From positions 278,608 to 342,607 of IMG/VR virus record IMGVR_UViG_3300020469_003050: DNA of 64,000 nt; one strand, written 5' to 3'. Positions within the stretch are counted from its first letter, which is position 1. Every line of letters starts with the position of its first letter. The position numbers were made by a program, and so were the translations under genes. Positions 1 to 64,000 of the stretch are shown in pieces. Under the pieces are notes generated by a model. The model searched no databases and was not told the DNA's origin. It saw only the letters and a list, made by a program, of their open reading frames with translations.

Positions 1-118
1 ACACGACCACTTAATGGGTATAACATTTGATAAGAGAGCAAAGACAAGTCAATTAAGTAGAGCATTAGCAATACGTAAAGAGAAACTAAAAAGAATTAAA
101 AAGAGAAGTAAAGATTAA
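1..118 (+). CDS. def: Peptide deformylase, 3' end (gene begins before the window)
   Basis: Frame 2 reads HDHLMGITFDKRAKTSQLSRALAIRKEKLKRIKKRSKD*, matching the PDF HExDHLxG..F.DR motif and basic C-terminal helix; stop overlaps ATG at 118. Confidence 0.65.
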   Translation, partial: HDHLMGITFDKRAKTSQLSRALAIRKEKLKRIKKRSKD

Positions 119-1044
119 TGGACTATTCCAACTATACATTACTAACCGTAGGGTGTAGTTTTACTTTTGGACAAGGCGCAGTTCCGCATTTCGATAAAAG
201 TAAGTCAACTCCTGAGAATAATGAAGCTAGAGATAGATGGCGTAAAGAATGTAACTTACTTTCTTATAGTCAAAGAGTTAAAGAAATAGTAAAATTTAAA
301 AAAGTTGTTAACTTGGGTACACCTGCAGGAAGTAATGAACTTGCTTTACTCAATATGAATACTTGGTTGGATAAAAATAAAGGTGAAAATGTTTTTGTAT
401 TATTCAGTTTAGCTGATCCACAAAGAGAAATGTTCTTTACTAAGAATAAAATTAGTAGACAACCAGATGCTTATGGATTAGAAGTATTCAATGTAAATCA
501 CACACAAGGTTTACATCCTAACGTAATAGAAGGTTTCTATACATATATTAATACTGACCTTAATATGACATTTAAGAACTGGATATTTAGAAAACAACTA
601 AGTTCAATATTGAGTTATAGAAATTTACCGAACTTAGTATTTCATGCTTATGACCCAATGGATATTAGAATTACTAAATTAAGAAAAATATTTAAATTAA
701 CTGAAGGTACTACGCATTGGCATGATTTAGATATTATATCAGACTTTATACAATGGATGGAAACAATAGAAGATGAACCTACATTTGAAAATTATATAAG
801 CATTAACAAAATTAAAGAGTGGGCCCTATCAGAAGACTGGTCTAAAGACCTAAAAAATATAATAAAAATAGAAGATTACTTACAAGCATATTGTAAAAGA
901 AACAAAAGACACCTCTTTGCACACAAAACACAGTACGGTAACAGAGGAGAAGCATATTCACCTTTCGATAATGCTCATTATAATAAACAAGCACATGTGA
1001 TTTTAGGTGACAAATTGTCGCAAGAAATACACAAAATCAGTTAA
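118..1044 (+). CDS. SGNH/GDSL-hydrolase-like phage protein
   Basis: GCSFTFG block I, NLGTPAGSN block II, C-terminal DNAHY (DxxH). Confidence 0.55.
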   Translation: MDYSNYTLLTVGCSFTFGQGAVPHFDKSKSTPENNEARDRWRKECNLLSYSQRVKEIVKFKKVVNLGTPAGSNELALLNMNTWLDKNKGENVFVLFSLADPQREMFFTKNKISRQPDAYGLEVFNVNHTQGLHPNVIEGFYTYINTDLNMTFKNWIFRKQLSSILSYRNLPNLVFHAYDPMDIRITKLRKIFKLTEGTTHWHDLDIISDFIQWMETIEDEPTFENYISINKIKEWALSEDWSKDLKNIIKIEDYLQAYCKRNKRHLFAHKTQYGNRGEAYSPFDNAHYNKQAHVILGDKLSQEIHKIS

Positions 1045-1101
1045 AAATCAACTAAATACAATAGGGTATTATGATATACCCGCAAAACAAAGGAGATTAA
1101 T

Positions 1102-1263
1102 ATGATGAAATGGATAAAAGATAGAACCAAAGAAAGAACATCATGGGATGGTGCAGTTTGTATAGCACTAGGTCTTATGATTTTATTCATGGCACCTCTG
1201 GCAAAAATAGCGGCAGGCCTTGCTATTGCATGGGGCGTTTGGACAATCTGGAAATCAGAGTAA
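1102..1263 (+). CDS. Small 2-TM membrane protein (53 aa, holin-like)
   Basis: Not in ORF track; AAGGAG RBS; MMKWIKDRTKERTSWDGAVCIALGLMILFMAPLAKIAAGLAIAWGVWTIWKSE. Confidence 0.65.
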   Translation: MMKWIKDRTKERTSWDGAVCIALGLMILFMAPLAKIAAGLAIAWGVWTIWKSE

Positions 1264-1280
1264 GATTGTGAATTTTCTGT

Positions 1281-1499
1281 ATGACACCTGAATTCCGAAA
1301 AGAAGCATACCGTATGTTTTGGCTCGTAAAGGGCCATCTTGGGTGTCATACGTGGCCAGACGAAGACATTATCAAAATGCATGATAGTTATTTTGTAAGA
1401 AATTGGAGATCCGGATGCGACGGAGCGCCGCATTATGAGAGAGAAGAAGGATTTGAAGAAGCATACGAGGAAATAATTGGAACAGAAAATACCCCCTAG
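1281..1499 (+). CDS. Hypothetical protein
   Basis: ORF track, co-directional. Confidence 0.6.
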   Translation: MTPEFRKEAYRMFWLVKGHLGCHTWPDEDIIKMHDSYFVRNWRSGCDGAPHYEREEGFEEAYEEIIGTENTP

Positions 1500-1728
1500 A
1501 TTAATACTTTTGTCTGAGTTTTTAGACCAGAGCAAAAGAAAAGAAGATGAAATTCACTTTTATGAAAAGGAACTCAGAAAGATTGAAGAAAAACTATATT
1601 GGCTACGTAGAGAAAAAAATCTAACAGAAACGATTATCAATATAATCACTCAGGAAAAAGTTGTCGATATTAAAGAAGAAATGGAAAAGCGATACCTAGC
1701 AGAAAGAGAAACACAAGAAGATAAATAA
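1477..1728 (+). CDS. Hypothetical coiled-coil protein
   Basis: ORF track; heptad-rich. Confidence 0.6.
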   Translation: MEQKIPPRLILLSEFLDQSKRKEDEIHFYEKELRKIEEKLYWLRREKNLTETIINIITQEKVVDIKEEMEKRYLAERETQEDK

Positions 1729-1748
1729 AAAAGAAAAAAGGCGAAGTA

Positions 1749-2126
1749 ATGGATTTATTTTTATTCTACCTTGCAGTAAGCGTAATCGTTACTTCAAGTC
1801 TCATCATATATTTTAGAGAACATTTAAGAAAGCAGATTGGCTGGTACTTACTAGGCATGTTGGCCTTTATGGTCATTACAAACTGGAACGAGTACTGGTG
1901 GATGATGTTTTTTAGTTTGGTAGTATTTTTTCAAGTTCCACCATTTAGTGTGGAAGAAAAACTACTTACAAAGGCCGCTAATTCGGACAACCGGTTCAAG
2001 AGGTGGCAACGGAAGAAAGGAAAGTTTGTACAATTTATAGTATACATTTTATGTATGATATTATTGAGTGCATTCGTTACCTGGATTTCAGGCGATGGAA
2101 ATATACATTTCATCTTGATAGGATAG
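1749..2126 (+). CDS. Hypothetical membrane protein
   Basis: Several hydrophobic segments; GATAAATA box at 1720. Confidence 0.6.
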   Translation: MDLFLFYLAVSVIVTSSLIIYFREHLRKQIGWYLLGMLAFMVITNWNEYWWMMFFSLVVFFQVPPFSVEEKLLTKAANSDNRFKRWQRKKGKFVQFIVYILCMILLSAFVTWISGDGNIHFILIG

Positions 2127-2214
2127 CTATTGACTCACAATACAACCTATGATATAATGCAATTAGTATTAATCTAAGAACAGGATTAGTATGGACTTAA
2201 CTAAGGAGGATGTT

Positions 2215-2568
2215 ATGAAAACATCAATTATCGGACTGCTAGTCGCAGTCTTTTTTTCTGCAACGGCGTTTGCAGAAGACACAAGTGTATCAAATGATAT
2301 TTCTTGGTCTCTAACATTAGAGAGACAAACAGAAGCAAATGCTAATACAGGCGAACTAATGGGGACTATGGAAGTTTTAGGACTTGATGTTTCTGCGGGT
2401 GGACTGTGGAACATTGATAAATCAGGTGAAGATTTTATTGACTTGAATAAAACGATGTTAAATGTTAGCCACTCGCTTTCTGACCAAGCAAAAGTGTATC
2501 TAAAGAATGACTTTAGTACAGATTGGGACAGAACTGAGTCAACAATAGGTCTACAAATTACGTTTTAA
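2215..2568 (+). CDS. Secreted small beta-barrel outer-membrane-protein-like protein
   Basis: AAGGAGG RBS, signal peptide (MKTSIIGLLVAVFFSATAFA), alternating beta strands, C-terminal IGLQITF with terminal Phe. Confidence 0.55.
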   Translation: MKTSIIGLLVAVFFSATAFAEDTSVSNDISWSLTLERQTEANANTGELMGTMEVLGLDVSAGGLWNIDKSGEDFIDLNKTMLNVSHSLSDQAKVYLKNDFSTDWDRTESTIGLQITF

Positions 2569-2606
2569 TTTGTTGACAAAAACACCTCTATAGTGTATAA
2601 ATATAG

Positions 2607-2885
2607 ATGTTAACGTTGAAGCAAGTTCAACACTATACAGGACCTGGGGGCAGTACCCAGCAGGTCCACCATAAACACATTATCAGTTTGCATTAGTGTG
2701 TTTATGATGGGCCTGAACTAGGATCGACTGGTGGTTAATAGGCGAGTGGAGTTAACCGAGTGACTTCGTTATTGGTCAAACACTATAATTGCAAACGACA
2801 ATTATCAGCCAGAAATGGCAATGGCGGCCTAATTTAGGCACGTAGGGGTTGGTGACTTGCCTGGCAACAGAAAAGTCACATTTTT
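2607..2885 (+). ncRNA. ssrA: Circularly permuted (two-piece) tmRNA, tag ANDNYQPEMAMAA
   Basis: T-arm plus CAGGTCC-ACCA (2661-2671) lies upstream of GGGCCTG (2709-2715), forming an acceptor stem with G3.U70; hairpin intervening segment 2672-2708; tag ORF 2791-2832; promoter TTGACA(2573)-17-TATAAA. Outer boundaries approximate. Confidence 0.93.
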
Positions 2886-2908
2886 ATTTGGGAGTGGGTT
2901 TTTTGTAA

Positions 2909-3247
2909 ATGGCATACGTAGTAACGCAAGATTGTATAAAATGTAAGTATACTGATTGTGTGGAAGTTTGTCCCGTTGATTGCTTTTATGAGGGCAAAGA
3001 TACTTTAGTTATTAACCCAGATGAATGTATAGATTGCGGTGTTTGTGAACCCGAATGTCCTGCAGAAGCAATAATTCCTGATACGCATGAAAAATTTACA
3101 ATGCGACTCTACGATATAAATAAAAAGTGGTCAGAACAATGGCCAGTAATTACAGAAAAGCAAGATCCCTTACCTGATGCTGATTCACTAAATCCAGCAA
3201 TGGGATATTCAGAAGATAAGACAAAGTTGTTAGATGAATACGATTGA
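2909..3247 (+). CDS. fdxA: 7Fe/8Fe ferredoxin (FdxA family)
   Basis: [18 protein letters not shown] and [16 protein letters not shown] motifs. Confidence 0.93.
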
Positions 3248-4133
3248 TGATACTATCTGGAATGAAAGAGGCTGGGAATCAGTTACTTTATCTTCATTTA
3301 ATCAGTATAAAGAAATAACAACAAAAGCCGATACAATATCAAAACAAACTACTTGGATTTATAAAGCAACTTTATTAGATATTTGGGAAAATATACGAGG
3401 AGTTAAAACTTTTTATAAATCACTTGACAATTCTTTCAGACAAAATATTGACGAACTATTTGCTAAAGGCAATAAAGTTTGGAGTAATGCAGAATGGCTA
3501 CAAGAATATTATGCACCTGCTGATTGTTCTTTAGCAGACCATTTGTTAACAAGAATGAGTGCTATGCATTATATGTTAGAAGAATTAAGAAATGGTGGAA
3601 AGATTAATGACCCTATAAGTTGTTGTTGGTACCCAGATTGGTATATGCCAGGTATACCCGCTGAAAGACAAAAAGTAGAATTACAAAAAATTAAGAAACT
3701 TTATAAAAGTTCGGTTGGTAGATTTTTTATGCATCCTGGAACTACTAGGATATATCTAGCAGGAGTATATAAAGAAGAAGTCGATGTAATTATAACAGAT
3801 TACTCAAATGGAGAATTATATAATCTTTTTCCACAACCTGAAAAACTAAAACATATAAATGATGCCAAAGAGTTTGATGTAACAGGTAGAACGTTATATT
3901 TCTGTTACTCAGGATCTAAATCTCCTTCTCTTAATAAAGGTGACATAATATCGCCACGTACTCATATTAAAGATAAGTACAGAGAGTTATACGATGATAC
4001 TGTAAGAACTAAATTACAATCACCAGGTAATAAAGTTCCTCCTGAGTTTTACGAAAAAAAGAATAATGAAATATTAGTAAATGGAAAAGTAGTATTAAGA
4101 TGTAGTAATAATTTATGGGAATTAGTTTTATGA
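3234..4133 (+). CDS. Hypothetical protein, paralog of next ORF
   Basis: HPGTTR motif; ends NNLWELVL. Confidence 0.6.
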
Positions 4134-4927
4134 AGGAACCTATAATTGTTCATTGGGGTAATAACTATATAAATGTTGAAGATTATCAAACCAATGATTG
4201 TAAAATAAATGATTGGGAACATTTTGTTGCTTTAACTAATCAAGCAGATGCGATTTCTAAAACTAAGACTTTTATATATAAAGGTTCTATAAGTTCAGTA
4301 GTAAAAGACTTATTGAAATGGGGTGACGATTATGATGAATATTCATCGCATAGATTTAGTCAAGAAATCGAAATGTTGTTTAGAAAATCAGATAAAGTTT
4401 TAAGTAATCAAGTTGGTCCAATTAAAAGTACAAAAATAAATGCATTTGATTACATACTTGAAACCTTCAGAAAAGGATATACAATTATGGATCCACTTAA
4501 TCTTCATTATTTTGGAAACGGTAAACTTACACCACACCCAGGTTATACTAGATTATTGTTTGGAAAGTTATACACAATGAATATTAATTGTATAATATAT
4601 GATTACACTAATGGAAAATTTGTGCAAGATTTTAAAGACATAAATATCTTTACACCAGACGAAACAAACTTTGATATTAGTGAAAGAAGATATATGTTTA
4701 GTCACACAGGACAAACTAAAAAACCTAAACAGATACATAAAATGTCTGGCAAGAAAAATGGAGTTAAGTATAGAGAAGTTAATGGCAAAGATCCAATTCC
4801 AAAAGAATTGGGAGATCCTAGATTATATAATCCTCCAAAAATATATATAAAACAAAATAATTTAGTAACAGTAAATGGTAGGAAAGTACTTAAAAACAAT
4901 AATGGACTTTGGGAGTTAGTATTATGA
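4130..4927 (+). CDS. Hypothetical protein, paralog of previous ORF
   Basis: HPGYTR motif; ends NGLWELVL; ATGA overlap start. Confidence 0.6.
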   Translation: MKEPIIVHWGNNYINVEDYQTNDCKINDWEHFVALTNQADAISKTKTFIYKGSISSVVKDLLKWGDDYDEYSSHRFSQEIEMLFRKSDKVLSNQVGPIKSTKINAFDYILETFRKGYTIMDPLNLHYFGNGKLTPHPGYTRLLFGKLYTMNINCIIYDYTNGKFVQDFKDINIFTPDETNFDISERRYMFSHTGQTKKPKQIHKMSGKKNGVKYREVNGKDPIPKELGDPRLYNPPKIYIKQNNLVTVNGRKVLKNNNGLWELVL

Positions 4928-5475
4928 TAATGACTAAAAAAGATTATGGTTATCCTGTTTGGGTAGTTGAAGAAGTATTTGAAACTAATGTGGCAGATGA
5001 TGTATTAAGACAATCAAAAGATTTACCATTTGTTCCAATGGAAGGCAAGAGAACAGATAAAACAGGTAAAAGAAATTGGATGAATCAATATAAAGGCAAA
5101 GAATGGAATTCATTTGAAGAAGTATGTTTATTGTTTGATAGTAAATATATGAAAAAAAAGTTTAGTGACGTTTGTGAAAAAGACTTTACTAACTTAGGTA
5201 CAAGAATAGAATTATGCAAAGATGCAAAAGGAAGTTGGTTGCACAATCACTTTGACGATAAAGCAAAGTTATTTACTTTACAGATTTACTTAACAGACAC
5301 AGATACAAGTACAAGTTTTATGAAGAAAGATACTCCTGCAAGAAAAAATACAGGTTGGTTCTTTGCAAATACAGGAACTGAACTTCATGGACTAAGTGCT
5401 TTGACACAAAATAGAATAAGCATCATTGTTAACTATTGTGATGAATCATGGAGAGATAGGTCTGTAATTGTATGA
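4924..5475 (+). CDS. 2OG-Fe(II) oxygenase superfamily protein
   Basis: HxD (HFDD), distal H (ELHG) and RxS (NRISI). Confidence 0.7.
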   Translation: MIMTKKDYGYPVWVVEEVFETNVADDVLRQSKDLPFVPMEGKRTDKTGKRNWMNQYKGKEWNSFEEVCLLFDSKYMKKKFSDVCEKDFTNLGTRIELCKDAKGSWLHNHFDDKAKLFTLQIYLTDTDTSTSFMKKDTPARKNTGWFFANTGTELHGLSALTQNRISIIVNYCDESWRDRSVIV

Positions 5476-6194
5476 GATATAAAAATAGTAATCAAAGAAC
5501 TAAAGACTATCTAGCTAGATTTGACAAAAATAAAGTTTTACAAAACTTGGTAGGTACGGATACGCCTGTAATTTTAGATATTGGTGCTAACATTGGTCAA
5601 ACTGTAGAAAAGTTAAAGATTATATGGGAGAATGCAGTAATACATTCTATAGAGCCTTTACCAGAAGCATATCAGGAACTATACTTAACGAAGGGCATAA
5701 TGTCAGATGTATATGTGTATAATCATGCTCTAGGCTCAGTAAATGGTTGGCAAGAGTTTAATGTCAATAAACATCAACCTATGCTTAGTGGTTTCTATAA
5801 GCTAAATGAGAATAGCAAAGATAGTATTGCTATCAATAAACCCGAAAAGGCACATAAGAACTTCTTAGAATCTGAACCCACACAGATACCTGTTATGACA
5901 TTAGATACGTTTACAAAGCAACATAACATAGAAAATATAGACATAATTAAGATGGACGTTCAAGGTGCTGAGCCTGAAATACTAGAACATGGTATTGAAA
6001 CATTAAAAAATACACGAATCGTTCTTACCGAACTATCACTATATGATTTGTACGAAAAGCAGTGTAGTTTCTATGATATAGAAAAAACGTTGATTCCCTT
6101 GGGTTTTGAATTATATGATGTTGCTCATGTCAGCAAAAATCCAATGAATGGTCGTACAGATTGGGTTGATTTAATTTATTTGAAAAAAAGTTAA
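5472..6194 (+). CDS. FkbM-family SAM methyltransferase
   Basis: LDIGANIG, SIEP, IKMDVQGAE motifs. Confidence 0.9.
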   Translation: MRYKNSNQRTKDYLARFDKNKVLQNLVGTDTPVILDIGANIGQTVEKLKIIWENAVIHSIEPLPEAYQELYLTKGIMSDVYVYNHALGSVNGWQEFNVNKHQPMLSGFYKLNENSKDSIAINKPEKAHKNFLESEPTQIPVMTLDTFTKQHNIENIDIIKMDVQGAEPEILEHGIETLKNTRIVLTELSLYDLYEKQCSFYDIEKTLIPLGFELYDVAHVSKNPMNGRTDWVDLIYLKKS

Positions 6195-6202
6195 AAAAAG
6201 GG

Positions 6203-6231
6203 TTGACTTTCCCGAATCATTATGCTATATT
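6203..6231 (+). promoter_or_regulatory. Sigma70-type promoter with CGAATC in the spacer, upstream of the putative ncRNA
   Basis: TTGACT-17-TATATT; GAATC at 6214. Confidence 0.7.
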
Positions 6232-6238
6232 AATAAAC

Positions 6239-6455
6239 ATAAGCATAAAACAATTTAGCGGTTGTTTTATTGTAGTGCAAGGAAGAGGCTGTTACCAGAC
6301 GGTCGAACTTGACTAGTTAGGGGTGGTACCCAGGCTTAAAGCTGAGAGGCTAAGAGTCACATCGTTCTACCGAACGGAACTAGGTTCCCTGGATTCAGAA
6401 TGGTATCTGTGTCGAGGGGTTGGGGGTGTAACCAAGTCCCTCCTACTTTGCTTAT
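6239..6455 (+). ncRNA. Putative structured ncRNA (about 215 nt; possibly manA-motif-like)
   Basis: GC-rich ORF-free island after a promoter; ends pair (ATAAGCA/TGCTTAT); several internal hairpins. Confidence 0.65.
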
Positions 6456-6486
6456 ATTTCTGATTGCAATACCAAGCAATCAAAAT

Positions 6487-6551
6487 TAAGAGACGGTTAG
6501 CAAACCATATTTTACTCACTTTCATTTCATATTGCTAACTGTCTCTTTTTT
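6487..6551. terminator. Long inverted repeat / probable bidirectional terminator
   Basis: AGAGACGGTTAGCAA...TTGCTAACTGTCTCT followed by a T-run, between convergent units. Confidence 0.6.
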
Positions 6552-7245
6552 ATTTCTCTCCAATTATAGATTTTATTTTCCAAGGTGTAAAGCATACAGT
6601 ACCTAAACTTATGTGGTCTGCTCCTGCATCTATATAAGTCTGAGCATCTTCTTTAGAATATACTCCACCACCTGCTATGACTTCTACGTGAGGATACTTA
6701 TCTTTTATATAAGCAATAGTCCCCAAGGTATAGGGTTGAAGAATCTTTCCAGAAAGCCCACCCTTTTCACTGTGTAATGTGTTACTTGCATGAATTTGTT
6801 TATATCCTTTATCTACTATTTTATCTATTAATTTATGTTTTGCAGTTGGAGGTATTTTAACTATACACCATTTATTCTGCATATGTTCTGGAAACTTATC
6901 GAAACCTTCAAATGTCGTAGTGTCTTCATGTGAATCTAAGTTAGGACAACTTATATTTAATTCTATATTTCTAACACGACTAATAGTTGTTCTTATTGTT
7001 TCCCAATCTGATTTTTCTATGGCCGCAAGTGATAACAAATTATCATATGATGTCTTCATCATTCCAGCACGTAATCCAGGATTGCGTAAACCTAATTTGT
7101 TTCTCCAACCCTGTTTAGTATATCTTAATGTTTTGATTATTTGTTTTAGTCTTCCTGGTCTTGGTTCTACTGTCCAGGTACCTGTAACACTAACTGTATC
7201 TTTAAAGTTGAGATAGTTTCCAAATGGTGCGGCTATAAAAAACAT
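6550..7245 (-). CDS. pyrD: Dihydroorotate dehydrogenase-like flavoprotein (compact)
   Basis: NKLGLRNPG, ELNISCPN, SNT, GGLSG, IAGGGV motifs. Confidence 0.8.
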   Translation of the reverse strand: MFFIAAPFGNYLNFKDTVSVTGTWTVEPRPGRLKQIIKTLRYTKQGWRNKLGLRNPGLRAGMMKTSYDNLLSLAAIEKSDWETIRTTISRVRNIELNISCPNLDSHEDTTTFEGFDKFPEHMQNKWCIVKIPPTAKHKLIDKIVDKGYKQIHASNTLHSEKGGLSGKILQPYTLGTIAYIKDKYPHVEVIAGGGVYSKEDAQTYIDAGADHISLGTVCFTPWKIKSIIGEK

Positions 7246-7279
7246 TTATTATTTTCCTCATAAAACTATTTATATAAGA

Positions 7280-8101
7280 TTATTTCTTATCTAGTGCAGA
7301 AATCATCCTAGTCATTCCAATTCCTCCACCAACTCTTGGGAAGAAATCAAATTCTAAGAATTTTTCTAGTTCTGCTTCTACTCTTTCTTTAGAAAATAGT
7401 TTGTACAATAATTCTGAGTATTCACCATTTGTTATTGTGTGAAAAGTATCTCTCATCATTTCTACATCACATGAACGTTCTGCGGATCCAATAGTTTCCA
7501 TTCCACCTAAGATAACATCTATCTTCTTACTAGTTGCACCGCCTTCATTTCTGCTCATATTCCAGAACGGAGATGTCATTTCAGGAAAATCTGTAATCAT
7601 TGTTGAACCGAATTCTTCAAACATTTTAGTTTCATGTTCTGCTTCCATTTCTACTGTTGGTTCTAAGTTGTAATGTTTTTGCCAATCAGCATATGTTCTT
7701 TCTTCTGGTTTAGGGAACTCTAAGTATTCACATAGTTCGTATTCCATCTTTTTCAAATCATCAATGTCACCTGGCATTTCAAATTCAAACATTGGGAAGA
7801 TAATATCGTGTCTACCTGGAATTGCATTTGGCTCTTGTCTATAGGACGTGGAGACACAAAAAAAGCCCTTTGTATCGGGCTTTGAGAGTAATTCGTGTTC
7901 TAACCACATTTGGCCTGTTTGGGGAAGCGGCCAGACTTGGCCTGCGTAATTGTATGTTGCTACATTGAACGGGTCTTCACATGCCGCCAATATAGATAAT
8001 CTGTTTTGGGTATGGACTTCTAAAAATCCTTTATCCAAAAAAAATGACCTTAAAAGGCCAACTGTTCTTGTAAATTTATCCGGAGATATTAATTGTGTCA
8101 T
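7280..8101 (-). CDS. Class IIb aminoacyl-tRNA synthetase catalytic-domain paralog (AsnRS2 / asparagine synthetase A-like)
   Basis: GFLEVHT, SYRQE...RH...F.MFEFE (motif 2), METIGSAER, GGGIGMTR (motif 3); no anticodon-binding domain. Confidence 0.75.
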   Translation of the reverse strand: MTQLISPDKFTRTVGLLRSFFLDKGFLEVHTQNRLSILAACEDPFNVATYNYAGQVWPLPQTGQMWLEHELLSKPDTKGFFCVSTSYRQEPNAIPGRHDIIFPMFEFEMPGDIDDLKKMEYELCEYLEFPKPEERTYADWQKHYNLEPTVEMEAEHETKMFEEFGSTMITDFPEMTSPFWNMSRNEGGATSKKIDVILGGMETIGSAERSCDVEMMRDTFHTITNGEYSELLYKLFSKERVEAELEKFLEFDFFPRVGGGIGMTRMISALDKK

Positions 8102-8285
8102 TTTCTTTTCCTTTTTGTTATCCAAAAAAAAATATAGCCAAAAAAAAATTTGGTATTCGTTTTTGATGTTGTTTTTATTTATCTTTTTTATTTAAAAAGT
8201 TATCAACAATTCAATTAAAAATTGTATTGATTTCATATCTATTTTGTGTTACATTTATAAATATGAAAGTAACAATGAGGTTACA

Positions 8286-8350
8286 ACCAGGCACCAATCG
8301 AGCCTGGTCTAATTATGTGAGCACCGTGGTAAAGACGGTAAGCAGAAGGA
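8286..8350 (+). promoter_or_regulatory. Structured 5' leader (candidate riboswitch)
   Basis: Hairpins ACCAGGC/GCCTGGT and ACCGT/ACGGT between TATAAATA (8256) and the RBS. Confidence 0.4.
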
Positions 8351-8358
8351 GATAAAAA

Positions 8359-9321
8359 ATGGATGCACTCACCCTATGGATGGCAATAGGATTTCTATTT
8401 GCCGCATATTCAGTAATCGCAAACGATTCAGTACAAACTCTTGGTACTTGGATTGCATCAAATAACGAAAAATTTAATTGGAAGATAATGTGGGGAGCCG
8501 CAAGTGCGGTACTGCTTTATACTTTGTGGTATGGTTGGACAACTAATGGCGGAGATATTAGTTACGGACGATTAAACAAAATTCCATTTCAAGAAATACA
8601 ATGGTATCATGCCGCCGCACCAGGCTTACTATTGATATTAACAAGAATAGGTGTACCAGTAAGTACAAGTTTCTTAGTGCTAAGTGCATTTGCTAGTACG
8701 TTTGTATTAGAGAAGATGCTAGTCAAATCAATGATGGGTTATGCAGTTGCGGCTGTGGCGGCATATGTAATCTGGATTGGTGTTACTAAAATACTTGATG
8801 AAGCAAAACCAGTCGCTGAAAATCATAAAATGTATTGGCGAGTAGGTCAGTGGGTAACAACTGGCTTTTTATGGTTTACTTGGTTATCACATGATATGGC
8901 AAACATTGCCGTATTCTTACCAAGACAAATCCCATTTGATTTAATGGTAATGGTAAGTGCAGTATTTGTATTTGGCTTAGGTTATATATTTTATACTGGT
9001 GGTGGTAAAATACAAAACATCGTAATTGAAAAACATAACACACGTTATGTAAGAAGTGCTACAATAATTGATTGTGTATATTTTCTAATTCTTTGGTTCT
9101 TCAAAGAACTGAATGATATACCAATGTCAACAACTTGGGTATTCGTAGGATTACTTTGTGGTCGTGAACTTGCTATGGCAACTATTACAGGTAAAGAAAA
9201 GTTTAAAACTGTTTTCCCTCTTGTAACTAAAGACTTCATAAAGATGATGATTGGTTTAGGTGCAAGTGTTGGTGTAGTCTTATCTATTCACTATATAATT
9301 GTTCCCAACGGTTTACACTAA
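8359..9321 (+). CDS. Multi-pass membrane transporter, PiT/PHO4-like
   Basis: About 9-10 TM; repeated signature ANDSVQT / HDMAN and PVSTS / PMSTT. Confidence 0.65.
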   Translation: MDALTLWMAIGFLFAAYSVIANDSVQTLGTWIASNNEKFNWKIMWGAASAVLLYTLWYGWTTNGGDISYGRLNKIPFQEIQWYHAAAPGLLLILTRIGVPVSTSFLVLSAFASTFVLEKMLVKSMMGYAVAAVAAYVIWIGVTKILDEAKPVAENHKMYWRVGQWVTTGFLWFTWLSHDMANIAVFLPRQIPFDLMVMVSAVFVFGLGYIFYTGGGKIQNIVIEKHNTRYVRSATIIDCVYFLILWFFKELNDIPMSTTWVFVGLLCGRELAMATITGKEKFKTVFPLVTKDFIKMMIGLGASVGVVLSIHYIIVPNGLH

Positions 9322-9440
9322 AAAGATAAATAACTTTATAGAACAAAACTAATAACTAAGTACGCATAGGATTATAAACAAAAGTATAAGTGTGTCGGAC
9401 ACTGCGTAACACATTCTGACATTCCACAAAACAAATTTAT

Positions 9441-9470
9441 TGGAGCCCATTCTTCGGAATGGGTTTTCCA
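9441..9470 (+). terminator. Stem-loop with cUUCGg tetraloop
   Basis: GCCCATTC-TTCG-GAATGGGT-TTT. Confidence 0.65.
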
Positions 9471-9503
9471 TTTGTACCTGTGACATAAATGATAAATACA
9501 TAT

Positions 9504-10286
9504 ATGCGTTATTCAGATATTATAAACATCACATTTAACCAAACACTCAATGAAGCATTCGATGTCAATGAGGCAGGAGAAAGTGCGGAAAGACAAGAGA
9601 ATGGTTTTGTGAAAACAATAGCAGAAGCGATAGAACAGAATGGTGGTAAGCCTATTAAATTAATAGCAGGCGAAACTACTATTGATGGAGTAACCGGTGC
9701 AGTAAAATACACTGGTAGACAAGATTCAGGTTCAGAGCCATATACAGATATTGTACTTAAAACAAGTAAAGGTGATTTAAATCTTTCAATGAAAGGCCCA
9801 TCAGCACCATCATTAGCTGGCGGTGGGTTACGTGGTATTCAAGCAATTATACCAGATATCGGTGAAAACTTTTTTACTGCGGCCTATAAGAATTTATTAA
9901 ATAATGGTTACAAATCTGGAGATAAGATTCCAGATACAGTAGGTAAATTGAACGATAAGGACAAAATGTTACTTGTAGTTGGAACAAAGGCTATGGGAGG
10001 TCCTATAGATTATATGTATATTGGTCCAATGGACGTATCGCATGAACAAAAAGATAATACAGTAAAAGTCAATGGATCTTTATATACATCAAAGTACTAT
10101 GCAGAAAAGAAAGACTTATATTTCAGACTACGTGCTAGACGTATAGACCAGACGTTTGATGAGGACGCAAAATATAGTAATGGAATCCCTAAAATATATG
10201 GAAAATCACCATCAAAAGGTGATAGTGCAGGAAGACTTGTTATCACAGATAAGCCATCTTCTAAGGCATTAAAGATTATATTCTAA
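9504..10286 (+). CDS. PD-(D/E)XK nuclease-fold protein with possible head-targeting propeptide
   Basis: TDIVL...NLSMK; N-terminal MRYSDI...LNEA; GATAAATA box at 9491. Confidence 0.45.
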   Translation: MRYSDIINITFNQTLNEAFDVNEAGESAERQENGFVKTIAEAIEQNGGKPIKLIAGETTIDGVTGAVKYTGRQDSGSEPYTDIVLKTSKGDLNLSMKGPSAPSLAGGGLRGIQAIIPDIGENFFTAAYKNLLNNGYKSGDKIPDTVGKLNDKDKMLLVVGTKAMGGPIDYMYIGPMDVSHEQKDNTVKVNGSLYTSKYYAEKKDLYFRLRARRIDQTFDEDAKYSNGIPKIYGKSPSKGDSAGRLVITDKPSSKALKIIF

Positions 10287-10399
10287 AAAAACATCTAAAA
10301 AGCAAGTAAAATATGGCGTTTTTTACGCCTTTTAAACTTGACAAAACCACCAAAACCGTGTATACTGTAAGTATATTAACAATGAGAAAGGTATATGAA

Positions 10400-10933
10400 A
10401 TGAAAAAACTAATTGTAATGATAACTGGTGCAGTTATGCTATTCTCAAGTGTAGCAATGGCTAATGCACATCATATTAATAAAACTGTAAGAGTACAGGC
10501 AGAAGTTGTATCTTCTACTGCAATCACACAACAGGTAGTACAAAGAGTACCTGAGCAACAATGTACAGTTGTAGACGTACCTATCTATAGTACACAAAAC
10601 AATGCTACTACGGGTGACGTAATAGTAGGTGCTATTATTGGTGGTGCAATCGGTAATCAATTTGGTAAAGGTAAAGGTAACGATGCGGCGACAGTATTAG
10701 GCGCTATCATCGGTGCAGATTCAGTTAACAAAAAGAATAGTAGTAAAACTATTGTTGGTTACAAACAAGTAAATCAATGTAATACTATCTTTATCGAAAC
10801 AGTTGCAGACAAGATTGTAGGTTATACTACAACTATGAAAACTACTGAGGGCGAAACATATACGTTTCAAACTAGTTCTCAATATGCAGTTGGAACAATC
10901 GTATTCTTAAAAAAGCAAGTTTCACTAAACTAA
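10400..10933 (+). CDS. Exported glycine-zipper 2TM protein (YcfJ-like)
   Basis: Signal peptide; GAIIGGAIGNQFGKGKGNDAATVLGAIIG; promoter TTGACA(10338)-17-TATACT. Confidence 0.8.
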   Translation: MKKLIVMITGAVMLFSSVAMANAHHINKTVRVQAEVVSSTAITQQVVQRVPEQQCTVVDVPIYSTQNNATTGDVIVGAIIGGAIGNQFGKGKGNDAATVLGAIIGADSVNKKNSSKTIVGYKQVNQCNTIFIETVADKIVGYTTTMKTTEGETYTFQTSSQYAVGTIVFLKKQVSLN

Positions 10934-11006
10934 ACATAACATAGAAGTTAAATTCTCCTTCTTAATTAGATAAATACAGATGAGGTCTACTAAGAAGGAG
11001 AATATT

Positions 11007-12554
11007 ATGTTATTTCCAATTATTACCTTTGCTACGGCTATTGCGATTGCTTTTATAGCCGCGTGGTTTTCAATCGTCGGACTTATGGCGATTTTTGCCG
11101 CCTCAGCAATACCAGTAGCATTAATGGCAGGTTCACTTGAAGTCGGTAAATTAGTTGCCGCCTCATGGGTGTACCGTAATTGGAAGAGGGCTCCATTTCT
11201 ATTAAAATTTTATTTGACAATAGCAGTTGTCGTTTTGATGTTCATCACAAGCATGGGTATTTTCGGTTTCTTATCGAAAGCACACCTTGAACAAGCCGCT
11301 CAGGGAACGGCTAACGTGGCAAAGGTTGAACGTATTGACAACGATATTATCAGGTTTAATGCATTAATAGAACGTACTGAAATTAAAATAGCTAAACTTG
11401 AAAATGAAACTAGTGATGATTCATCTGATATCAATGCTCAGATTGATGCAGAGCAACAACGTATGGATAATGCGTATGCTCGTATTCAACCTGCTATTGA
11501 TGAGCAAATGGAAATCATTAGAGAAGAACAAAAAGGTTCTGATGAACAAGTAAAATCTTATACAGAACAAATTAATCGTATAGATGACCAGTTACAAAAG
11601 TTACAAACTTATGCTGATAACATCGAAGATGAAAATAATGTTAAGAAAATTCAGGCTATGATTGGTACAAAAGTAGATGGAAGATATGGATATCGTACTG
11701 CTGGCAAGGTTACTGATTTTATTGAGAAATCAAATGCTGAAAAACAGAAACTAATTGCTATTGTAGAAGATATTCGTAATTCAGTAAACACAGATATTAT
11801 CGACCAGGCACGTGAAGAAATCAAAAGACTACGTGCAATGGCAGACAGAGAAATACAAAATGCACAAGATAATATTAATCGTCTACGAAACGTCTTATCA
11901 CAAGTAGGAGAAATAGACAATACAGATGAAATCGATACTTTAGTTATAAAGGTGTCAGATACAGAGCAAAGAATCGAAGTTCTTTTAGATGAGAAGTTTG
12001 AAATTGAAAGCGAAGTTAGACAACTTGAAGCAGAAGTAGGACCAATAAAATATATAGCAGAACTAATATATGGAGAAACCAATCCCACTATTATTGATTC
12101 GGCTGTACGTTGGTTAATCATCGTGTTTATATTTGTTTTCGACCCATTGGCTGTTATATTATTGGTTGCGGCAAACTACAGTTTTGCTAATAGAAATAAC
12201 CATGAAAACAGACAACAAGAAATGTTTGATGGACTTTTTCACAGAAATGAAGAAAAAACGCTTGACAAAACGACCTCAATGAGCGATAATAAAGATATTG
12301 ATTTGGATACAGAAGAAGAAACTGTTGAAGAAATTAAAGATGAAATTAAAGATGAAAAAGAAACTGAAAACGTGGAAGTAGTTAAATCAGAAACTAAAAA
12401 GCCAGGTGGCGTATATTTAGATCCAGCTGAAATTGATTTAAAGAACATCGATGAGAAATCATTGAAAGAAATTAAATCGAAAGTAGAAAGAGAAATAAAT
12501 ACTAAAGCAGAGAAACGTTCTGGCTGGCTAGATGATTTAAACAATGGAAAATAA
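11007..12554 (+). CDS. Membrane-anchored long coiled-coil protein with a PG-binding-like motif
   Basis: N-terminal TMs, about 270 aa coiled coil, C-proximal TM (FVFDPLAV); IQAMIG..VDGRYG..T. Confidence 0.65.
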   Translation: MLFPIITFATAIAIAFIAAWFSIVGLMAIFAASAIPVALMAGSLEVGKLVAASWVYRNWKRAPFLLKFYLTIAVVVLMFITSMGIFGFLSKAHLEQAAQGTANVAKVERIDNDIIRFNALIERTEIKIAKLENETSDDSSDINAQIDAEQQRMDNAYARIQPAIDEQMEIIREEQKGSDEQVKSYTEQINRIDDQLQKLQTYADNIEDENNVKKIQAMIGTKVDGRYGYRTAGKVTDFIEKSNAEKQKLIAIVEDIRNSVNTDIIDQAREEIKRLRAMADREIQNAQDNINRLRNVLSQVGEIDNTDEIDTLVIKVSDTEQRIEVLLDEKFEIESEVRQLEAEVGPIKYIAELIYGETNPTIIDSAVRWLIIVFIFVFDPLAVILLVAANYSFANRNNHENRQQEMFDGLFHRNEEKTLDKTTSMSDNKDIDLDTEEETVEEIKDEIKDEKETENVEVVKSETKKPGGVYLDPAEIDLKNIDEKSLKEIKSKVEREINTKAEKRSGWLDDLNNGK

Positions 12555-12571
12555 CAGAGAAAGTATAAACA

Positions 12572-13846
12572 TTGGCTGACAAAAAAGATTATCATTGTTC
12601 ATTTTGTGGGAAACATAAGAATGAAATTAGTACATTAATTGCAGGTCCTTCGACATTTATCTGTAATGAATGTATTGACCTATGTCACTCTATCGTATAT
12701 GAACGCAAGAATGTAACTAAAAAATCTAAAACTGTAAACAGTGACATTCCGACACCTGACGAAATTAATGAGTTTTTGAATGCTCATGTAATTGGTCAGG
12801 GAGAAGCTAAAGAAGTCCTGAGTGTGGCTGTTTACAATCATTATAAAAGAATTAATCAATCAGAAGATGATGATGTAGAGTTAGAGAAATCTAATGTTAT
12901 GATGCTCGGTCCTTCTGGTACAGGTAAAACACTCTTAGCAAAAACAATCGCAAAATTCTTAGATGTTCCTTTCGCACAAGTCGATGCAACTACATTAACA
13001 GAAAGTGGTTATGTAGGTGAAGATGTTGAAAACGTAATACAACGTTTACTTATGAATGCAGACTTTGAAATTAAGAAAGCAGAACAGGGTATTATCTACA
13101 TAGATGAGATAGATAAGAAAGCTAAAAAGGGTGAAAGTATTTCAATCACTAAAGATGTTAGTGGTGAAGGTGTTCAACAAGCCTTATTAAAAATTGTTGA
13201 AGGCACTGTTGTTCGTGTTCCGCCAGGTGGTGGGAGAAAACATCCAGGTGCTGATATGCTTGAAGTTAATACTGATAACATTTTATTCATTGTAGGTGGT
13301 GCATTTGTAGGACTTGATAAAGTAATCAAACGAAGATTGAATTCAAATGGTTCAATTGGTTTTGGTGCAAGAGTTATGGCACAAGATAGCAGTGATGATA
13401 TGACAGTATCACAAGAAGTGTTGCCAGAAGACGTAATTAAATATGGTATCATTCCAGAATTTATGGGTCGTTTTCCAATACTTGTAGGCATAGACGATTT
13501 AACTGAACGTGAGTTAAGTCGTATATTAACAGAACCTAAGAATAATTTAACTGCACAATTTAAGAAGATTTTTAAATTAGATGGTGTAGATTTAAATTTT
13601 ACTGAGGATGCAATAACAGAGATATCTAAAATAGCAAAAAAGAATAAGACTGGAGCAAGAGGTCTAAGAAGTGTTTTAGAAAAGTCATTGTTAAAATTAC
13701 AATTCAAATTACCTAAGCTATCAAAGAATGCTGGCTTAACGTCTGTTGAAATAACTGGTGACTTTATTAATAAAAATGCTGATCCAATTTTGGTATTTAA
13801 GGATGAAACAGAGGAAAATATAAACATTAATGAAAAGAAACTTTAA
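12572..13846 (+). CDS. clpX: ATP-dependent Clp protease ATPase ClpX
   Basis: CSFCGK/CNEC zinc finger, GPSGTGKT, GYVG, RKH, IGF loop; TTG start. Confidence 0.97.
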   Translation: MADKKDYHCSFCGKHKNEISTLIAGPSTFICNECIDLCHSIVYERKNVTKKSKTVNSDIPTPDEINEFLNAHVIGQGEAKEVLSVAVYNHYKRINQSEDDDVELEKSNVMMLGPSGTGKTLLAKTIAKFLDVPFAQVDATTLTESGYVGEDVENVIQRLLMNADFEIKKAEQGIIYIDEIDKKAKKGESISITKDVSGEGVQQALLKIVEGTVVRVPPGGGRKHPGADMLEVNTDNILFIVGGAFVGLDKVIKRRLNSNGSIGFGARVMAQDSSDDMTVSQEVLPEDVIKYGIIPEFMGRFPILVGIDDLTERELSRILTEPKNNLTAQFKKIFKLDGVDLNFTEDAITEISKIAKKNKTGARGLRSVLEKSLLKLQFKLPKLSKNAGLTSVEITGDFINKNADPILVFKDETEENININEKKL

Positions 13847-14375
13847 AGATGAAAGAGGGCGAAAGCCTTTTATTATCGCTAACCAACGTATCCGTGCAGA
13901 CGAGTTACGTGTGGTAACAGACCAAGGTGAGCAACTTGGTATCATGCAAAAAAATCAAGCACAACAAAAAGCGGATGCTGACGGATTAGATTTAGTTCTT
14001 ATAGTTCCTAACGCCAATCCTCCTGTAGCAAAAATCATTAGTATAAATAAGTACAACTACGAAATCAAAAAACGTGAGAAAGAGAAGGCAAAACTAGCCA
14101 GACAAAATTCAGTTGAAGTTAAAGAAGTTAAGTTCAGACCAGCTATAGGCGAGAATGACCTAAAGATGAAACTTAACCAAGTTCAAAAGTTTATTGACAA
14201 AGGCAATAAAGTAAAAGTGACAATACAAATGAGGGGCAGGGAAAATGCAAAAGCTACAGAAGTTTTAGCATATTTCAATTCCCAAATCTCTGAATACTTG
14301 AGTAGTTTTAAGTATGACCTTCCTCTAAAAACTAACGGGAATAGAATAATAGGTGTAATAATAAAAAATGACTAG
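13830..14375 (+). CDS. infC: Translation initiation factor IF-3
   Basis: NQRIRADELRV, LDLV...PPVAKI, KEVKFRP, KVKVTIQMRGRE. Confidence 0.95.
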   Translation: MKRNFKDERGRKPFIIANQRIRADELRVVTDQGEQLGIMQKNQAQQKADADGLDLVLIVPNANPPVAKIISINKYNYEIKKREKEKAKLARQNSVEVKEVKFRPAIGENDLKMKLNQVQKFIDKGNKVKVTIQMRGRENAKATEVLAYFNSQISEYLSSFKYDLPLKTNGNRIIGVIIKND

Positions 14376-14634
14376 TTACAATAATAGTTATAGAAACAAA
14401 AATAATAGAAATGATTTTTCACAAACAGGTAAATCAGGTCTAACAGTAGAAGTAAGAAACGGGCAGTTTGAAAGAGCATTAAGAAAGTTCAAAAAGAAAG
14501 TGCAAGAAGCAGGTATCATACAGGAAGTACGAGACAGAAAGGCTTATGTTAAACCAAGTGAAGTTAAACGTAAGGCTAGGGACGCCGGAAAAAAACGTTG
14601 GTACAGAAAAATGAAAATGCAGGAACTAGAATAA
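14368..14634 (+). CDS. rpsU: Ribosomal protein bS21
   Basis: VEVRNGQFERALRKFKKKV...YVKPS. Confidence 0.92.
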   Translation: MTSYNNSYRNKNNRNDFSQTGKSGLTVEVRNGQFERALRKFKKKVQEAGIIQEVRDRKAYVKPSEVKRKARDAGKKRWYRKMKMQELE

Positions 14635-14660
14635 AAAAGGGGAACCTAAGTCCCCCTTTT
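14634..14660. terminator. Bidirectional intrinsic terminator
   Basis: AAAAAGGGGA-ACCTAAG-TCCCCCTTTT between convergent genes. Confidence 0.7.
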
Positions 14661-14682
14661 AATCTTAATAATTATGTCTCTA

Positions 14683-15000
14683 TTAGAACAAATGATTATC
14701 AGAGAATTCTTCAAAGATAGGTTGACTATCAGCAAATCCTTGCATTTGAGTACCGATAGCAGTTTCAATAGCATTCATAGTTTCGTTGTTTGGATAAACA
14801 ACTGTAATCATGCCTTCAAACTTATCAGCAGTCAATTCTTCTTTGTATTTTGTAGCATCATTCAAATCAATACCGTTATCAGAAAGAATTGTTCTCATAA
14901 GGTTGTAATATGAACTGTAGCTATTCTCAGAAATCAGTTGAGCATTATCGTCATATTGTTTCACAATATGTGGATAAAATACTTTTGTTTCTTTAATCAT
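14683..15000 (-). CDS. Hypothetical protein
   Basis: AGGAGG RBS; GATAAATA box on the - strand (15038-15045). Confidence 0.65.
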   Translation of the reverse strand: MIKETKVFYPHIVKQYDDNAQLISENSYSSYYNLMRTILSDNGIDLNDATKYKEELTADKFEGMITVVYPNNETMNAIETAIGTQMQGFADSQPIFEEFSDNHLF

Positions 15001-15068
15001 AATAGGTGGCCTCCTAAAGTCTGTTTGATTATACTGTTATTTATCAAAATTAAAATAAGGATTGTGAA

Positions 15069-15314
15069 TTGGATATAGATTTAGACAAATTATCACTAAG
15101 AGAACTGCAACAAGAAAGCACCAGAGCATTGCTTACGCAGGACGGAACTAGTGTAGGTATCTCAAAATACAACAAAAAAGCTAATCATAATAGTCAATTA
15201 TGGTACAAAGCAGTACTTGAAGACTATATTGAGAAATATGGTGGTTTACCTCGTGATGCAGGCCCATCTAAGGGAATTGTACTTTTTTCAGAAAAACTTG
15301 ATAAAGGCACTTGA
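15069..15314 (+). CDS. Hypothetical protein
   Basis: ORF track, TTG start, RBS. Confidence 0.55.
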   Translation: MDIDLDKLSLRELQQESTRALLTQDGTSVGISKYNKKANHNSQLWYKAVLEDYIEKYGGLPRDAGPSKGIVLFSEKLDKGT

Positions 15315-15372
15315 CATTTGGAAAAAAATCACTATATTATAATATATGCATAAAATTATGCATAAATAACTG

Positions 15373-15432
15373 TGTAGATTGCTTTAGATAGGATCTACAT
15401 TTAAATTAACTTGCTTAATAAAGGAGTAAACA
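15373..15432 (+). promoter_or_regulatory. ROSE-like RNA thermometer in hsp20 leader
   Basis: Upstream hairpin TGTAGAT/ATCTACA; ACTTGCT (15409-15415) pairs with SD AGGAGT (15422-15427) with a bulged G. Confidence 0.65.
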
Positions 15433-15876
15433 ATGACAAACGGACTATCTATTTTTAACCAGTTACGACCTGTAACTGTAGGCTTTGACAACATGTTTGA
15501 CCACTTTGAACGTATGTTCGATGGCGATGTTGCAACATTTCAAACTCAAGTAAACTTCCCACCTTACAATATCGTAAAGACTGGAGATTTCACTTATGAT
15601 GTAGAACTAGCATTAGCTGGATTCTCAAAAGATGATATTACAGTTGACTATGCTGATAACATTTTGACGGTTAAATCTGTTAAGAAAGAAAAATCAGATG
15701 ATGATAAAGACGGTGTTCTTCACAGAGGTATCTCTAAAAGAATGTTCTCTAAAGCATTCACTATTGCAGATGATGTTGAAGTGAAAGGTGCAGAGTTGAA
15801 AGACGGGTTACTGAAAATATCTTTAGAACGTATCGTTCCAGAAGGTAAGAAGCCTCGTAATATCGAAATATCATAA
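15433..15876 (+). CDS. Small heat-shock protein Hsp20 (IbpA-like)
   Basis: FPPYNI, LALAGF, LHRGIS.R.F, AELKDGLLKI. Confidence 0.95.
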   Translation: MTNGLSIFNQLRPVTVGFDNMFDHFERMFDGDVATFQTQVNFPPYNIVKTGDFTYDVELALAGFSKDDITVDYADNILTVKSVKKEKSDDDKDGVLHRGISKRMFSKAFTIADDVEVKGAELKDGLLKISLERIVPEGKKPRNIEIS

Positions 15877-15894
15877 AATATTTCTAATCAAAAT

Positions 15895-15924
15895 AAAAGC
15901 GAGGGATTCGTTCCTCGCTTTTTT
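15895..15924 (+). terminator. Intrinsic terminator
   Basis: AAAAGCGAGG-GATTCGTT-CCTCGCTTTTTT. Confidence 0.8.
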
Positions 15925-15999
15925 ATATAAAAATCACTTGATAAATTCCTTTATAAATGCTATAATACAGATAAATACTATAGACAGTGAGGAAAATAA

Positions 16000-16314
16000 A
16001 TGCACGTACAAAACGATAGTGAAACAGTAGTTGATGCATCTACTAGGACTTCAATAGAACCTCCTAAGAGATATTATATTGTTATGCATAATGATGATTC
16101 AACTCCTATAGATTTTGTAGTAAAGGTGTTAATCGAACTGTATAAACACGAAGACCAAACGGCGGCTGACCTAGCAAATAAAATTCACATAGATGAAAAA
16201 GCTATTGTCGGCATGTTCAATTTAGAAATAGCAGAACAGAAGGTGGAAGAGACTCACGGAACAAGTAGGGCGCATGGTTACCCATTAACGGTAACATTAG
16301 AACAAGCAGATTAA
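16000..16314 (+). CDS. clpS: Clp protease adaptor ClpS
   Basis: PPKRYYIVMHNDDSTPIDFV, IH, AEQKV, GYPL. Confidence 0.92.
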   Translation: MHVQNDSETVVDASTRTSIEPPKRYYIVMHNDDSTPIDFVVKVLIELYKHEDQTAADLANKIHIDEKAIVGMFNLEIAEQKVEETHGTSRAHGYPLTVTLEQAD

Positions 16315-16328
16315 CCGGAGAACTCCCC

Positions 16329-17036
16329 ATGATTTCCTATAAATTTTTACAATATAACACGGATAACCTCCGCCTCGGATGGCCTATCCTTGAACAGTTA
16401 GCTGGACAAAGCGACTTTTTATTACTACAAAGATTTCCAAAAGATAAACAAAAAGAACTATGCAACATAACTGGCAAAGCATTCTTAGGTGAAAGTGTAA
16501 CGAATAAAAATTTATCACTTGCTATAGGTAGAGCAAATGGTTTAAGTTCAGTTGGAGGTATAGAAACTATAAACTTACCAAGTAGTCAACTAGTACAAGC
16601 AGTTGGTAATGAATGGCAAGGATGTAGTGCCCTAAAAGGTATGTATAATAATAAATTATTAGTTTCAGCATTACCTTGTTATCCCGAATCAATTGGAGAA
16701 TTTCCAATATCAAAGGCAGATAACGAAAAAGATATAAAATTTCTTTTAGAAACATTCAAAGATGAGCCTACTATTATTGCAGGTGATTTTCATTTTAGTC
16801 CAGAAGACAATGCGATAAATGACTTAATAGAAGCAAATGGATTTAAGAGTTATTTGGATGGACATAAGACATTCAAATCCTCAAGCAATGGACAAATGAT
16901 GAATTTAGATAAATTATTATGTAACTTTCCTATTGACATTTCGGATATAATAGTGCATAATACAGATATAGATATACAACAAGGACATTTTCCTATAACG
17001 TATACATTGAGTTGGGAAGCAAACCCAAAAGACTAA
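16329..17036 (+). CDS. Endonuclease/exonuclease/phosphatase (EEP)-fold protein, divergent
   Basis: LQYN, DFLLLQ, IIAGDF, LDKL, GHFPI. Confidence 0.55.
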   Translation: MISYKFLQYNTDNLRLGWPILEQLAGQSDFLLLQRFPKDKQKELCNITGKAFLGESVTNKNLSLAIGRANGLSSVGGIETINLPSSQLVQAVGNEWQGCSALKGMYNNKLLVSALPCYPESIGEFPISKADNEKDIKFLLETFKDEPTIIAGDFHFSPEDNAINDLIEANGFKSYLDGHKTFKSSSNGQMMNLDKLLCNFPIDISDIIVHNTDIDIQQGHFPITYTLSWEANPKD

Positions 17037-17049
17037 TATGAGGACATAA

Positions 17050-17727
17050 ATGAATTTAAAAATCTTACACGAATTAGATAGAATTCTAAAACACAATCCA
17101 AGTTTGCAATCAAATAAACACACACTTTGCCAAGTTGTAAATGGTGTATTTGATATTGAACTAAAGCAAATTGATAATACAGAGGTTCATGCACTAGCAG
17201 AGCAAATTGATAGAGAAGTGTTGTCAAACTATTTTAGTAGAGTTTGGCAACCTGAAACAAAGAAATACAAATATAGCGGTCTTTCAATCATAGATGAAGT
17301 GAATGCAATGAACCCTGATAATGTAGTCGATATTGGTTGTGGTTATAACGAGTTCAAAGGAAAGATTAGTAATCTAGTTGGTATTGATCCGTATAATGAT
17401 AGAGCGGATATTAGTGTACATACATTAGATTATAAACCAGACGTTGAATTTGATGTTGCCATATGTTTAGGTAGTATTAATTTCGGTAGCAGTGATAAGA
17501 TACTTAATGAACTTGAAAATGTAGTAAACATGGTCAAGTCAGGCGGGCTCTTATATTTCAGAGTTAATCCTGGTATTCAACATGATAAACCAGCGGCTAA
17601 ATGGATTAACTTTTATGATTGGGATCCAATCTTCATTTCAAATGCCGCAGAACATCTTAATTGTAACGTATTAACATTACGCCAAGACGAAGGCGATAGA
17701 TTTTATTTTGTTTTACGTAAAAAATAA
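17050..17727 (+). CDS. Class I SAM-dependent methyltransferase
   Basis: VDIGCG, GIDPY, FDVAICLGSINF, KSGG. Confidence 0.8.
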   Translation: MNLKILHELDRILKHNPSLQSNKHTLCQVVNGVFDIELKQIDNTEVHALAEQIDREVLSNYFSRVWQPETKKYKYSGLSIIDEVNAMNPDNVVDIGCGYNEFKGKISNLVGIDPYNDRADISVHTLDYKPDVEFDVAICLGSINFGSSDKILNELENVVNMVKSGGLLYFRVNPGIQHDKPAAKWINFYDWDPIFISNAAEHLNCNVLTLRQDEGDRFYFVLRKK

Positions 17728-17914
17728 GCATATATAATTATATACGAATATAAATGATAAATAAAAGTAATACGGAGCCGTATTACTAATACATGTATTG
17801 CAGAGTTGCAACATGTCTTATCTCACTTAAATCAAAAACAAGAAATAGGATATGGGTGTAATATGCAATTCCATATACTATTCTTTATAACTAAACTACA
17901 TAAAGGAGAAATAT

Positions 17915-18970
17915 ATGTTTAGAAAATTAGTAATGACAGTTGCATTGACTTTAGGTCTAGCAACATCGGCATTAGCTGATTATACATTGATTGTTCCTCA
18001 GGAGCCTGGTAAAGGTACTTCTGTATGGGGAGAAATCATTGCTAAGAACTTAGAAAAGTTCATCGGTGAACCAGTCGTAGTTCGACATATCCCAGGTGCA
18101 AGAGATATTCCTGGATTCAATAAATTCCACAAAAGCCTACGTTTTGATGACAAAACAATCATGGTTGCACACGGTGGTAACGGTGTATCATACTTACTAG
18201 ATAAAGTTGATTACAATTATTTCGATTATGAACTAATTGGTTCAATGAACAATGATATCGTTCTTGGTAAGCATGAAGGCGCAAGTGAAAAAGAAGACCA
18301 TTGGACAATCGCAGGCGGATCAGGTTTCGAACCAGATGCGGCGGCAGTTGCAATGTTAATCTGTGGACCAACAGGTAATAATTCAGTTGATGATTATCTA
18401 GCATGTTGGAGAGAACGTGTAACTTGGGTTAACGGCGTATCAGGCGGTGAAAAACGTCTTGGTTTTAAAAACGGCGAATTCGATGTAGCACGTGAATCAC
18501 CAGCGGCATGGAAACGTTTCTATGAAGGTATTGAAGGTAATGAACTATGGTTCACACACGGCATCCTAGACTTAGAAAACAATGTACAAATGGCAGATCC
18601 AAACTTCCCTAACACACAGTTTGAGGATGTATACGAGTCACTATGGGGCGAAAGACCATCAGGTGATTTATATCAAGCATATAAACTAACTCGTAACTGG
18701 CGTGATGCTATTCAAAAATCACTTTGGATGAACAAAGGTAACCCAAATGCGGCAAAAGTTAAAGCGGCTGTAACTGAAATGATTAATGATCCAGTTGCAA
18801 GTGCAGAGATTTATGCTAAGACTGGTGTTTACCCTTGGATTCAAGATGGACCAGCTTTATTGGCGGCTTTGAAATCTTTAATTACAGAGAAAGCACTTAA
18901 AGATGCGGTTCGTTGGAACCAAGAAGCATATGGCTTCCCATCAATCTATAAGCCTGAACTTTTAAACTAA
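17915..18970 (+). CDS. Tripartite tricarboxylate transporter substrate-binding protein (TctC-like)
   Basis: Signal peptide; LIVPQEPGKGT, VVVRHIPGA; adjacent to TctA. Confidence 0.7.
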   Translation: MFRKLVMTVALTLGLATSALADYTLIVPQEPGKGTSVWGEIIAKNLEKFIGEPVVVRHIPGARDIPGFNKFHKSLRFDDKTIMVAHGGNGVSYLLDKVDYNYFDYELIGSMNNDIVLGKHEGASEKEDHWTIAGGSGFEPDAAAVAMLICGPTGNNSVDDYLACWRERVTWVNGVSGGEKRLGFKNGEFDVARESPAAWKRFYEGIEGNELWFTHGILDLENNVQMADPNFPNTQFEDVYESLWGERPSGDLYQAYKLTRNWRDAIQKSLWMNKGNPNAAKVKAAVTEMINDPVASAEIYAKTGVYPWIQDGPALLAALKSLITEKALKDAVRWNQEAYGFPSIYKPELLN

Positions 18971-18980
18971 GGATATAGCT

Positions 18981-20489
18981 ATGGATTATGTTATCTGGGC
19001 ATTAATTGGCACCTGTTATGGAATGCTAGTTGGTATTATACCTATCGCAGGTGTAACTACCGCCCTGATAACTGTCTTTAGCATGGGAGCATACTTTATG
19101 GCCGACCCCTATTTGGGGTTGGTCTTTTTAACGGCTATCGTGGCAAGTTGTGCCAGTGCAGATAGTTACACAAGTATTCTTACTGGTATTCCAGGCGCAA
19201 GTACAACTGCGGCATGTGTTATTGATGGTTATCCTATGGCGAAGAAAGGCCAAGCGGCCAGGGCAATGGGAATTGCTATCGCAGATTCAACATTTAATGG
19301 TGTAGTATTTGCGGCTCTAACCTTTTTCTTACTTCCTTATTATGGGAAAGTAATTGTATTATTTGGTCGTCCAGAATTTCTGGGCTTCATGTTGATGGCA
19401 CTTGCATGTGTAGGTTTCGTTGCAAGTAAGAATGTTTTCTTAAGTATCTGTGCAATCATATTTGGATTATGTGTGGGTATGGTAGGAGAAGATGTTGTAA
19501 GTAATCCTAGATTAACATTTGGTTGGGAATATTTACAAAACGGAATAGGCATGGTTGTTCTATTATCAGGTCTGTTTGGTGTTCCAGAATTATTAGATGG
19601 ATTTAGAAGAAAACTAAAATCAGCGGCACCTCCAATGGAAGGAAGTTATTGGGAAGGGCTAAAAGAAGGTTTTGGTGATGTTCGAAAGAATTGGAAAGAT
19701 ATGATGCGTGGTGGTCTAATTGGTTTTGTTACTGGTTTGTTACCAGGTGTAGGAGGCGCAGTAGGTGACTTCTTAGCATACGGTGCCACAAAAGCCGCAC
19801 ATAAAGATAAAGACCAAGAAGTACCTTTTGGATCAGGGAATCCAGTAGGGTTATTAGGCTGTGAAGGAGCCAACAACGCACAGAAAGTATCTAGTATGAT
19901 ACCTGCTTGTTTGTTTGGTATTCCAGCGGCGCCATTTGCGGCTATGGTTATGGCAATCTGTATGTATTTTGGTATGGAAATCGGTACACCTAGTTTACTA
20001 GATGATATTCAATTTACAAATAGTTTAGCATTTGGATATATCTTTGGAACTATTGGTGTAGCACTATTAAGTATATTCTTATACAAATGGATTCTTAAAG
20101 TACTAGAAGTTCCTTTCTGGATTTACGCAACATTTATTTTAGCAGTAATTGTTTATGCTAATATGCAATACACAGGTGGTTGGGAAGACCTAGCCTTACT
20201 GGCTATATTAAGTGCTATTGGTGTTGTATGTAAAATATACAATATTAGTAGACCAGCTATTCTTGTTGCATATGTTGTAGCATTTAAAATTGATGAGTAT
20301 TTTTGGGGAACATTACAGTTGTATGGTTACAAACAATGGAAACCAGGGTTAACTTCAATGTCAGATTTTAGATGGTTTGACTTATTCAACATTTATAATC
20401 ACCCTATCTTTCTTGTGTGTATTCTTATAGCTTTAGGAATATTCATAAATAGTCTTGTAAGAAAAGATAAAGGACTCGATTATACATGA
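18981..20489 (+). CDS. tctA: Tripartite tricarboxylate transporter permease TctA
   Basis: GIPG..TTAA..IDGYPMAKKG, GLLPGVGG, EGANNA, LFGIP; about 12 TM. Confidence 0.85.
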   Translation: MDYVIWALIGTCYGMLVGIIPIAGVTTALITVFSMGAYFMADPYLGLVFLTAIVASCASADSYTSILTGIPGASTTAACVIDGYPMAKKGQAARAMGIAIADSTFNGVVFAALTFFLLPYYGKVIVLFGRPEFLGFMLMALACVGFVASKNVFLSICAIIFGLCVGMVGEDVVSNPRLTFGWEYLQNGIGMVVLLSGLFGVPELLDGFRRKLKSAAPPMEGSYWEGLKEGFGDVRKNWKDMMRGGLIGFVTGLLPGVGGAVGDFLAYGATKAAHKDKDQEVPFGSGNPVGLLGCEGANNAQKVSSMIPACLFGIPAAPFAAMVMAICMYFGMEIGTPSLLDDIQFTNSLAFGYIFGTIGVALLSIFLYKWILKVLEVPFWIYATFILAVIVYANMQYTGGWEDLALLAILSAIGVVCKIYNISRPAILVAYVVAFKIDEYFWGTLQLYGYKQWKPGLTSMSDFRWFDLFNIYNHPIFLVCILIALGIFINSLVRKDKGLDYT

Positions 20490-21232
20490 TACACAAAACA
20501 AATTGGTCTAAGACCTTAAAAGACCCGTCTGAATTCGAATCGAATTGGGATTGGACAGTAGCACATAGCGAATATCATTTTGACGATAACAAAGTTGATA
20601 AAGAAGGTGAATGGTTTAAGGTTTTAGGCCGATTTGATAATCCAGATTTGTGGAAAGAAGATAGAGATAAATTAGTTGAGCAATCAACAAAAGCAATTAA
20701 TTGGGAAACTCGTAAATTCTACGGAGATAGAGAAGACGAGTCCCCAATGTTGAAACAAGAAGAACATGATATTGCACAAGGTGGTGGGGACCCTAAAAAA
20801 CTTATGCTTACAAATATGAAAGATGAGTTAGAAGATTATCCAATGCTTGTTAAAATGAAAGAACACTTTGGAGTAATAGGCGGAAAAGACGAATTAAAAT
20901 ACCGGGCCCATGTACAGTTAACAGGTCAAATGTTTAATTTACATATTGATAAACTATGGGATAGATGTATCGATGATCCAGAACAAGTATGTCGTATTAC
21001 ATTTTTCTTAGATGATTGGAAACCAGGACAGTTTTATATGTATGGAAATTGTATCTACGAAAGATGGAAAGCTGGTGAGGCTCATATTTTTGATTGGGCT
21101 AACGCACCACATGCCACTGCAAACGCAAGTAATTTTCCTAGACCAAGTATTCAGATTACAGGATTAAAATCTGAAAAGACTAGAGAAATCATTGCTAACG
21201 GATCACGTGATACAGTATGGACACTAGAGTAA
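20486..21232 (+). CDS. 2OG-Fe(II)/Asp-beta-hydroxylase-like oxygenase
   Basis: LHID, WKAGEAHIFD, PHATAN, RPSIQITG. Confidence 0.6.
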   Translation: MIHKTNWSKTLKDPSEFESNWDWTVAHSEYHFDDNKVDKEGEWFKVLGRFDNPDLWKEDRDKLVEQSTKAINWETRKFYGDREDESPMLKQEEHDIAQGGGDPKKLMLTNMKDELEDYPMLVKMKEHFGVIGGKDELKYRAHVQLTGQMFNLHIDKLWDRCIDDPEQVCRITFFLDDWKPGQFYMYGNCIYERWKAGEAHIFDWANAPHATANASNFPRPSIQITGLKSEKTREIIANGSRDTVWTLE

Positions 21233-21417
21233 GAAGCCTTGTTAAAACTGTATCTTGGAGATTAACAGGAACTCTTTGTACATTTTTAATCAGTTATGCA
21301 ATACTACGTGATTTAACTATCAGTGGTTCTATTGCAGTAATTCAATTAACAGCCAACACAGTTGCATTCTATATACATGAACGTATATGGAACCTAGTAA
21401 AATGGGGTAAACGTTGA
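21217..21417 (+). CDS. DUF2061-like small membrane protein
   Basis: RSLVKTVSWR...FYIHERIW. Confidence 0.8.
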   Translation: MDTRVRSLVKTVSWRLTGTLCTFLISYAILRDLTISGSIAVIQLTANTVAFYIHERIWNLVKWGKR

Positions 21418-22055
21418 AACCAATATTAACAATAATGACAGGTCCACAAGGAAGTGGTAATCATTTATTCAGTAAAGTATTAGGACAAAATAAAAATATA
21501 TTTGTATGGCCGAATCTACAAGAAAAATATTGGGAAGGACATGATTTAGAACCCTTTGCAGAATGCTGGAAAGACCCATCAAAACTAAAAGATTTTGATT
21601 GGAGACAAAGCAATTATTTCATCACAAGTATCAGTTGTCCTTATTTTGATGATGGAGTAGAAACTATACCACAATATAATGAGTTTATAAATATAGCGAA
21701 GAAATTTGCTGATATTCAATTTCTTATACTTGGTAGAGATAGAAACATTATGAAATTGCAACAAGAACGTGTAAGAGGAAAACATACTACTCCTGAATTT
21801 ATGACACAAATAGATAGTATAATTTTTAATTTTAGGACTATCTTTGCAAGCCAAGAAATGTTATACTTATATAAGTTAAATTATCTACAGTGGTTAGAAA
21901 AAGAATTAGGATTGTATCCAATAGAAATAACATTAGACGATATTAAATTATTAGATGTATTACGTAAAGATGCAAATGAAAAATACATATCACAAACAGA
22001 GTCAGAACTAGACGAAGTAATAAAATTAGCAAGTAGTCGGAAAGGGGCAATATGA
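21414..22055 (+). CDS. Sulfotransferase-like P-loop protein
   Basis: IMTGPQGSGNHLFSKVL resembles the 5'-PSB loop; LILGRD. Confidence 0.5.
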   Translation: MKPILTIMTGPQGSGNHLFSKVLGQNKNIFVWPNLQEKYWEGHDLEPFAECWKDPSKLKDFDWRQSNYFITSISCPYFDDGVETIPQYNEFINIAKKFADIQFLILGRDRNIMKLQQERVRGKHTTPEFMTQIDSIIFNFRTIFASQEMLYLYKLNYLQWLEKELGLYPIEITLDDIKLLDVLRKDANEKYISQTESELDEVIKLASSRKGAI

Positions 22056-22543
22056 AAATTTTAATATTTGGTTTACCAGGAAGTGGCAAGAGTACTCTTG
22101 CTGAACCATTAGCAAAACTTCTTGGAGGGTTTCATGTCAACGCAGATAAAGTACGAGAAAAATATGAAGGACATGATATGAGTAAATGGGACTTTAGTCC
22201 TGAAGGACGTATGAGACAAGCACAAAGAATGAAATTCATTAGTGATGGTGTAGTTATGGCTGGCAAAATTGCGGTTGCTGACTTTGTTTGCCCCACACAA
22301 AAAGCAAGAAAAGAATTTGGTGCAGACTTTACAGTGTGGATGGATACTATTGAAGAAGGTAGATACGAAGATACAAACAAAATGTTTGAAAAGCCTAGTG
22401 CCTATGAAAGAGATTATCATGTCGCAAAATGGTTTGATGATACTCATGTACAGTTAGTACCTATCGTAGAAAGATATATGAAGAAAACATCAACAACACC
22501 TGTAGGATACAGTGCATGGAGATTAGATAATGACGATATTTAA
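22052..22543 (+). CDS. cysC: Adenylylsulfate kinase-like protein
   Basis: GLPGSGKSTLA, NADKVR, DFSPEGR.RQ, DFVCP, FEKP. Confidence 0.75.
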   Translation: MKILIFGLPGSGKSTLAEPLAKLLGGFHVNADKVREKYEGHDMSKWDFSPEGRMRQAQRMKFISDGVVMAGKIAVADFVCPTQKARKEFGADFTVWMDTIEEGRYEDTNKMFEKPSAYERDYHVAKWFDDTHVQLVPIVERYMKKTSTTPVGYSAWRLDNDDI

Positions 22544-22940
22544 TACATTTAAACCCACAACACAAATGCTAGGTAGATGGCAACCCTGGCATGATGGACA
22601 TACTGAATTATTTAAACGTGCATTAGCAGAAACAGGGCAAGTTTGTATTCAGATTAGAACTGTGCCACAACAAGAAGATGCAAGTGGAGGGCGTACAGTA
22701 GTACAAGATGATAATCCTTTTATTGCTACAGATGTAGAAGAAAACATTAAGAAAGAATTAGAAAAAGTAGGATATACATATGGGCATGAGTATATCATAA
22801 TGAGAGTGCCTAATATAGTAGATATTAGCTATGGAAGAGGCGTAGGTTATACGTTCACAGAACATGACTTAGGAAAAGAGATACATAGTATTAGTGCTAC
22901 AAAAATACGAGCAGAAATGCGAAAGGAAGGCAAATTATAA
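22530..22940 (+). CDS. HxGH nucleotidyltransferase (cytidylyltransferase-like)
   Basis: GRWQPWHDGH, DNPF, ISATKIR. Confidence 0.8.
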   Translation: MTIFNTFKPTTQMLGRWQPWHDGHTELFKRALAETGQVCIQIRTVPQQEDASGGRTVVQDDNPFIATDVEENIKKELEKVGYTYGHEYIIMRVPNIVDISYGRGVGYTFTEHDLGKEIHSISATKIRAEMRKEGKL

Positions 22941-22968
22941 ATTGACTTTATAATTTGAATTTGTTATA

Positions 22969-23193
22969 ATGAACATAGTATATATTAAATACGCAAGTGC
23001 AATCTTAATATTAGTTGCCATGGTTTTACATGTTGCAGGTATTACACCATGGAATAGTATCATACAAATGATAGGAGCAAGTGGTTGGATATATGTGGGC
23101 TATAAATGGAATGAAAAAGCAATTATATTAAATTTCTTACCACAGTTTGCAATCATAATACCAATGCTAATATGGATTTATTGGATTAGTTAA
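22969..23193 (+). CDS. Small membrane protein
   Basis: 3 hydrophobic segments; promoter TTGACT(22942)-17-TATAAT. Confidence 0.6.
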   Translation: MNIVYIKYASAILILVAMVLHVAGITPWNSIIQMIGASGWIYVGYKWNEKAIILNFLPQFAIIIPMLIWIYWIS

Positions 23194-23203
23194 GGAAAAT
23201 AAA

Positions 23204-23917
23204 ATGACAGTAGGTGTAATCTCCGCAATCCCAGAAGAATATTCAAAGTTAAGGTGGGATAGTGAACCAAGAACTGAAACGATTATCAATAAGATTTTTC
23301 AATTCGGTACAATGAATGATGTAAAAGTTATTGCCGCAGAATGCGGTATTGGTAAAGTTAATGCAAGTATGACAACTTCATTGCTTTTAGGACATTTCGG
23401 ATGTGATAGTATCATATTCTCAGGTGTAGCAGGAGGGTTAAATCCAAAATATAACATTGGTGATGTATTAGTTGCAGAACAACTTATTCAGCATGATTAT
23501 GGTGCAATAGTAAATGGTCAAGTAATTAGTGCTATACCGGGTAGTTTCCCAGGCATGGTAGATGAGAACGAAGATGTATCATATAAAATGTCATTAGACA
23601 TGCGTGAAGCAATCAAAAGAAATGTAGACGATGATATAAAGTTTGGTAGAATTTTAACAGGTGATACATACCTTGCTTGTTCTAAAACAAGAGAAATGTT
23701 TCATAAACAATTTAAAGCAGATGCAATAGAAATGGAAGGAGGAGCAATCGCTCAAGTGTGTTGTAATTGGCATAAACCATTTGTTGTTATACGTGTATTA
23801 AGTGATTTATCAGGAAATGATTCGCATTTCGATTTTAATGAATTTGTTGACGAAAGTTCAGCAAAGTCGGCAATAGTTGTAAATAGACTATTACCGGTAT
23901 TGGACGCATGGGCATGA
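23204..23917 (+). CDS. mtnN: 5'-methylthioadenosine/SAH nucleosidase
   Basis: GIGKVNA, FSGVAGG, TGD, EMEGGAIAQ, IRVLSD. Confidence 0.92.
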   Translation: MTVGVISAIPEEYSKLRWDSEPRTETIINKIFQFGTMNDVKVIAAECGIGKVNASMTTSLLLGHFGCDSIIFSGVAGGLNPKYNIGDVLVAEQLIQHDYGAIVNGQVISAIPGSFPGMVDENEDVSYKMSLDMREAIKRNVDDDIKFGRILTGDTYLACSKTREMFHKQFKADAIEMEGGAIAQVCCNWHKPFVVIRVLSDLSGNDSHFDFNEFVDESSAKSAIVVNRLLPVLDAWA

Positions 23918-24357
23918 TTGAGAAATTTGAAGATACTCCTTTTGAAAAAAATAAACAAAAAGTAATAGAAGAAACAGAATACTATAAAGCATTTGAAGAC
24001 AAATGGCCCGTATGTGAAGGTCATTTGCTTTTTGTTCCTAAAGAAAATAACACAAAATTCATTACAATAGCCCTACAAGCAACTGTCCAGTATGGTGAAA
24101 AGCTAATTGAAGAAGGTAAAATCGATGGTTATCATTTTGGAATGAATATGAGAAAGCCAGCTGGTCAATCAGTTATGTGGCCTCATGTTCATTTTATGCC
24201 AAGAAAAGAAGGCGATATAGAAGGTTTTCCCGGAAGTGTAAGATTTGCAGTTAGAAATGGCAAAGGCCCATCGTACTATATGGAACACCCTAAATACAAA
24301 GAAGAATTTATTGAAAAACATCAAAAAGAAATAGAAGAGGACGGATTTAATTTTTAA
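23908..24357 (+). CDS. HIT-family nucleotide hydrolase (variant triad)
   Basis: PVCEGHLLFVPK, AGQSVMWPHVHFMPR. Confidence 0.85.
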   Translation: MGMIEKFEDTPFEKNKQKVIEETEYYKAFEDKWPVCEGHLLFVPKENNTKFITIALQATVQYGEKLIEEGKIDGYHFGMNMRKPAGQSVMWPHVHFMPRKEGDIEGFPGSVRFAVRNGKGPSYYMEHPKYKEEFIEKHQKEIEEDGFNF

Positions 24358-25799
24358 TGAATGATAAAACTTTCTGCATTGCTCCATGGCATGATGTTCA
24401 TATTATAACAGACGGAACATTCAAAGGGTGTTGCGTGATGAACCACGGAGAAGTAGGAGGGAGACTTTTAACTAACGGTGTTGTTCACACAGTAACAGAT
24501 AGTGGTGTGAATGGTGCAATGAATTCTGATACAAGTAAAGAATTAAGATTAGATATGCTACAAGGTAAATGGCATACTAATTGCACACGATGTAAAAATG
24601 AAGAAGCATCTGGTATGCGTAGTATGAGACAGTTATACGGAGACAGATGGAAAAACTTTACATACAAAGATGCAGAGAAAATAACTAATTTAGATACTGG
24701 CGAAATACCAGTAGACCACAAACCTTTCTATTATGATATTCAGTTAGGTAATTTATGTAATCTTAAATGTAGAATTTGTAATCCACTAGTTAGTTCTGCT
24801 TGGATACCTGATTACATGAAAATGATGAGATTAGGTAATAAAGCTGAGATTAAAGTAAGAGGCGGTAAGAAACCTTTTAAGATTGATATTGAACACGTAA
24901 AAGGTAAACAATATAATATTTCACCTAATCCATTTGCGTGGGCAGAGTCAGATGAATTTTGGGAACAAATGTCTGCTATTAAAGGAGAGATTGACCATCT
25001 ATATTTGATTGGGGGCGAACCAATGATGATTCATAGACACTTTAAGTTTTTAGAAGAATGCGTAGAAAGTGGTGATGCGAGTCATATTACATTACAGTAT
25101 GATACTAACTTAACAAACATTCCTGAAAAAGTTATGGGATATTGGTCTCATTTTAAATCTCTAATGATTGGTTTTAGTATTGATGGCATGGGTCCAGAGT
25201 TAGAATACATGAGACACCCTGTAAAGTGGTCGCATATTCTTAGAAATATAAACAGAGTAGAAGAATTTGCAAAGAAAAATGATAACGTTAAGTTAAATGA
25301 TTCTATCACAATCAATACATATAACGTACTTCATATACTTGATTTCATTGAATGGAAAGTAAAAGCAGGTAAAAATGATTATGAATTTTTATGGCAATGG
25401 CATGATGAGAACTTTTGTGCCCATCCATTGCATGGTCCTGATTTTTTGTGTGTTAAGACTATGCCATTGAGTGCTAAAAAATATGTTACTCAGAGATATT
25501 ACGAATGGCGTGATAAAATGCATGAATGGTGTGATAGTATTGATTACTACACAAAGAGGCGTAAACCAGAAGATATCAAAATTGCAGTAACTAAGTTTGT
25601 CGATAGATGGGTAGAATTCATCAACCAAGAAGATTGGTCTCATAGAGTATGGAAATTCTGGGAGTATACGAATGACCTAGATGAAGTCAGAGGTGAGAAT
25701 TTTAAAGAAGTATTCCCTGAACTTGCTAAGATTATGTGGGATTATCCAAAGAAACCTAGCTGGATGTTTGCCCCTACGAATACGTATCCAACAGAATAA
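24357..25799 (+). CDS. Radical SAM protein with N-terminal twitch/SPASM-like domain
   Basis: CNLKCRIC; FCIAPW, GCC, CTRC; GGEP; SIDG. Confidence 0.9.
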   Translation: MNDKTFCIAPWHDVHIITDGTFKGCCVMNHGEVGGRLLTNGVVHTVTDSGVNGAMNSDTSKELRLDMLQGKWHTNCTRCKNEEASGMRSMRQLYGDRWKNFTYKDAEKITNLDTGEIPVDHKPFYYDIQLGNLCNLKCRICNPLVSSAWIPDYMKMMRLGNKAEIKVRGGKKPFKIDIEHVKGKQYNISPNPFAWAESDEFWEQMSAIKGEIDHLYLIGGEPMMIHRHFKFLEECVESGDASHITLQYDTNLTNIPEKVMGYWSHFKSLMIGFSIDGMGPELEYMRHPVKWSHILRNINRVEEFAKKNDNVKLNDSITINTYNVLHILDFIEWKVKAGKNDYEFLWQWHDENFCAHPLHGPDFLCVKTMPLSAKKYVTQRYYEWRDKMHEWCDSIDYYTKRRKPEDIKIAVTKFVDRWVEFINQEDWSHRVWKFWEYTNDLDEVRGENFKEVFPELAKIMWDYPKKPSWMFAPTNTYPTE

Positions 25800-25849
25800 T
25801 AAGAATACTGATAAATAGTCGTAGTTATCTATTTAAGGAGGACACAACT

Positions 25850-26860
25850 ATGATGATTTTTTTAGTAAGATATTTTATAAAATGGGTTATTCAGGGTTGG
25901 ATCCTTGCCAGATTAGCCAAAAGAGTTAGAAAGGCATTAGTAAAAAAGTACAATTTAGAAGGCAAATTTAAAGAAACTGTTAAGAACAAAAAAGATATAG
26001 ATTGGAAAAAGATTAAATGGTATGCTGAATTAGCCGGTTATATTTACAAAGATAACAAAAGTATTCAGAAAAAGTACAAGAATCTTGATAAGAAAATATA
26101 CATAAACGAGATTAACGAAATCAAGTACTGCATTATAACTGATAATCACAGACAAGCATATTATATATCAATAAGAGGCACGAAGAATTCTCATAATGCA
26201 ATGCAAGATATTAACTTTTTCAAAGATAAGAGTTTCAGACTAGGTATAGAATTACACACAGGCTTTCATAGAACTGCCGAAATGATAGCAGATGATATCA
26301 TGGGTAGATTAGATAAGACTTGGGATATAACTGTAACTGGTCATAGTTTAGGTGGTGCAGAAGCAGTAATCGTAAGTTGGTATTTAGATTATGCAGGATT
26401 TAAAGTTTCTGAGTGTATTACATACGGTCAACCTAAAGTAACAGATTCACACGGTACTAGAGCAATGAGAGGTAAGATTAAACTTACACGTATTGTTAAT
26501 GAAACAGATATAGTTGCATTAGTCCCACCAGCTGGAACGCATAGACATAGATATGCTCATAGTGGTACATTAATTAAATTGCTAGACAATGGTAAATATT
26601 GTCATTTAGAAGAACCAGATAGTTTAAACTTTGGTGTGAATAGTTTCTGGTTGTTCGCGGCAAGAGAAGATTTTTCATTTTGGGAAGTTGGCAAAGAACT
26701 GCCCGACCATTACATGACAGGTTACATCGACAATATTGATAAAATAGTCGATAATGGCGAAGAGGTCTTATGGAATAAAAGACTAGAACATATTGAAGAC
26801 AGTGGCATGTTAGGTGAATGGGTGAAAGATGATAAGAAGAAAGGTAAGGGTAAAAAATAG
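25850..26860 (+). CDS. Lipase class 3
   Basis: IRGT, HTGF, GHSLGG, D.V..VPP, DH; GATAAATA box at 25810. Confidence 0.9.
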   Translation: MMIFLVRYFIKWVIQGWILARLAKRVRKALVKKYNLEGKFKETVKNKKDIDWKKIKWYAELAGYIYKDNKSIQKKYKNLDKKIYINEINEIKYCIITDNHRQAYYISIRGTKNSHNAMQDINFFKDKSFRLGIELHTGFHRTAEMIADDIMGRLDKTWDITVTGHSLGGAEAVIVSWYLDYAGFKVSECITYGQPKVTDSHGTRAMRGKIKLTRIVNETDIVALVPPAGTHRHRYAHSGTLIKLLDNGKYCHLEEPDSLNFGVNSFWLFAAREDFSFWEVGKELPDHYMTGYIDNIDKIVDNGEEVLWNKRLEHIEDSGMLGEWVKDDKKKGKGKK

Positions 26861-27097
26861 ATGGAAGATAAATTAATCGACATTGACCATTTAGATAAAG
26901 CAGAAGCAAATTGGTTTACTCATTTTTACAAGGCGATGTATTTTAACGGTATTGGTTTGCTAATGGTAATAACAGGCATTATTCATGCTTTCTTTCCACA
27001 GTTTTTTGGATTTCTTCCATATAAACTTGCAAAGAAAATAACAGACGGGACAGAAAAGAACTTTCCTGGTTGTTTGAAAGATGCCAATAAAAAGTAA
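26861..27097 (+). CDS. Small membrane protein (DUF6356-like)
   Basis: HL...YF.HF-type N-terminus and IHAFFP. Confidence 0.55.
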   Translation: MEDKLIDIDHLDKAEANWFTHFYKAMYFNGIGLLMVITGIIHAFFPQFFGFLPYKLAKKITDGTEKNFPGCLKDANKK

Positions 27098-27109
27098 TTG
27101 GAGAGGATT

Positions 27110-27550
27110 ATGTATGAGTACCGATGTAAAATACTAAGAATAGTAGACGGAGACACAGTAGACGTTGATATTGACTTAGGCTTTGGTGTATGGATGCACA
27201 GAGAAAGAGTTAGGATTATGGGTATTGATACTCCTGAGTCTAGAACCAGAGATTTAACTGAAAAGAAATTCGGACTTGCGGCTAAAGAGTTTGTAAGATT
27301 TTTAATGCCAGTTGGGTCTAGTCAAATTATCATGACACAAAAAGATAAGACAGGTAAGTTTGGCAGAATTTTAGGAGACTTTAAAATCTGGGATAAAGAT
27401 AAAGATGATTATGTAACATTTACTACAGTTATGTTAGACAATCATCATGCAGTCCCTTATGAAGGTCAATCAAAAGACGCCATACAAGAACAACACCTGG
27501 AAAACAGAAAATGGCTAATAGAAGCAGGCCAAGTTAAATTGGAGGACTAA
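27110..27550 (+). CDS. Thermonuclease (SNase) family
   Basis: RIVDGDT, RIMGIDTPE, GKFGRILG; GGAGAGG RBS. Confidence 0.9.
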   Translation: MYEYRCKILRIVDGDTVDVDIDLGFGVWMHRERVRIMGIDTPESRTRDLTEKKFGLAAKEFVRFLMPVGSSQIIMTQKDKTGKFGRILGDFKIWDKDKDDYVTFTTVMLDNHHAVPYEGQSKDAIQEQHLENRKWLIEAGQVKLED

Positions 27551-27553
27551 AGA

Positions 27554-28384
27554 ATGGCTTTTAAGTTTAATTTCACTGTAGAACATGTAGCAGAATTACT
27601 ACCACGCATAGATGCTAACGAATGGCACGATGCAATGACTAGAGTTTTGCCTAGGTGGGATATTGATACCGTTGATAGAGTAGCAGGTTTTATTGCTCAG
27701 ACGGCTCATGAGTCCGCTGGATTTACTGTTCTATCTGAAAATCTAAATTACAGTGCAGATGCACTAGATAAGATTTTCCCGAAATATTTTAAACGTGCAG
27801 GAAGAAATGCACAAGAATATCATAGACAACCAGAAAAAATCGCAAACGTAATCTATGCAAATCGTATGGATAACGGAGATACTGACTCTGGTGACGGTTG
27901 GAGATTTAGAGGTGGGGGAATCCTACAACTAACAGGTCGTCACAACTATACAAAGTTTGGAGAGTCAGAAAGAAGAACTGCGGAAGAATGTACTGATTTT
28001 GTTCGCACACCTATTGGTGCATTAGCAAGTGCATGTTGGTTCTGGGAGACTAACAATATTAATCGTTATTGTGATGCACAAGATATTGTTGGAATGACAA
28101 AACGTATCAATGGTGGAACTATAGGACTAGAAGACCGTAAGAAACATTATGCACATGCGATAGAAGTACTAGGTGGTCATTATGATCCAAAAGAAGTACT
28201 AGAGACTGTTCGTAAAGGTAGCAAAGGAAGTACTGTTGCAAAAATGCAAAAAGCCCTTGGTATTAGTGCAGATGGAGATTTCGGCCCTGGAACAGAAGCG
28301 AAGTTGAAAGAATGGCAAACAAGTCAAGGACTAGTTGCTGACGGTATTGCAGGACCAAAAACTTTAGCGAAACTATTGGGTTAA
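27554..28384 (+). CDS. Endolysin, GH19 family with C-terminal PG-binding domain
   Basis: FIAQTAHES, ENLNYS, FRGGG.LQLTG, TKRINGG; DGDFGPGT and DGIAGPKT. Confidence 0.92.
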   Translation: MAFKFNFTVEHVAELLPRIDANEWHDAMTRVLPRWDIDTVDRVAGFIAQTAHESAGFTVLSENLNYSADALDKIFPKYFKRAGRNAQEYHRQPEKIANVIYANRMDNGDTDSGDGWRFRGGGILQLTGRHNYTKFGESERRTAEECTDFVRTPIGALASACWFWETNNINRYCDAQDIVGMTKRINGGTIGLEDRKKHYAHAIEVLGGHYDPKEVLETVRKGSKGSTVAKMQKALGISADGDFGPGTEAKLKEWQTSQGLVADGIAGPKTLAKLLG

Positions 28385-28482
28385 TGAACCCACAACTTAT
28401 CACAGTTTACCTCATGATAGGTATTTGTATATTATTACACGTTGTTGTAATACCAATATGGATGTGGAGTTTGGGATTATAA
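28384..28482 (+). CDS. 32-aa single-TM peptide
   Basis: TAATG overlap with endolysin stop; MNPQLITVYLMIGICILLHVVVIPIWMWSLGL. Confidence 0.45.
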   Translation: MNPQLITVYLMIGICILLHVVVIPIWMWSLGL

Positions 28483-28488
28483 AAGAAT

Positions 28489-28515
28489 AAAGGGATCATA
28501 AAGATCCCTTTTTTT
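28489..28515. terminator. Bidirectional terminator
   Basis: AAAGGGATC-ATAAA-GATCCCTTTTTTT between convergent units. Confidence 0.75.
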
Positions 28516-28654
28516 ATTTGCCTTGACCGTTGTACTTTTTGTACTGTCTTCTTTTATTCTTATTCTTAGGTCTAGTTCTGTTTGAATGTCCTATAGATGT
28601 TCTTTTCTTAGGTCCCTTTTCATGTGCAGTAGTGTTAGGTGCGTACCTCGCCAT
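28514..28654 (-). CDS. 46-aa highly basic protein
   Basis: AAGGA RBS; MARYAPNTTAHEKGPKKRTSIGHSNRTRPKNKNKRRQYKKYNGQGK. Confidence 0.65.
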   Translation of the reverse strand: MARYAPNTTAHEKGPKKRTSIGHSNRTRPKNKNKRRQYKKYNGQGK

Positions 28655-28670
28655 AAATCCTTTCTAGTGA

Positions 28671-29087
28671 TTACCACTTCCTACAAGACCAATATCTTGC
28701 TTTAGTCTTTGGACCTGGGTTATCACAGTTATGTCTAGCCCTGAAAGATTTTCTTCTAGCAGGATTAGATTTTTTAATTTTCATATTTGGATCACCAAAG
28801 CTAACTTTGATAACATTGCCTTTATCATTCTTTACATAAACCTTAAACTTCTTAACATCACCACGCATTGGCTTGTTAAGTTTAACTTTACGTCCTTGAT
28901 ATTCAGCTTCAAACATATCTGCTTCATCTTCTGAGAAAGCTAGATATCCGTATTCTTCATGAAAATCTTGGTCATCTTCTAGTACTACTTCATTCGTAAC
29001 AGTTTCACTGTTGATAGTTTCTTCATCACGAATAGCATCAACAATCGAATCACGCAATCTTTTCATTTCGTTTGATAATTGACTCAT
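28671..29087 (-). CDS. Putative virion/head-internal protein with basic Cys domain
   Basis: Acidic N-half, MFEAEY junction, RRKSFRARHNC...YWSC. Confidence 0.6.
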   Translation of the reverse strand: MSQLSNEMKRLRDSIVDAIRDEETINSETVTNEVVLEDDQDFHEEYGYLAFSEDEADMFEAEYQGRKVKLNKPMRGDVKKFKVYVKNDKGNVIKVSFGDPNMKIKKSNPARRKSFRARHNCDNPGPKTKARYWSCRKW

Positions 29088-29284
29088 TTCTTTTTTCCTT
29101 TGTTATTACATTCTGAACATCTACAATGCTCACATATCTTTACTTCTCTGTATTCGCCACCATCGATAGCATAATCTTTAAATGTTGCATACTTTGGTCC
29201 ACCGCAGTGAGAAGTATGCCCACAGTTTTGACAACAAGTCTGAGTAGTTCTAGTACTAGGAGACTCTATTATCAGTTGTGCCAT
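29084..29284 (-). CDS. Small Cys/His-rich (Zn-binding) protein
   Basis: CQNCGH.SHC...CEHCRCSEC. Confidence 0.65.
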   Translation of the reverse strand: MAQLIIESPSTRTTQTCCQNCGHTSHCGGPKYATFKDYAIDGGEYREVKICEHCRCSECNNKGKKK

Positions 29285-29481
29285 TATTTACTTCCTATGT
29301 ATCCAGCGATAATACCTATTAACCCTGTAAGAGCCATCTTCATAAGAGTAATTACACTTTCGTCTACTGGTCTGTTTTCTTGTAATGCTACATAATAGTC
29401 ACCTACAATAATAACACCTAATAGTGCTAAGACACCTGCAACTAATACAACAATTATTAAGTCTTTTAAATTCTTAATCAT
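29284..29481 (-). CDS. Small 2-TM membrane protein
   Basis: Two hydrophobic helices; GAGGA RBS. Confidence 0.65.
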   Translation of the reverse strand: MIKNLKDLIIVVLVAGVLALLGVIIVGDYYVALQENRPVDESVITLMKMALTGLIGIIAGYIGSK

Positions 29482-29612
29482 TTTTCAATCCTCTCAGATA
29501 TTTATATTCATATCTAGTATCACCTTGCATATATCTTTGCCATGCCGGAGTGTTTAATCTTTTATCTGCTTCCGTAACTTGCATCTTAATAATTTTTTTA
29601 TTCTTATTCATA

Positions 29613-30017
29613 TTATTTCTTTGGACGATTACTTACGTTCTTTGCTTTACCTTTACGATTTTTGTTCGGGTCATTTGTCTTTTTACGTTTAACTGCATTA
29701 GCAATAGCTTTCTTGCCACCACTACTTCTAAGACTTGCGGCTTTAGATTTTGATAAACATTTTGGCTTACCTTCGCCTTTGCCACTATCTCCACATTTGC
29801 CTACACGTTCACCTTTAGTGTTATAACGATCCCAGCCGCCACCGCCTGCTCCGCCTTTTTTACCTTTACCAAACCAAGCACGTAAATCTTCATCTAATAC
29901 TGATTCTACTTTACGACAATCAGGTACACGTTTACCAAACATCATTTTAGTGCCGTGCTTCTTATAGCCCTTCCAGCACTTTTCGAAAAGTTTACTATCT
30001 ATCTCTGCAATTTTCAT
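29613..30017 (-). CDS. Putative head-internal modular protein
   Basis: CWKGY...RVPDC module and LRAWF...KPKCL module after LFE / LDE junctions. Confidence 0.6.
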   Translation of the reverse strand: MKIAEIDSKLFEKCWKGYKKHGTKMMFGKRVPDCRKVESVLDEDLRAWFGKGKKGGAGGGGWDRYNTKGERVGKCGDSGKGEGKPKCLSKSKAASLRSSGGKKAIANAVKRKKTNDPNKNRKGKAKNVSNRPKK

Positions 30018-31057
30018 TACTTTGAATTACCCCAATTTTTAGCACCTACTTTACGACACTTAACTAAGGCACCAGATGCATATGCACTAGGCCAAACTTT
30101 GTATCTGCTTTTTACTTTATGATAACAAGCATCTTTTTCACCAGCCGCTTCATCAAATTGTTCTTCTGTTAATGCTTCTGACTTATCAATACTTTCCATT
30201 TGATAATAATCTTCTTCTGGTTTAATCTCTGGTGCGATTTCAACTGTTTGATTTACAATTTCTTCTACTGTATTCATATCAGCGGCATCTTCAATGTATA
30301 ATGTACCTTTGTTAAAGAACCCATTTATACCTTCTTGTTGTAATGCGTTAATGATTGCACCTTCATAACCTTCGTCAATCTTTGCACTTTCATCTAATTC
30401 ATCTTTATAATATCCTTCGCCTTGTTTTATTAAACTTGCTAAGTCTTCACCTGGGTGTGCATCAATCCAATGCATGATATCAGCAATGATATCGCCTGGA
30501 GCATCAGCACCCATGTTCTTTAGGATATTGTCAATATTTTTTACACTTTCGGCTCTGCCTCTAGCAACACTGCCACCTTTTTCTTCTGTCTTCATGCCAG
30601 TATAGTCATTGTCAAGTTTTTGGAATTCTTCATAAGACATGTACATATCAGTGTCAGGGTCATAGTACTTGCCTTCTTTTGGATCATAGTAAACTACTTT
30701 ACCACTTAGTGTAGAGAAAGGACCTTCTAGTCCATCACGTGATTGATATTTGTCTCTATCAATCGATGGTAGAACTTTGTAACCTTCGTCTACTTGTTGG
30801 CCGTCCATGTAATCTGCGACATTTTGTAGATAATCTTCTGCCATAGTTAATTTAGATGCAACCCAACCTTCAAGACCGTCTTGTTCTGATAAATCTTTAA
30901 GATGTTTTGCTATTCTTACTGAACTTTTAACAGATGATAGTAATTGTGACTTTGCCATGCTAACTTCATGGTCTGTGTGATTTGCATCTTCCATATCGTG
31001 TTCTACTACTTTCATAGCATTTTCAACGATATTCTTCCATTTTTTTACGTCTGACAT
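30017..31057 (-). CDS. Putative head-internal modular polyprotein
   Basis: Modules separated by xxE junctions; DACYHKVKSRYKVWPSAYASGALVKCRK; GATAAATA box at 31110-31117 (- strand). Confidence 0.6.
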   Translation of the reverse strand: MSDVKKWKNIVENAMKVVEHDMEDANHTDHEVSMAKSQLLSSVKSSVRIAKHLKDLSEQDGLEGWVASKLTMAEDYLQNVADYMDGQQVDEGYKVLPSIDRDKYQSRDGLEGPFSTLSGKVVYYDPKEGKYYDPDTDMYMSYEEFQKLDNDYTGMKTEEKGGSVARGRAESVKNIDNILKNMGADAPGDIIADIMHWIDAHPGEDLASLIKQGEGYYKDELDESAKIDEGYEGAIINALQQEGINGFFNKGTLYIEDAADMNTVEEIVNQTVEIAPEIKPEEDYYQMESIDKSEALTEEQFDEAAGEKDACYHKVKSRYKVWPSAYASGALVKCRKVGAKNWGNSK

Positions 31058-31143
31058 ATCTAATTCCTTTAATAAAACCTTGACTTTTAGTTTATATTGT
31101 AATATAATGTATTTATCATTATTGTAAAGGAAGTAAGCAGATT

Positions 31144-31431
31144 ATGACAACACACGAATTTAAATTCAAGTTTAGCACACGTGAGCAATTCTATGGTATT
31201 GTTAGACTGCTTAATGCTGAATGTGGTAAGGGGAACTGGACTATTAAAGGTAAAGTACTTAAAGGATTGAAACGAATTGAGACTACATGGGGTGGTTGGG
31301 GTATGTCCTCACATAATACTGCTTATACTCCATATGTAGAGAAAACAGTAGTTGTACCTGAAAAGTATAAACACGTAGAATCTATGCTACTTTTCATATA
31401 CAAAGATGAACGAATTAAAGCAAATGACTAA
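31144..31431 (+). CDS. Hypothetical protein
   Basis: Promoter TTGACT(31080)-17-TATAAT. Confidence 0.6.
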   Translation: MTTHEFKFKFSTREQFYGIVRLLNAECGKGNWTIKGKVLKGLKRIETTWGGWGMSSHNTAYTPYVEKTVVVPEKYKHVESMLLFIYKDERIKAND

Positions 31432-31828
31432 GACTTTACTCACAATAGAAAAATCATTACACAGTAGACTAGATGCGGAAGATATATCTCCCGTTAGTGT
31501 ACAAGTATTTCCATCATGGGAAGAGGGCTTTAAAGGACACAAGAGAAAAAGAGGTGTCTATATTATCTTTGATGAAGATGAAATGATTTATGTAGGTAAA
31601 GGATTCTTTTCTGCACGTAATAAAAGCCATTACGATAAAGCGACAAACAAAGCAAATTATAATCCAAAAGGCTGGATATGGTTTAAAGAAAATTATAATT
31701 ATAGTATTGACAACTGGCACCTATTTCTGATAGAATTAGATAGTGAAGTAGATATAACTTTTATGGAAGGCGCATTGATTAAAGATTTGCGTCCACTCGC
31801 AAACGATGAGGTATACATTGACAGGTAA
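31406..31828 (+). CDS. GIY-YIG-like nuclease
   Basis: GVYII...IYVGK, R..SH, EGALI..L.P..N. Confidence 0.65.
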   Translation: MNELKQMTKTLLTIEKSLHSRLDAEDISPVSVQVFPSWEEGFKGHKRKRGVYIIFDEDEMIYVGKGFFSARNKSHYDKATNKANYNPKGWIWFKENYNYSIDNWHLFLIELDSEVDITFMEGALIKDLRPLANDEVYIDR

Positions 31829-32831
31829 AGTTGGGTTCGCATGTAAATTCATGCACGAAAATCAAAGTCTCAAGCCTAAGGAGTTGAAGGAGATTCAACA
31901 GCCTCTGAACTTTCGTGGTACAACTATTAAATGGTTACGTGAAAATAAATCACAAGCACAAGAAAAAGTTTACGAACTTGTAGAACATAACTTGAATGCT
32001 ACAGAAAATCTTATTGACTATGTAAGCACGTTACCTATGCAACAACGTATGATGCGATTAGGTAGCGACATGTTACCTGCATATACAGAAGTTAATTTTC
32101 AACATCTAACAAAAACTAATTACATCACTAATTTGATAGCAGATAGGCTAAATACAATTGGTGAGAAGGCACGGGCAAATAATATACGTTTATCTATGCA
32201 CCCAGGTCAATTCACTGTTCTTGCATCGGATAGACCCGATGTTGTAGAAAATAGCATAAAGGAATTCGAATACCATGCAGATATCATCAGGTGGTTGGGC
32301 TACGGCAAGTCGTTTCAAGACTTCAAATGTAACGTCCACATATCGGGTAGAAAAGGTCCAGACGGCATCAAAGCAATACTCAGAAGACTCTCGCAAGAGG
32401 CGAGAAACACAATCACAATCGAAAACGAGGAAAACACGTGGGGTCTCGATTCTTGCCTAGAACTAGAGAAAGATGTTCCTCTAGTACTCGACATACATCA
32501 TCACTGGTGTCACACTAACGGTGAATACATTTCTGCGGAAGATGACCGTGTTAAGCGGGTTATTGATAGTTGGCGTGGGGTGCGGCCCACTCTACACTAC
32601 TCAGTGTCAAGAGAAGAACTCTTGCCCGACCACCCGACAGACAGACGGCCTGACTACAAAAGTTTGTGTGAGCAGGGCCTTAACAAACAAAAACTCAGGG
32701 CCCATAGTGACTACATGTGGAACACAGATGTCAACGAATGGGCAGGCACATTCCGTAGAGATTTCGATATCATGGTAGAGGCTAAATGTAAAAATCTAGC
32801 AAGTATTCCGTTTGAGGAGAGTACAAGATGA
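31806..32831 (+). CDS. uvsE: UV damage endonuclease UvsE/UVDE
   Basis: RLGSD, RLSMHPGQF, TIENEE, LDIHHH, RAHSD, DIMVEAK.K. Confidence 0.92.
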   Translation: MRYTLTGKVGFACKFMHENQSLKPKELKEIQQPLNFRGTTIKWLRENKSQAQEKVYELVEHNLNATENLIDYVSTLPMQQRMMRLGSDMLPAYTEVNFQHLTKTNYITNLIADRLNTIGEKARANNIRLSMHPGQFTVLASDRPDVVENSIKEFEYHADIIRWLGYGKSFQDFKCNVHISGRKGPDGIKAILRRLSQEARNTITIENEENTWGLDSCLELEKDVPLVLDIHHHWCHTNGEYISAEDDRVKRVIDSWRGVRPTLHYSVSREELLPDHPTDRRPDYKSLCEQGLNKQKLRAHSDYMWNTDVNEWAGTFRRDFDIMVEAKCKNLASIPFEESTR

Positions 32832-32965
32832 ATAAAGAAACAATCATCAAAGAGATAGAGAAACTAAAACAAACGTTACACATATCAGAAATTGAAAAAG
32901 TACAACACAAATATTTAGAAGGGATTAGGGACAAGATAAAGGTATTGAGTGCCAAATTAAAATAG
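32828..32965 (+). CDS. Small hypothetical protein (45 aa)
   Basis: GAGGAG RBS, ATGA overlap. Confidence 0.5.
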   Translation: MNKETIIKEIEKLKQTLHISEIEKVQHKYLEGIRDKIKVLSAKLK

Positions 32966-33145
32966 ATGAAATCGTATACAATAGAATTAAAAGTTGGTGA
33001 TAAAATCGATTTAGGTCGATTTAAAAACGTTCGGTCTGAAATTAAAGACATTAAACTTGATGACCATGGTCAGCCAGTAATTATTACAAGTAAAGGCGAG
33101 AAGAAAGCATTAAGTTTTAGACTTAGAAAGTTAGATACTAAATGA
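32966..33145 (+). CDS. Small hypothetical protein (59 aa)
   Basis: MKSYTIELKVGDKIDLGRFKN...GQPV; fills gap, overlaps next start. Confidence 0.55.
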   Translation: MKSYTIELKVGDKIDLGRFKNVRSEIKDIKLDDHGQPVIITSKGEKKALSFRLRKLDTK

Positions 33146-33381
33146 GACCTACGTTACAACAACTAGTAGAATTAGCAAGAGAATCAAACATAACAGATCC
33201 AATAGATTGGTCAAACTTAAACGTATCAGAAGATACAGTTTATGAAATGATTGGTCTTAGTGTTATTGAAATGTTAGATAAGATAGAAGGAAAAGATGCT
33301 GAGATAATCATGTCTGCTTCCATACTTAAACTGACGGTTGAAAATTTTGTACTGAATCTGAGGCTCAATGGCAAAATATGA
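33142..33381 (+). CDS. Hypothetical protein
   Basis: ORF track. Confidence 0.6.
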   Translation: MRPTLQQLVELARESNITDPIDWSNLNVSEDTVYEMIGLSVIEMLDKIEGKDAEIIMSASILKLTVENFVLNLRLNGKI

Positions 33382-33525
33382 CGGACAGGGCGCAACACTG
33401 TTGCAAGAATCTAAATATAGTAAGGGACGAAACTATGGTTGAAAAGAATGGTTTTGTCTTTAAAGTTACTATTACATATTGTAGCAGTTGTGGTAGCAAG
33501 AAATATGGAGGTACAGGAATAAGCG

Positions 33526-33756
33526 ATGGCAAAAAAATACATACACGTTAACCAACATAAGATAAGAGCAAACAAAAAGCATGGCACTGATGAGCCAGTT
33601 ATAACGATAAAAGAAGGTAAAAAGAATACATATTGTCACGAAGTTAAAATACATGGTGGCTCAGTTATTAGGTATGGAGGTAACGACAAACCTATACTAT
33701 CTTGTGGTGCTAGAGTCGTAATAGAAACAGAGGCAGAAGTAGAGGTATTAAAGTAA
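33526..33756 (+). CDS. Hypothetical phage protein
   Basis: IHVNQH.IR.N...CGARV.IET. Confidence 0.7.
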   Translation: MAKKYIHVNQHKIRANKKHGTDEPVITIKEGKKNTYCHEVKIHGGSVIRYGGNDKPILSCGARVVIETEAEVEVLK

Positions 33757-33956
33757 TGTCACAAGAATGGATGTCACCAATAAGAAAAAAGTATTTTAAG
33801 ATTATACAAAATCTTACAAATAATGCTGATATATTCAGTAGAATGTATTCACAGACTGGTGATAAAGGTGCATTGGCGGCTTACAATAATTACGTAAAAG
33901 AAATAAAAGAAATAAAAGAAAAAATTATAACTAAAGAAAAAGAGGATAATAAGTGA
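33756..33956 (+). CDS. Hypothetical protein
   Basis: ORF track, coupled start. Confidence 0.55.
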   Translation: MSQEWMSPIRKKYFKIIQNLTNNADIFSRMYSQTGDKGALAAYNNYVKEIKEIKEKIITKEKEDNK

Positions 33957-34144
33957 TACGTTGGTATGACTATGTAGCATGTTTATTGATGGCAGACTTT
34001 ATATTAGTTCAAATCAAAATCGCACTTATATCTCCTGTATGGTGGCAACAATCATTAGCCGTGTTTTGTGCCTGGGGTTTATACAATCTTTGGCTAAATG
34101 TTTATTGTATATGGCGATTAAAACAGGAGAATGAAAGAACATGA
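33953..34144 (+). CDS. Small membrane protein
   Basis: Hydrophobic; GTGA overlap. Confidence 0.55.
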   Translation: MIRWYDYVACLLMADFILVQIKIALISPVWWQQSLAVFCAWGLYNLWLNVYCIWRLKQENERT

Positions 34145-34866
34145 TATTAGTAGTTGGGTGCGGATTTGTAGGGGAAACGGTAGCAAAATCACTTGAAGAA
34201 AATGGAACAGAAGTTGTAAGAATTGATCCAAAGTTAAACGATAACAAAATACACGATTATCCAAAGGCAAAAGGAGCAGTTGTATGTGTTCCTACTCCAA
34301 CAGTAAATGGTAGATGTGATGATAGTATTATCAGAACTGTATTGGAAGAATTAAGAGATACAAAAGTATTATTAAAATGTACAGTACCACCTGATATGTT
34401 AGCAACATATCCAGACAATGTAACATACAATCCTGAGTTTTTAAGAGCAAATACGGCTAAAGAAGATTGGGATAGACAGAAACATTTTATACTTGGTGGT
34501 GCTCCACAAGGTTGTCACTTCTGGAGAGGTGTGTTTTCATATCTAAATGTTTTCTTTTTCGATGTAGATAGAGCAACGGCGAGTATGATAAAATATGTTC
34601 ATAACTCTTGGTTAGCAACAAAAGTAGCATTTTTCCATGAAATGAAAAATAATCTTGACAATTCCTACAATCATGATAAGATGATAGATATATTAGGCTT
34701 ATTTGAGAATATAGGACCTAGTCATATGAAGGCACCTAACGATGATGGTGGACTTGGTTATGGAGGACATTGTTTTCCTAAAGATACTGAGGCATTCTAT
34801 GATTACTCAAAAAGTGAAATATTAAAAACTGTAATAGAAGTAAACAAGAAATTGAGAAAAGAGTAA
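34141..34866 (+). CDS. UDP-glucose 6-dehydrogenase-like protein (short form)
   Basis: VVGCGFVG, CVPTP, YNPEFL, IKY..NSWLATKV, GYGGHCFPKD. Confidence 0.85.
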   Translation: MILVVGCGFVGETVAKSLEENGTEVVRIDPKLNDNKIHDYPKAKGAVVCVPTPTVNGRCDDSIIRTVLEELRDTKVLLKCTVPPDMLATYPDNVTYNPEFLRANTAKEDWDRQKHFILGGAPQGCHFWRGVFSYLNVFFFDVDRATASMIKYVHNSWLATKVAFFHEMKNNLDNSYNHDKMIDILGLFENIGPSHMKAPNDDGGLGYGGHCFPKDTEAFYDYSKSEILKTVIEVNKKLRKE

Positions 34867-34868
34867 CT

Positions 34869-35405
34869 ATGCCAACACATGCAACAATCGACTTAGAAAC
34901 ATTAAGTACGAAACCAGATGCAGTATTACTAACAATAGGTGCAATTAAATTTGATCCTTTTACAACTGACCCTCCTTATAATGAATTTTATTATAGAGCA
35001 AACGTAGATGAACAAACTGCTATAGGAAGACATATAGAAGAAGGCACTTTACAATGGTGGTCAAGACAAGCACCTGAGATTGTCGAAGAAGCATTGTCGG
35101 ATGATAACAGACATCCAGTTAAAGAAATTCTAACTAAATTAAATAAGTATCTTGTTGGTGTAGATAAGATTTGGTGTCAAGGTCCAGTATTTGATATTGT
35201 TATTTTAGAAAATTTATATAGACAGTTAGGATTACATTGGAATTGGGCATTCTATAATATCAGAGATAGTAGAACTTTGTTTAGTCTTATGCCTAGAGAT
35301 CCTAGAAAAGATATATCCTTTTCGGCTCACAATGCATTAGAAGATTGTAGAATACAAAGTATATGTGTACAGAAGTCTTTAAGAAATTTAGGAGTTACTC
35401 AGTAA
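34869..35405 (+). CDS. DEDDh 3'-5' exonuclease (RNase AS/DUF5051-like)
   Basis: IDLETL, FDI.IL, RDSRT, HNALED. Confidence 0.85.
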   Translation: MPTHATIDLETLSTKPDAVLLTIGAIKFDPFTTDPPYNEFYYRANVDEQTAIGRHIEEGTLQWWSRQAPEIVEEALSDDNRHPVKEILTKLNKYLVGVDKIWCQGPVFDIVILENLYRQLGLHWNWAFYNIRDSRTLFSLMPRDPRKDISFSAHNALEDCRIQSICVQKSLRNLGVTQ

Positions 35406-35888
35406 CTACCATCTTCCTTGACCTTTACCTACAAGCCAAATAATAAAACCAATAATTACTGATAGTCCTATCGCAAAAGATAAACCTATAATCCATTCTA
35501 AGATTCTTTGTTTTCTTTCTTCTGCGGCGTAGACTGCCGCTTTACGTTCACTACGCATCCGTGCTTCTATTCCAACAATTTCTTTCCATGCCGAAGGTCC
35601 ATAATATAAACTAATATGGGAACGTAATTCTTCACGCATTTCTTTTGCTTTTTGCTGGTGACCCCAAACTTCTAGGGCATTTTGTTCTACTTTACTCGCT
35701 CCAAATAGTTTTTTAAACATAGGAGGATTTTCTGCTTGTCGATGTGCAAAATCTAAATCACTCATTGACGTTGCCCACGTTTGTAGTGTTCCCGCCATAT
35801 CATGTAAACTTTTGCCTGTTTCTACTGCTGACTTAATGCCACGATATGCGGCTGTTGCCATACCAATGGCGGATACTGGATCAATCAT
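35406..35888 (-). CDS. Hypothetical protein with C-terminal TM
   Basis: MIDPVSAIGMATAAY; GGAGAGG RBS; TATAAATA box on - strand (35921-35928). Confidence 0.7.
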   Translation of the reverse strand: MIDPVSAIGMATAAYRGIKSAVETGKSLHDMAGTLQTWATSMSDLDFAHRQAENPPMFKKLFGASKVEQNALEVWGHQQKAKEMREELRSHISLYYGPSAWKEIVGIEARMRSERKAAVYAAEERKQRILEWIIGLSFAIGLSVIIGFIIWLVGKGQGRW

Positions 35889-35990
35889 ATACCTCTCCTC
35901 ATATGAAGTGCCTATATCGTTATTTATAAAAAACTTGACAAAACCTCCAGTTAATGTTATTATACTTCTTAGAAATTAGGAGTTATTTGT

Positions 35991-36452
35991 ATGACAATGC
36001 ATTTAGTGGGTCCGTATATGACCACCAATAATTATAAGAAGAAAAAACGTAGTAAGATTACGGCTGGTAAAATGAAACAGTATGAGATTGATTTACGTGC
36101 ATATAATAAGAATATGAAACGTGTAGGAAGTCACAATCTTCAAATGACTATGGACGAGTATATTGATTATCGACAGGGCTACTACAAGCCGAAATCAGAA
36201 CCACGTGCAGTACAAACACCATGGCACTATTCAGGTGCTAACATACGAGAGACAGAACATGTTCCGAGTCTATCTTCTGCTTCTAGTATTGGTACTGCAA
36301 CAAAGAAACCTTCGATGCAATACACAGGTGAACGTAAACTTGTAGGTATTGCAATGATGCACAAATCAAATCTTGTTCCTGTATTTGCAGACGAAGATGA
36401 TAAGACAGGTCAGAAACAAGCTACAGAGATTGCACAGATGAGGAGAAATTAA
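35991..36452 (+). CDS. Hypothetical phage protein
   Basis: YTG..LVGIAMMHKSNLVPVF; promoter TTGACA(35935). Confidence 0.7.
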   Translation: MTMHLVGPYMTTNNYKKKKRSKITAGKMKQYEIDLRAYNKNMKRVGSHNLQMTMDEYIDYRQGYYKPKSEPRAVQTPWHYSGANIRETEHVPSLSSASSIGTATKKPSMQYTGERKLVGIAMMHKSNLVPVFADEDDKTGQKQATEIAQMRRN

Positions 36453-36856
36453 TGCCACATAAAACAGAAGCAAAATTATTTTCAGTTGGTGACTTTACAA
36501 GTCATGCTGGTCTTCCATTAAAATGGAAAATAGAATGTGATGCTATATCACCAGAACAATGGTCAGCATTAGCAACTATGATAATGGATTATCAAAAAGA
36601 ACCTTTTAGTAAAGTTTTAGGCATTCCAAGAGGTGGACTAGCATTGCAATATGCTCTGGAACAATACGTAACAGAAGGCGACCACCCTTGGTTAGTAGTT
36701 GATGATGTATATACAACAGGTACAAGTTTTAGAGAATTTTGTACAAATGCAAAAACAATGTTCTCACATAAATGGGTAGTGTTTGCAAGAAAACCAATAC
36801 CTGCTATGGAAAATATTAATGCATTGTTTACAATGCCAGGGAGTATAAATGAATAG
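36452..36856 (+). CDS. Type I phosphoribosyltransferase (orotate PRT-like)
   Basis: GDFTSHAG, GIPRGG, VVDDVYTTGTS. Confidence 0.75.
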   Translation: MPHKTEAKLFSVGDFTSHAGLPLKWKIECDAISPEQWSALATMIMDYQKEPFSKVLGIPRGGLALQYALEQYVTEGDHPWLVVDDVYTTGTSFREFCTNAKTMFSHKWVVFARKPIPAMENINALFTMPGSINE

Positions 36857-36983
36857 ACATCAAATAATACTTACAATCATTGTTCTTGTAATGATGGTTT
36901 TTGCATTATCTAGTTGTAGTAGTATAGAAGATAATTGCACAGACGATGGTTGTCCTAGTTTTCATGAGTTGAACGATGAATAA
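36849..36983 (+). CDS. Small lipoprotein (44 aa)
   Basis: Hydrophobic leader plus lipobox LSSC. Confidence 0.5.
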   Translation: MNRHQIILTIIVLVMMVFALSSCSSIEDNCTDDGCPSFHELNDE

Positions 36984-37266
36984 AGTTTGGAGTGTAACAA
37001 TTAATGGACAAAATGATTGTGTTGTAATGACAGACGAACAAGCAATGGTTATTACACTAAAGTTTTCACCAGATATTCAAATTATTGATATGACAGAGAA
37101 ACACGGTATGACACCTGAGCATATGCAAAAGGCAGACCGTCAACAACAACTAGAAGAATATGGAAGAGACATGTTTTTTGAAAAATGGGAAGGCGTTGGT
37201 GGCTTTAATCATTATGTAAAAGCAGATTGGACTTTCGAAAAATTATTAGCAATGGAGGCAATATGA
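36976..37266 (+). CDS. Hypothetical protein
   Basis: ORF track. Confidence 0.55.
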   Translation: MNKVWSVTINGQNDCVVMTDEQAMVITLKFSPDIQIIDMTEKHGMTPEHMQKADRQQQLEEYGRDMFFEKWEGVGGFNHYVKADWTFEKLLAMEAI

Positions 37267-37370
37267 GTAAAAAACTATCAGCAAAAGGCAGAATTAGAAA
37301 TATGAAATCTGCCGCAAAACAAAACAAAAGACGTTTATCTTTTAAAGCAAAGAAAAAAGCGAGTAGATAA
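37263..37370 (+). CDS. 35-aa Lys/Arg-rich peptide
   Basis: GGAGG RBS, ATGA and TAATG overlaps; MSKKLSAKGRIRNMKSAAKQNKRRLSFKAKKKASR. Confidence 0.55.
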   Translation: MSKKLSAKGRIRNMKSAAKQNKRRLSFKAKKKASR

Positions 37371-37783
37371 TGAGACATTCACTCAACACAAAGATTCATG
37401 GTATTGGCGTAGATATCGTTGAAGTAAGAAGAATGAAAGATGCTATCGATAGGCACGGTGATAAGTTTGCTACGAGAATTCTAAGCAAAGCAGAACAAGA
37501 TACTTATCTTGCATCTTCAAACAAAGCACAATATCTTGCAAAGTGTTGGGCAGTAAAAGAGGCCTTTGTCAAAGCGATAGGTACAGGCTTTAAGGGAAAC
37601 TTTCTTTGGAAGAATATAACATATTTTTCTCCTGCAGGAGGTTTAGGATTAGGTCATCCTCAAGTTAGATATAGTGATGAAATTAAACATGATTCATTAA
37701 TGGACAATAAAATTGTTCATCTAAGTGTGAGCGATGAACAATCACTTGTAATAGCATATGTAACTATAGAGGTAAAGCCATGA
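37370..37783 (+). CDS. acpS: Holo-ACP synthase (4'-phosphopantetheinyl transferase)
   Basis: GIGVDIVEV.R, WAVKEAFVKAIGTG, HLSVSD. Confidence 0.92.
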   Translation: MRHSLNTKIHGIGVDIVEVRRMKDAIDRHGDKFATRILSKAEQDTYLASSNKAQYLAKCWAVKEAFVKAIGTGFKGNFLWKNITYFSPAGGLGLGHPQVRYSDEIKHDSLMDNKIVHLSVSDEQSLVIAYVTIEVKP

Positions 37784-38079
37784 CAGACAATGTAATTCAA
37801 TTAAGTAAGTATAAAAAAGATTTATGGGAACCACCTACATCAGTAGAAGATGAAGTTGAAGAAATTACAATAGAATACATTCAACAAAACATTGAACTAC
37901 TAAATGATTATGGTATGGACCCATATGAAACGAATCTTGGAAATGAAATGGTAGCAATATCGATGTTGTTTAGAGCAATGATTGATAAACAATACGGTAG
38001 AGAAAATCATCTACAAACTATGCTAGATGTAATGACTAAAGATATGAGAAAAATAGAAGAGGATAAAAATGATGAATAA
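37780..38079 (+). CDS. Hypothetical protein
   Basis: ORF track. Confidence 0.55.
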   Translation: MTDNVIQLSKYKKDLWEPPTSVEDEVEEITIEYIQQNIELLNDYGMDPYETNLGNEMVAISMLFRAMIDKQYGRENHLQTMLDVMTKDMRKIEEDKNDE

Positions 38080-38155
38080 TACTATTATGGGATTTAAGGT
38101 AGAGCAAACTGATAAATATGCAAGTCAAAATAATAAAAGTGAGAATATAAAAAAT

Positions 38156-38623
38156 ATGGACTTAATTAGTGCTAAAGGCAGAGACGATTTATACAGGAAG
38201 ATTTTAGAAACACAAGATAAAAGACCTGAAATTACAGAACGTATTCAAGCCGCAAGAATGCAAGGTGGCTTAGAAGAAAATGAGGAACTTTTGGTTGCTT
38301 TGGAAGATATGCAACGAATTGATATGGAAGTTCACAAGTTACAAGAAATGTTAGAAAATGTAACTGTAATGGATGCTCTTAAAAAAGGTAAGTACAAAAA
38401 GGCATGTTTTGGTACTACTGTAAAGATTGAAAACTGCGATAATGGCAAAATATTAAAATATAAACTTTTAGGTGAATTCGACTCAGATCCATCTAATGGT
38501 ATCATTTCCTTTAAATCTCCTTTAGGAGCAGAGTTAATTGGCTCATCAAAAGGCGATATTGTAGCACTTATGCGTCCTGCAGGTGATATAGAGTACGAAA
38601 TACTTGACATTTTTGTACCATAA
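38156..38623 (+). CDS. GreA/GreB-family factor with variant tip
   Basis: RPEITERIQAAR.QGGLEENEE, FGTTV, ISFKSPLGAELIG; start placed after GATAAATA at 38111. Confidence 0.85.
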   Translation: MDLISAKGRDDLYRKILETQDKRPEITERIQAARMQGGLEENEELLVALEDMQRIDMEVHKLQEMLENVTVMDALKKGKYKKACFGTTVKIENCDNGKILKYKLLGEFDSDPSNGIISFKSPLGAELIGSSKGDIVALMRPAGDIEYEILDIFVP

Positions 38624-38624
38624 A

Positions 38625-38655
38625 AACTTGACAAAATAGCGAATCATGTTATAGT
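38625..38655 (+). promoter_or_regulatory. Sigma70-type promoter with CGAATC spacer element
   Basis: TTGACA(38628)-16-TATAGT; GAATC at 38641. Confidence 0.75.
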
Positions 38656-38685
38656 ATATACATAATCAAAAGAAAGAGGCAGTAA

Positions 38686-39369
38686 ATGTTAAGATTTCTA
38701 AAGATAATGGGTAACGGTTTTGTTACTTTAATGAACATAACTACTATGGCTATATTGGTTGCTTTTGCCGCCTATGCCACTGGTACTACAATCACATCAG
38801 GCGAGGATCAAATACACGATAGTAGCCAAGAAATATATATTCCTGTTCAAGTAAATCCATCATCACGTATTGATATGGAATACTTTCTAATTGATCCTTA
38901 CAAATTTGAACAAGAATTTTGTCTTGCACAAAATATTTTCTTTGAATCAAGTGTTGATAACAAAGCAGGTATGGCGGCAGTTGCAGATGTTGTTCTTAAT
39001 CGTGTAAAACATTCTTATTATCCTAACACTATTTGTGAAGTAGTATATCAAGCTAAAATGAAAGAAAGCTGGAAAACAAAACAGTTTCCTGACTTAGATG
39101 ATAGTGAACGTAAGTATGTTCCAATTCGTCACCGATGTCAGTTTAGTTGGTACTGTGATGGTAAATCTGATGATATACCTTTAGGTTCAGAGAACTGGAT
39201 TAAAGCACAAATGATTGCATGGGATATTATGCACAATGATGGGCTACGAGGTATCACTGAAGGTGCAACACATTATCACGCAACATATGTAAAACCAAAA
39301 TGGGCTAGTCAACATAATATGGACTTAGTTGGTCGAATTGGTCTTCACATTTTTTATCGTTGGAACTAA
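38686..39369 (+). CDS. Cell-wall hydrolase, SleB/Hydrolase_2 family
   Basis: CLAQNIFFE, VADVVLNRV, PNTICEVVYQ, CQFSW, GATHYHA, IGLHIFY. Confidence 0.9.
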   Translation: MLRFLKIMGNGFVTLMNITTMAILVAFAAYATGTTITSGEDQIHDSSQEIYIPVQVNPSSRIDMEYFLIDPYKFEQEFCLAQNIFFESSVDNKAGMAAVADVVLNRVKHSYYPNTICEVVYQAKMKESWKTKQFPDLDDSERKYVPIRHRCQFSWYCDGKSDDIPLGSENWIKAQMIAWDIMHNDGLRGITEGATHYHATYVKPKWASQHNMDLVGRIGLHIFYRWN

Positions 39370-39476
39370 AATAGTTGTTGCAATCTAATGAATTCTGATG
39401 TATACTAATATTAATATCACCGAAATGTGATTAAACTACAATACAATTTTGTCAACTACAGAAGAGGATATATGAA

Positions 39477-39725
39477 GTGGCAAATAAAACACAACGAGGT
39501 CGTAAGCCTCGTAAAATGTCGGCATCGATGGAAGAAGCAGTTAGTCTTCTGAAACCGATGAAAGGTCGTAATGGGCTGTATAGTTGTTTTAGTAAAAACG
39601 ACAACGGCGAGTACACTGAGGTCGGTGTATATAATTACTCAACTAAGAAATATGCAATATTTCGAACTGAGTACGTAGATGGTACAGCCGTCGATGAGAT
39701 TAAAGAAGTTATCAAGGGACTTTAA
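39477..39725 (+). CDS. Hypothetical protein
   Basis: ORF track. Confidence 0.55.
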   Translation: MANKTQRGRKPRKMSASMEEAVSLLKPMKGRNGLYSCFSKNDNGEYTEVGVYNYSTKKYAIFRTEYVDGTAVDEIKEVIKGL

Positions 39726-39755
39726 GTCCTTTGATTACTCTATTAAGGCAGGGAA

Positions 39756-40928
39756 ATGCATATTGAAAATGAAATAAAATTAAACTACGATGATGTTCTA
39801 ATCAGACCTAAACGTAGTACATTAGGATCACGTAAAGCAGTTGACTTAGAACGTGGCTTTAATTTTCCAAATTATAAATCTTATGTAGCAAAAGATGTAT
39901 TGCCAGACGGATATCCTGTAGTTGAAAAACAAGATAAAGATTTTCGTGGTGTTCCTATTATTGCAAGTAATATGGATGGTGTTGGTACATTTGAAATGGC
40001 TGATAAATTAGCTGAACAGAAAATTATGACATGCCTAGTCAAAACATATTCAGTAGATGAACTTGTCAGTTTTTATGATGGTGACATAGATAGTAAAAGA
40101 AAAGATTTTGTAGCATATTCTATGGGCATTACTGAAAATGATGAACAAAAATTTAAAGTAGTATATCAACAAACATCAAATATTAAATATGTTTGCATTG
40201 ATGTAGCAAATGGATATTCAGAAAGATTTATAGACTTTGTAAGAGAGTTTAGAATGAATTATCCTCATGTAGTAATTATTGCAGGTAATGTAGTTACTGC
40301 TGACCAGACACAGGAGTTAATCTTAAATGGAGCAGATATCGTTAAAGTGGGTATTGGTCCTGGCAGTGTTTGTACTACAAGGATACAAACTGGTGTGGGT
40401 TATCCTCAATTATCGGCAGTTATGGAGTGTGCCGATGCCGCTCATGGTCTTAATGGACATATTATTGCTGATGGCGGTTGTACTTGTCCTGGTGATGTAG
40501 CAAAAGCATTTGCCGGCGGAGCAGATTATGTTATGTTAGGTGGAATGTTAGCAGGACATGATGAGGGTGGAGGCAAAATTGTTACTAAACATATTGCAAC
40601 AGGTGGAGCATACAAAACATCTGAAGGAACATTTGTTCCTTATTTCGAAGAACAGAATTTTATTCAGTTTTATGGAATGAGTTCAGATGCGGCTAACACA
40701 AAACATTTTGGTGGTCTTAAAGATTATCGTGCTAGTGAAGGTCGTGAAGTGTTAGTTCCATATAGAGGAAATGTAGAAAACACAATACAGACTATTTTAG
40801 GTGGCATTCGTTCAACTTGCACTTATGCAGGTGCAAAAAGGTTGAAACATTTATCAAAATGTGCTACATTTGTTAGAACAAATAGTCAGTTTAATAGAAC
40901 ATATGAATCAACAACAACAAAAATGTGA
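39756..40928 (+). CDS. guaC: GMP reductase
   Basis: [46 protein letters not shown]. Confidence 0.95.
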
Positions 40929-41191
40929 TGGGTAGATACAGAGTAAACATTGCTAAATCTAATACAGATATAGGGGTAGGGCTTCCATATACTGTCGTAG
41001 CACAGATATTACCAGAAAGTGATGCTGAGGAGTTAGATAATAGCAACGATGTAATTAAGTTGTTTAGAACAGACTTGTCAGGAAGTTATTCACAACAAGA
41101 CATATCTTGTCACATTGATAATTATACAAGAATAGCAACAATACGATTTAGAAACGAAAAGGATTGTGCAGATTTCTTAATGAGGTATTAA
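40925..41191 (+). CDS. Hypothetical protein
   Basis: ORF track. Confidence 0.5.
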   Translation: MMGRYRVNIAKSNTDIGVGLPYTVVAQILPESDAEELDNSNDVIKLFRTDLSGSYSQQDISCHIDNYTRIATIRFRNEKDCADFLMRY

Positions 41192-41539
41192 ATGCTATTT
41201 CAAATATTATTAACCTTAGCATTATTTTTAACAGTTACAACAATCGTATACAGATTAGTAGGGTTTAGAAAAATTATTGAATGTGTCAAAATGTATGGCA
41301 CAAAAAAGTATTGGGTTAACTATAATATCGTAGAGGCGTCAGCCTGGTATGCAAAAGCATTAGTTATTTTGCCTGCATTATTATACGGTATTGAAGTTTG
41401 GCAATTTCATTTTTTAACACTTTTTACAAGCAGTCTTTTAATATGGGCTAGTAGAGAAAAAGGATTACCTACGTTAGTAATCTTTAATACTTTATGGTTA
41501 GGTATTTCTAGTATTGTTATTGTGAGAAATATAATATAG
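41192..41539 (+). CDS. Membrane protein
   Basis: Multiple TMs; LPTLV.FNT.W. Confidence 0.65.
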   Translation: MLFQILLTLALFLTVTTIVYRLVGFRKIIECVKMYGTKKYWVNYNIVEASAWYAKALVILPALLYGIEVWQFHFLTLFTSSLLIWASREKGLPTLVIFNTLWLGISSIVIVRNII

Positions 41540-41550
41540 AAAGGTACACT

Positions 41551-41781
41551 ATGGAGTTTAATGAAGGAATATTCAAAACATTAAAAGAATTAGCATTAAA
41601 AAGCGATTCATTAACACTTGCATTGATTTATACTTGCGGTCATGTCATTATTGCGATGTCAGTTGTTTCAATAATGACAAATGCATCTTTATGGGAAGCA
41701 GGCGCAGTAGCACTTATTGAACCAGCTATTAATGGTGTTTGGTTTTATGTGTTGCACAAACTTTGGAAAAAGTTTGCATGA
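41551..41781 (+). CDS. DUF2061-like small membrane protein (second copy)
   Basis: YT.GH...ALIEP.INGVWFYVLH. Confidence 0.7.
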   Translation: MEFNEGIFKTLKELALKSDSLTLALIYTCGHVIIAMSVVSIMTNASLWEAGAVALIEPAINGVWFYVLHKLWKKFA

Positions 41782-42173
41782 AAATAAATGAATGGGCAGA
41801 CAATTTAAATCTTTTTGATGATGGCAATGAGAGATTGGTCTATCTAATAGAACTTGCAAAAAAATCTACTACACTACCATATGAATTAAGAACTGATGAT
41901 AGACTTGTAGGTGGGTGTATGTCAAAGATTTGGATTGATGTAGGCGTAGTAGAAGATAAAGTAAAAGTGTATTATGATAGTGATGCAATGATTACAAAAG
42001 GTATCACTAGTATTGTTGCAGATTGTTTTTCAGATATACCAGTTGAAGAGGCAAAAGAAATCAAGCATGAAGATTTTCAAAGTTTAAACATTCAACAATT
42101 ATTATCACAACAACGTAGAAATGGATTAGGAAATTTAATTGAAACTATAAGACAAAAGGTACACGTATTATGA
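41778..42173 (+). CDS. sufE: SufE sulfur-acceptor protein
   Basis: YLIELAK, VGGCMSKIW, DSDAMITKG, LSQQRRNG. Confidence 0.9.
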   Translation: MKINEWADNLNLFDDGNERLVYLIELAKKSTTLPYELRTDDRLVGGCMSKIWIDVGVVEDKVKVYYDSDAMITKGITSIVADCFSDIPVEEAKEIKHEDFQSLNIQQLLSQQRRNGLGNLIETIRQKVHVL

Positions 42174-42580
42174 GAATAGGATTTACATGTAGTAGTTTTG
42201 ACTTGTTACACGCAGGTCATACATTAATGCTTGAAGAGGCAAAAGCACAATGCGATTATCTTATTGTAGGATTGCAAACAGACCCTTCAATAGATAGACC
42301 AACAAAGAATAAACCCGTACAGACAGTTGTTGAAAGATATTTACAATTACGTGCATGTAAATACGTAGATGAGATTATTCCATATGGTACTGAACAAGAC
42401 TTAGAAGATATTCTTTCAGGTATGGATATTGATGTAAGGATTTTAGGTGTAGAATATAGAGACAAAGATTTTACAGGTCGTGATATCTGTAAAAAACGTG
42501 AGATAGAAATACATTTTAATGAACGTGACCATAGGTTTAGTTCAAGTGATTTACGTATGAGGGTAACAAAATGCAAATGA
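42170..42580 (+). CDS. Glycerol-3-phosphate cytidylyltransferase-like (TagD family)
   Basis: FDLLHAGH, LIVGL, YVDEII, FSSS. Confidence 0.85.
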   Translation: MRIGFTCSSFDLLHAGHTLMLEEAKAQCDYLIVGLQTDPSIDRPTKNKPVQTVVERYLQLRACKYVDEIIPYGTEQDLEDILSGMDIDVRILGVEYRDKDFTGRDICKKREIEIHFNERDHRFSSSDLRMRVTKCK

Positions 42581-42900
42581 ATTTATGGGAAATTGATGGG
42601 CAGATAGTAAAGGAAGACGATAGATACGTAGTAAAAGATAATACTTTACTAAAAAATTTAATAGTTAGTTCAACTACATTACATTCAGGTAAATCTACCA
42701 GTGGACATAAACATGAAGGACAAGAAGAAGTTTATATGTTTTTAAAAGGTCATGGTACTATGGAACTTGATGATAAAGAATTACATGTCATTGAAGGTGA
42801 TTGTGTACTGATTGAAGATGGTGTTTTTCATCGTGTACATAATAACGGTTCGGGTGATTTGTATTTTGTATGTGTATTTGATGGCGGGCGAAATCATTAA
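42571..42900 (+). CDS. Cupin-domain protein
   Basis: HKHEGQEEVY...G.G, FHRVHN. Confidence 0.85.
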   Translation: MQMNLWEIDGQIVKEDDRYVVKDNTLLKNLIVSSTTLHSGKSTSGHKHEGQEEVYMFLKGHGTMELDDKELHVIEGDCVLIEDGVFHRVHNNGSGDLYFVCVFDGGRNH

Positions 42901-43058
42901 TGAAAATACTCTTAGTTGTGATGATATTATTAGTCAGTGCTTGTGCCACACCTAAGACAGAAAAAGAAAAGAAGGACAGAACAACATTACAAGTAATTAA
43001 AATTATAGGATGTGTTGTTGCTCCTCATATACCAGTATGTATAACACCAGGTAAGTAA
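42900..43058 (+). CDS. Small lipoprotein (52 aa)
   Basis: MKILLVVMILLVSAC lipobox; TAATG overlap. Confidence 0.55.
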   Translation: MKILLVVMILLVSACATPKTEKEKKDRTTLQVIKIIGCVVAPHIPVCITPGK

Positions 43059-43059
43059 G

Positions 43060-44007
43060 ATGAATATATTTGTAAACTATGAAGCAGGGTCAGGTGGTGA
43101 CTTTTTAAAAATAGCATTGTGGTTTTTATTGAATCCAGAGATTAAAGTAGATTGGAAAAATTTAGATAATATGGATATCCCAATCTTCAATTATTGTAAC
43201 GAACCTGTAGACGGTCTTAAGATAACTGTAACACATGAACCTTATGGTGAATATCTACTATGTTCATTAATGGACGATGGGTCTGTAAAACCTAGTACAG
43301 TTTTAGCTGGTCACGATATAATTGATTTCGGTACGTCTTATCAAAATCAAGTTAGAAATATTCGTGTACATGAAATAGCAATGCTTTATGCTGATGTAAA
43401 TAATATAACAAAGAAAGAAGCACTTGTTAGATTATCAAGGGCACAGGTAAAAAATCAACCACGTAAAGTGAAAGAAGCTATTAAGAAAAGGAATTTTGAA
43501 CATACAGTTTTAGGCGGACATTGGAGTTTTAGTGTAGGGTCAAGGTTAGAAGATATAAATGAATTTTATAAAAGTGTTGTAGGCAAAACATTTAATAGGG
43601 TTATAACTATATTACCTAGTAAACCAAGTGAGCAAATTATGATAAGACACTTGGACTACATTAAAAATAATGGAGTAGAAAATAGACAAGTAATAAATGA
43701 TTCATATAATAACTTAAGAAATATGATTGAGTTGATGAGAAATTATACAACTGCAAAAGAAATGTCTAAACATTATGGTTATAATATAATAACATTTAGT
43801 GAATTGCATTGCTCAAGTGCATTAGACTTGGCAAAAAAGTTAGCAACACACATAGAAGGAATAAAGGTTAATGAGACTTATTTAGAGTTTCATAAAAGAT
43901 ATTCAGAGTTAAACAATATACCATCACTATTAAAGAGTAATAAACTAAAAATATGTGATGATGTAATTGGTAGCTTTATGAAGGAGGTAGACGAATGGGT
44001 ATTATAA
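43060..44007 (+). CDS. Hypothetical protein (possibly sulfotransferase-like fold)
   Basis: N-terminal YEAGSGGDFL. Confidence 0.45.
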   Translation: MNIFVNYEAGSGGDFLKIALWFLLNPEIKVDWKNLDNMDIPIFNYCNEPVDGLKITVTHEPYGEYLLCSLMDDGSVKPSTVLAGHDIIDFGTSYQNQVRNIRVHEIAMLYADVNNITKKEALVRLSRAQVKNQPRKVKEAIKKRNFEHTVLGGHWSFSVGSRLEDINEFYKSVVGKTFNRVITILPSKPSEQIMIRHLDYIKNNGVENRQVINDSYNNLRNMIELMRNYTTAKEMSKHYGYNIITFSELHCSSALDLAKKLATHIEGIKVNETYLEFHKRYSELNNIPSLLKSNKLKICDDVIGSFMKEVDEWVL

Positions 44008-44780
44008 AAGAAAAAGTTTTAGAAGTAAAACATTACACAGACAAGTTGATGCATTTTAAAACTACACGTGCTCCTGGAACTAGATTCCGTGATGGAGAAT
44101 TTTTAATGATTGGATTAGATAATTGGTCAGAGAAGTTACAAAAGAATAAACCAATTATGAGAGCATATTCAGTTGCATCACCAAACTATGAAGAATACAT
44201 GGAATGGTTCTCAATTAAGGTACCAAATGGACCATTAACAAGTAGATTACAACATATAAAACCAGGTGACGAAATACTTGTTAATGATAAATCAGTTGGT
44301 ACATTAGTTATGCCAAATCTAAAACCTGGCAGAAATTTATATCTACTTGCTACTGGTACTGGTGTTGCACCATTTATGAGTTTAGTAAGGGGAATAGAAA
44401 CATACGAAGACTTTGATAATGTAATCTTGGTATGGGGAACTAGAACAGTAAAAGAACTTGCATATAAAGAATTTTTGGAAGGGTTGAATGAACATGAGAT
44501 ATGGGGAGAAATAACTCAAGGTAAGTTTAAATTTTATCCTACAGTGACACGTGAAGAATTCGAAAACACAGGCAGAGTAACAACTGCTATGTATGAAAAC
44601 AAAGTACAAGATAAATTAGGATTACCTAAATTAGATAAAGAACACGATAGAGTTATGATATGTGGCTCAATGCCAATGAATGTTGAATTGAAAGAATACT
44701 TAGAAGGATTAGGTTTCGAAGAAGGAAGTAATAGAGTCCAAGGCGAGTATGTATTAGAGAAAGCATTTGTAGAGAAATGA
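43995..44780 (+). CDS. fpr: Ferredoxin-NADP+ reductase (bacterial subclass I)
   Basis: RAYSVAS, GPLTSRL, TGTGVAPF, VTRE, MICGS, EKAFVEK. Confidence 0.95.
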   Translation: MGIIKEKVLEVKHYTDKLMHFKTTRAPGTRFRDGEFLMIGLDNWSEKLQKNKPIMRAYSVASPNYEEYMEWFSIKVPNGPLTSRLQHIKPGDEILVNDKSVGTLVMPNLKPGRNLYLLATGTGVAPFMSLVRGIETYEDFDNVILVWGTRTVKELAYKEFLEGLNEHEIWGEITQGKFKFYPTVTREEFENTGRVTTAMYENKVQDKLGLPKLDKEHDRVMICGSMPMNVELKEYLEGLGFEEGSNRVQGEYVLEKAFVEK

Positions 44781-44813
44781 TAAGTACATACATTAGAAAG
44801 GATAAAAGGACTT

Positions 44814-45056
44814 ATGAAAGCAACAGTATACAGTAAAAACGCATGTGGGTATTGCGTACAAGCAAAGAATTTATTAAAAATGAAGGGTATCGACATTACA
44901 GAATATAATATACAATTAGACAACGATGCCCGTGTAAAGCTATTTGAAGAATGTAGTAAGATTAATGTAGTTCCAAGAACCGCACCTCAAATATGGTTAG
45001 ACGATGAATACATCGGTGGTTTCCATGAATTACAGAAACATTTTGAAAATGCATGA
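44814..45056 (+). CDS. Glutaredoxin
   Basis: CGYC, TAPQI, IGGF. Confidence 0.9.
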   Translation: MKATVYSKNACGYCVQAKNLLKMKGIDITEYNIQLDNDARVKLFEECSKINVVPRTAPQIWLDDEYIGGFHELQKHFENA

Positions 45057-45672
45057 TTATACTTTCTTAACAGGTGCACCAGGATCAAGATGGTCTGGTG
45101 TTGCACAAATCATTTCAGAGAACTTCAATTATAACAATTCAGATGAAACAGACTGGAGAGTTTACAAGCATGGAGAATTCTCAGGTCATAGAGGAGCCTA
45201 TTGGGGTCCACATATGGAATTAGGGCAAAACTTTCATAGTCTTGAAAGAAATTACAATAATGATATCATAGGATTTAAGAAAGCATGTGATGTGGGATTT
45301 ATAGAACCCATTTCAGCAAAACCAAAGATGATTAAGTGTCACCAATTTGCTTACGGTTTAGATTGGTTAAATCAAAATATAGAAAATTCACAGATACTAA
45401 TAGTCAAAAGAGGAAACCAAGAATGCTTTGATTGGTGGCATGAAGCAGGTGGTTGGAATATATACTATCCAAAATATACATGGTATGTAGATGATAATCA
45501 TATGATGCATTATATTGAAGCAGAAAATAAACTATTAAATGAATTCGTTAAAAGAAATGGTGAATGGGAAGATTTCAATGAAGAATGGTTAACAGAAGAA
45601 TATGGTGAACATAATATTGAAATCGACAAAGACAAATATAGTGACGTAAAGGTTTGCCTAATTAAAACTTGA
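45049..45672 (+). CDS. Sulfotransferase-like P-loop protein
   Basis: FLTGAPGSRWSGV, IKCH, LIVKR. Confidence 0.5.
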   Translation: MHDYTFLTGAPGSRWSGVAQIISENFNYNNSDETDWRVYKHGEFSGHRGAYWGPHMELGQNFHSLERNYNNDIIGFKKACDVGFIEPISAKPKMIKCHQFAYGLDWLNQNIENSQILIVKRGNQECFDWWHEAGGWNIYYPKYTWYVDDNHMMHYIEAENKLLNEFVKRNGEWEDFNEEWLTEEYGEHNIEIDKDKYSDVKVCLIKT

Positions 45673-45719
45673 CATTATACAAAAAGGTGCTATATTAATA
45701 TATAATTACAAGGAGTATT

Positions 45720-46052
45720 ATGTACGAGTTCGAAAATGACGATATGATAGATGTTGAAGGTGTTGAACTTCAAGGGTATGTATCTACAACATACCAAAGA
45801 TTAGTTGACACATTTGGCGATCCTACTATAGGTAGTGATATGTCTGATGCTGAATGGGTCTTACAATTCAAAGTACCTCATGATACTGAGGGGTATAGCG
45901 AAGAAGTTGATTACATTGCGGCAACTATACACAAAATAGATGAGTGGGATGAAGATAACATTCCTGATGGAATATATAAATGGCATGTAAGTGGTTTCGA
46001 TGAGGAAGCACTTGATTGTGTCAAGGAAGTATTAGGCGAAGAAGATGAGTAA
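45720..46052 (+). CDS. Acidic hypothetical protein
   Basis: LQGYV.TTY..LV..FGDP; promoter TTGACA(45669)-16-TATATT. Confidence 0.65.
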   Translation: MYEFENDDMIDVEGVELQGYVSTTYQRLVDTFGDPTIGSDMSDAEWVLQFKVPHDTEGYSEEVDYIAATIHKIDEWDEDNIPDGIYKWHVSGFDEEALDCVKEVLGEEDE

Positions 46053-46224
46053 AAAGAAAGCACATTTTTTATATCTTATTGACCATCCTGATGGCAATAA
46101 CGAAATGAAATTAATGACAGAATCAGAAGCGAAACATTATGCGTTGATACATGAAAGAGAAGTCTGGAATGTTCATAGTTCAATGGATTTAGAACCTGAT
46201 ATGCTTGAGCCTCAAAAACTATAA
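46045..46224 (+). CDS. Hypothetical protein (59 aa)
   Basis: Open frame overlapping previous stop. Confidence 0.45.
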   Translation: MSKKKAHFLYLIDHPDGNNEMKLMTESEAKHYALIHEREVWNVHSSMDLEPDMLEPQKL

Positions 46225-46274
46225 TATACAATATATTGTAAGTAAATTAATCCACAAATTGTAGTAAATACTTA

Positions 46275-46376
46275 TGCAGGCTTTTTGCCTGCACTTTAGT
46301 ACGGTGCTCCCTGCACCGTTCTCTAGTCCTCTTCGCCAACTGACCCGGTAGTAGCAATACTATCGGGTCTTTTTTT
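46275..46376 (+). ncRNA. Putative small RNA with CU-rich anti-SD segments
   Basis: Two perfect 7-bp hairpins, CU-rich linker, 12-bp GCAA-loop terminator plus T7; GTAAATA just upstream. Confidence 0.6.
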
Positions 46377-46675
46377 GCTTGTTTTCAAAGTGATTTCTAC
46401 GAAAATAATAAATATTTGCATGGGAAATACAAGTAGTTTTCTGTTTTACAGTTTACTATCGCAACCCAACTGATATCGCATAATAGCGATTAAAATGAAT
46501 TATTGCGAAGTCCCTTCTCTTTATGAGGTGCAAAAGGTTCGAACCGTTATATTTGCATTGCAACAGTAACAGAGAGGTCTTCTATTCAGAATATAGGGTT
46601 GCACTTTGAGTGCAACCCACTGAAACATTAATCAGTGCGATAGATAAATACATACATAAGTAAAGCAGGGAAAGT

Positions 46676-49522
46676 ATGAAGTGTTATCCACATAATGATT
46701 ATTATAGATCCGATGAATTAGAAATTGTTCCAAAACTTCTAATTGCATCTAAGGCATCTAGTGAAGTCCTTCGGTCAGTAATGGCTGAGGCAGAAACCAT
46801 TCAATCTAAACTTACCGATGAACATTATTTGACTCATATAATGAAGTCATATGATATGAGTGCTCCTGAGGGCATGGCACTTATGACTCTTTGTGAATCT
46901 CTTTTACGTACACCAGACAAAGAAACACAAGACAAACTTATCAAAGATAAATTATCAAATGCAGAATGGTATAAATTATCTAATAATAGTTTTTATTCTA
47001 AAGCGGCCAGTATTGCATTAACTCAGGCACAAATGCTTTCAGCATATGAAGGTATAGTAGGAAGAATAGGCTGGCCAGCAGTAAGAGAAATGACAAAGAC
47101 TATGGTAAAACAAATGGGTACTTTATTTGTTATGGGTAGCAACATAGAAACTGCAATAAAAAATAAGAAAAAAGGTTATGCATATTCATTTGATATGCTA
47201 GGAGAGGCCGCAACAAATTGGGAAGATGCAAATTTATACTATGAAAGATATTTAGATGCGGCTATTAAGTCAAAAGAATCCATATCTATAAAACTTAGTG
47301 CAATACACCCTAGATACGAATTAAAGAACCACAAAGACGTTTTACACACACTAGTACCTAAATTAGCCGCTATAGCTAGAGTATGCGAAGAAAACAACAC
47401 TACAATGTTTATTGATGCAGAAGAGGCACGTAGGCTCGATATAAGCATTATGATACTTGAAGAAATGCTTAAAACATACAAATTTAAAGATTTTACTATA
47501 GGATTTGCTCTACAGGCTTATCAGAAACGTGCTTTTTGGGTTATTGATACGTTAGAGACAATAGCAGAGCATAGTAGCGCCAAACTCGTTATACGGCTTG
47601 TTAAAGGCGCATATTGGGACACTGAGATAAAGTATTCACAACAAGAAGGACTAGATTATCCAGTATTTACAAGAAAAGAGAATACAGACATATCTTATCT
47701 AGCATGTACTAAAAAACTGATGCATAGTGAAAGATTGAAAACTGCATATGCTACACATAATCCATATACAGTTTCAGCAATACAATGTGTTGGTAAATGT
47801 AGTAAGCAAGAATATGAATTTCAGAAACTTTACGGAATGGGTGATAGTTTATTCAGTCAGATAGTAGGAGATACGAAAGTCAGAGTATATGCACCAGTCG
47901 GTGAGTATAAAGATTTATTAGCATATCTAATAAGACGTTTATTAGAGAATGGTGCTAACACTAGTTTTGTTCATACAAATGAAGTTGTAGATCCTTTTAA
48001 AGAAGTTAAAAAGAAAAAGAAATCACTTAAGTCATGGAAAGATTTATATCCTGGAAGAAAGAATAGTAAAGGATATGATTTAACTGATCCAGCTATGGTT
48101 GATTATATGTTAGACTCTGCGGTTCACCCTCACCATGATGAAGAATTACTTTCAGTGGAAGATAGTATAGAACATTTATACAACTATCAAAATCAATGGG
48201 CAAATACAACATTTGAACATAGAAAGAAAATTCTACTAGCATGTGCAGATAGTTTAGAAGAAGAAATGATTCCTGCGGCAAACAGATTAGTAAAATATTC
48301 TTTTAAAACATATCCAAATGCAGTTGCAGAAATTAGAGAGTCAGTTGATTTTATTCGTTACTACGTAGAACAAGCTGAATTAATGTATGGAGAAAATATC
48401 AAAATAGGTTATACCGGTGAATATAATTCTACAGTTTTTAATCCTAGAGGAACTTGGATGGTAATAGCACCTTGGAATTTTCCTTATGCAATTTTCTTAG
48501 GACCAATCGTAGCCGCATTGATTACAGGAAATACCGTATTGGCAAAACCCGCACCACAGACCCTAGAAATTGCAAAAGTTGTATTGGGTGCAATGCATCA
48601 CGTTGGTGTACCAATAGATGCACTACGTATGTGTGACCCTGATATTGAAGAGGCTTCTAAAGCAATCAAAGATGAACGTATATCAGGTATAACGTTCACA
48701 GGCTCTCATAAGAGTGCTAAGACTATACAGAGGCTTATTGCTGAACGTGATGGGCCTATTATACCTTTCATTGCAGAAACAGGTGGTATAAATTCTATGA
48801 TTGCAGATTCTACTTGTTTACCTGAACAGTTAGTCGAAGATGTATCATATGGTGCATTCGATAGTGCAGGACAAAGATGTTCAGCAACTAGATTTTTATT
48901 TCTTCAAAAAGAAAATAGTGAAGAAATTATTAATATGTTAAAACATAAAATTAAAGTAATATCACTTGGTAATGCAGATGATTTAAATACAGACGTATCA
49001 CGTGTTATTGATGGTGTGGCATATGCAAAGATACAAGAAAGAATTGCAGTACTTGAAGAAAACGAAACATTAATTGCAACGAAATCTCGTAATGGAAAAG
49101 AGTTACCAAAATTAATTATCCCACCAAGTGCTTATCTTGTAACAGACTACAAAAAGTATTTTGATGAAGAAATATTTGGCCCATTGTTGCATGTTTATGT
49201 TTATGAAAAAGATGAATTAGATGAAATAGTATCTTTTATAAATGAAAGTAAATTTGGACTAACATTAAGTATACATTCACGTGTAACTAAGTTCTATGAT
49301 AACATAGCTAAGAAAATGAAGATAGGTAACATTTATATAAACAGAGACCAAATAGGTGCAGTTGTAGAGACTCAACCATTCGGTGGATACGGTTTAAGTG
49401 GTACTGGACCTAAAGCAGGTGGTCCTAATTATCTAACTCCTTATGTGTGGGAGAAACACATAAGCATCAACACTTCTGCTATCGGCGGAGACACTTTGTT
49501 ATTGACTTCTGAACCTCGATAG
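46676..49522 (+). CDS. putA: Bifunctional proline dehydrogenase / P5C dehydrogenase
   Basis: SFDMLGEAA, SIKLS, RLVKGAYWD, ATHN, RRLLENGAN, PWNFP, ETGG, FDSAGQRCSA, PFGG.GLSGTGPKAGG. Confidence 0.96.
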   Translation: MKCYPHNDYYRSDELEIVPKLLIASKASSEVLRSVMAEAETIQSKLTDEHYLTHIMKSYDMSAPEGMALMTLCESLLRTPDKETQDKLIKDKLSNAEWYKLSNNSFYSKAASIALTQAQMLSAYEGIVGRIGWPAVREMTKTMVKQMGTLFVMGSNIETAIKNKKKGYAYSFDMLGEAATNWEDANLYYERYLDAAIKSKESISIKLSAIHPRYELKNHKDVLHTLVPKLAAIARVCEENNTTMFIDAEEARRLDISIMILEEMLKTYKFKDFTIGFALQAYQKRAFWVIDTLETIAEHSSAKLVIRLVKGAYWDTEIKYSQQEGLDYPVFTRKENTDISYLACTKKLMHSERLKTAYATHNPYTVSAIQCVGKCSKQEYEFQKLYGMGDSLFSQIVGDTKVRVYAPVGEYKDLLAYLIRRLLENGANTSFVHTNEVVDPFKEVKKKKKSLKSWKDLYPGRKNSKGYDLTDPAMVDYMLDSAVHPHHDEELLSVEDSIEHLYNYQNQWANTTFEHRKKILLACADSLEEEMIPAANRLVKYSFKTYPNAVAEIRESVDFIRYYVEQAELMYGENIKIGYTGEYNSTVFNPRGTWMVIAPWNFPYAIFLGPIVAALITGNTVLAKPAPQTLEIAKVVLGAMHHVGVPIDALRMCDPDIEEASKAIKDERISGITFTGSHKSAKTIQRLIAERDGPIIPFIAETGGINSMIADSTCLPEQLVEDVSYGAFDSAGQRCSATRFLFLQKENSEEIINMLKHKIKVISLGNADDLNTDVSRVIDGVAYAKIQERIAVLEENETLIATKSRNGKELPKLIIPPSAYLVTDYKKYFDEEIFGPLLHVYVYEKDELDEIVSFINESKFGLTLSIHSRVTKFYDNIAKKMKIGNIYINRDQIGAVVETQPFGGYGLSGTGPKAGGPNYLTPYVWEKHISINTSAIGGDTLLLTSEPR

Positions 49523-49562
49523 TATATAATAATACTACTAGTACTAGAAGAAGGAATAACAA

Positions 49563-50084
49563 ATGAGCGATAAATTACACATATCTTGGGATAGATATGA
49601 AGAAGAAATCGAAAAATTAGCTATAATGGTTCACGAAGATGGATACAAATTCAATCAAGTAGTTTGTATTGCAAAAGGTGGATTAAGAGTAGGAGATATT
49701 TTTGCTAGATTATTTGATGTACCATTAGCAATAATGTCAGTAGAATCATATCATGGTGATGAAGTAAAGGATCAAAGAGGACAAATTATCTTTGGAAATT
49801 CTCTTGCTAAAACAACTCCTAACATAGGTAGCAAAATTTTATTAGTAGATGATTTAGCAGATTCTGGAACAACATTTGAGAAGTGTGTAGAATGGTTACA
49901 ATTCACAGAAGGTTTTTTCATTGAAGATATTAAAACTGCGACAATGTGGTTAAAAGGAAGTTCATCATATACACCAGACTATTTCGTAGAATATTTGGAA
50001 GACAACCCATGGATTGTTCAGCCAATGGAAAAATACGAAGAAATAAATATAGAACAACTTATAAAGAACAGGGAACAACAATGA
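49563..50084 (+). CDS. Xanthine/guanine-type phosphoribosyltransferase
   Basis: ISW, CIAKGGL, LLVDDLADSGTT, PDY, WIVQP. Confidence 0.8.
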   Translation: MSDKLHISWDRYEEEIEKLAIMVHEDGYKFNQVVCIAKGGLRVGDIFARLFDVPLAIMSVESYHGDEVKDQRGQIIFGNSLAKTTPNIGSKILLVDDLADSGTTFEKCVEWLQFTEGFFIEDIKTATMWLKGSSSYTPDYFVEYLEDNPWIVQPMEKYEEINIEQLIKNREQQ

Positions 50085-50494
50085 GTAAACAGGTAGACTT
50101 AAATAAATACAAAGAGTTTGTACAAGAGGTTACATCAAAGCAGTCAGGCAATACAGACGAACTAACTGCGACTCTTAAAAAACTTGATGAAGAAACAGGC
50201 GTCAATATGGCGTTGCTTATGACAGGTGCAATCGGCATTGCATCAGAGGGAGGCGAGTTCAGTGAGATTGTTAAGAAATGTGTATTTCAAGGTAAACCAC
50301 TTGATAATGAAACTATCTTTCATTGTAAACGAGAACTTGGTGATATTATGTGGTATTGGGTTAATTCTTGCCGTGCATTGGGTTTGGATCCTAATGACGT
50401 AATGGCAGAGAATGTTGAAAAACTAAAAGCAAGATATCCAGGCGGAGAGTTTGATGTTTACTATTCAGAAAATAGAAAAGAAGGAGATTTATAA
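50081..50494 (+). CDS. MazG-like NTP pyrophosphohydrolase
   Basis: EGGEFSEIVKK, RELGDIMWY, NVEKLKARYP. Confidence 0.9.
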   Translation: MSKQVDLNKYKEFVQEVTSKQSGNTDELTATLKKLDEETGVNMALLMTGAIGIASEGGEFSEIVKKCVFQGKPLDNETIFHCKRELGDIMWYWVNSCRALGLDPNDVMAENVEKLKARYPGGEFDVYYSENRKEGDL

Positions 50495-50594
50495 TGGACT
50501 TTTTATTATGGCATGGAATCGCAATGATTTCTGTAATAGCAGTAAGTTTCAGTGCAGGTTACTATACCGCGGTTAAACGCAAAAAAGGCGAGAT

Positions 50595-51080
50595 TTGATT
50601 GAAGATATTAAGAAGTGGATTGAGGATTTTGTGTCAGTACACAACGAACCTATTGGGCATGTGCCATGTCCTTTTGCGAAACAGGCAATGCTCAAAGAGA
50701 GAATCAACTATGTATCAGGAGGAAAGCATACTATATCACCTCTGCTTGATTCTCTCGCTGAGAACTGGGACGACAAATATGAAGTTGTAGTTCTCTACTG
50801 TCCTACGGAAGATTACACGCCAGAAGAACTTTCAAAAATTGTAAAAGATTTCAATGATGTTGCTATGAGTAAAGATATAGTAGCACTTGAGGATCATCCT
50901 AATGACCCTGAAATACTTAGTGGCGAAAAAATGAACTACGGTAAAGCTATATTAGTCTTAGTTCAGAGACTATCAAAATTAAATCAAGCAAGTAAAATAC
51001 TAAAGAAACAAGGGTATTATGATAAATGGCCTGATGAAAATTACGATGATGTTGTGAAATGGAGATTTGATAAGGAATAA
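50595..51080 (+). CDS. CPF-motif protein (DUF1415-like)
   Basis: WIEDFV...PCPFA, LEDHP. Confidence 0.55.
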   Translation: MIEDIKKWIEDFVSVHNEPIGHVPCPFAKQAMLKERINYVSGGKHTISPLLDSLAENWDDKYEVVVLYCPTEDYTPEELSKIVKDFNDVAMSKDIVALEDHPNDPEILSGEKMNYGKAILVLVQRLSKLNQASKILKKQGYYDKWPDENYDDVVKWRFDKE

Positions 51081-51105
51081 ATAGATGTAACTTAGGAGTT
51101 ACAAT

Positions 51106-51531
51106 ATGACAACTTATGCCCGAATAGACCTAGCACAAACTAATTATTCTGTTATACCAAATTGTAGATTTTTGAAAGAACCAAACATACCTGAACTTAA
51201 TGAAATCTATAAAACATATTGTAGACATAAAGGTTTTAAAAGTGTAATGCCAATGTTCGATAATGATTATTTGCAAAATGATATTATTGGATATTATGAT
51301 GAAGAAGATAAACTTGTTGCATTCAGTTGTATTATGATACAAGACCATGAAAGTGTTGAAGCATTGCAGTTTGCTTGGGATTACAAAACTCCTAAATTAC
51401 ATTTAGGTATAAAAAGTTTAAGAAATGAATGTGCAATATATAAAAGTAAAGGTTACAAATATTTGTATTTAGGCGAAGCACATAGTTATAAGAAACAGAT
51501 AAAAGGATTTGAGATACTAGGACCCATTTAA
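51106..51531 (+). CDS. Stand-alone ATE_C-like (aminoacyl-tRNA:protein transferase, GNAT fold)
   Basis: YKTYCRHK, KLVAFS, FAWDY...LG..SL..E, GYKYLYLG...YK..IKGFEIL follow the ATE/Bpt C-terminal domain pattern. Confidence 0.6.
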   Translation: MTTYARIDLAQTNYSVIPNCRFLKEPNIPELNEIYKTYCRHKGFKSVMPMFDNDYLQNDIIGYYDEEDKLVAFSCIMIQDHESVEALQFAWDYKTPKLHLGIKSLRNECAIYKSKGYKYLYLGEAHSYKKQIKGFEILGPI

Positions 51532-51878
51532 TGGACATATATACAATCTACGCAGACCATAGTGAGGAAGTAAATTCTTATCATTTTGCTAAAAAGATGA
51601 AATTGTTTTTAGATAAAATGGTAGAGTTAGGACATATGGAAAGTTATAGACTTACAAGAATGAAATTAGGATTTCGTTCTATGGACTTACCTGAATTTCG
51701 TATCGATATGGAATTCAAAAACATGCAACAACTAGACGATGCAATGACAGGAGTGTTACGTAATGAAGAAAACATTGAGGGAGAACATGTTGGATTTAAT
51801 CATATGGTAGACGTAACAACAATACAACATTTTTTATATAGAGATTTCCCAGATGAATTACCGAATAAACAAGATTAA
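51531..51878 (+). CDS. Dimeric alpha-beta barrel-like protein (DUF6614-like)
   Basis: YRLTRMKLGF, EF.I.MEF..M.QLD.A, LYRDFPD. Confidence 0.5.
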   Translation: MDIYTIYADHSEEVNSYHFAKKMKLFLDKMVELGHMESYRLTRMKLGFRSMDLPEFRIDMEFKNMQQLDDAMTGVLRNEENIEGEHVGFNHMVDVTTIQHFLYRDFPDELPNKQD

Positions 51879-53091
51879 TTCTTATAACGGTTGGGACCCA
51901 TTGAAACAAGTTATTCTTGGCAATGTGTTTGAACCTGAGTTCTTTGAAGACTTGCCAGATACTAGAACAAGAGACTTGATACAACAACTTCTTTACGAAA
52001 CACACGAAGATTTAGATAACATACAAAAGACTATGGAAGACATGGGAGTTGATGTTGTTAGAACACCTGCTAATGCAACTATGTTAGCAGACTTATCAGA
52101 CGGGTTACCTCAAATATCTAAACATACATCAGTAATGGATTGGGTAGAAAAATCAAATACAGACAAGTTTCAAGGTCATGGTATTCCAAAACCTTGTTTA
52201 TCTCCTAGAGATTTCTTTATTTCGATGGGAGATAAAGTTTTATACACTAATGGATTTCATCAATCTAAAGGTCTACAGGTAAATGGACAATCTTTAATAA
52301 ATCCAGAAGTTTTAGATATGAGATTAAAAGGCGATGAGTATACATTTGGTAGATTTATTCCTTCTAAATCATACATGGAAGACAATGGACTTCCAGTAGA
52401 TTGGCTTAGTTGGAATGCACATGAACGTAAAAAAATGGAAAGTGTAAGAGGTAATCAAGTAGCAAGATATAAAGCATCTACTCAAATGTTTTGGGCACCA
52501 ACTATAACACGTATTGGTGATACATTAATTATAGATAAAAAAGATGTTATAAATTTACCAGAAGTAATAAGTGAATTATATCCAAATTATAAAACTCCTC
52601 ATGTCGCTATTGGAGGACATAATGATGCTACATTCTGCACCCCTAAACCTGGTCTAGTAGTATGTGCTCCATGGCTTAAACCAGAGCATTTTAAAGAAAC
52701 ATTTCCAGGCTGGGATATATTAAGAATAGAACATCCTAATCAAATGCAATCAGATTGGGGTGACTGGCAAAACGAAAAACACTTATCACAAGGTAGATGG
52801 TGGCATCCTAAACAAAAAGATAATAAAGCATTTGCAAGATTTGTAGATGCATGGTTAAGTAAATGGGTTGGTTATGTAGAAGAAACAGTATTTGAAGTTA
52901 ACATGCTAAGTGTTTCACCTGATGTTATTTTATCTTTAAATTATCAAAAGGAAGTGCATGACAAATTGAAGCAACATGGAATAGAACCTGTCTATTGTCG
53001 TTTTAGACACAGAAATTTTTGGGATGCAGGGTTACATTGTTTGACAGTTGATACAGTCAGAGACGGTGGAATGCAGAATTATTTTGAATAA
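51853..53091 (+). CDS. Amidinotransferase (pentein superfamily)
   Basis: NSYNGWDPLKQVILG, PRD, HND, FEVNML, GLHCLT.D..R. Confidence 0.85.
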   Translation: MNYRINKINSYNGWDPLKQVILGNVFEPEFFEDLPDTRTRDLIQQLLYETHEDLDNIQKTMEDMGVDVVRTPANATMLADLSDGLPQISKHTSVMDWVEKSNTDKFQGHGIPKPCLSPRDFFISMGDKVLYTNGFHQSKGLQVNGQSLINPEVLDMRLKGDEYTFGRFIPSKSYMEDNGLPVDWLSWNAHERKKMESVRGNQVARYKASTQMFWAPTITRIGDTLIIDKKDVINLPEVISELYPNYKTPHVAIGGHNDATFCTPKPGLVVCAPWLKPEHFKETFPGWDILRIEHPNQMQSDWGDWQNEKHLSQGRWWHPKQKDNKAFARFVDAWLSKWVGYVEETVFEVNMLSVSPDVILSLNYQKEVHDKLKQHGIEPVYCRFRHRNFWDAGLHCLTVDTVRDGGMQNYFE

Positions 53092-53115
53092 ATATAAGTA
53101 TAGAAAGTAAATATT

Positions 53116-53409
53116 ATGTATACAGATTATAAAAGTCTTACCGAAGAGGACCTAGATAAGAAGATAACTGATTTGCAATCTAAAATGGAAATCGCTTATC
53201 GCTTGGGACAGGAACACGTTATGGAACAGTTACAACATCATTTGGATGAGTTGAAACTAGAATATTCAGAACGTTTTGAGAAAATGAAGTTTGATTTGAT
53301 AAATCAGAAAACCCCAAATTCTATGGTCATAGGAGAAGACGATGAACCAACAGACGGAGACGATAATACGTCCGAAAAAACCACAAAGGATAATAAACGT
53401 ATATCATAG
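53116..53409 (+). CDS. Hypothetical coiled-coil protein
   Basis: ORF track. Confidence 0.6.
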   Translation: MYTDYKSLTEEDLDKKITDLQSKMEIAYRLGQEHVMEQLQHHLDELKLEYSERFEKMKFDLINQKTPNSMVIGEDDEPTDGDDNTSEKTTKDNKRIS

Positions 53410-53731
53410 CTTGACATGTGACTGCGATGATGTTACTATTACTAAGTTTATAGATTATATGGATACAGAGTGGTCTAATCAGTGGCACCCATTGTTTAAT
53501 ATTAAAACTATGAAATTTGACATTGGGCATGACATATTGCATTTTGAAACATTTAGTGCTAAACTAGATTTAATTAAGTATATTTTAAAACTAAGTCAGT
53601 TGTTTCCTAAGATGTTTTTTATGTATGATTTCTATACAATCAATGAAGCAGACCATAAACAAGGAACGTATTTTGTTATGGACGGAAAGATTACTGACCA
53701 AAATATGATAGCAAATAAAACAGAGGTATAA
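53342..53731 (+). CDS. Hypothetical protein
   Basis: ORF track. Confidence 0.5.
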   Translation: MNQQTETIIRPKKPQRIINVYHSLTCDCDDVTITKFIDYMDTEWSNQWHPLFNIKTMKFDIGHDILHFETFSAKLDLIKYILKLSQLFPKMFFMYDFYTINEADHKQGTYFVMDGKITDQNMIANKTEV

Positions 53732-53732
53732 A

Positions 53733-54395
53733 TTGACAGACGATTACATAAACAGTTACACAACATATGAAGCAAAATTCAGTGTAACTATGCTACAAGC
53801 AGACCCTTTTATTCTAAGTGATACATTTGATATAAAAATAGATTTCGCTTGGAATTCAGCAGATTTGGCTAAAGGAAACGCGGCTTTTCTAAAAATGAAA
53901 TATTTTGTAGAAGATGTACTACACCAGTCGATATTTACACACAAAGCGGCTACTATTGATATGATGCATTTAAAGAATAAAGTAGTTGTATTTCCTTTTG
54001 TTCCTACAAGTGATATTATTGCAATGACAATACATGCAAAACTAAATGCCATTTGTGCAGATTTTATTGAGGTTGTTTCAGTAACTATTGGAAGTAATTA
54101 CACCAATCCCAAGATGTCTTATACATATTCGGATACACATTATCCAGCATTACCAACATTAAAAGAATGGATTGGGCAAGAAAAGTACTACTATGATTCA
54201 CCATGGTGGGGTCGAAATACCGTAGAAACACAAGATTATTCAGTAAATGAAAATACGGACTTGACATCTCCTCCAGAATTTGATACTATATTAGATAATA
54301 TTGATAAATTGACAATGGGTGAATTAACATTGAAACCAGAAGGCGGAGAAGTTGTAGACATTAATGGCTGGAAACCTAAAATCATCAAAGATTGA
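53733..54395 (+). CDS. Hypothetical protein (possible degenerate QueD/T-fold)
   Basis: FLKMKYFVEDVLH and PTSDIIA echo QueD DF..LK...LDH and PTAE.IA. Confidence 0.4.
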   Translation: MTDDYINSYTTYEAKFSVTMLQADPFILSDTFDIKIDFAWNSADLAKGNAAFLKMKYFVEDVLHQSIFTHKAATIDMMHLKNKVVVFPFVPTSDIIAMTIHAKLNAICADFIEVVSVTIGSNYTNPKMSYTYSDTHYPALPTLKEWIGQEKYYYDSPWWGRNTVETQDYSVNENTDLTSPPEFDTILDNIDKLTMGELTLKPEGGEVVDINGWKPKIIKD

Positions 54396-54918
54396 CGGTC
54401 TTAAAGACCAGTATGGAAGAATCGTATATAATCGACAAGATTTATACGAAATGCTTTATAATGGCGAAGACATATCTAAAGTCACTGAAATGGAGTGGCA
54501 TGATGATATTGAAAAGTACAATAAAGCATTATCATTAAATAATGTTGAAAAAGACTTGATTGAACCCATACAGAAATTATCTAAGGAAATAACTGAATTT
54601 GATGATGAAAATCAGAAAGAATGGTTTATACCAGATGAATATAAAAACTTAGACATTTGGAAGTATGTATTAGATAAATGTCCTGATGATTTGCCCGAAA
54701 TGAACAGAACATGCAATGAGTTATATTTATATGATAAATACGGTATAATAGACGTACTTAAAGTGTGTGTCTATATTGTTGATACTCTACGTAAACATAA
54801 TATTATATGGGGTGTTGGCAGAGGCAGTAGTGTTTCAAGTTATGTGTTATACTTATTGGGTATACACAAAGTTGATAGCATTAAGTATGAATTGGATATA
54901 AATGAGTTTTTAAAATGA
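54364..54918 (+). CDS. DNA polymerase III alpha (DnaE)-like stand-alone fragment
   Basis: WGVGRGSSVSSYVLYLLGIHKVD...Y.L..EFL. Confidence 0.75.
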   Translation: MAGNLKSSKIDGLKDQYGRIVYNRQDLYEMLYNGEDISKVTEMEWHDDIEKYNKALSLNNVEKDLIEPIQKLSKEITEFDDENQKEWFIPDEYKNLDIWKYVLDKCPDDLPEMNRTCNELYLYDKYGIIDVLKVCVYIVDTLRKHNIIWGVGRGSSVSSYVLYLLGIHKVDSIKYELDINEFLK

Positions 54919-55139
54919 CAAATGATACTATAGTTAAATTTCCAAACAGTAAACGTTGTTTAACGTCTGATGAGGAACGTCTAGTAAAAAGTACAACGAA
55001 CATTATACATAATTCATATCAACATACTAATCCTTTCGTTAAATCAAACGATAGGACAAATTTTGTTGAACTGCAAATTAAAACTTTACTAAGAAAAGTT
55101 TTTGAAATTAACGAAGATACAAACGAGGATATACGATGA
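54915..55139 (+). CDS. Hypothetical protein
   Basis: ORF track. Confidence 0.5.
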   Translation: MTNDTIVKFPNSKRCLTSDEERLVKSTTNIIHNSYQHTNPFVKSNDRTNFVELQIKTLLRKVFEINEDTNEDIR

Positions 55140-55579
55140 AACAATATAAAAGTATGCGTGGCGTAAGTATAGACCTTGCTAAACTGATGGCAAAATCTGA
55201 AAAGAATATTTCTGTAGGAAATACTCAGACAAATGCCAGAGGAGACCAATTAGGTCGTGGAGGCAGAGTTGTAAAAAGTGCTGATGCAATAGCACGTGAA
55301 CACTATAACGTAAACAATCCACGTGCAGTAGTTAAGTCTTCTATAAAAGTTGATAATGATGTTGATGCATCAGGCAAGGAAGAGGCTGTAAAGAAAGAGC
55401 CTGTCAAACAAACAGAGGATGATTGGGTAGAACCAACTCCTACAAAAGAAGAACCCAAAGAAGAAGTTAAAGAAACTGAACCTGTAACTCAGGAAGCAGA
55501 AGACGATGATTGGGTTGAAGACGAAAACGGAGACTTTGTAAGAAAGTCTGAAACTAAAAAAACTAAAAAAAAGAAATAG
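55136..55579 (+). CDS. Hypothetical phage protein
   Basis: YKSMRG..ID, VGN..TNARGD.LG.GG; acidic tail. Confidence 0.65.
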   Translation: MKQYKSMRGVSIDLAKLMAKSEKNISVGNTQTNARGDQLGRGGRVVKSADAIAREHYNVNNPRAVVKSSIKVDNDVDASGKEEAVKKEPVKQTEDDWVEPTPTKEEPKEEVKETEPVTQEAEDDDWVEDENGDFVRKSETKKTKKKK

Positions 55580-55597
55580 CTTAAGGGGGCTAAAATT

Positions 55598-55795
55598 ATG
55601 AGAACAATGTTGGCGATTTTTGCATTGGCAATATTAACAGGATGTAGCGGAAACGTTACTCCACCAGAAGTAAAATTGGGTAAAAAGTGTATGACAAATA
55701 ATGACGGTACAGTAGTTTACTCATATGTTTGGATCCATAAAAAAGGAACTGAACTAGAAGCAGACAACGAAACTTGTAAATTGATAGAGGATTAA
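55598..55795 (+). CDS. Small lipoprotein
   Basis: Lipobox LTGC. Confidence 0.65.
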   Translation: MRTMLAIFALAILTGCSGNVTPPEVKLGKKCMTNNDGTVVYSYVWIHKKGTELEADNETCKLIED

Positions 55796-55796
55796 A

Positions 55797-56120
55797 ATGG
55801 CACAACTAAGACCGTTGGGAGACCGAATTCTATTAAAGAATTTGGATAAAGGGGAAAAGACAACAAAGGGTGGAATCATCGTTCCAGATGATTCACAAAT
55901 GTCCGCAGGTGAACGTGGCATCAGACCACGTTGGGCTCAAATCTATGCAGTAGGACCTAGACAAGAATCTGTACAAGCAGGTCAATGGGTTCTTATGGAA
56001 CATGCAAGATGGACAGAAGCACATAAAGTAGAAATCGATGGTGTAGAAACTGAGATTTGGATGGGTGATCCAGAAGGTATGTTAGGAACAAGTGAGACAA
56101 AGCCAGACGATGTAGCTTAG
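55797..56120 (+). CDS. groES: Co-chaperonin GroES-like
   Basis: LRPLGDRILL, TKGGIIVP, AVGP, G.WVL. Confidence 0.85.
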   Translation: MAQLRPLGDRILLKNLDKGEKTTKGGIIVPDDSQMSAGERGIRPRWAQIYAVGPRQESVQAGQWVLMEHARWTEAHKVEIDGVETEIWMGDPEGMLGTSETKPDDVA

Positions 56121-56122
56121 AC

Positions 56123-57736
56123 ATGCAACCTTTATTGGATATTTTTTATCTAACATATAAGAATGATTTTTCACAAGATAACTTTGACAGACTAAAAGAG
56201 AAGTCAGGGTACCCTCAACGTGTGGTCAATGTAGCAGACATTGATGGCATCTATAATGCACATAAAGAATGTGCAAGACAATCAAAAACAGAACACTTTT
56301 TTGTAGTAGACGGTGATGCTTGGATTACCGATGATTTTGATTTTTCTTATATACCTAGTACAACTGATGAAGTATATCCAGAAACATGTTCTGCACAATG
56401 TACACATGTTTGGAGAGCAATTAACCCTGCTACAGGAAAAACATATGGGTACGGTGGCGTGAAGTTATTTGCTAGAGAGGCATTCTTTGATAAAGCATGG
56501 GGGTATGAACAGTTTCCAGGTGTAGATGTAACATCGGAAGTTGCAAGACGAGGCTTTCCATATTTACCAATAGAAGAAATATCCAATGAAACACGTTTCA
56601 ATACAACTGCCTTTAATGCTTGGAAAGGTGCATTTAGAGAAAGCACTAAACTTGCAAGTGGTATTGCTACACAAGATAGAAGACAGAAATTATCAGAGTG
56701 GAAGAACCCATTAGAAGATGTAGGTTTTCGTGCAGAAATCTTATCAGGTTCTATCATGGGAGAAAACTACGGTACTGTAAATGTAGGTAAAGGTGATAAG
56801 TTACACAGAATTAATAATTGGAAATGGTTGAACACTTGGTTCAAACAAAGAAAGAATTGGAAACCACAGCCTATAGTTGAATTCGATACAACATACCCTG
56901 ATGGTAGATATATGCTAAATGGTATTCAACGATATGCTGAATGGGTAAATCATCCAGATGCAGATGATATAGATTTGATGCGACTTGCAGTTATGGATTC
57001 TAATAAAGACCATCAACAAAATATTTATAATGCAGTTGAAAAACTTATATGGGATAAGAAATATAAGTCAGAAAATTTACAAATGTTTTTACAATATCTT
57101 TATAGTGGATCGAAGAACAGATTCAATCCAGAAAGATGTGTACATTTCATGTTTGAATACTTTGGAAGTGAACAAGATCCTTATTTTGGTATGTTGATGG
57201 GTGCAGTAAAAGAAGCACCAGATTGTAACTACATTGATGCTCATTCTAATTATCAAGTAGAAAGTAAAATATGGTTAATAGAAAATTTAATAAAACTAGA
57301 CACTAGATTTAAAGATGCAGTATTTGTAGGTGGTTGGTTAGGTATATCAAGTTTTTGGTCAGTTAAGAAAAACGTAATGCATAAAGTAACTAATATAGAT
57401 GTTGATGAACAAGCAATAAAATTTAGTAAAGCATTGAACAAGTATAATGATACATACACAGGTTTAGTAGCAGATGCAAATAGTTATGATTATGATAAGC
57501 ATGATTTAGTTATTAATACAAGTGCAGAGCATATGACAGAAGAATGGTTTAATAAAATTAAGCCAGGTACTACAGTAGCAATACAAACAAACGATTTTCA
57601 TGAAATAGACGAACACATAAACACAGTTAAGGACTTGACAGAGTTAGAGAAAAAGTATACTATGTCTAAAGTACTATTCTTAGGAACTAAGGATTGCGAT
57701 AGGTATAATAGATTTATGTTAATAGGTATAAAATAA
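56123..57736 (+). CDS. Glycosyltransferase-like / methyltransferase-like fusion
   Basis: GIYNAHKECA...FFVVDGD and YGYGGVKL; C-terminal VGGWLG, IDVD, INTSAEHM. Confidence 0.65.
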   Translation: MQPLLDIFYLTYKNDFSQDNFDRLKEKSGYPQRVVNVADIDGIYNAHKECARQSKTEHFFVVDGDAWITDDFDFSYIPSTTDEVYPETCSAQCTHVWRAINPATGKTYGYGGVKLFAREAFFDKAWGYEQFPGVDVTSEVARRGFPYLPIEEISNETRFNTTAFNAWKGAFRESTKLASGIATQDRRQKLSEWKNPLEDVGFRAEILSGSIMGENYGTVNVGKGDKLHRINNWKWLNTWFKQRKNWKPQPIVEFDTTYPDGRYMLNGIQRYAEWVNHPDADDIDLMRLAVMDSNKDHQQNIYNAVEKLIWDKKYKSENLQMFLQYLYSGSKNRFNPERCVHFMFEYFGSEQDPYFGMLMGAVKEAPDCNYIDAHSNYQVESKIWLIENLIKLDTRFKDAVFVGGWLGISSFWSVKKNVMHKVTNIDVDEQAIKFSKALNKYNDTYTGLVADANSYDYDKHDLVINTSAEHMTEEWFNKIKPGTTVAIQTNDFHEIDEHINTVKDLTELEKKYTMSKVLFLGTKDCDRYNRFMLIGIK

Positions 57737-58632
57737 TGAAAGCGATTTACATAATTGCGTATCACGGACATCGTGCTAATACAGAGACAAGGCAGAAAAG
57801 AAGTGATAATCATAATAAACAAATAGATTGGTGGTTAAATTATGATAAAGAAATTGAAATTAGAATACTCGCTATGGACTTTGATGAAGTTGAGTATTGG
57901 GATAACGATAGGGTTCATTATATTGACAGGCTTGATGTTCCTACTCCTCCTGCAAGTGCAAGAAATATATTATTCAATCACTTCTATGACACCGGAGATG
58001 AGTGGGCTATTTTTGCAGATAGCGATGCAATTCTTAATCTTCACCCTAATTTCCCTCACACTCATATCAACATTTGTGATATCTTTCGTAAAAGTCCGGG
58101 AAAGTTTAAAGACATTACGTTATTCGCACCGCACAACGACCAAAGACCGGGTGATGGGGCGTTTTATGACAAGTTTAATGGAGTAGATAACGATTACAAA
58201 GATGTAGACTGGAATACAGAGTTTGTATTCGATAGAAAACTTACTCATATGAAAGGTACACTTTTCTTTCTTAGAAACAATAAAGAAAGATTAATGATGG
58301 ACGAATACTTCAATGTTCATCCATGGGGTACGAAACCTATACTAGGTGGTGAAGACGATGAATTTATTATGTCATGTGTGATGGCAAATAAAGGAACATA
58401 TATGTTACGTAACATTATGTTAAAAGAAATGACTGCTGGATCAACTTGGAGCGATACAGAAACACGCAAAGACGATGAAAAGATGCGTGATGATTATATT
58501 GCAAAGAAGTATAATTTACCAAGTGACAAAGCCAAATGGACGCAGATAATCAAAAAAGAAAGAACTGGTTATCCAAAGCAGTTGCGTATTAACCCTAACC
58601 AAGCAGATGCCTTTGGTAGTCTGTTTGATTAA
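57736..58632 (+). CDS. GT-A glycosyltransferase-like protein
   Basis: ASARN, IFADSD (DxD), GGEDDEF. Confidence 0.65.
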   Translation: MKAIYIIAYHGHRANTETRQKRSDNHNKQIDWWLNYDKEIEIRILAMDFDEVEYWDNDRVHYIDRLDVPTPPASARNILFNHFYDTGDEWAIFADSDAILNLHPNFPHTHINICDIFRKSPGKFKDITLFAPHNDQRPGDGAFYDKFNGVDNDYKDVDWNTEFVFDRKLTHMKGTLFFLRNNKERLMMDEYFNVHPWGTKPILGGEDDEFIMSCVMANKGTYMLRNIMLKEMTAGSTWSDTETRKDDEKMRDDYIAKKYNLPSDKAKWTQIIKKERTGYPKQLRINPNQADAFGSLFD

Positions 58633-58643
58633 TGAGATAGATT

Positions 58644-59126
58644 GTGAAAATTGTAAAAGATAAAATCAATGATTATTTTAGATGGGTCAAAGGAACAGAA
58701 TTAGTAGAGTTAGATGATATAGATGTATCCGAAGATCCAGTTAGGCCTGAGTTAACTTTGGGCTGGCGAATTACAAATGGGCGTAAAATTTACGGATTAC
58801 AATACGAGAATAATATTGAAGCAATTATTTGTATTGCATATACGAATGACGTTCCAACAAGTGTAAGAGAATTAGATATGATGAGTGAACTTGCATATTT
58901 AAAAAAAGATGAAAAAGTTGCTATTGCATATACAGTATGGTCAAGAAAAAGAGGTGCTGGTAAAGAGATAGTTAACAAAATGATTTCTTATGCTAAAGAT
59001 AGAGGAATCAATAGAGTGGTTACATTATCTCCTCTCACACCAATGGCTACACACTTTCATATCAGTAATGGTGCAAAGCAAATTGGTATCAACGACAATA
59101 CTCAGAATTTCGAATACACTACATAA
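58644..59126 (+). CDS. GNAT-like protein
   Basis: YTVWSRKRGAGK, VTLSP.T.MA.HFH..NGA. Confidence 0.55.
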   Translation: MKIVKDKINDYFRWVKGTELVELDDIDVSEDPVRPELTLGWRITNGRKIYGLQYENNIEAIICIAYTNDVPTSVRELDMMSELAYLKKDEKVAIAYTVWSRKRGAGKEIVNKMISYAKDRGINRVVTLSPLTPMATHFHISNGAKQIGINDNTQNFEYTT

Positions 59127-59156
59127 ACTTGACAGATTCACGAATCGTGTTATAGT
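59126..59156 (+). promoter_or_regulatory. Sigma70-type promoter with two GANTC sites
   Basis: TTGACA(59129)-GATTCACGAATCGTGT-TATAGT. Confidence 0.8.
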
Positions 59157-59238
59157 ATATACATACTGCGAAGAAAAATCACAATAATCTACGCACTTAA
59201 TCCTAAGAATATCCGATAAATATTGATGAGAGAGAAAT

Positions 59239-59670
59239 ATGTACTATTCTATAAAAGGCGGGAAAAAGTCAGAGAAAGAATTGGTAATAAAGGCCTTATG
59301 GTTTGCCAAGGATTATCTTCTACCTCGACACAAGCATATAGAAGTAGATATCGAACTCAAAAAGAATATCAAATGTGATGCTGATGTAGTTAGCGGTGAC
59401 GAATATCGTGAATATATCATGCGAATTAGACGAGGTCTTAAAGAAGACGATATTCTAACTAGTGTTTTCCACGAATTTGTTCATATTAAGCAAGATGTAC
59501 GAAAAGAACACCCATTATTTGAGTGTTCAGATACTCCATATTTAGAACGTGCATGGGAAGTGGAAGCATTTGACTTACAAGAAACTATGCTCACTGCTTA
59601 TCGTAAGGAAGAAAAGCAGGTCGCGGCTAAAAAATCCAAGAAATTAAAAGCAAAAAACTTGACAAAATAG
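59239..59670 (+). CDS. HEXXH zinc-metallopeptidase-like protein
   Basis: FHEFVHIKQ...PY..RAWEVEA. Confidence 0.75.
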   Translation: MYYSIKGGKKSEKELVIKALWFAKDYLLPRHKHIEVDIELKKNIKCDADVVSGDEYREYIMRIRRGLKEDDILTSVFHEFVHIKQDVRKEHPLFECSDTPYLERAWEVEAFDLQETMLTAYRKEEKQVAAKKSKKLKAKNLTK

Positions 59671-59710
59671 CATTTAGTGTTATTATATATACATAATCAG
59701 GAGAAAATGT

Positions 59711-60850
59711 ATGCAAAATATCACAAGTTTAGCAAGTCTATATAAGAGAGATACAAAAGGCAAATTAAGAATTTGGACTGTAGAATACGGTTTTGATTCT
59801 GATGATGTTGCTGGTACTAGAACTATTGCCGGATTAATTGATGGCCAGAAAGTCACTAGCGAATGGAATTTATCTATTGCTAAAAATGTTGGTAAAGCAA
59901 ACGGAACAACTGCTAAGACCCAAGCTATCTCAGAAGCACAATCTAGTTGGGACCAAAAAGCAGATAAAGAATATTTTGAAAACATAGATGATGTTGATAG
60001 TTACGAACTATTCAAACCTATGTTAGCTAATGATTTTACAAAGAAGCCAGTTACTAGCGGTTACACACAACCGAAACTAGATGGTATCAGATGTTTAGTT
60101 AATAAACATGGTATGAATTCAAGAAGTGGTAAGCCTATTAATAGTTGTCCTCATATTGCAGAGGCATTAGAAAACTTTGTTAAAGATTATCCTAATATTA
60201 CACTTGACGGTGAACTATACAATCACGAACTTAAATCAGATTTTCAAAAGATTGTTTCACTTGTTAGAAAAGTAAAGTGTAGACCAGAAGAAATAGCCGA
60301 GAGTGCAGAATTAGTTGAGTATCACATTTATGATATGTTTGATGCCGATAATCCTGATATGCCTTTCATTGATAGAATGTATTTCTTAGTAAAGCATTTA
60401 CCAGTAGAAGGTAATTACCTTGACGGTCTTGGTAAGATTGTTATTGTTGAAACTGCTAAAACTGATACTACTGCCGATATCGATAAGATGTATGGTGAGT
60501 ACACAGAAGCAGGTTATGAAGGTCAAATGGTAAGACAAAATTCTGCTTACGAATGTAAGAGAAGTAAAAATCTTTTAAAGAGAAAAGAATTCATTACAGA
60601 AGAATTTAAAGTAGTAAGTGTTGAAGAAGGAAATGGTAACTGGTCAGGTTATGCAAAAAGATTTAATCTTCAACTTTCTAATGGTACTCAGTTTAGTTCA
60701 GGTATCAGAGGTTCACAAGCAAAACTAAAAGAACTTCTAAATGCTGAAACTCCTAATTGGGCTACTTGTAGATACTTTGAATTATCAAATGATGGTATTC
60801 CAAGATTTCCAGTTGTTATCGATTATGGATATGGCGAACGTGACGATTAA
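59711..60850 (+). CDS. ATP-dependent DNA ligase
   Basis: PMLA, PKLDGIR, LDGELY, YDM, EGQMVR, LLKRK, PRFP; promoter TTGACA(59659)-16-TATTAT. Confidence 0.93.
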   Translation: MQNITSLASLYKRDTKGKLRIWTVEYGFDSDDVAGTRTIAGLIDGQKVTSEWNLSIAKNVGKANGTTAKTQAISEAQSSWDQKADKEYFENIDDVDSYELFKPMLANDFTKKPVTSGYTQPKLDGIRCLVNKHGMNSRSGKPINSCPHIAEALENFVKDYPNITLDGELYNHELKSDFQKIVSLVRKVKCRPEEIAESAELVEYHIYDMFDADNPDMPFIDRMYFLVKHLPVEGNYLDGLGKIVIVETAKTDTTADIDKMYGEYTEAGYEGQMVRQNSAYECKRSKNLLKRKEFITEEFKVVSVEEGNGNWSGYAKRFNLQLSNGTQFSSGIRGSQAKLKELLNAETPNWATCRYFELSNDGIPRFPVVIDYGYGERDD

Positions 60851-61703
60851 CATAGAATTAACATCTACTGGTCTTAAATCATATATCGACACAAAGTACT
60901 TTGACGATAGTGAAAAGGTAATGGTGGATCATATGAGAAATGATGATTCACTGTCTGACTCATTTAGTATAAACCAACTTGGATATACATTAGACAGATT
61001 TTTAAATTTTGGTTATACTAAAAACTCTTACGGTTTCAGAGATTACAAAAACAGAGAATATGAATTAGAAAATTCTGAAAATGAAATATGGTGTTTTGGT
61101 TGTAGTTGGACTGAAGGTATGGGTGTACCTGCTGAATATTCTTGGCCTGCTCGTATTGAACAAGAAACAGGAATTACTGTAAAGAATTTTGGTGTAGGTG
61201 GTGGGGGTCCTTTTACTGCACACAGAATAATGAAAGCATGGTTAGAGAATGCGACATATAAACCTAGTAAAATATATATGTTAGGTTGGTGGCCTGGTAG
61301 ATTTGAATACAGATTTAACGACAAATACATTTTGATTCATGCTAGACTTTTAGCTGATGGACATGAACTTTCTAAAATTCATGGAGTAGGTAAAAAAGAT
61401 TATAGACAAATACAAGATGAGTTTTTATCACTCAATAACTATAATGAAATTAATAATAACATAAAAGAATTATGTAATTATCATAATGTAGAAACAAAAC
61501 GATTATCCAATATCATAGATAAAAACTTTTCAGATGATTGGGATAGTAAAATGCTTATGGCCTTAAAGATAAAACAATCTGATTTTAAAGATTTATCACA
61601 CCTAAAAGATTGGGGCAGGGACGTAAATAACATTAGTAATCCTACGTGTCACCCTGGAATAAAATACCAAGATATTATCGCAAAAACGTTCTTAAAAACT
61701 TGA
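60831..61703 (+). CDS. SGNH-hydrolase-like phage protein
   Basis: NSYGFR, FGCSWTEGMGV, NFGVGG, HPG; start uncertain. Confidence 0.6.
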   Translation: MANVTINIELTSTGLKSYIDTKYFDDSEKVMVDHMRNDDSLSDSFSINQLGYTLDRFLNFGYTKNSYGFRDYKNREYELENSENEIWCFGCSWTEGMGVPAEYSWPARIEQETGITVKNFGVGGGGPFTAHRIMKAWLENATYKPSKIYMLGWWPGRFEYRFNDKYILIHARLLADGHELSKIHGVGKKDYRQIQDEFLSLNNYNEINNNIKELCNYHNVETKRLSNIIDKNFSDDWDSKMLMALKIKQSDFKDLSHLKDWGRDVNNISNPTCHPGIKYQDIIAKTFLKT

Positions 61704-61727
61704 CAAATCCCCGAATCGTGTTATATT
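61697..61727 (+). promoter_or_regulatory. Sigma70-type promoter with CGAATC
   Basis: TTGACA(61700)-16-TATATT; GAATC at 61713. Confidence 0.8.
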
Positions 61728-61752
61728 AAATACATAATCAAGAGAGAGAAAA

Positions 61753-61914
61753 ATGATAGAACAATACGAAAACGAAATCAAAAAGTTAGAAAAATATCTA
61801 ACTACTTTTGCTGGTAACACTTCATCAGTAAAAATGAAAAAGTATGCGATTGAAAAAAAGATCCAAACATACAAAGATATTGTTAACGAAATGAAGTTAA
61901 TACTTGCTATATAA
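61753..61914 (+). CDS. Small hypothetical protein (53 aa)
   Basis: Between two promoters, GAGAGAG RBS. Confidence 0.55.
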   Translation: MIEQYENEIKKLEKYLTTFAGNTSSVKMKKYAIEKKIQTYKDIVNEMKLILAI

Positions 61915-61945
61915 AACTTGACAATATCACGAATCGTGCTATATT
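61915..61945 (+). promoter_or_regulatory. Sigma70-type promoter with CGAATC
   Basis: TTGACA(61918)-16-TATATT; GAATC at 61931. Confidence 0.8.
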
Positions 61946-61976
61946 AATTAAGTAATCAGAGAGAAAGAGAATCACT

Positions 61977-62300
61977 ATGACAAACGAAACAATCTATTCA
62001 AATCTTAACGAAAATCGTATGGTATTCGATTGTGAATCCAAAAAAGCAATGAGTATCCCTGATGGTGAATATGAATTGCGAACTGATATGGCTGACTATC
62101 GTTTGAATACTGATGATTTCTTTATGATGCAATGGGCATCAGGTCATAAAATTAAAGTTGTTAACGGTGAATGGGATGTTCCTTCTGTTCTTAAGGCTTC
62201 ACAACATCTTATGGATGCTTGTGGGTATTGGGGCGTTTATGTTGAACAACTTGAATATAACTACGAAGGCGACTTTGTTGAGTTGACAGTAGGTTCATAA
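61977..62300 (+). CDS. Hypothetical early protein
   Basis: ORF track. Confidence 0.6.
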   Translation: MTNETIYSNLNENRMVFDCESKKAMSIPDGEYELRTDMADYRLNTDDFFMMQWASGHKIKVVNGEWDVPSVLKASQHLMDACGYWGVYVEQLEYNYEGDFVELTVGS

Positions 62301-62302
62301 TA

Positions 62303-62581
62303 ATGTATACTGTATTTCATAGCAATCAAAAGATTGAAAATCTTAAAGCAGAGATTGATATGAATATGTGTCCAAATATAATCGAAGCAGGTGGGTCACC
62401 TCAATACTGCTTTGGAGATTTAGAATCGATTGGTTATGCAGTTAGAGAAAAAGAAAGTGCCGGTGGTATGTGTATGAATATACGTTGGAAGTATACCGGA
62501 CCAAACTGTATCAATACACGTTTCTATGGTGTAATGAAAACAGGTGATGCAACAGAATGGATTGAGAAGGATTACTCATGA
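62303..62581 (+). CDS. Hypothetical early protein
   Basis: ORF track. Confidence 0.6.
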   Translation: MYTVFHSNQKIENLKAEIDMNMCPNIIEAGGSPQYCFGDLESIGYAVREKESAGGMCMNIRWKYTGPNCINTRFYGVMKTGDATEWIEKDYS

Positions 62582-62748
62582 TTGAATTATTGAACGACAT
62601 TGAAAGTTTAGAGAACGCACTTATTCTTATTAAAGAAGGTGCGAGTGATGAAAAACGTAGTGGCTATGCAATCATTGAACGAATGATTGAAGATAAGAAA
62701 ATGATAGTTGCTCAATTTGAAAATGACATGGCTCCTAAATATGCGTAA
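62578..62748 (+). CDS. Small hypothetical protein (56 aa)
   Basis: AAGGA RBS, ATGA overlap. Confidence 0.55.
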   Translation: MIELLNDIESLENALILIKEGASDEKRSGYAIIERMIEDKKMIVAQFENDMAPKYA

Positions 62749-63028
62749 ACGATTTTCATTTGATGATTTACATTTCACTGAAGGACTAGGTGGCATTATG
62801 CGTACACGTATAAAGTTTGGACCTAAGTATTCATTGAGTATTATCAAAGAGCCACAGAAATCTTTGTATGAGATTGGTGCATTAATTAATGGCGAACTGA
62901 ATGAACTACCAGGCATTACTGATGAAGGTAATTCTATTCGACAAGGTTTGTCTCCAGACGATATCAATTTTCTAATTATGAAAATGCATACAATTTCAAC
63001 TGAACAACCACAGGAGGAAAATGTTTAA
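62741..63028 (+). CDS. Hypothetical phage protein
   Basis: YSLSII...LYEIG; start moved to ATG 62741. Confidence 0.6.
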   Translation: MRKRFSFDDLHFTEGLGGIMRTRIKFGPKYSLSIIKEPQKSLYEIGALINGELNELPGITDEGNSIRQGLSPDDINFLIMKMHTISTEQPQEENV

Positions 63029-63033
63029 GTTTA

Positions 63034-63118
63034 GCCTCCTTGGTGGAATAGGTAGACACAAGAGACTTAAAATCTCTCGCCTCAAGGCGTCCCGGTTCAA
63101 GTCCGGGAGGAGGCACCA
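63034..63118 (+). tRNA. tRNA-Leu(TAA)
   Basis: Cloverleaf with long variable arm, AGAGA-CT-TAA-AA-TCTCT, encoded CCA. Confidence 0.96.
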
Positions 63119-63122
63119 ATAT

Positions 63123-63198
<76 letters not shown>

Positions 63199-63206
63199 TC
63201 TTAAAT

Positions 63207-63476
63207 GTGAAAGGAAACATTATGGAATGCACATACACATATGAATTTACAGTAGATGAATTTGGTCGACCCGGCGGCATGTATAGTTTGGCTGATTTGC
63301 CTATCGTTGCTATCAAAGAACTAACTCGTACTGGAACTATTATTACACAAGATAGTGTAAATAAACTTTACGAAATCAAAGACAATGGACGTGACCCAGG
63401 AGGTTTTACAGTGGTCGTTCCAATGAAAGATGTAGTTCTTAATGAAGAGGATTTTCATAATCCTACACCATCTTAA
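63207..63476 (+). CDS. Hypothetical protein
   Basis: ORF track between tRNAs; true start may be slightly downstream. Confidence 0.55.
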   Translation: MKGNIMECTYTYEFTVDEFGRPGGMYSLADLPIVAIKELTRTGTIITQDSVNKLYEIKDNGRDPGGFTVVVPMKDVVLNEEDFHNPTPS

Positions 63477-63490
63477 ATATCACAATAATT

Positions 63491-63567
63491 GCTTTCGTAG
63501 TTCAACTGGATAGAACAGCCGACTTCTAATCGGCAGGTTGAGGGTTCGAGTCCTTCCGAAAGCGCCA
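63491..63567 (+). tRNA. tRNA-Arg(TCT)
   Basis: GCCGA-CT-TCT-AA-TCGGC, GGTTCGA, CCA. Confidence 0.96.
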
Positions 63568-63585
63568 AATACAAGAAAGAAGAAA

Positions 63586-63738
63586 ATGGGAAAACATATT
63601 AAAACAAAGCTAGATTATGAAATGATTGCAGAACTGGCTAAGGAAGTTTATAGATTAGATCCTGAAAATTCTGTGCTGAAAAAGTATCTTGCAATGGAAA
63701 ACTTTGAAGGATCTGAATTAAGAAAGGTTATTAAATGA
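63586..63738 (+). CDS. Small hypothetical protein
   Basis: ATG downstream of tRNA-Arg. Confidence 0.5.
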   Translation: MGKHIKTKLDYEMIAELAKEVYRLDPENSVLKKYLAMENFEGSELRKVIK

Positions 63739-63887
63739 GTCAAAATTATTGTACAACAAAAGGATTGCTACCAGCATTTTTGATACTTTTATTTTTTATA
63801 GTAGGTGTACCAGTGTTGTTAGTAGACAATGCCAAGTATTGTAAACAAAGCATTGTACCTTGTTATCCATGGACGGTGCCAGAATGA
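63735..63887 (+). CDS. Small membrane protein (50 aa)
   Basis: MSQNYCTTKGLLPAFLILFIFIVGVPVLL...; ATGA overlap. Confidence 0.5.
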   Translation: MSQNYCTTKGLLPAFLILLFFIVGVPVLLVDNAKYCKQSIVPCYPWTVPE

Positions 63888-64000
63888 ATGATGAAGTAAA
63901 AGCCGCCGCACAAGAAGAAGCTGAACGTACATTCGAAGCATTTATGTTGTGGACAAAACGTACATGTCTTGCATTTGGTTTATTTGGTGCAGTAGTTGTT
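63884..64000 (+). CDS. Small membrane protein, truncated by window end
   Basis: MNDEVKAAAQEEAERTFEAFMLWTKRTCLAFGLFGAVV. Confidence 0.45.
   Translation, partial: MNDEVKAAAQEEAERTFEAFMLWTKRTCLAFGLFGAVVV

Follow-up and report, generated by a model that had tools for sequence, protein, structure and literature searches.

We examined a 64,000-nucleotide window of a marine jumbo phage genome (IMG/VR record IMGVR_UViG_3300020469_003050) and focused on four adjacent, co-directional genes, which we refer to as g1 to g4:

50595-51080 (+), g1, 161 aa, TTG start: probable thiolate-haem protein, inferred from fold prediction and sequence
51106-51531 (+), g2, 141 aa: stand-alone ATE_C-type GNAT lobe, putative aminoacyl-tRNA-dependent aminoacyl transferase
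51531-51878 (+), g3, 115 aa: DUF6614 protein, a small ferredoxin-like alpha+beta barrel
51853-53091 (+), g4, 412 aa: divergent AGAT/StrB1-type amidinotransferase-like protein
63491-63567, tRNA-Arg(TCT)

Gene structure

The four genes were first noted from the sequence alone, and that observation was confirmed: the genes, their overlaps, and their motifs are all present. The N terminus of g1, which begins with TTG, matches homologs that start with ATG. An AGGAG lies before g2. The stop codon of g2 and the start codon of g3 overlap in a TAATG at 51529-51533, while the ATG of g4 at 51853 is 26 nt inside g3. The g1 protein contains PCPFA (residues 24-28) and DHP (residues 100-102), and the g4 protein contains PRD (118-120), HND (256-258), and LHC (394-396). 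The tRNA-Arg(TCT), which the original prediction had raised as a possible clue, is unremarkable, since it is one of 10 tRNAs in the genome, including two for Arg and two for Leu.

Family assignments and predicted folds

The family assignments in the original prediction (a CPF-motif protein, an ATE-like transferase, a DUF6614-like protein, and an amidinotransferase) largely held. The g1 protein scored below the Pfam cutoffs for DUF1415 (17.2 bits against 26) and DUF6875 (PF21780; 15.8 against 24.5), had no hit to YqcI/YcgG (PF08892) at E ≤ 1, and returned no meaningful hit in a sequence search of the PDB. When 35 family members were searched, 21 hit DUF6875 (best E of 2e-5), 13 hit DUF1415, and 2 hit YqcI/YcgG (E of about 0.05). 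Thus, g1 is closer to DUF6875 (cytochrome P422), which acts on tryptophan, and to DUF1415 than to the guanidine-hydroxylating YqcI/YcgG family. An AF2 model of g1 was of high confidence (pLDDT 93.4), suggested a phage branch of the DUF6875 (P422)/DUF1415/YqcI-YcgG thiolate-haem sandwich fold, and had AFDB hits to DUF6875 and DUF1415 at a probability of 1.0. The YqcI/YcgG haem enzyme AglA (9ub3) was the only PDB representative with Z ≥ 5 (Z of 5.9 to 6.3, 152 of 161 residues aligned), although a Z of about 6 is middling by the calibration of the search method, and g1 is about 80 residues shorter than AglA.

Two residues of g1, Cys25 (in GHVPCPFAK) and His101 (in LEDHP), are invariant. AglA Cys44 and Mc170 Cys58 are axial haem ligands. 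Cys25 lies about where AglA Cys44 falls, but this placement was judged from the aligned ranges (1..161 and 23..224) without a residue-level superposition. Compared with the P422 haem motif RxGxVCP, g1 reads I-G-H-V-P-C-P, in which the G, V, C, and P are kept, one Pro is inserted, and the Arg is absent. By inspection, none of the P422 Trp-binding motifs, SBR1 (Rx(M/L)x3Dx2F), SBR2 (Dx2(Q/H)x3K), and SBR3 (MxGxF), was recognizable in the g1 consensus, where only an M-N-F-G segment loosely recalls SBR3. It is possible, although we consider it unlikely, that g1 is not a haem enzyme but a Cys25/His101 thiol enzyme or a metal- or redox-sensing subunit within a nonoxidative transferase system. In favor of this view, the invariant residues across the wide superfamily, including cyanophage and roseophage homologs at 25 to 30% identity, include one Cys and one His. 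In addition, g1 is much smaller than AglA or P422 and lacks the haem-motif Arg, and distant homologs of g1 occur without g2. Against it, the same N-terminal Cys is the axial ligand in both characterized families that share the fold, and the conserved K29, R125, and R157 could hold the haem propionates.

The g2 protein passed the Pfam ATE_C (PF04377) threshold (29.3 bits against 25, E = 1.4e-6), and many family members carry PF04377 in precomputed annotation. It shares the FxWD...LG...E...YLYLG...YK pattern of ATE_C proteins. However, it had no ATE_N hit at E ≤ 1, and longer relatives also lacked ATE_N at E ≤ 0.01. A match to the NCBIfam bacterial arginyltransferase (E = 3.7e-5) scored 23.5 bits, far below the equivalog cutoff of 252, with only residues 62-138 matching positions 144-224 of the 241-position model. 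A PDB profile search recovered ATE1 (E = 0.067), and an exhaustive search of 1.84 billion proteins returned only ATE_C proteins as relatives. The AF2 model of g2 (pLDDT 89.5) is a single GNAT lobe whose structural matches include MprF (Z = 14.8), FemX (13.9), ATE1, and Sba18 (12.5). The best of these matches are the second lobe of tandem-GNAT enzymes. The original prediction would have been weakened if g2 modeled as an ordinary acyl coenzyme A (acyl-CoA) GNAT. By inspection, the segment that would hold the Q/R-x-x-G-x-G/A pyrophosphate-binding loop between beta4 and alpha3 reads N-P-K-L-x-L-G-I-K-S, with no G-x-G/A. Yet structure does not separate g2 from acyl-CoA GNATs, as NMT scored 14.5, and the fold alone does not exclude CoA use.

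The resemblance to MprF raises the possibility that g2 uses aminoacyl-tRNA to modify a membrane lipid or envelope component and thereby changes host surface charge during infection. The top structural matches are the Lys-/Ala-phosphatidylglycerol synthase domains of MprF (E = 7e-7), and there is a weak Pfam LPG_synthase_C hit (E = 0.11). Nevertheless, we regard this as very unlikely, because g2 has no membrane domain and only one GNAT lobe, is ATE_C rather than DUF2156 at the sequence level, and would leave g1 and g4 without a role. Alternatively, g2 could act like Bpt/ATE1 on the N termini of host or phage proteins as an N-degron writer. In this scenario, g1 would either prepare the N terminus by oxidation, as Cys oxidation precedes arginylation in eukaryotes, or serve as a haem/O2/NO-sensing partner. 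This reading is consistent with ATE_C and the bacterial arginyltransferase/Bpt family being the only sequence families that g2 hits and with the presence of ClpX in a related jumbo phage that carries g1-g2. It is also unlikely, however, given the absence of ATE_N and the low equivalog score. Furthermore, the longer ATE_C relatives that we examined are not next to g1, and the link to an amidinotransferase and a DUF6614 barrel has no counterpart in N-degron pathways.

The g3 protein matched DUF6614 (PF20319) over its full length (81 bits against 25, E = 8.4e-23), and its structural neighbors in the Atlas are EthD, Dabb, and DUF1330. The g4 protein had no Pfam hit, but a PDB profile search recovered only amidinotransferases (AGAT at 1.8e-10, SxtG, StrB1, and HsvA), with no deiminase or DDAH at E ≤ 0.01. 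The original prediction described its D/H/C motifs (PRD, HND, LHC) as intact, and these motifs are present. C396, H256, D120, and D258 align with the catalytic Cys and His and the two substrate-binding Asp residues of AGAT (C407, H303, D170, and D305). All but D120 are invariant in the family, with Asn in the branch designated L008. In contrast, the triad Asp of AGAT (D254) aligned to W214 (FWAP against FDAA) in two independent alignments. Trp occupies this position in 9 of 10 aligned members, while the tenth, L008, has Asp there but PRN in place of PRD.

Conservation of the cluster

The original prediction would have been undermined had the genes not been co-conserved in related phages. Instead, co-conservation was strong. 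In 53 nonredundant phage loci, g1 accompanied g2 in 53, g3 in 40, and g4 in 23. The orders included g1-g2, g2-g1, g2-g3-g1, and convergent arrangements, in at least four unrelated genomic contexts, and g3 was found on either side of g4 or between g2 and g1. This recurrence is well beyond chance. The four-gene form was scattered over the g2 tree, where well-supported branches force at least four changes. The obligate core is therefore g1 plus g2, with g3 a frequent accessory and g4 an optional but recurrent member. Amidinotransferase paralogs were found elsewhere in 4 of 4 genomes whose cluster lacks an adjacent g4. More generally, g4 belongs to a large, mostly viral clade with two to five paralogs per jumbo-phage genome.

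The g1-g2 pair occurs in at least 553 IMG/VR phage contigs, and the g2 family counts about 3,000 metagenomic protein clusters. Carriers include cosmopolitan marine jumbo phages. The region recurs at over 95% word identity in metagenomes from at least nine studies, and fragments 100% identical to it occur in marine metatranscriptome libraries. However, g2 had no hit in 50,697 cultured phage genomes, where g1 had only homologs at 24 to 29% identity, annotated as hypothetical, in cyanophages and a roseophage. A search of cellular genomes returned four loci. Two of these, on Haliscomenobacter MAG contigs (L029 and L030), look like phage contigs, and a Chloroflexota hit (L032) is only a weak partial match. 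PADLOC defense-system models gave no hit. We found no paper describing an ATE-like or amidinotransferase module in phages.

We considered whether other genes or fusions belong to the module. An apparent natural fusion of g2 and g3 (P0170, ATE_C plus DUF6614) proved to be a read-through with a frameshifted g3. No convincing fusion of g2 to g1, g3, or g4 appeared in the exhaustive search, in which hits of 225 to 274 aa were ATE_C proteins with an unknown N-terminal extension and no g1 neighbors. Radical SAM/SPASM genes recur near the module, but this genome alone has 17 radical SAM hits and the closest relatives of the window have none nearby, so we treat them as genomic background or synteny. 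Among PutA, PRT, and MazG, only adjacency to MazG held, and only in the nearest relatives.

The genomic setting also bears on whether the module could modify nucleic acid. In this view, which extends the mechanism of Mom, g2 would place an amino acid from aminoacyl-tRNA on a DNA (or RNA) base, and g1 and g4 would then oxidize or amidinate the appendage to give cationic, restriction-resistant phage DNA. Mom is a viral GNAT that transfers Gly from Gly-tRNA to adenine N6 in double-stranded DNA. In many loci, the module sits among DNA metabolism genes (gp46/gp47, SegE, a helicase, MazG, and PRPP synthase), and in this genome a g4 paralog lies beside TerL, gp32, and UvsX. An amidinotransferase has also been detected in the virion proteome of cyanophage S-SCSM2R. 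Despite these associations, we consider the hypothesis unlikely. Mom was not among the top structural hits of g2, which at 141 aa has no room for the essential HTH-like insertion of Mom and has a pI of about 6.9 rather than a basic one. Furthermore, no base-flipping or DNA-binding domain is present in the module, and the neighboring DNA genes reflect synteny within one T4-like lineage.

Proposed function of the module

The original prediction proposed an arginine- or guanidine-centered pathway, and this interpretation was partly supported; none of the three conditions that it had named as refuting it was fulfilled. Co-conservation, the ATE_C signature of g2, and the predicted fold that g1 shares with AglA and DUF6875/P422 were each consistent with it. 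However, the arginine framing is not established, because the amidinotransferase is adjacent in only 23 of 53 loci, g1 is nearer to DUF6875 and DUF1415 than to YqcI/YcgG, g4 lacks the triad Asp of AGAT, and no particular amino acid can be assigned to g2.

Our favored, though tentative, explanation is a phage-borne tailoring cassette with a two-enzyme core that may build or decorate an as yet unidentified molecule. In this model, g2 would take an aminoacyl group from a charged tRNA and place it on an amine or hydroxylamine of an acceptor. The g1 protein, with Cys25 as the axial ligand, would hydroxylate a nitrogen or carbon of the same molecule, either before aminoacyl transfer, as in valanimycin, or after it, as in argolaphos. 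Where present, g4 would transfer an amidino group from arginine, through Cys396, to a primary amine of the substrate or intermediate, making a guanidine and releasing ornithine, while g3 would assist the haem step. The gene structure, family and fold assignments, conserved residues, and co-conservation were demonstrated by our analyses, whereas the haem cofactor, the aminoacyl-tRNA donor, the acceptor, the order of steps, and the product are inferences made without a biochemical datum for any member. The model is also weakened by the absence of an encoded Fer2 ferredoxin in the genome and by the lack of a transporter or other typical biosynthetic-cluster genes accompanying the module.

A more novel but improbable alternative is that the module acts on a macromolecule rather than a metabolite, as a multienzyme, tRNA-dependent hypermodification system that installs an aminoacyl group on phage DNA or protein N termini, which may then be oxidized and, where g4 is present, amidinated. 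If true, g1 would be the first viral thiolate-haem enzyme and g2 a second class of viral tRNA-dependent modifier after Mom. Aminoacyl-tRNA-dependent GNATs and non-P450 thiolate-haem enzymes are both rare, recently recognized chemistries, known mainly from actinomycete natural products. Here, putative minimal versions of both are locked together, and abundant ocean viruses thus appear, on this inference, to run an unknown oxidative, tRNA-consuming reaction during infection. Identifying the product would add a new viral metabolic or modification pathway, give a function to DUF6614 and to the viral branch of DUF1415/DUF6875, and supply very small (141 and 161 aa) scaffolds for biocatalysis.

Comparison with known systems

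Individual members of the module resemble characterized enzymes to different degrees. Phage Mu Mom (PMC13219725) is a viral single-domain GNAT that uses charged tRNA as the acyl donor, but it works alone on double-stranded DNA, and no specific similarity to g2 was detected. The Bpt and ATE1 aminoacyl-tRNA-protein transferases share the ATE_C signature, but g2 is about half the length of Bpt. AGAT, StrB1, SxtG, and HsvA are the only PDB families that g4 hits, and the N-terminal WDPL, PRD, HxD, and C-terminal HC motifs align, with the nucleophilic Cys kept despite the Trp at AGAT Asp254. The cytochrome P422 (DUF6875) Trp hydroxylases/C-S synthases (bioRxiv 10.64898/2025.12.11.692455) are the nearest named sequence family of g1 and have an alpha/beta sandwich, as predicted for g1, with a Cys in a motif that g1 keeps only in part, and g1 is shorter.

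The closest precedents for the pairing itself couple an N-oxygenase with a tRNA-dependent GNAT. In the valanimycin pathway (VlmH/VlmL/VlmA), N-hydroxylation is followed by O-aminoacylation, in which VlmA, an MprF-like enzyme of the MprF/ATE superfamily, moves serine from aminoacyl-tRNA onto the hydroxylamine. There, however, the oxygenase is a flavoenzyme and a dedicated SerRS paralog is encoded, neither of which was seen here. The argolaphos pathway (PMC8976061, PMC12866846) belongs to an actinomycete phosphonate gene cluster with PEP mutase and other genes, whereas no phosphonate genes were seen beside the phage module. Its AglA/AlpD is a YqcI/YcgG thiolate-haem guanidine N-hydroxylase of about 240 to 270 aa, and AlpF is a 342-aa Acetyltransf_6-type enzyme rather than a 141-aa ATE_C lobe. 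Even so, the argolaphos cluster encodes a Cys-ligated haem enzyme of the sandwich fold predicted for g1 together with GNAT aminoacyl-tRNA peptide ligases (AlpF/AlpO), and its haem enzyme, the best solved structural match of g1, acts on the aminoacylated product (AMPn-Arg).

Genomic setting and gene organization

The virus record is complete at 342,607 bp, has direct terminal repeats and 34.8% G+C, and so belongs to a jumbo phage; the window is its last 64 kb. The observation behind the original prediction was confirmed; the four open reading frames lie exactly where it had placed them, all on the + strand:

50595-51080 (+), g1, a probable Cys-heme oxygenase inferred from sequence and predicted fold
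51106-51531 (+), g2, a putative ATE_C-type transferase
51531-51878 (+), g3, a DUF6614 protein
51853-53091 (+), g4, an amidinotransferase-like protein

The genes g2 and g3 share the sequence TAATG, and the ATG of g4 lies 26 nt inside g3. The TTG start of g1 is backed by ATG-started homologs with the same N terminus.

Other features of the window include the following:

2560-2923 (+), permuted alphaproteobacterial-type tmRNA (Rfam alpha_tmRNA, 122.6 bits; tag ANDNYQPEMAMAA)
about 24741-25280, one radical SAM gene
46676-49522 (+), full-length bifunctional PutA (DNA-binding domain, proline dehydrogenase, and P5C/aldehyde dehydrogenase; 948 aa)
49563-50494 (+), phosphoribosyltransferase (173 aa) and MazG pyrophosphatase
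55797-56120 (+), GroES/Cpn10 cochaperonin
63034-63567 (+), cluster of tRNA-Leu(TAA), tRNA-Glu(TTC), and tRNA-Arg(TCT)

The phosphoribosyltransferase and MazG genes lie directly upstream of the module and are codirectional with it. A consensus scan found no strong promoter (best internal matches, 9 of 12) and no +-strand terminator inside the four-gene block, but an 11/12 promoter-like site lies upstream of the PRT-MazG genes. PutA is encoded just upstream of the module, although it is not conserved next to the module in other phages. In contrast, the GroES/Cpn10 gene, a few genes downstream, is conserved in the closest relatives. The tRNA cluster lies close to the genome end, and the genome has 10 tRNAs in all. 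The tmRNA hints at an alphaproteobacterial host; phage tmRNAs of this kind are reportedly discussed for pelagimyophages and Melnitz phages (PMC9004378). The radical SAM family is greatly expanded in this one phage genome, with 17 hits, of which 13 are above the Pfam cutoff.

Predicted identity of the four proteins

We first classified g2. It passes the Pfam gathering score for ATE_C (29.3 against 25 bits), with a weak second hit to LPG_synthase_C. NCBIfam returned bacterial arginyltransferase (the Bpt family) at an E value of 3.7e-5, but this corresponds to only 23.5 bits against a cutoff of 252 and covers only the last third of that model. A family profile found ATE1 in the PDB at an E value of 0.067, aligning the FxWD...LG...E...YLYLG core. 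An N-degron writer is a rival, less likely reading of g2. The AF2 model (pLDDT 89.5) is a single GNAT lobe. Foldseek ranked the Lys-/Ala-phosphatidylglycerol synthase domains of MprF first (E = 7e-7), and ATE1 and the tRNA-dependent peptide synthase Sba18 also appeared; MprF-like lipid aminoacylation is a further alternative. Structural alignment with VIA-align gave Z scores of 14.8 for MprF, 13.9 for FemX, and 12.5 for Sba18, but also 14.5 for N-myristoyltransferase, and the match was always to the second lobe of a tandem-GNAT enzyme. Structure therefore does not separate tRNA users from CoA users, and the assignment rests on the ATE_C sequence signature and on the absence of a G-x-G/A CoA loop. 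An exhaustive HMM search of 1.84 billion representative proteins found only 189 relatives, which are stand-alone forms of about 145 aa plus proteins of 225 to 274 aa that also carry only ATE_C.

The g1 protein has only subthreshold Pfam hits, to DUF1415 (17.2 bits) and DUF6875 (15.8 bits). Even so, among 35 family members, 21 hit DUF6875 (best E = 2e-5), 13 hit DUF1415, and 2 hit YqcI/YcgG. The AF2 model is confident (pLDDT 93.4), and Foldseek against AlphaFold DB returned DUF6875 and DUF1415 proteins at a probability of 1.0. In the PDB, the best match is the arginine-conjugate N-hydroxylase AglA. In a Foldseek-independent scan of 48,161 chains, AglA was the only representative with a Z score of at least 5 (Z = 5.9 to 6.3; 152 of 161 residues), a value that is moderate by the method's own calibration. 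Language-model neighbors are viral DUF1415/DUF6875-like clusters. DUF6875 was recently characterized as "cytochrome P422," a Cys-ligated heme family that acts on tryptophan and has the heme motif RxGxVCP, while AglA uses Cys44 as the axial ligand in a four-stranded sandwich. The g1 protein has an invariant G-x-V-P-C-P-x-A motif, and its conserved basic residues K29, R125, and R157 could hold the heme propionates.

Distant g1 homologs (24 to 29% identity, with the same invariant Cys and His) occur as hypothetical proteins without g2 in Synechococcus phage Sf-CH11 (64318-64743) and other T4-like cyanophages and in Roseobacter phage CRP-345. In the cyanophages they sit next to a 2OG-Fe(II) oxygenase. 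This implies a wider, uncharacterized viral branch of the DUF1415/DUF6875 fold. Across these cyanophage and roseophage homologs, the invariant residues reduce to W8, C25, P26, A28, A31, H101, Q124, and Y142. A nonheme Cys/His role for g1 is an alternative to the heme reading.

The g3 protein is a clear DUF6614 (E = 8e-23), and its structural neighbors are EthD, Dabb, and DUF1330 alpha+beta barrels. The g4 protein has no Pfam hit. However, as a single sequence, and better as a profile, it matches only amidinotransferases in the PDB (AGAT, 1.8e-10; SxtG; StrB1; and HsvA). The nucleophilic Cys (C396), the His (H256), and both guanidino-binding Asp residues (D120 and D258) align, whereas the position of the triad Asp254 of AGAT is Trp214 in nine of ten aligned members. 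g4 belongs to a large clade that is mostly viral.

Co-conservation of the module in phage genomes

To characterize how often the four genes occur together, we collected loci with two protein scans of IMG/VR and a g2-profile scan. The profile scan confirmed at least 553 contigs encoding a relative, of which 80 were kept. We built HMMs for the four proteins, searched six-frame ORFs of all loci, and then reduced the set to one locus per 95%-identity g2 cluster with at least 2.5 kb on both sides. Of the resulting 53 loci, g1 lies within 3 kb of g2 in 53, g3 in 40, and g4 in 23, and all four genes are present in 13. Gene orders vary and include g1-g2-g3-g4, g1-g2-g4-g3, g2-g3-g1, and g2-g1, as well as arrangements with g4 or g1 on the opposite strand.

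The genomic contexts also differ. The module was found in MazG/PRPP-synthase neighborhoods, in a T4-like portal-baseplate...gp46/gp47 neighborhood, in helicase neighborhoods, in radical-SAM-rich neighborhoods, and in a 325-kb phage contig with ClpX and IF3. Radical SAM/SPASM genes recur near the module in several other phage lineages. Adjacency of MazG to the module is kept in the closest relatives (loci L023, L036, L040, and L041). Among these, L036 and L041 also have an upstream gene of ~328 aa, annotated as PRPP synthetase in L036, and L036 has an RpiB on the other side of the module. Despite our preference for a tailoring function, a multienzyme DNA hypermodification on the model of Mom remains a rival explanation.

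On a g2 tree, the four-gene form is scattered. Well-supported branches force at least 4 changes, and the deepest lineages have all four genes, which fits an ancestral four-gene unit with repeated loss or relocation. We checked four large genomes whose cluster lacks an adjacent g4. All of them carry amidinotransferase-like genes elsewhere, 2 to 5 per genome, including a 415-aa g4 ortholog about 100 kb away. The window's own genome has a second paralog outside the window (genome positions 221352-222386; locus L035, 6352-7386), which encodes 344 aa with 26% identity to g4 and sits immediately upstream of the T4-type large terminase (TerL), gp32, and UvsX/RecA genes. As a rough estimate, with about 3 copies among about 400 genes, chance adjacency to the g1-g2 pair would be a few percent, not 43%.

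Distribution, expression, and previous descriptions

The region recurs at 96 to 99% of sampled words in marine and viral metagenomes from at least 9 studies. Fragments 100% identical to it, covering PRT, MazG, g1, g3, g4, and the next gene, occur in contigs from marine metatranscriptome libraries. However, DNA carryover cannot be excluded, and two of the data sets (X15 and X16) look like one data set filed twice. g2 was absent from 50,697 cultured phage genomes, and PADLOC returned no match. In 185,579 species genomes, only four loci appeared, one of them (the fourth) a weak partial match. Two others are contigs of 148 to 183 kb from a "Haliscomenobacter sp." MAG (L029 and L030; NZ_JBBAKG010000003.1 / ...001.1), which carry Portal_T4, baseplate, and gp46/gp47 genes and the g1-g2-g3 module. 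They share many genes with this phage and are probably jumbo-phage contigs binned into a bacterial MAG. Literature searches found no description of this module, although one paper notes amidinotransferase genes in a cyanomyovirus, one of them detected in the virion proteome.

Proposed mechanism and comparison with characterized pathways

The original prediction was of an arginine/guanidine-centered module, and our results support this interpretation only in part. Three outcomes had been named in advance as counting against it, namely, that the genes are not co-conserved in related phages, that g2 models as an ordinary acyl-CoA GNAT, and that g1 has no structural relation to heme CPF proteins. 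None of the three was observed. Nevertheless, "arginine/guanidine-centered" overstates the evidence. g4 is adjacent in under half of the loci and has an atypical triad, g1 is nearer to the Trp-oxidizing P422 family and to DUF1415 than to the guanidine hydroxylases, and the tRNA-Arg(TCT), which had also been noted in the window, is one of ten tRNAs.

The invariant couple is a probable Cys-heme oxygenase plus an ATE_C/MprF/Fem-type transferase, and two characterized pathways use the same logic. We therefore favor, tentatively, a tailoring cassette in which tRNA-dependent aminoacyl transfer and heme-dependent hydroxylation would act on one substrate. In this view, an optional amidino transfer from arginine would add a guanidine, and an EthD-like helper would assist the heme step. 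EthD is needed by a P450 system. Heme binding, tRNA use, the amino acid used, the acceptor, and the product all belong to the inference and not to what the analysis itself shows.

The coupling of tRNA-dependent aminoacyl transfer to N-oxygenation is already known; if the module works in this way, what is new is its setting and its minimal form. In the argolaphos pathway, the cluster encodes a YqcI/YcgG enzyme together with GNAT "peptide aminoacyl-tRNA ligases," and AglA hydroxylates the guanidine of the aminoacylated product AMPn-Arg. In the valanimycin pathway, an N-hydroxylated amine is O-serylated from Ser-tRNA by the MprF-like VlmA.
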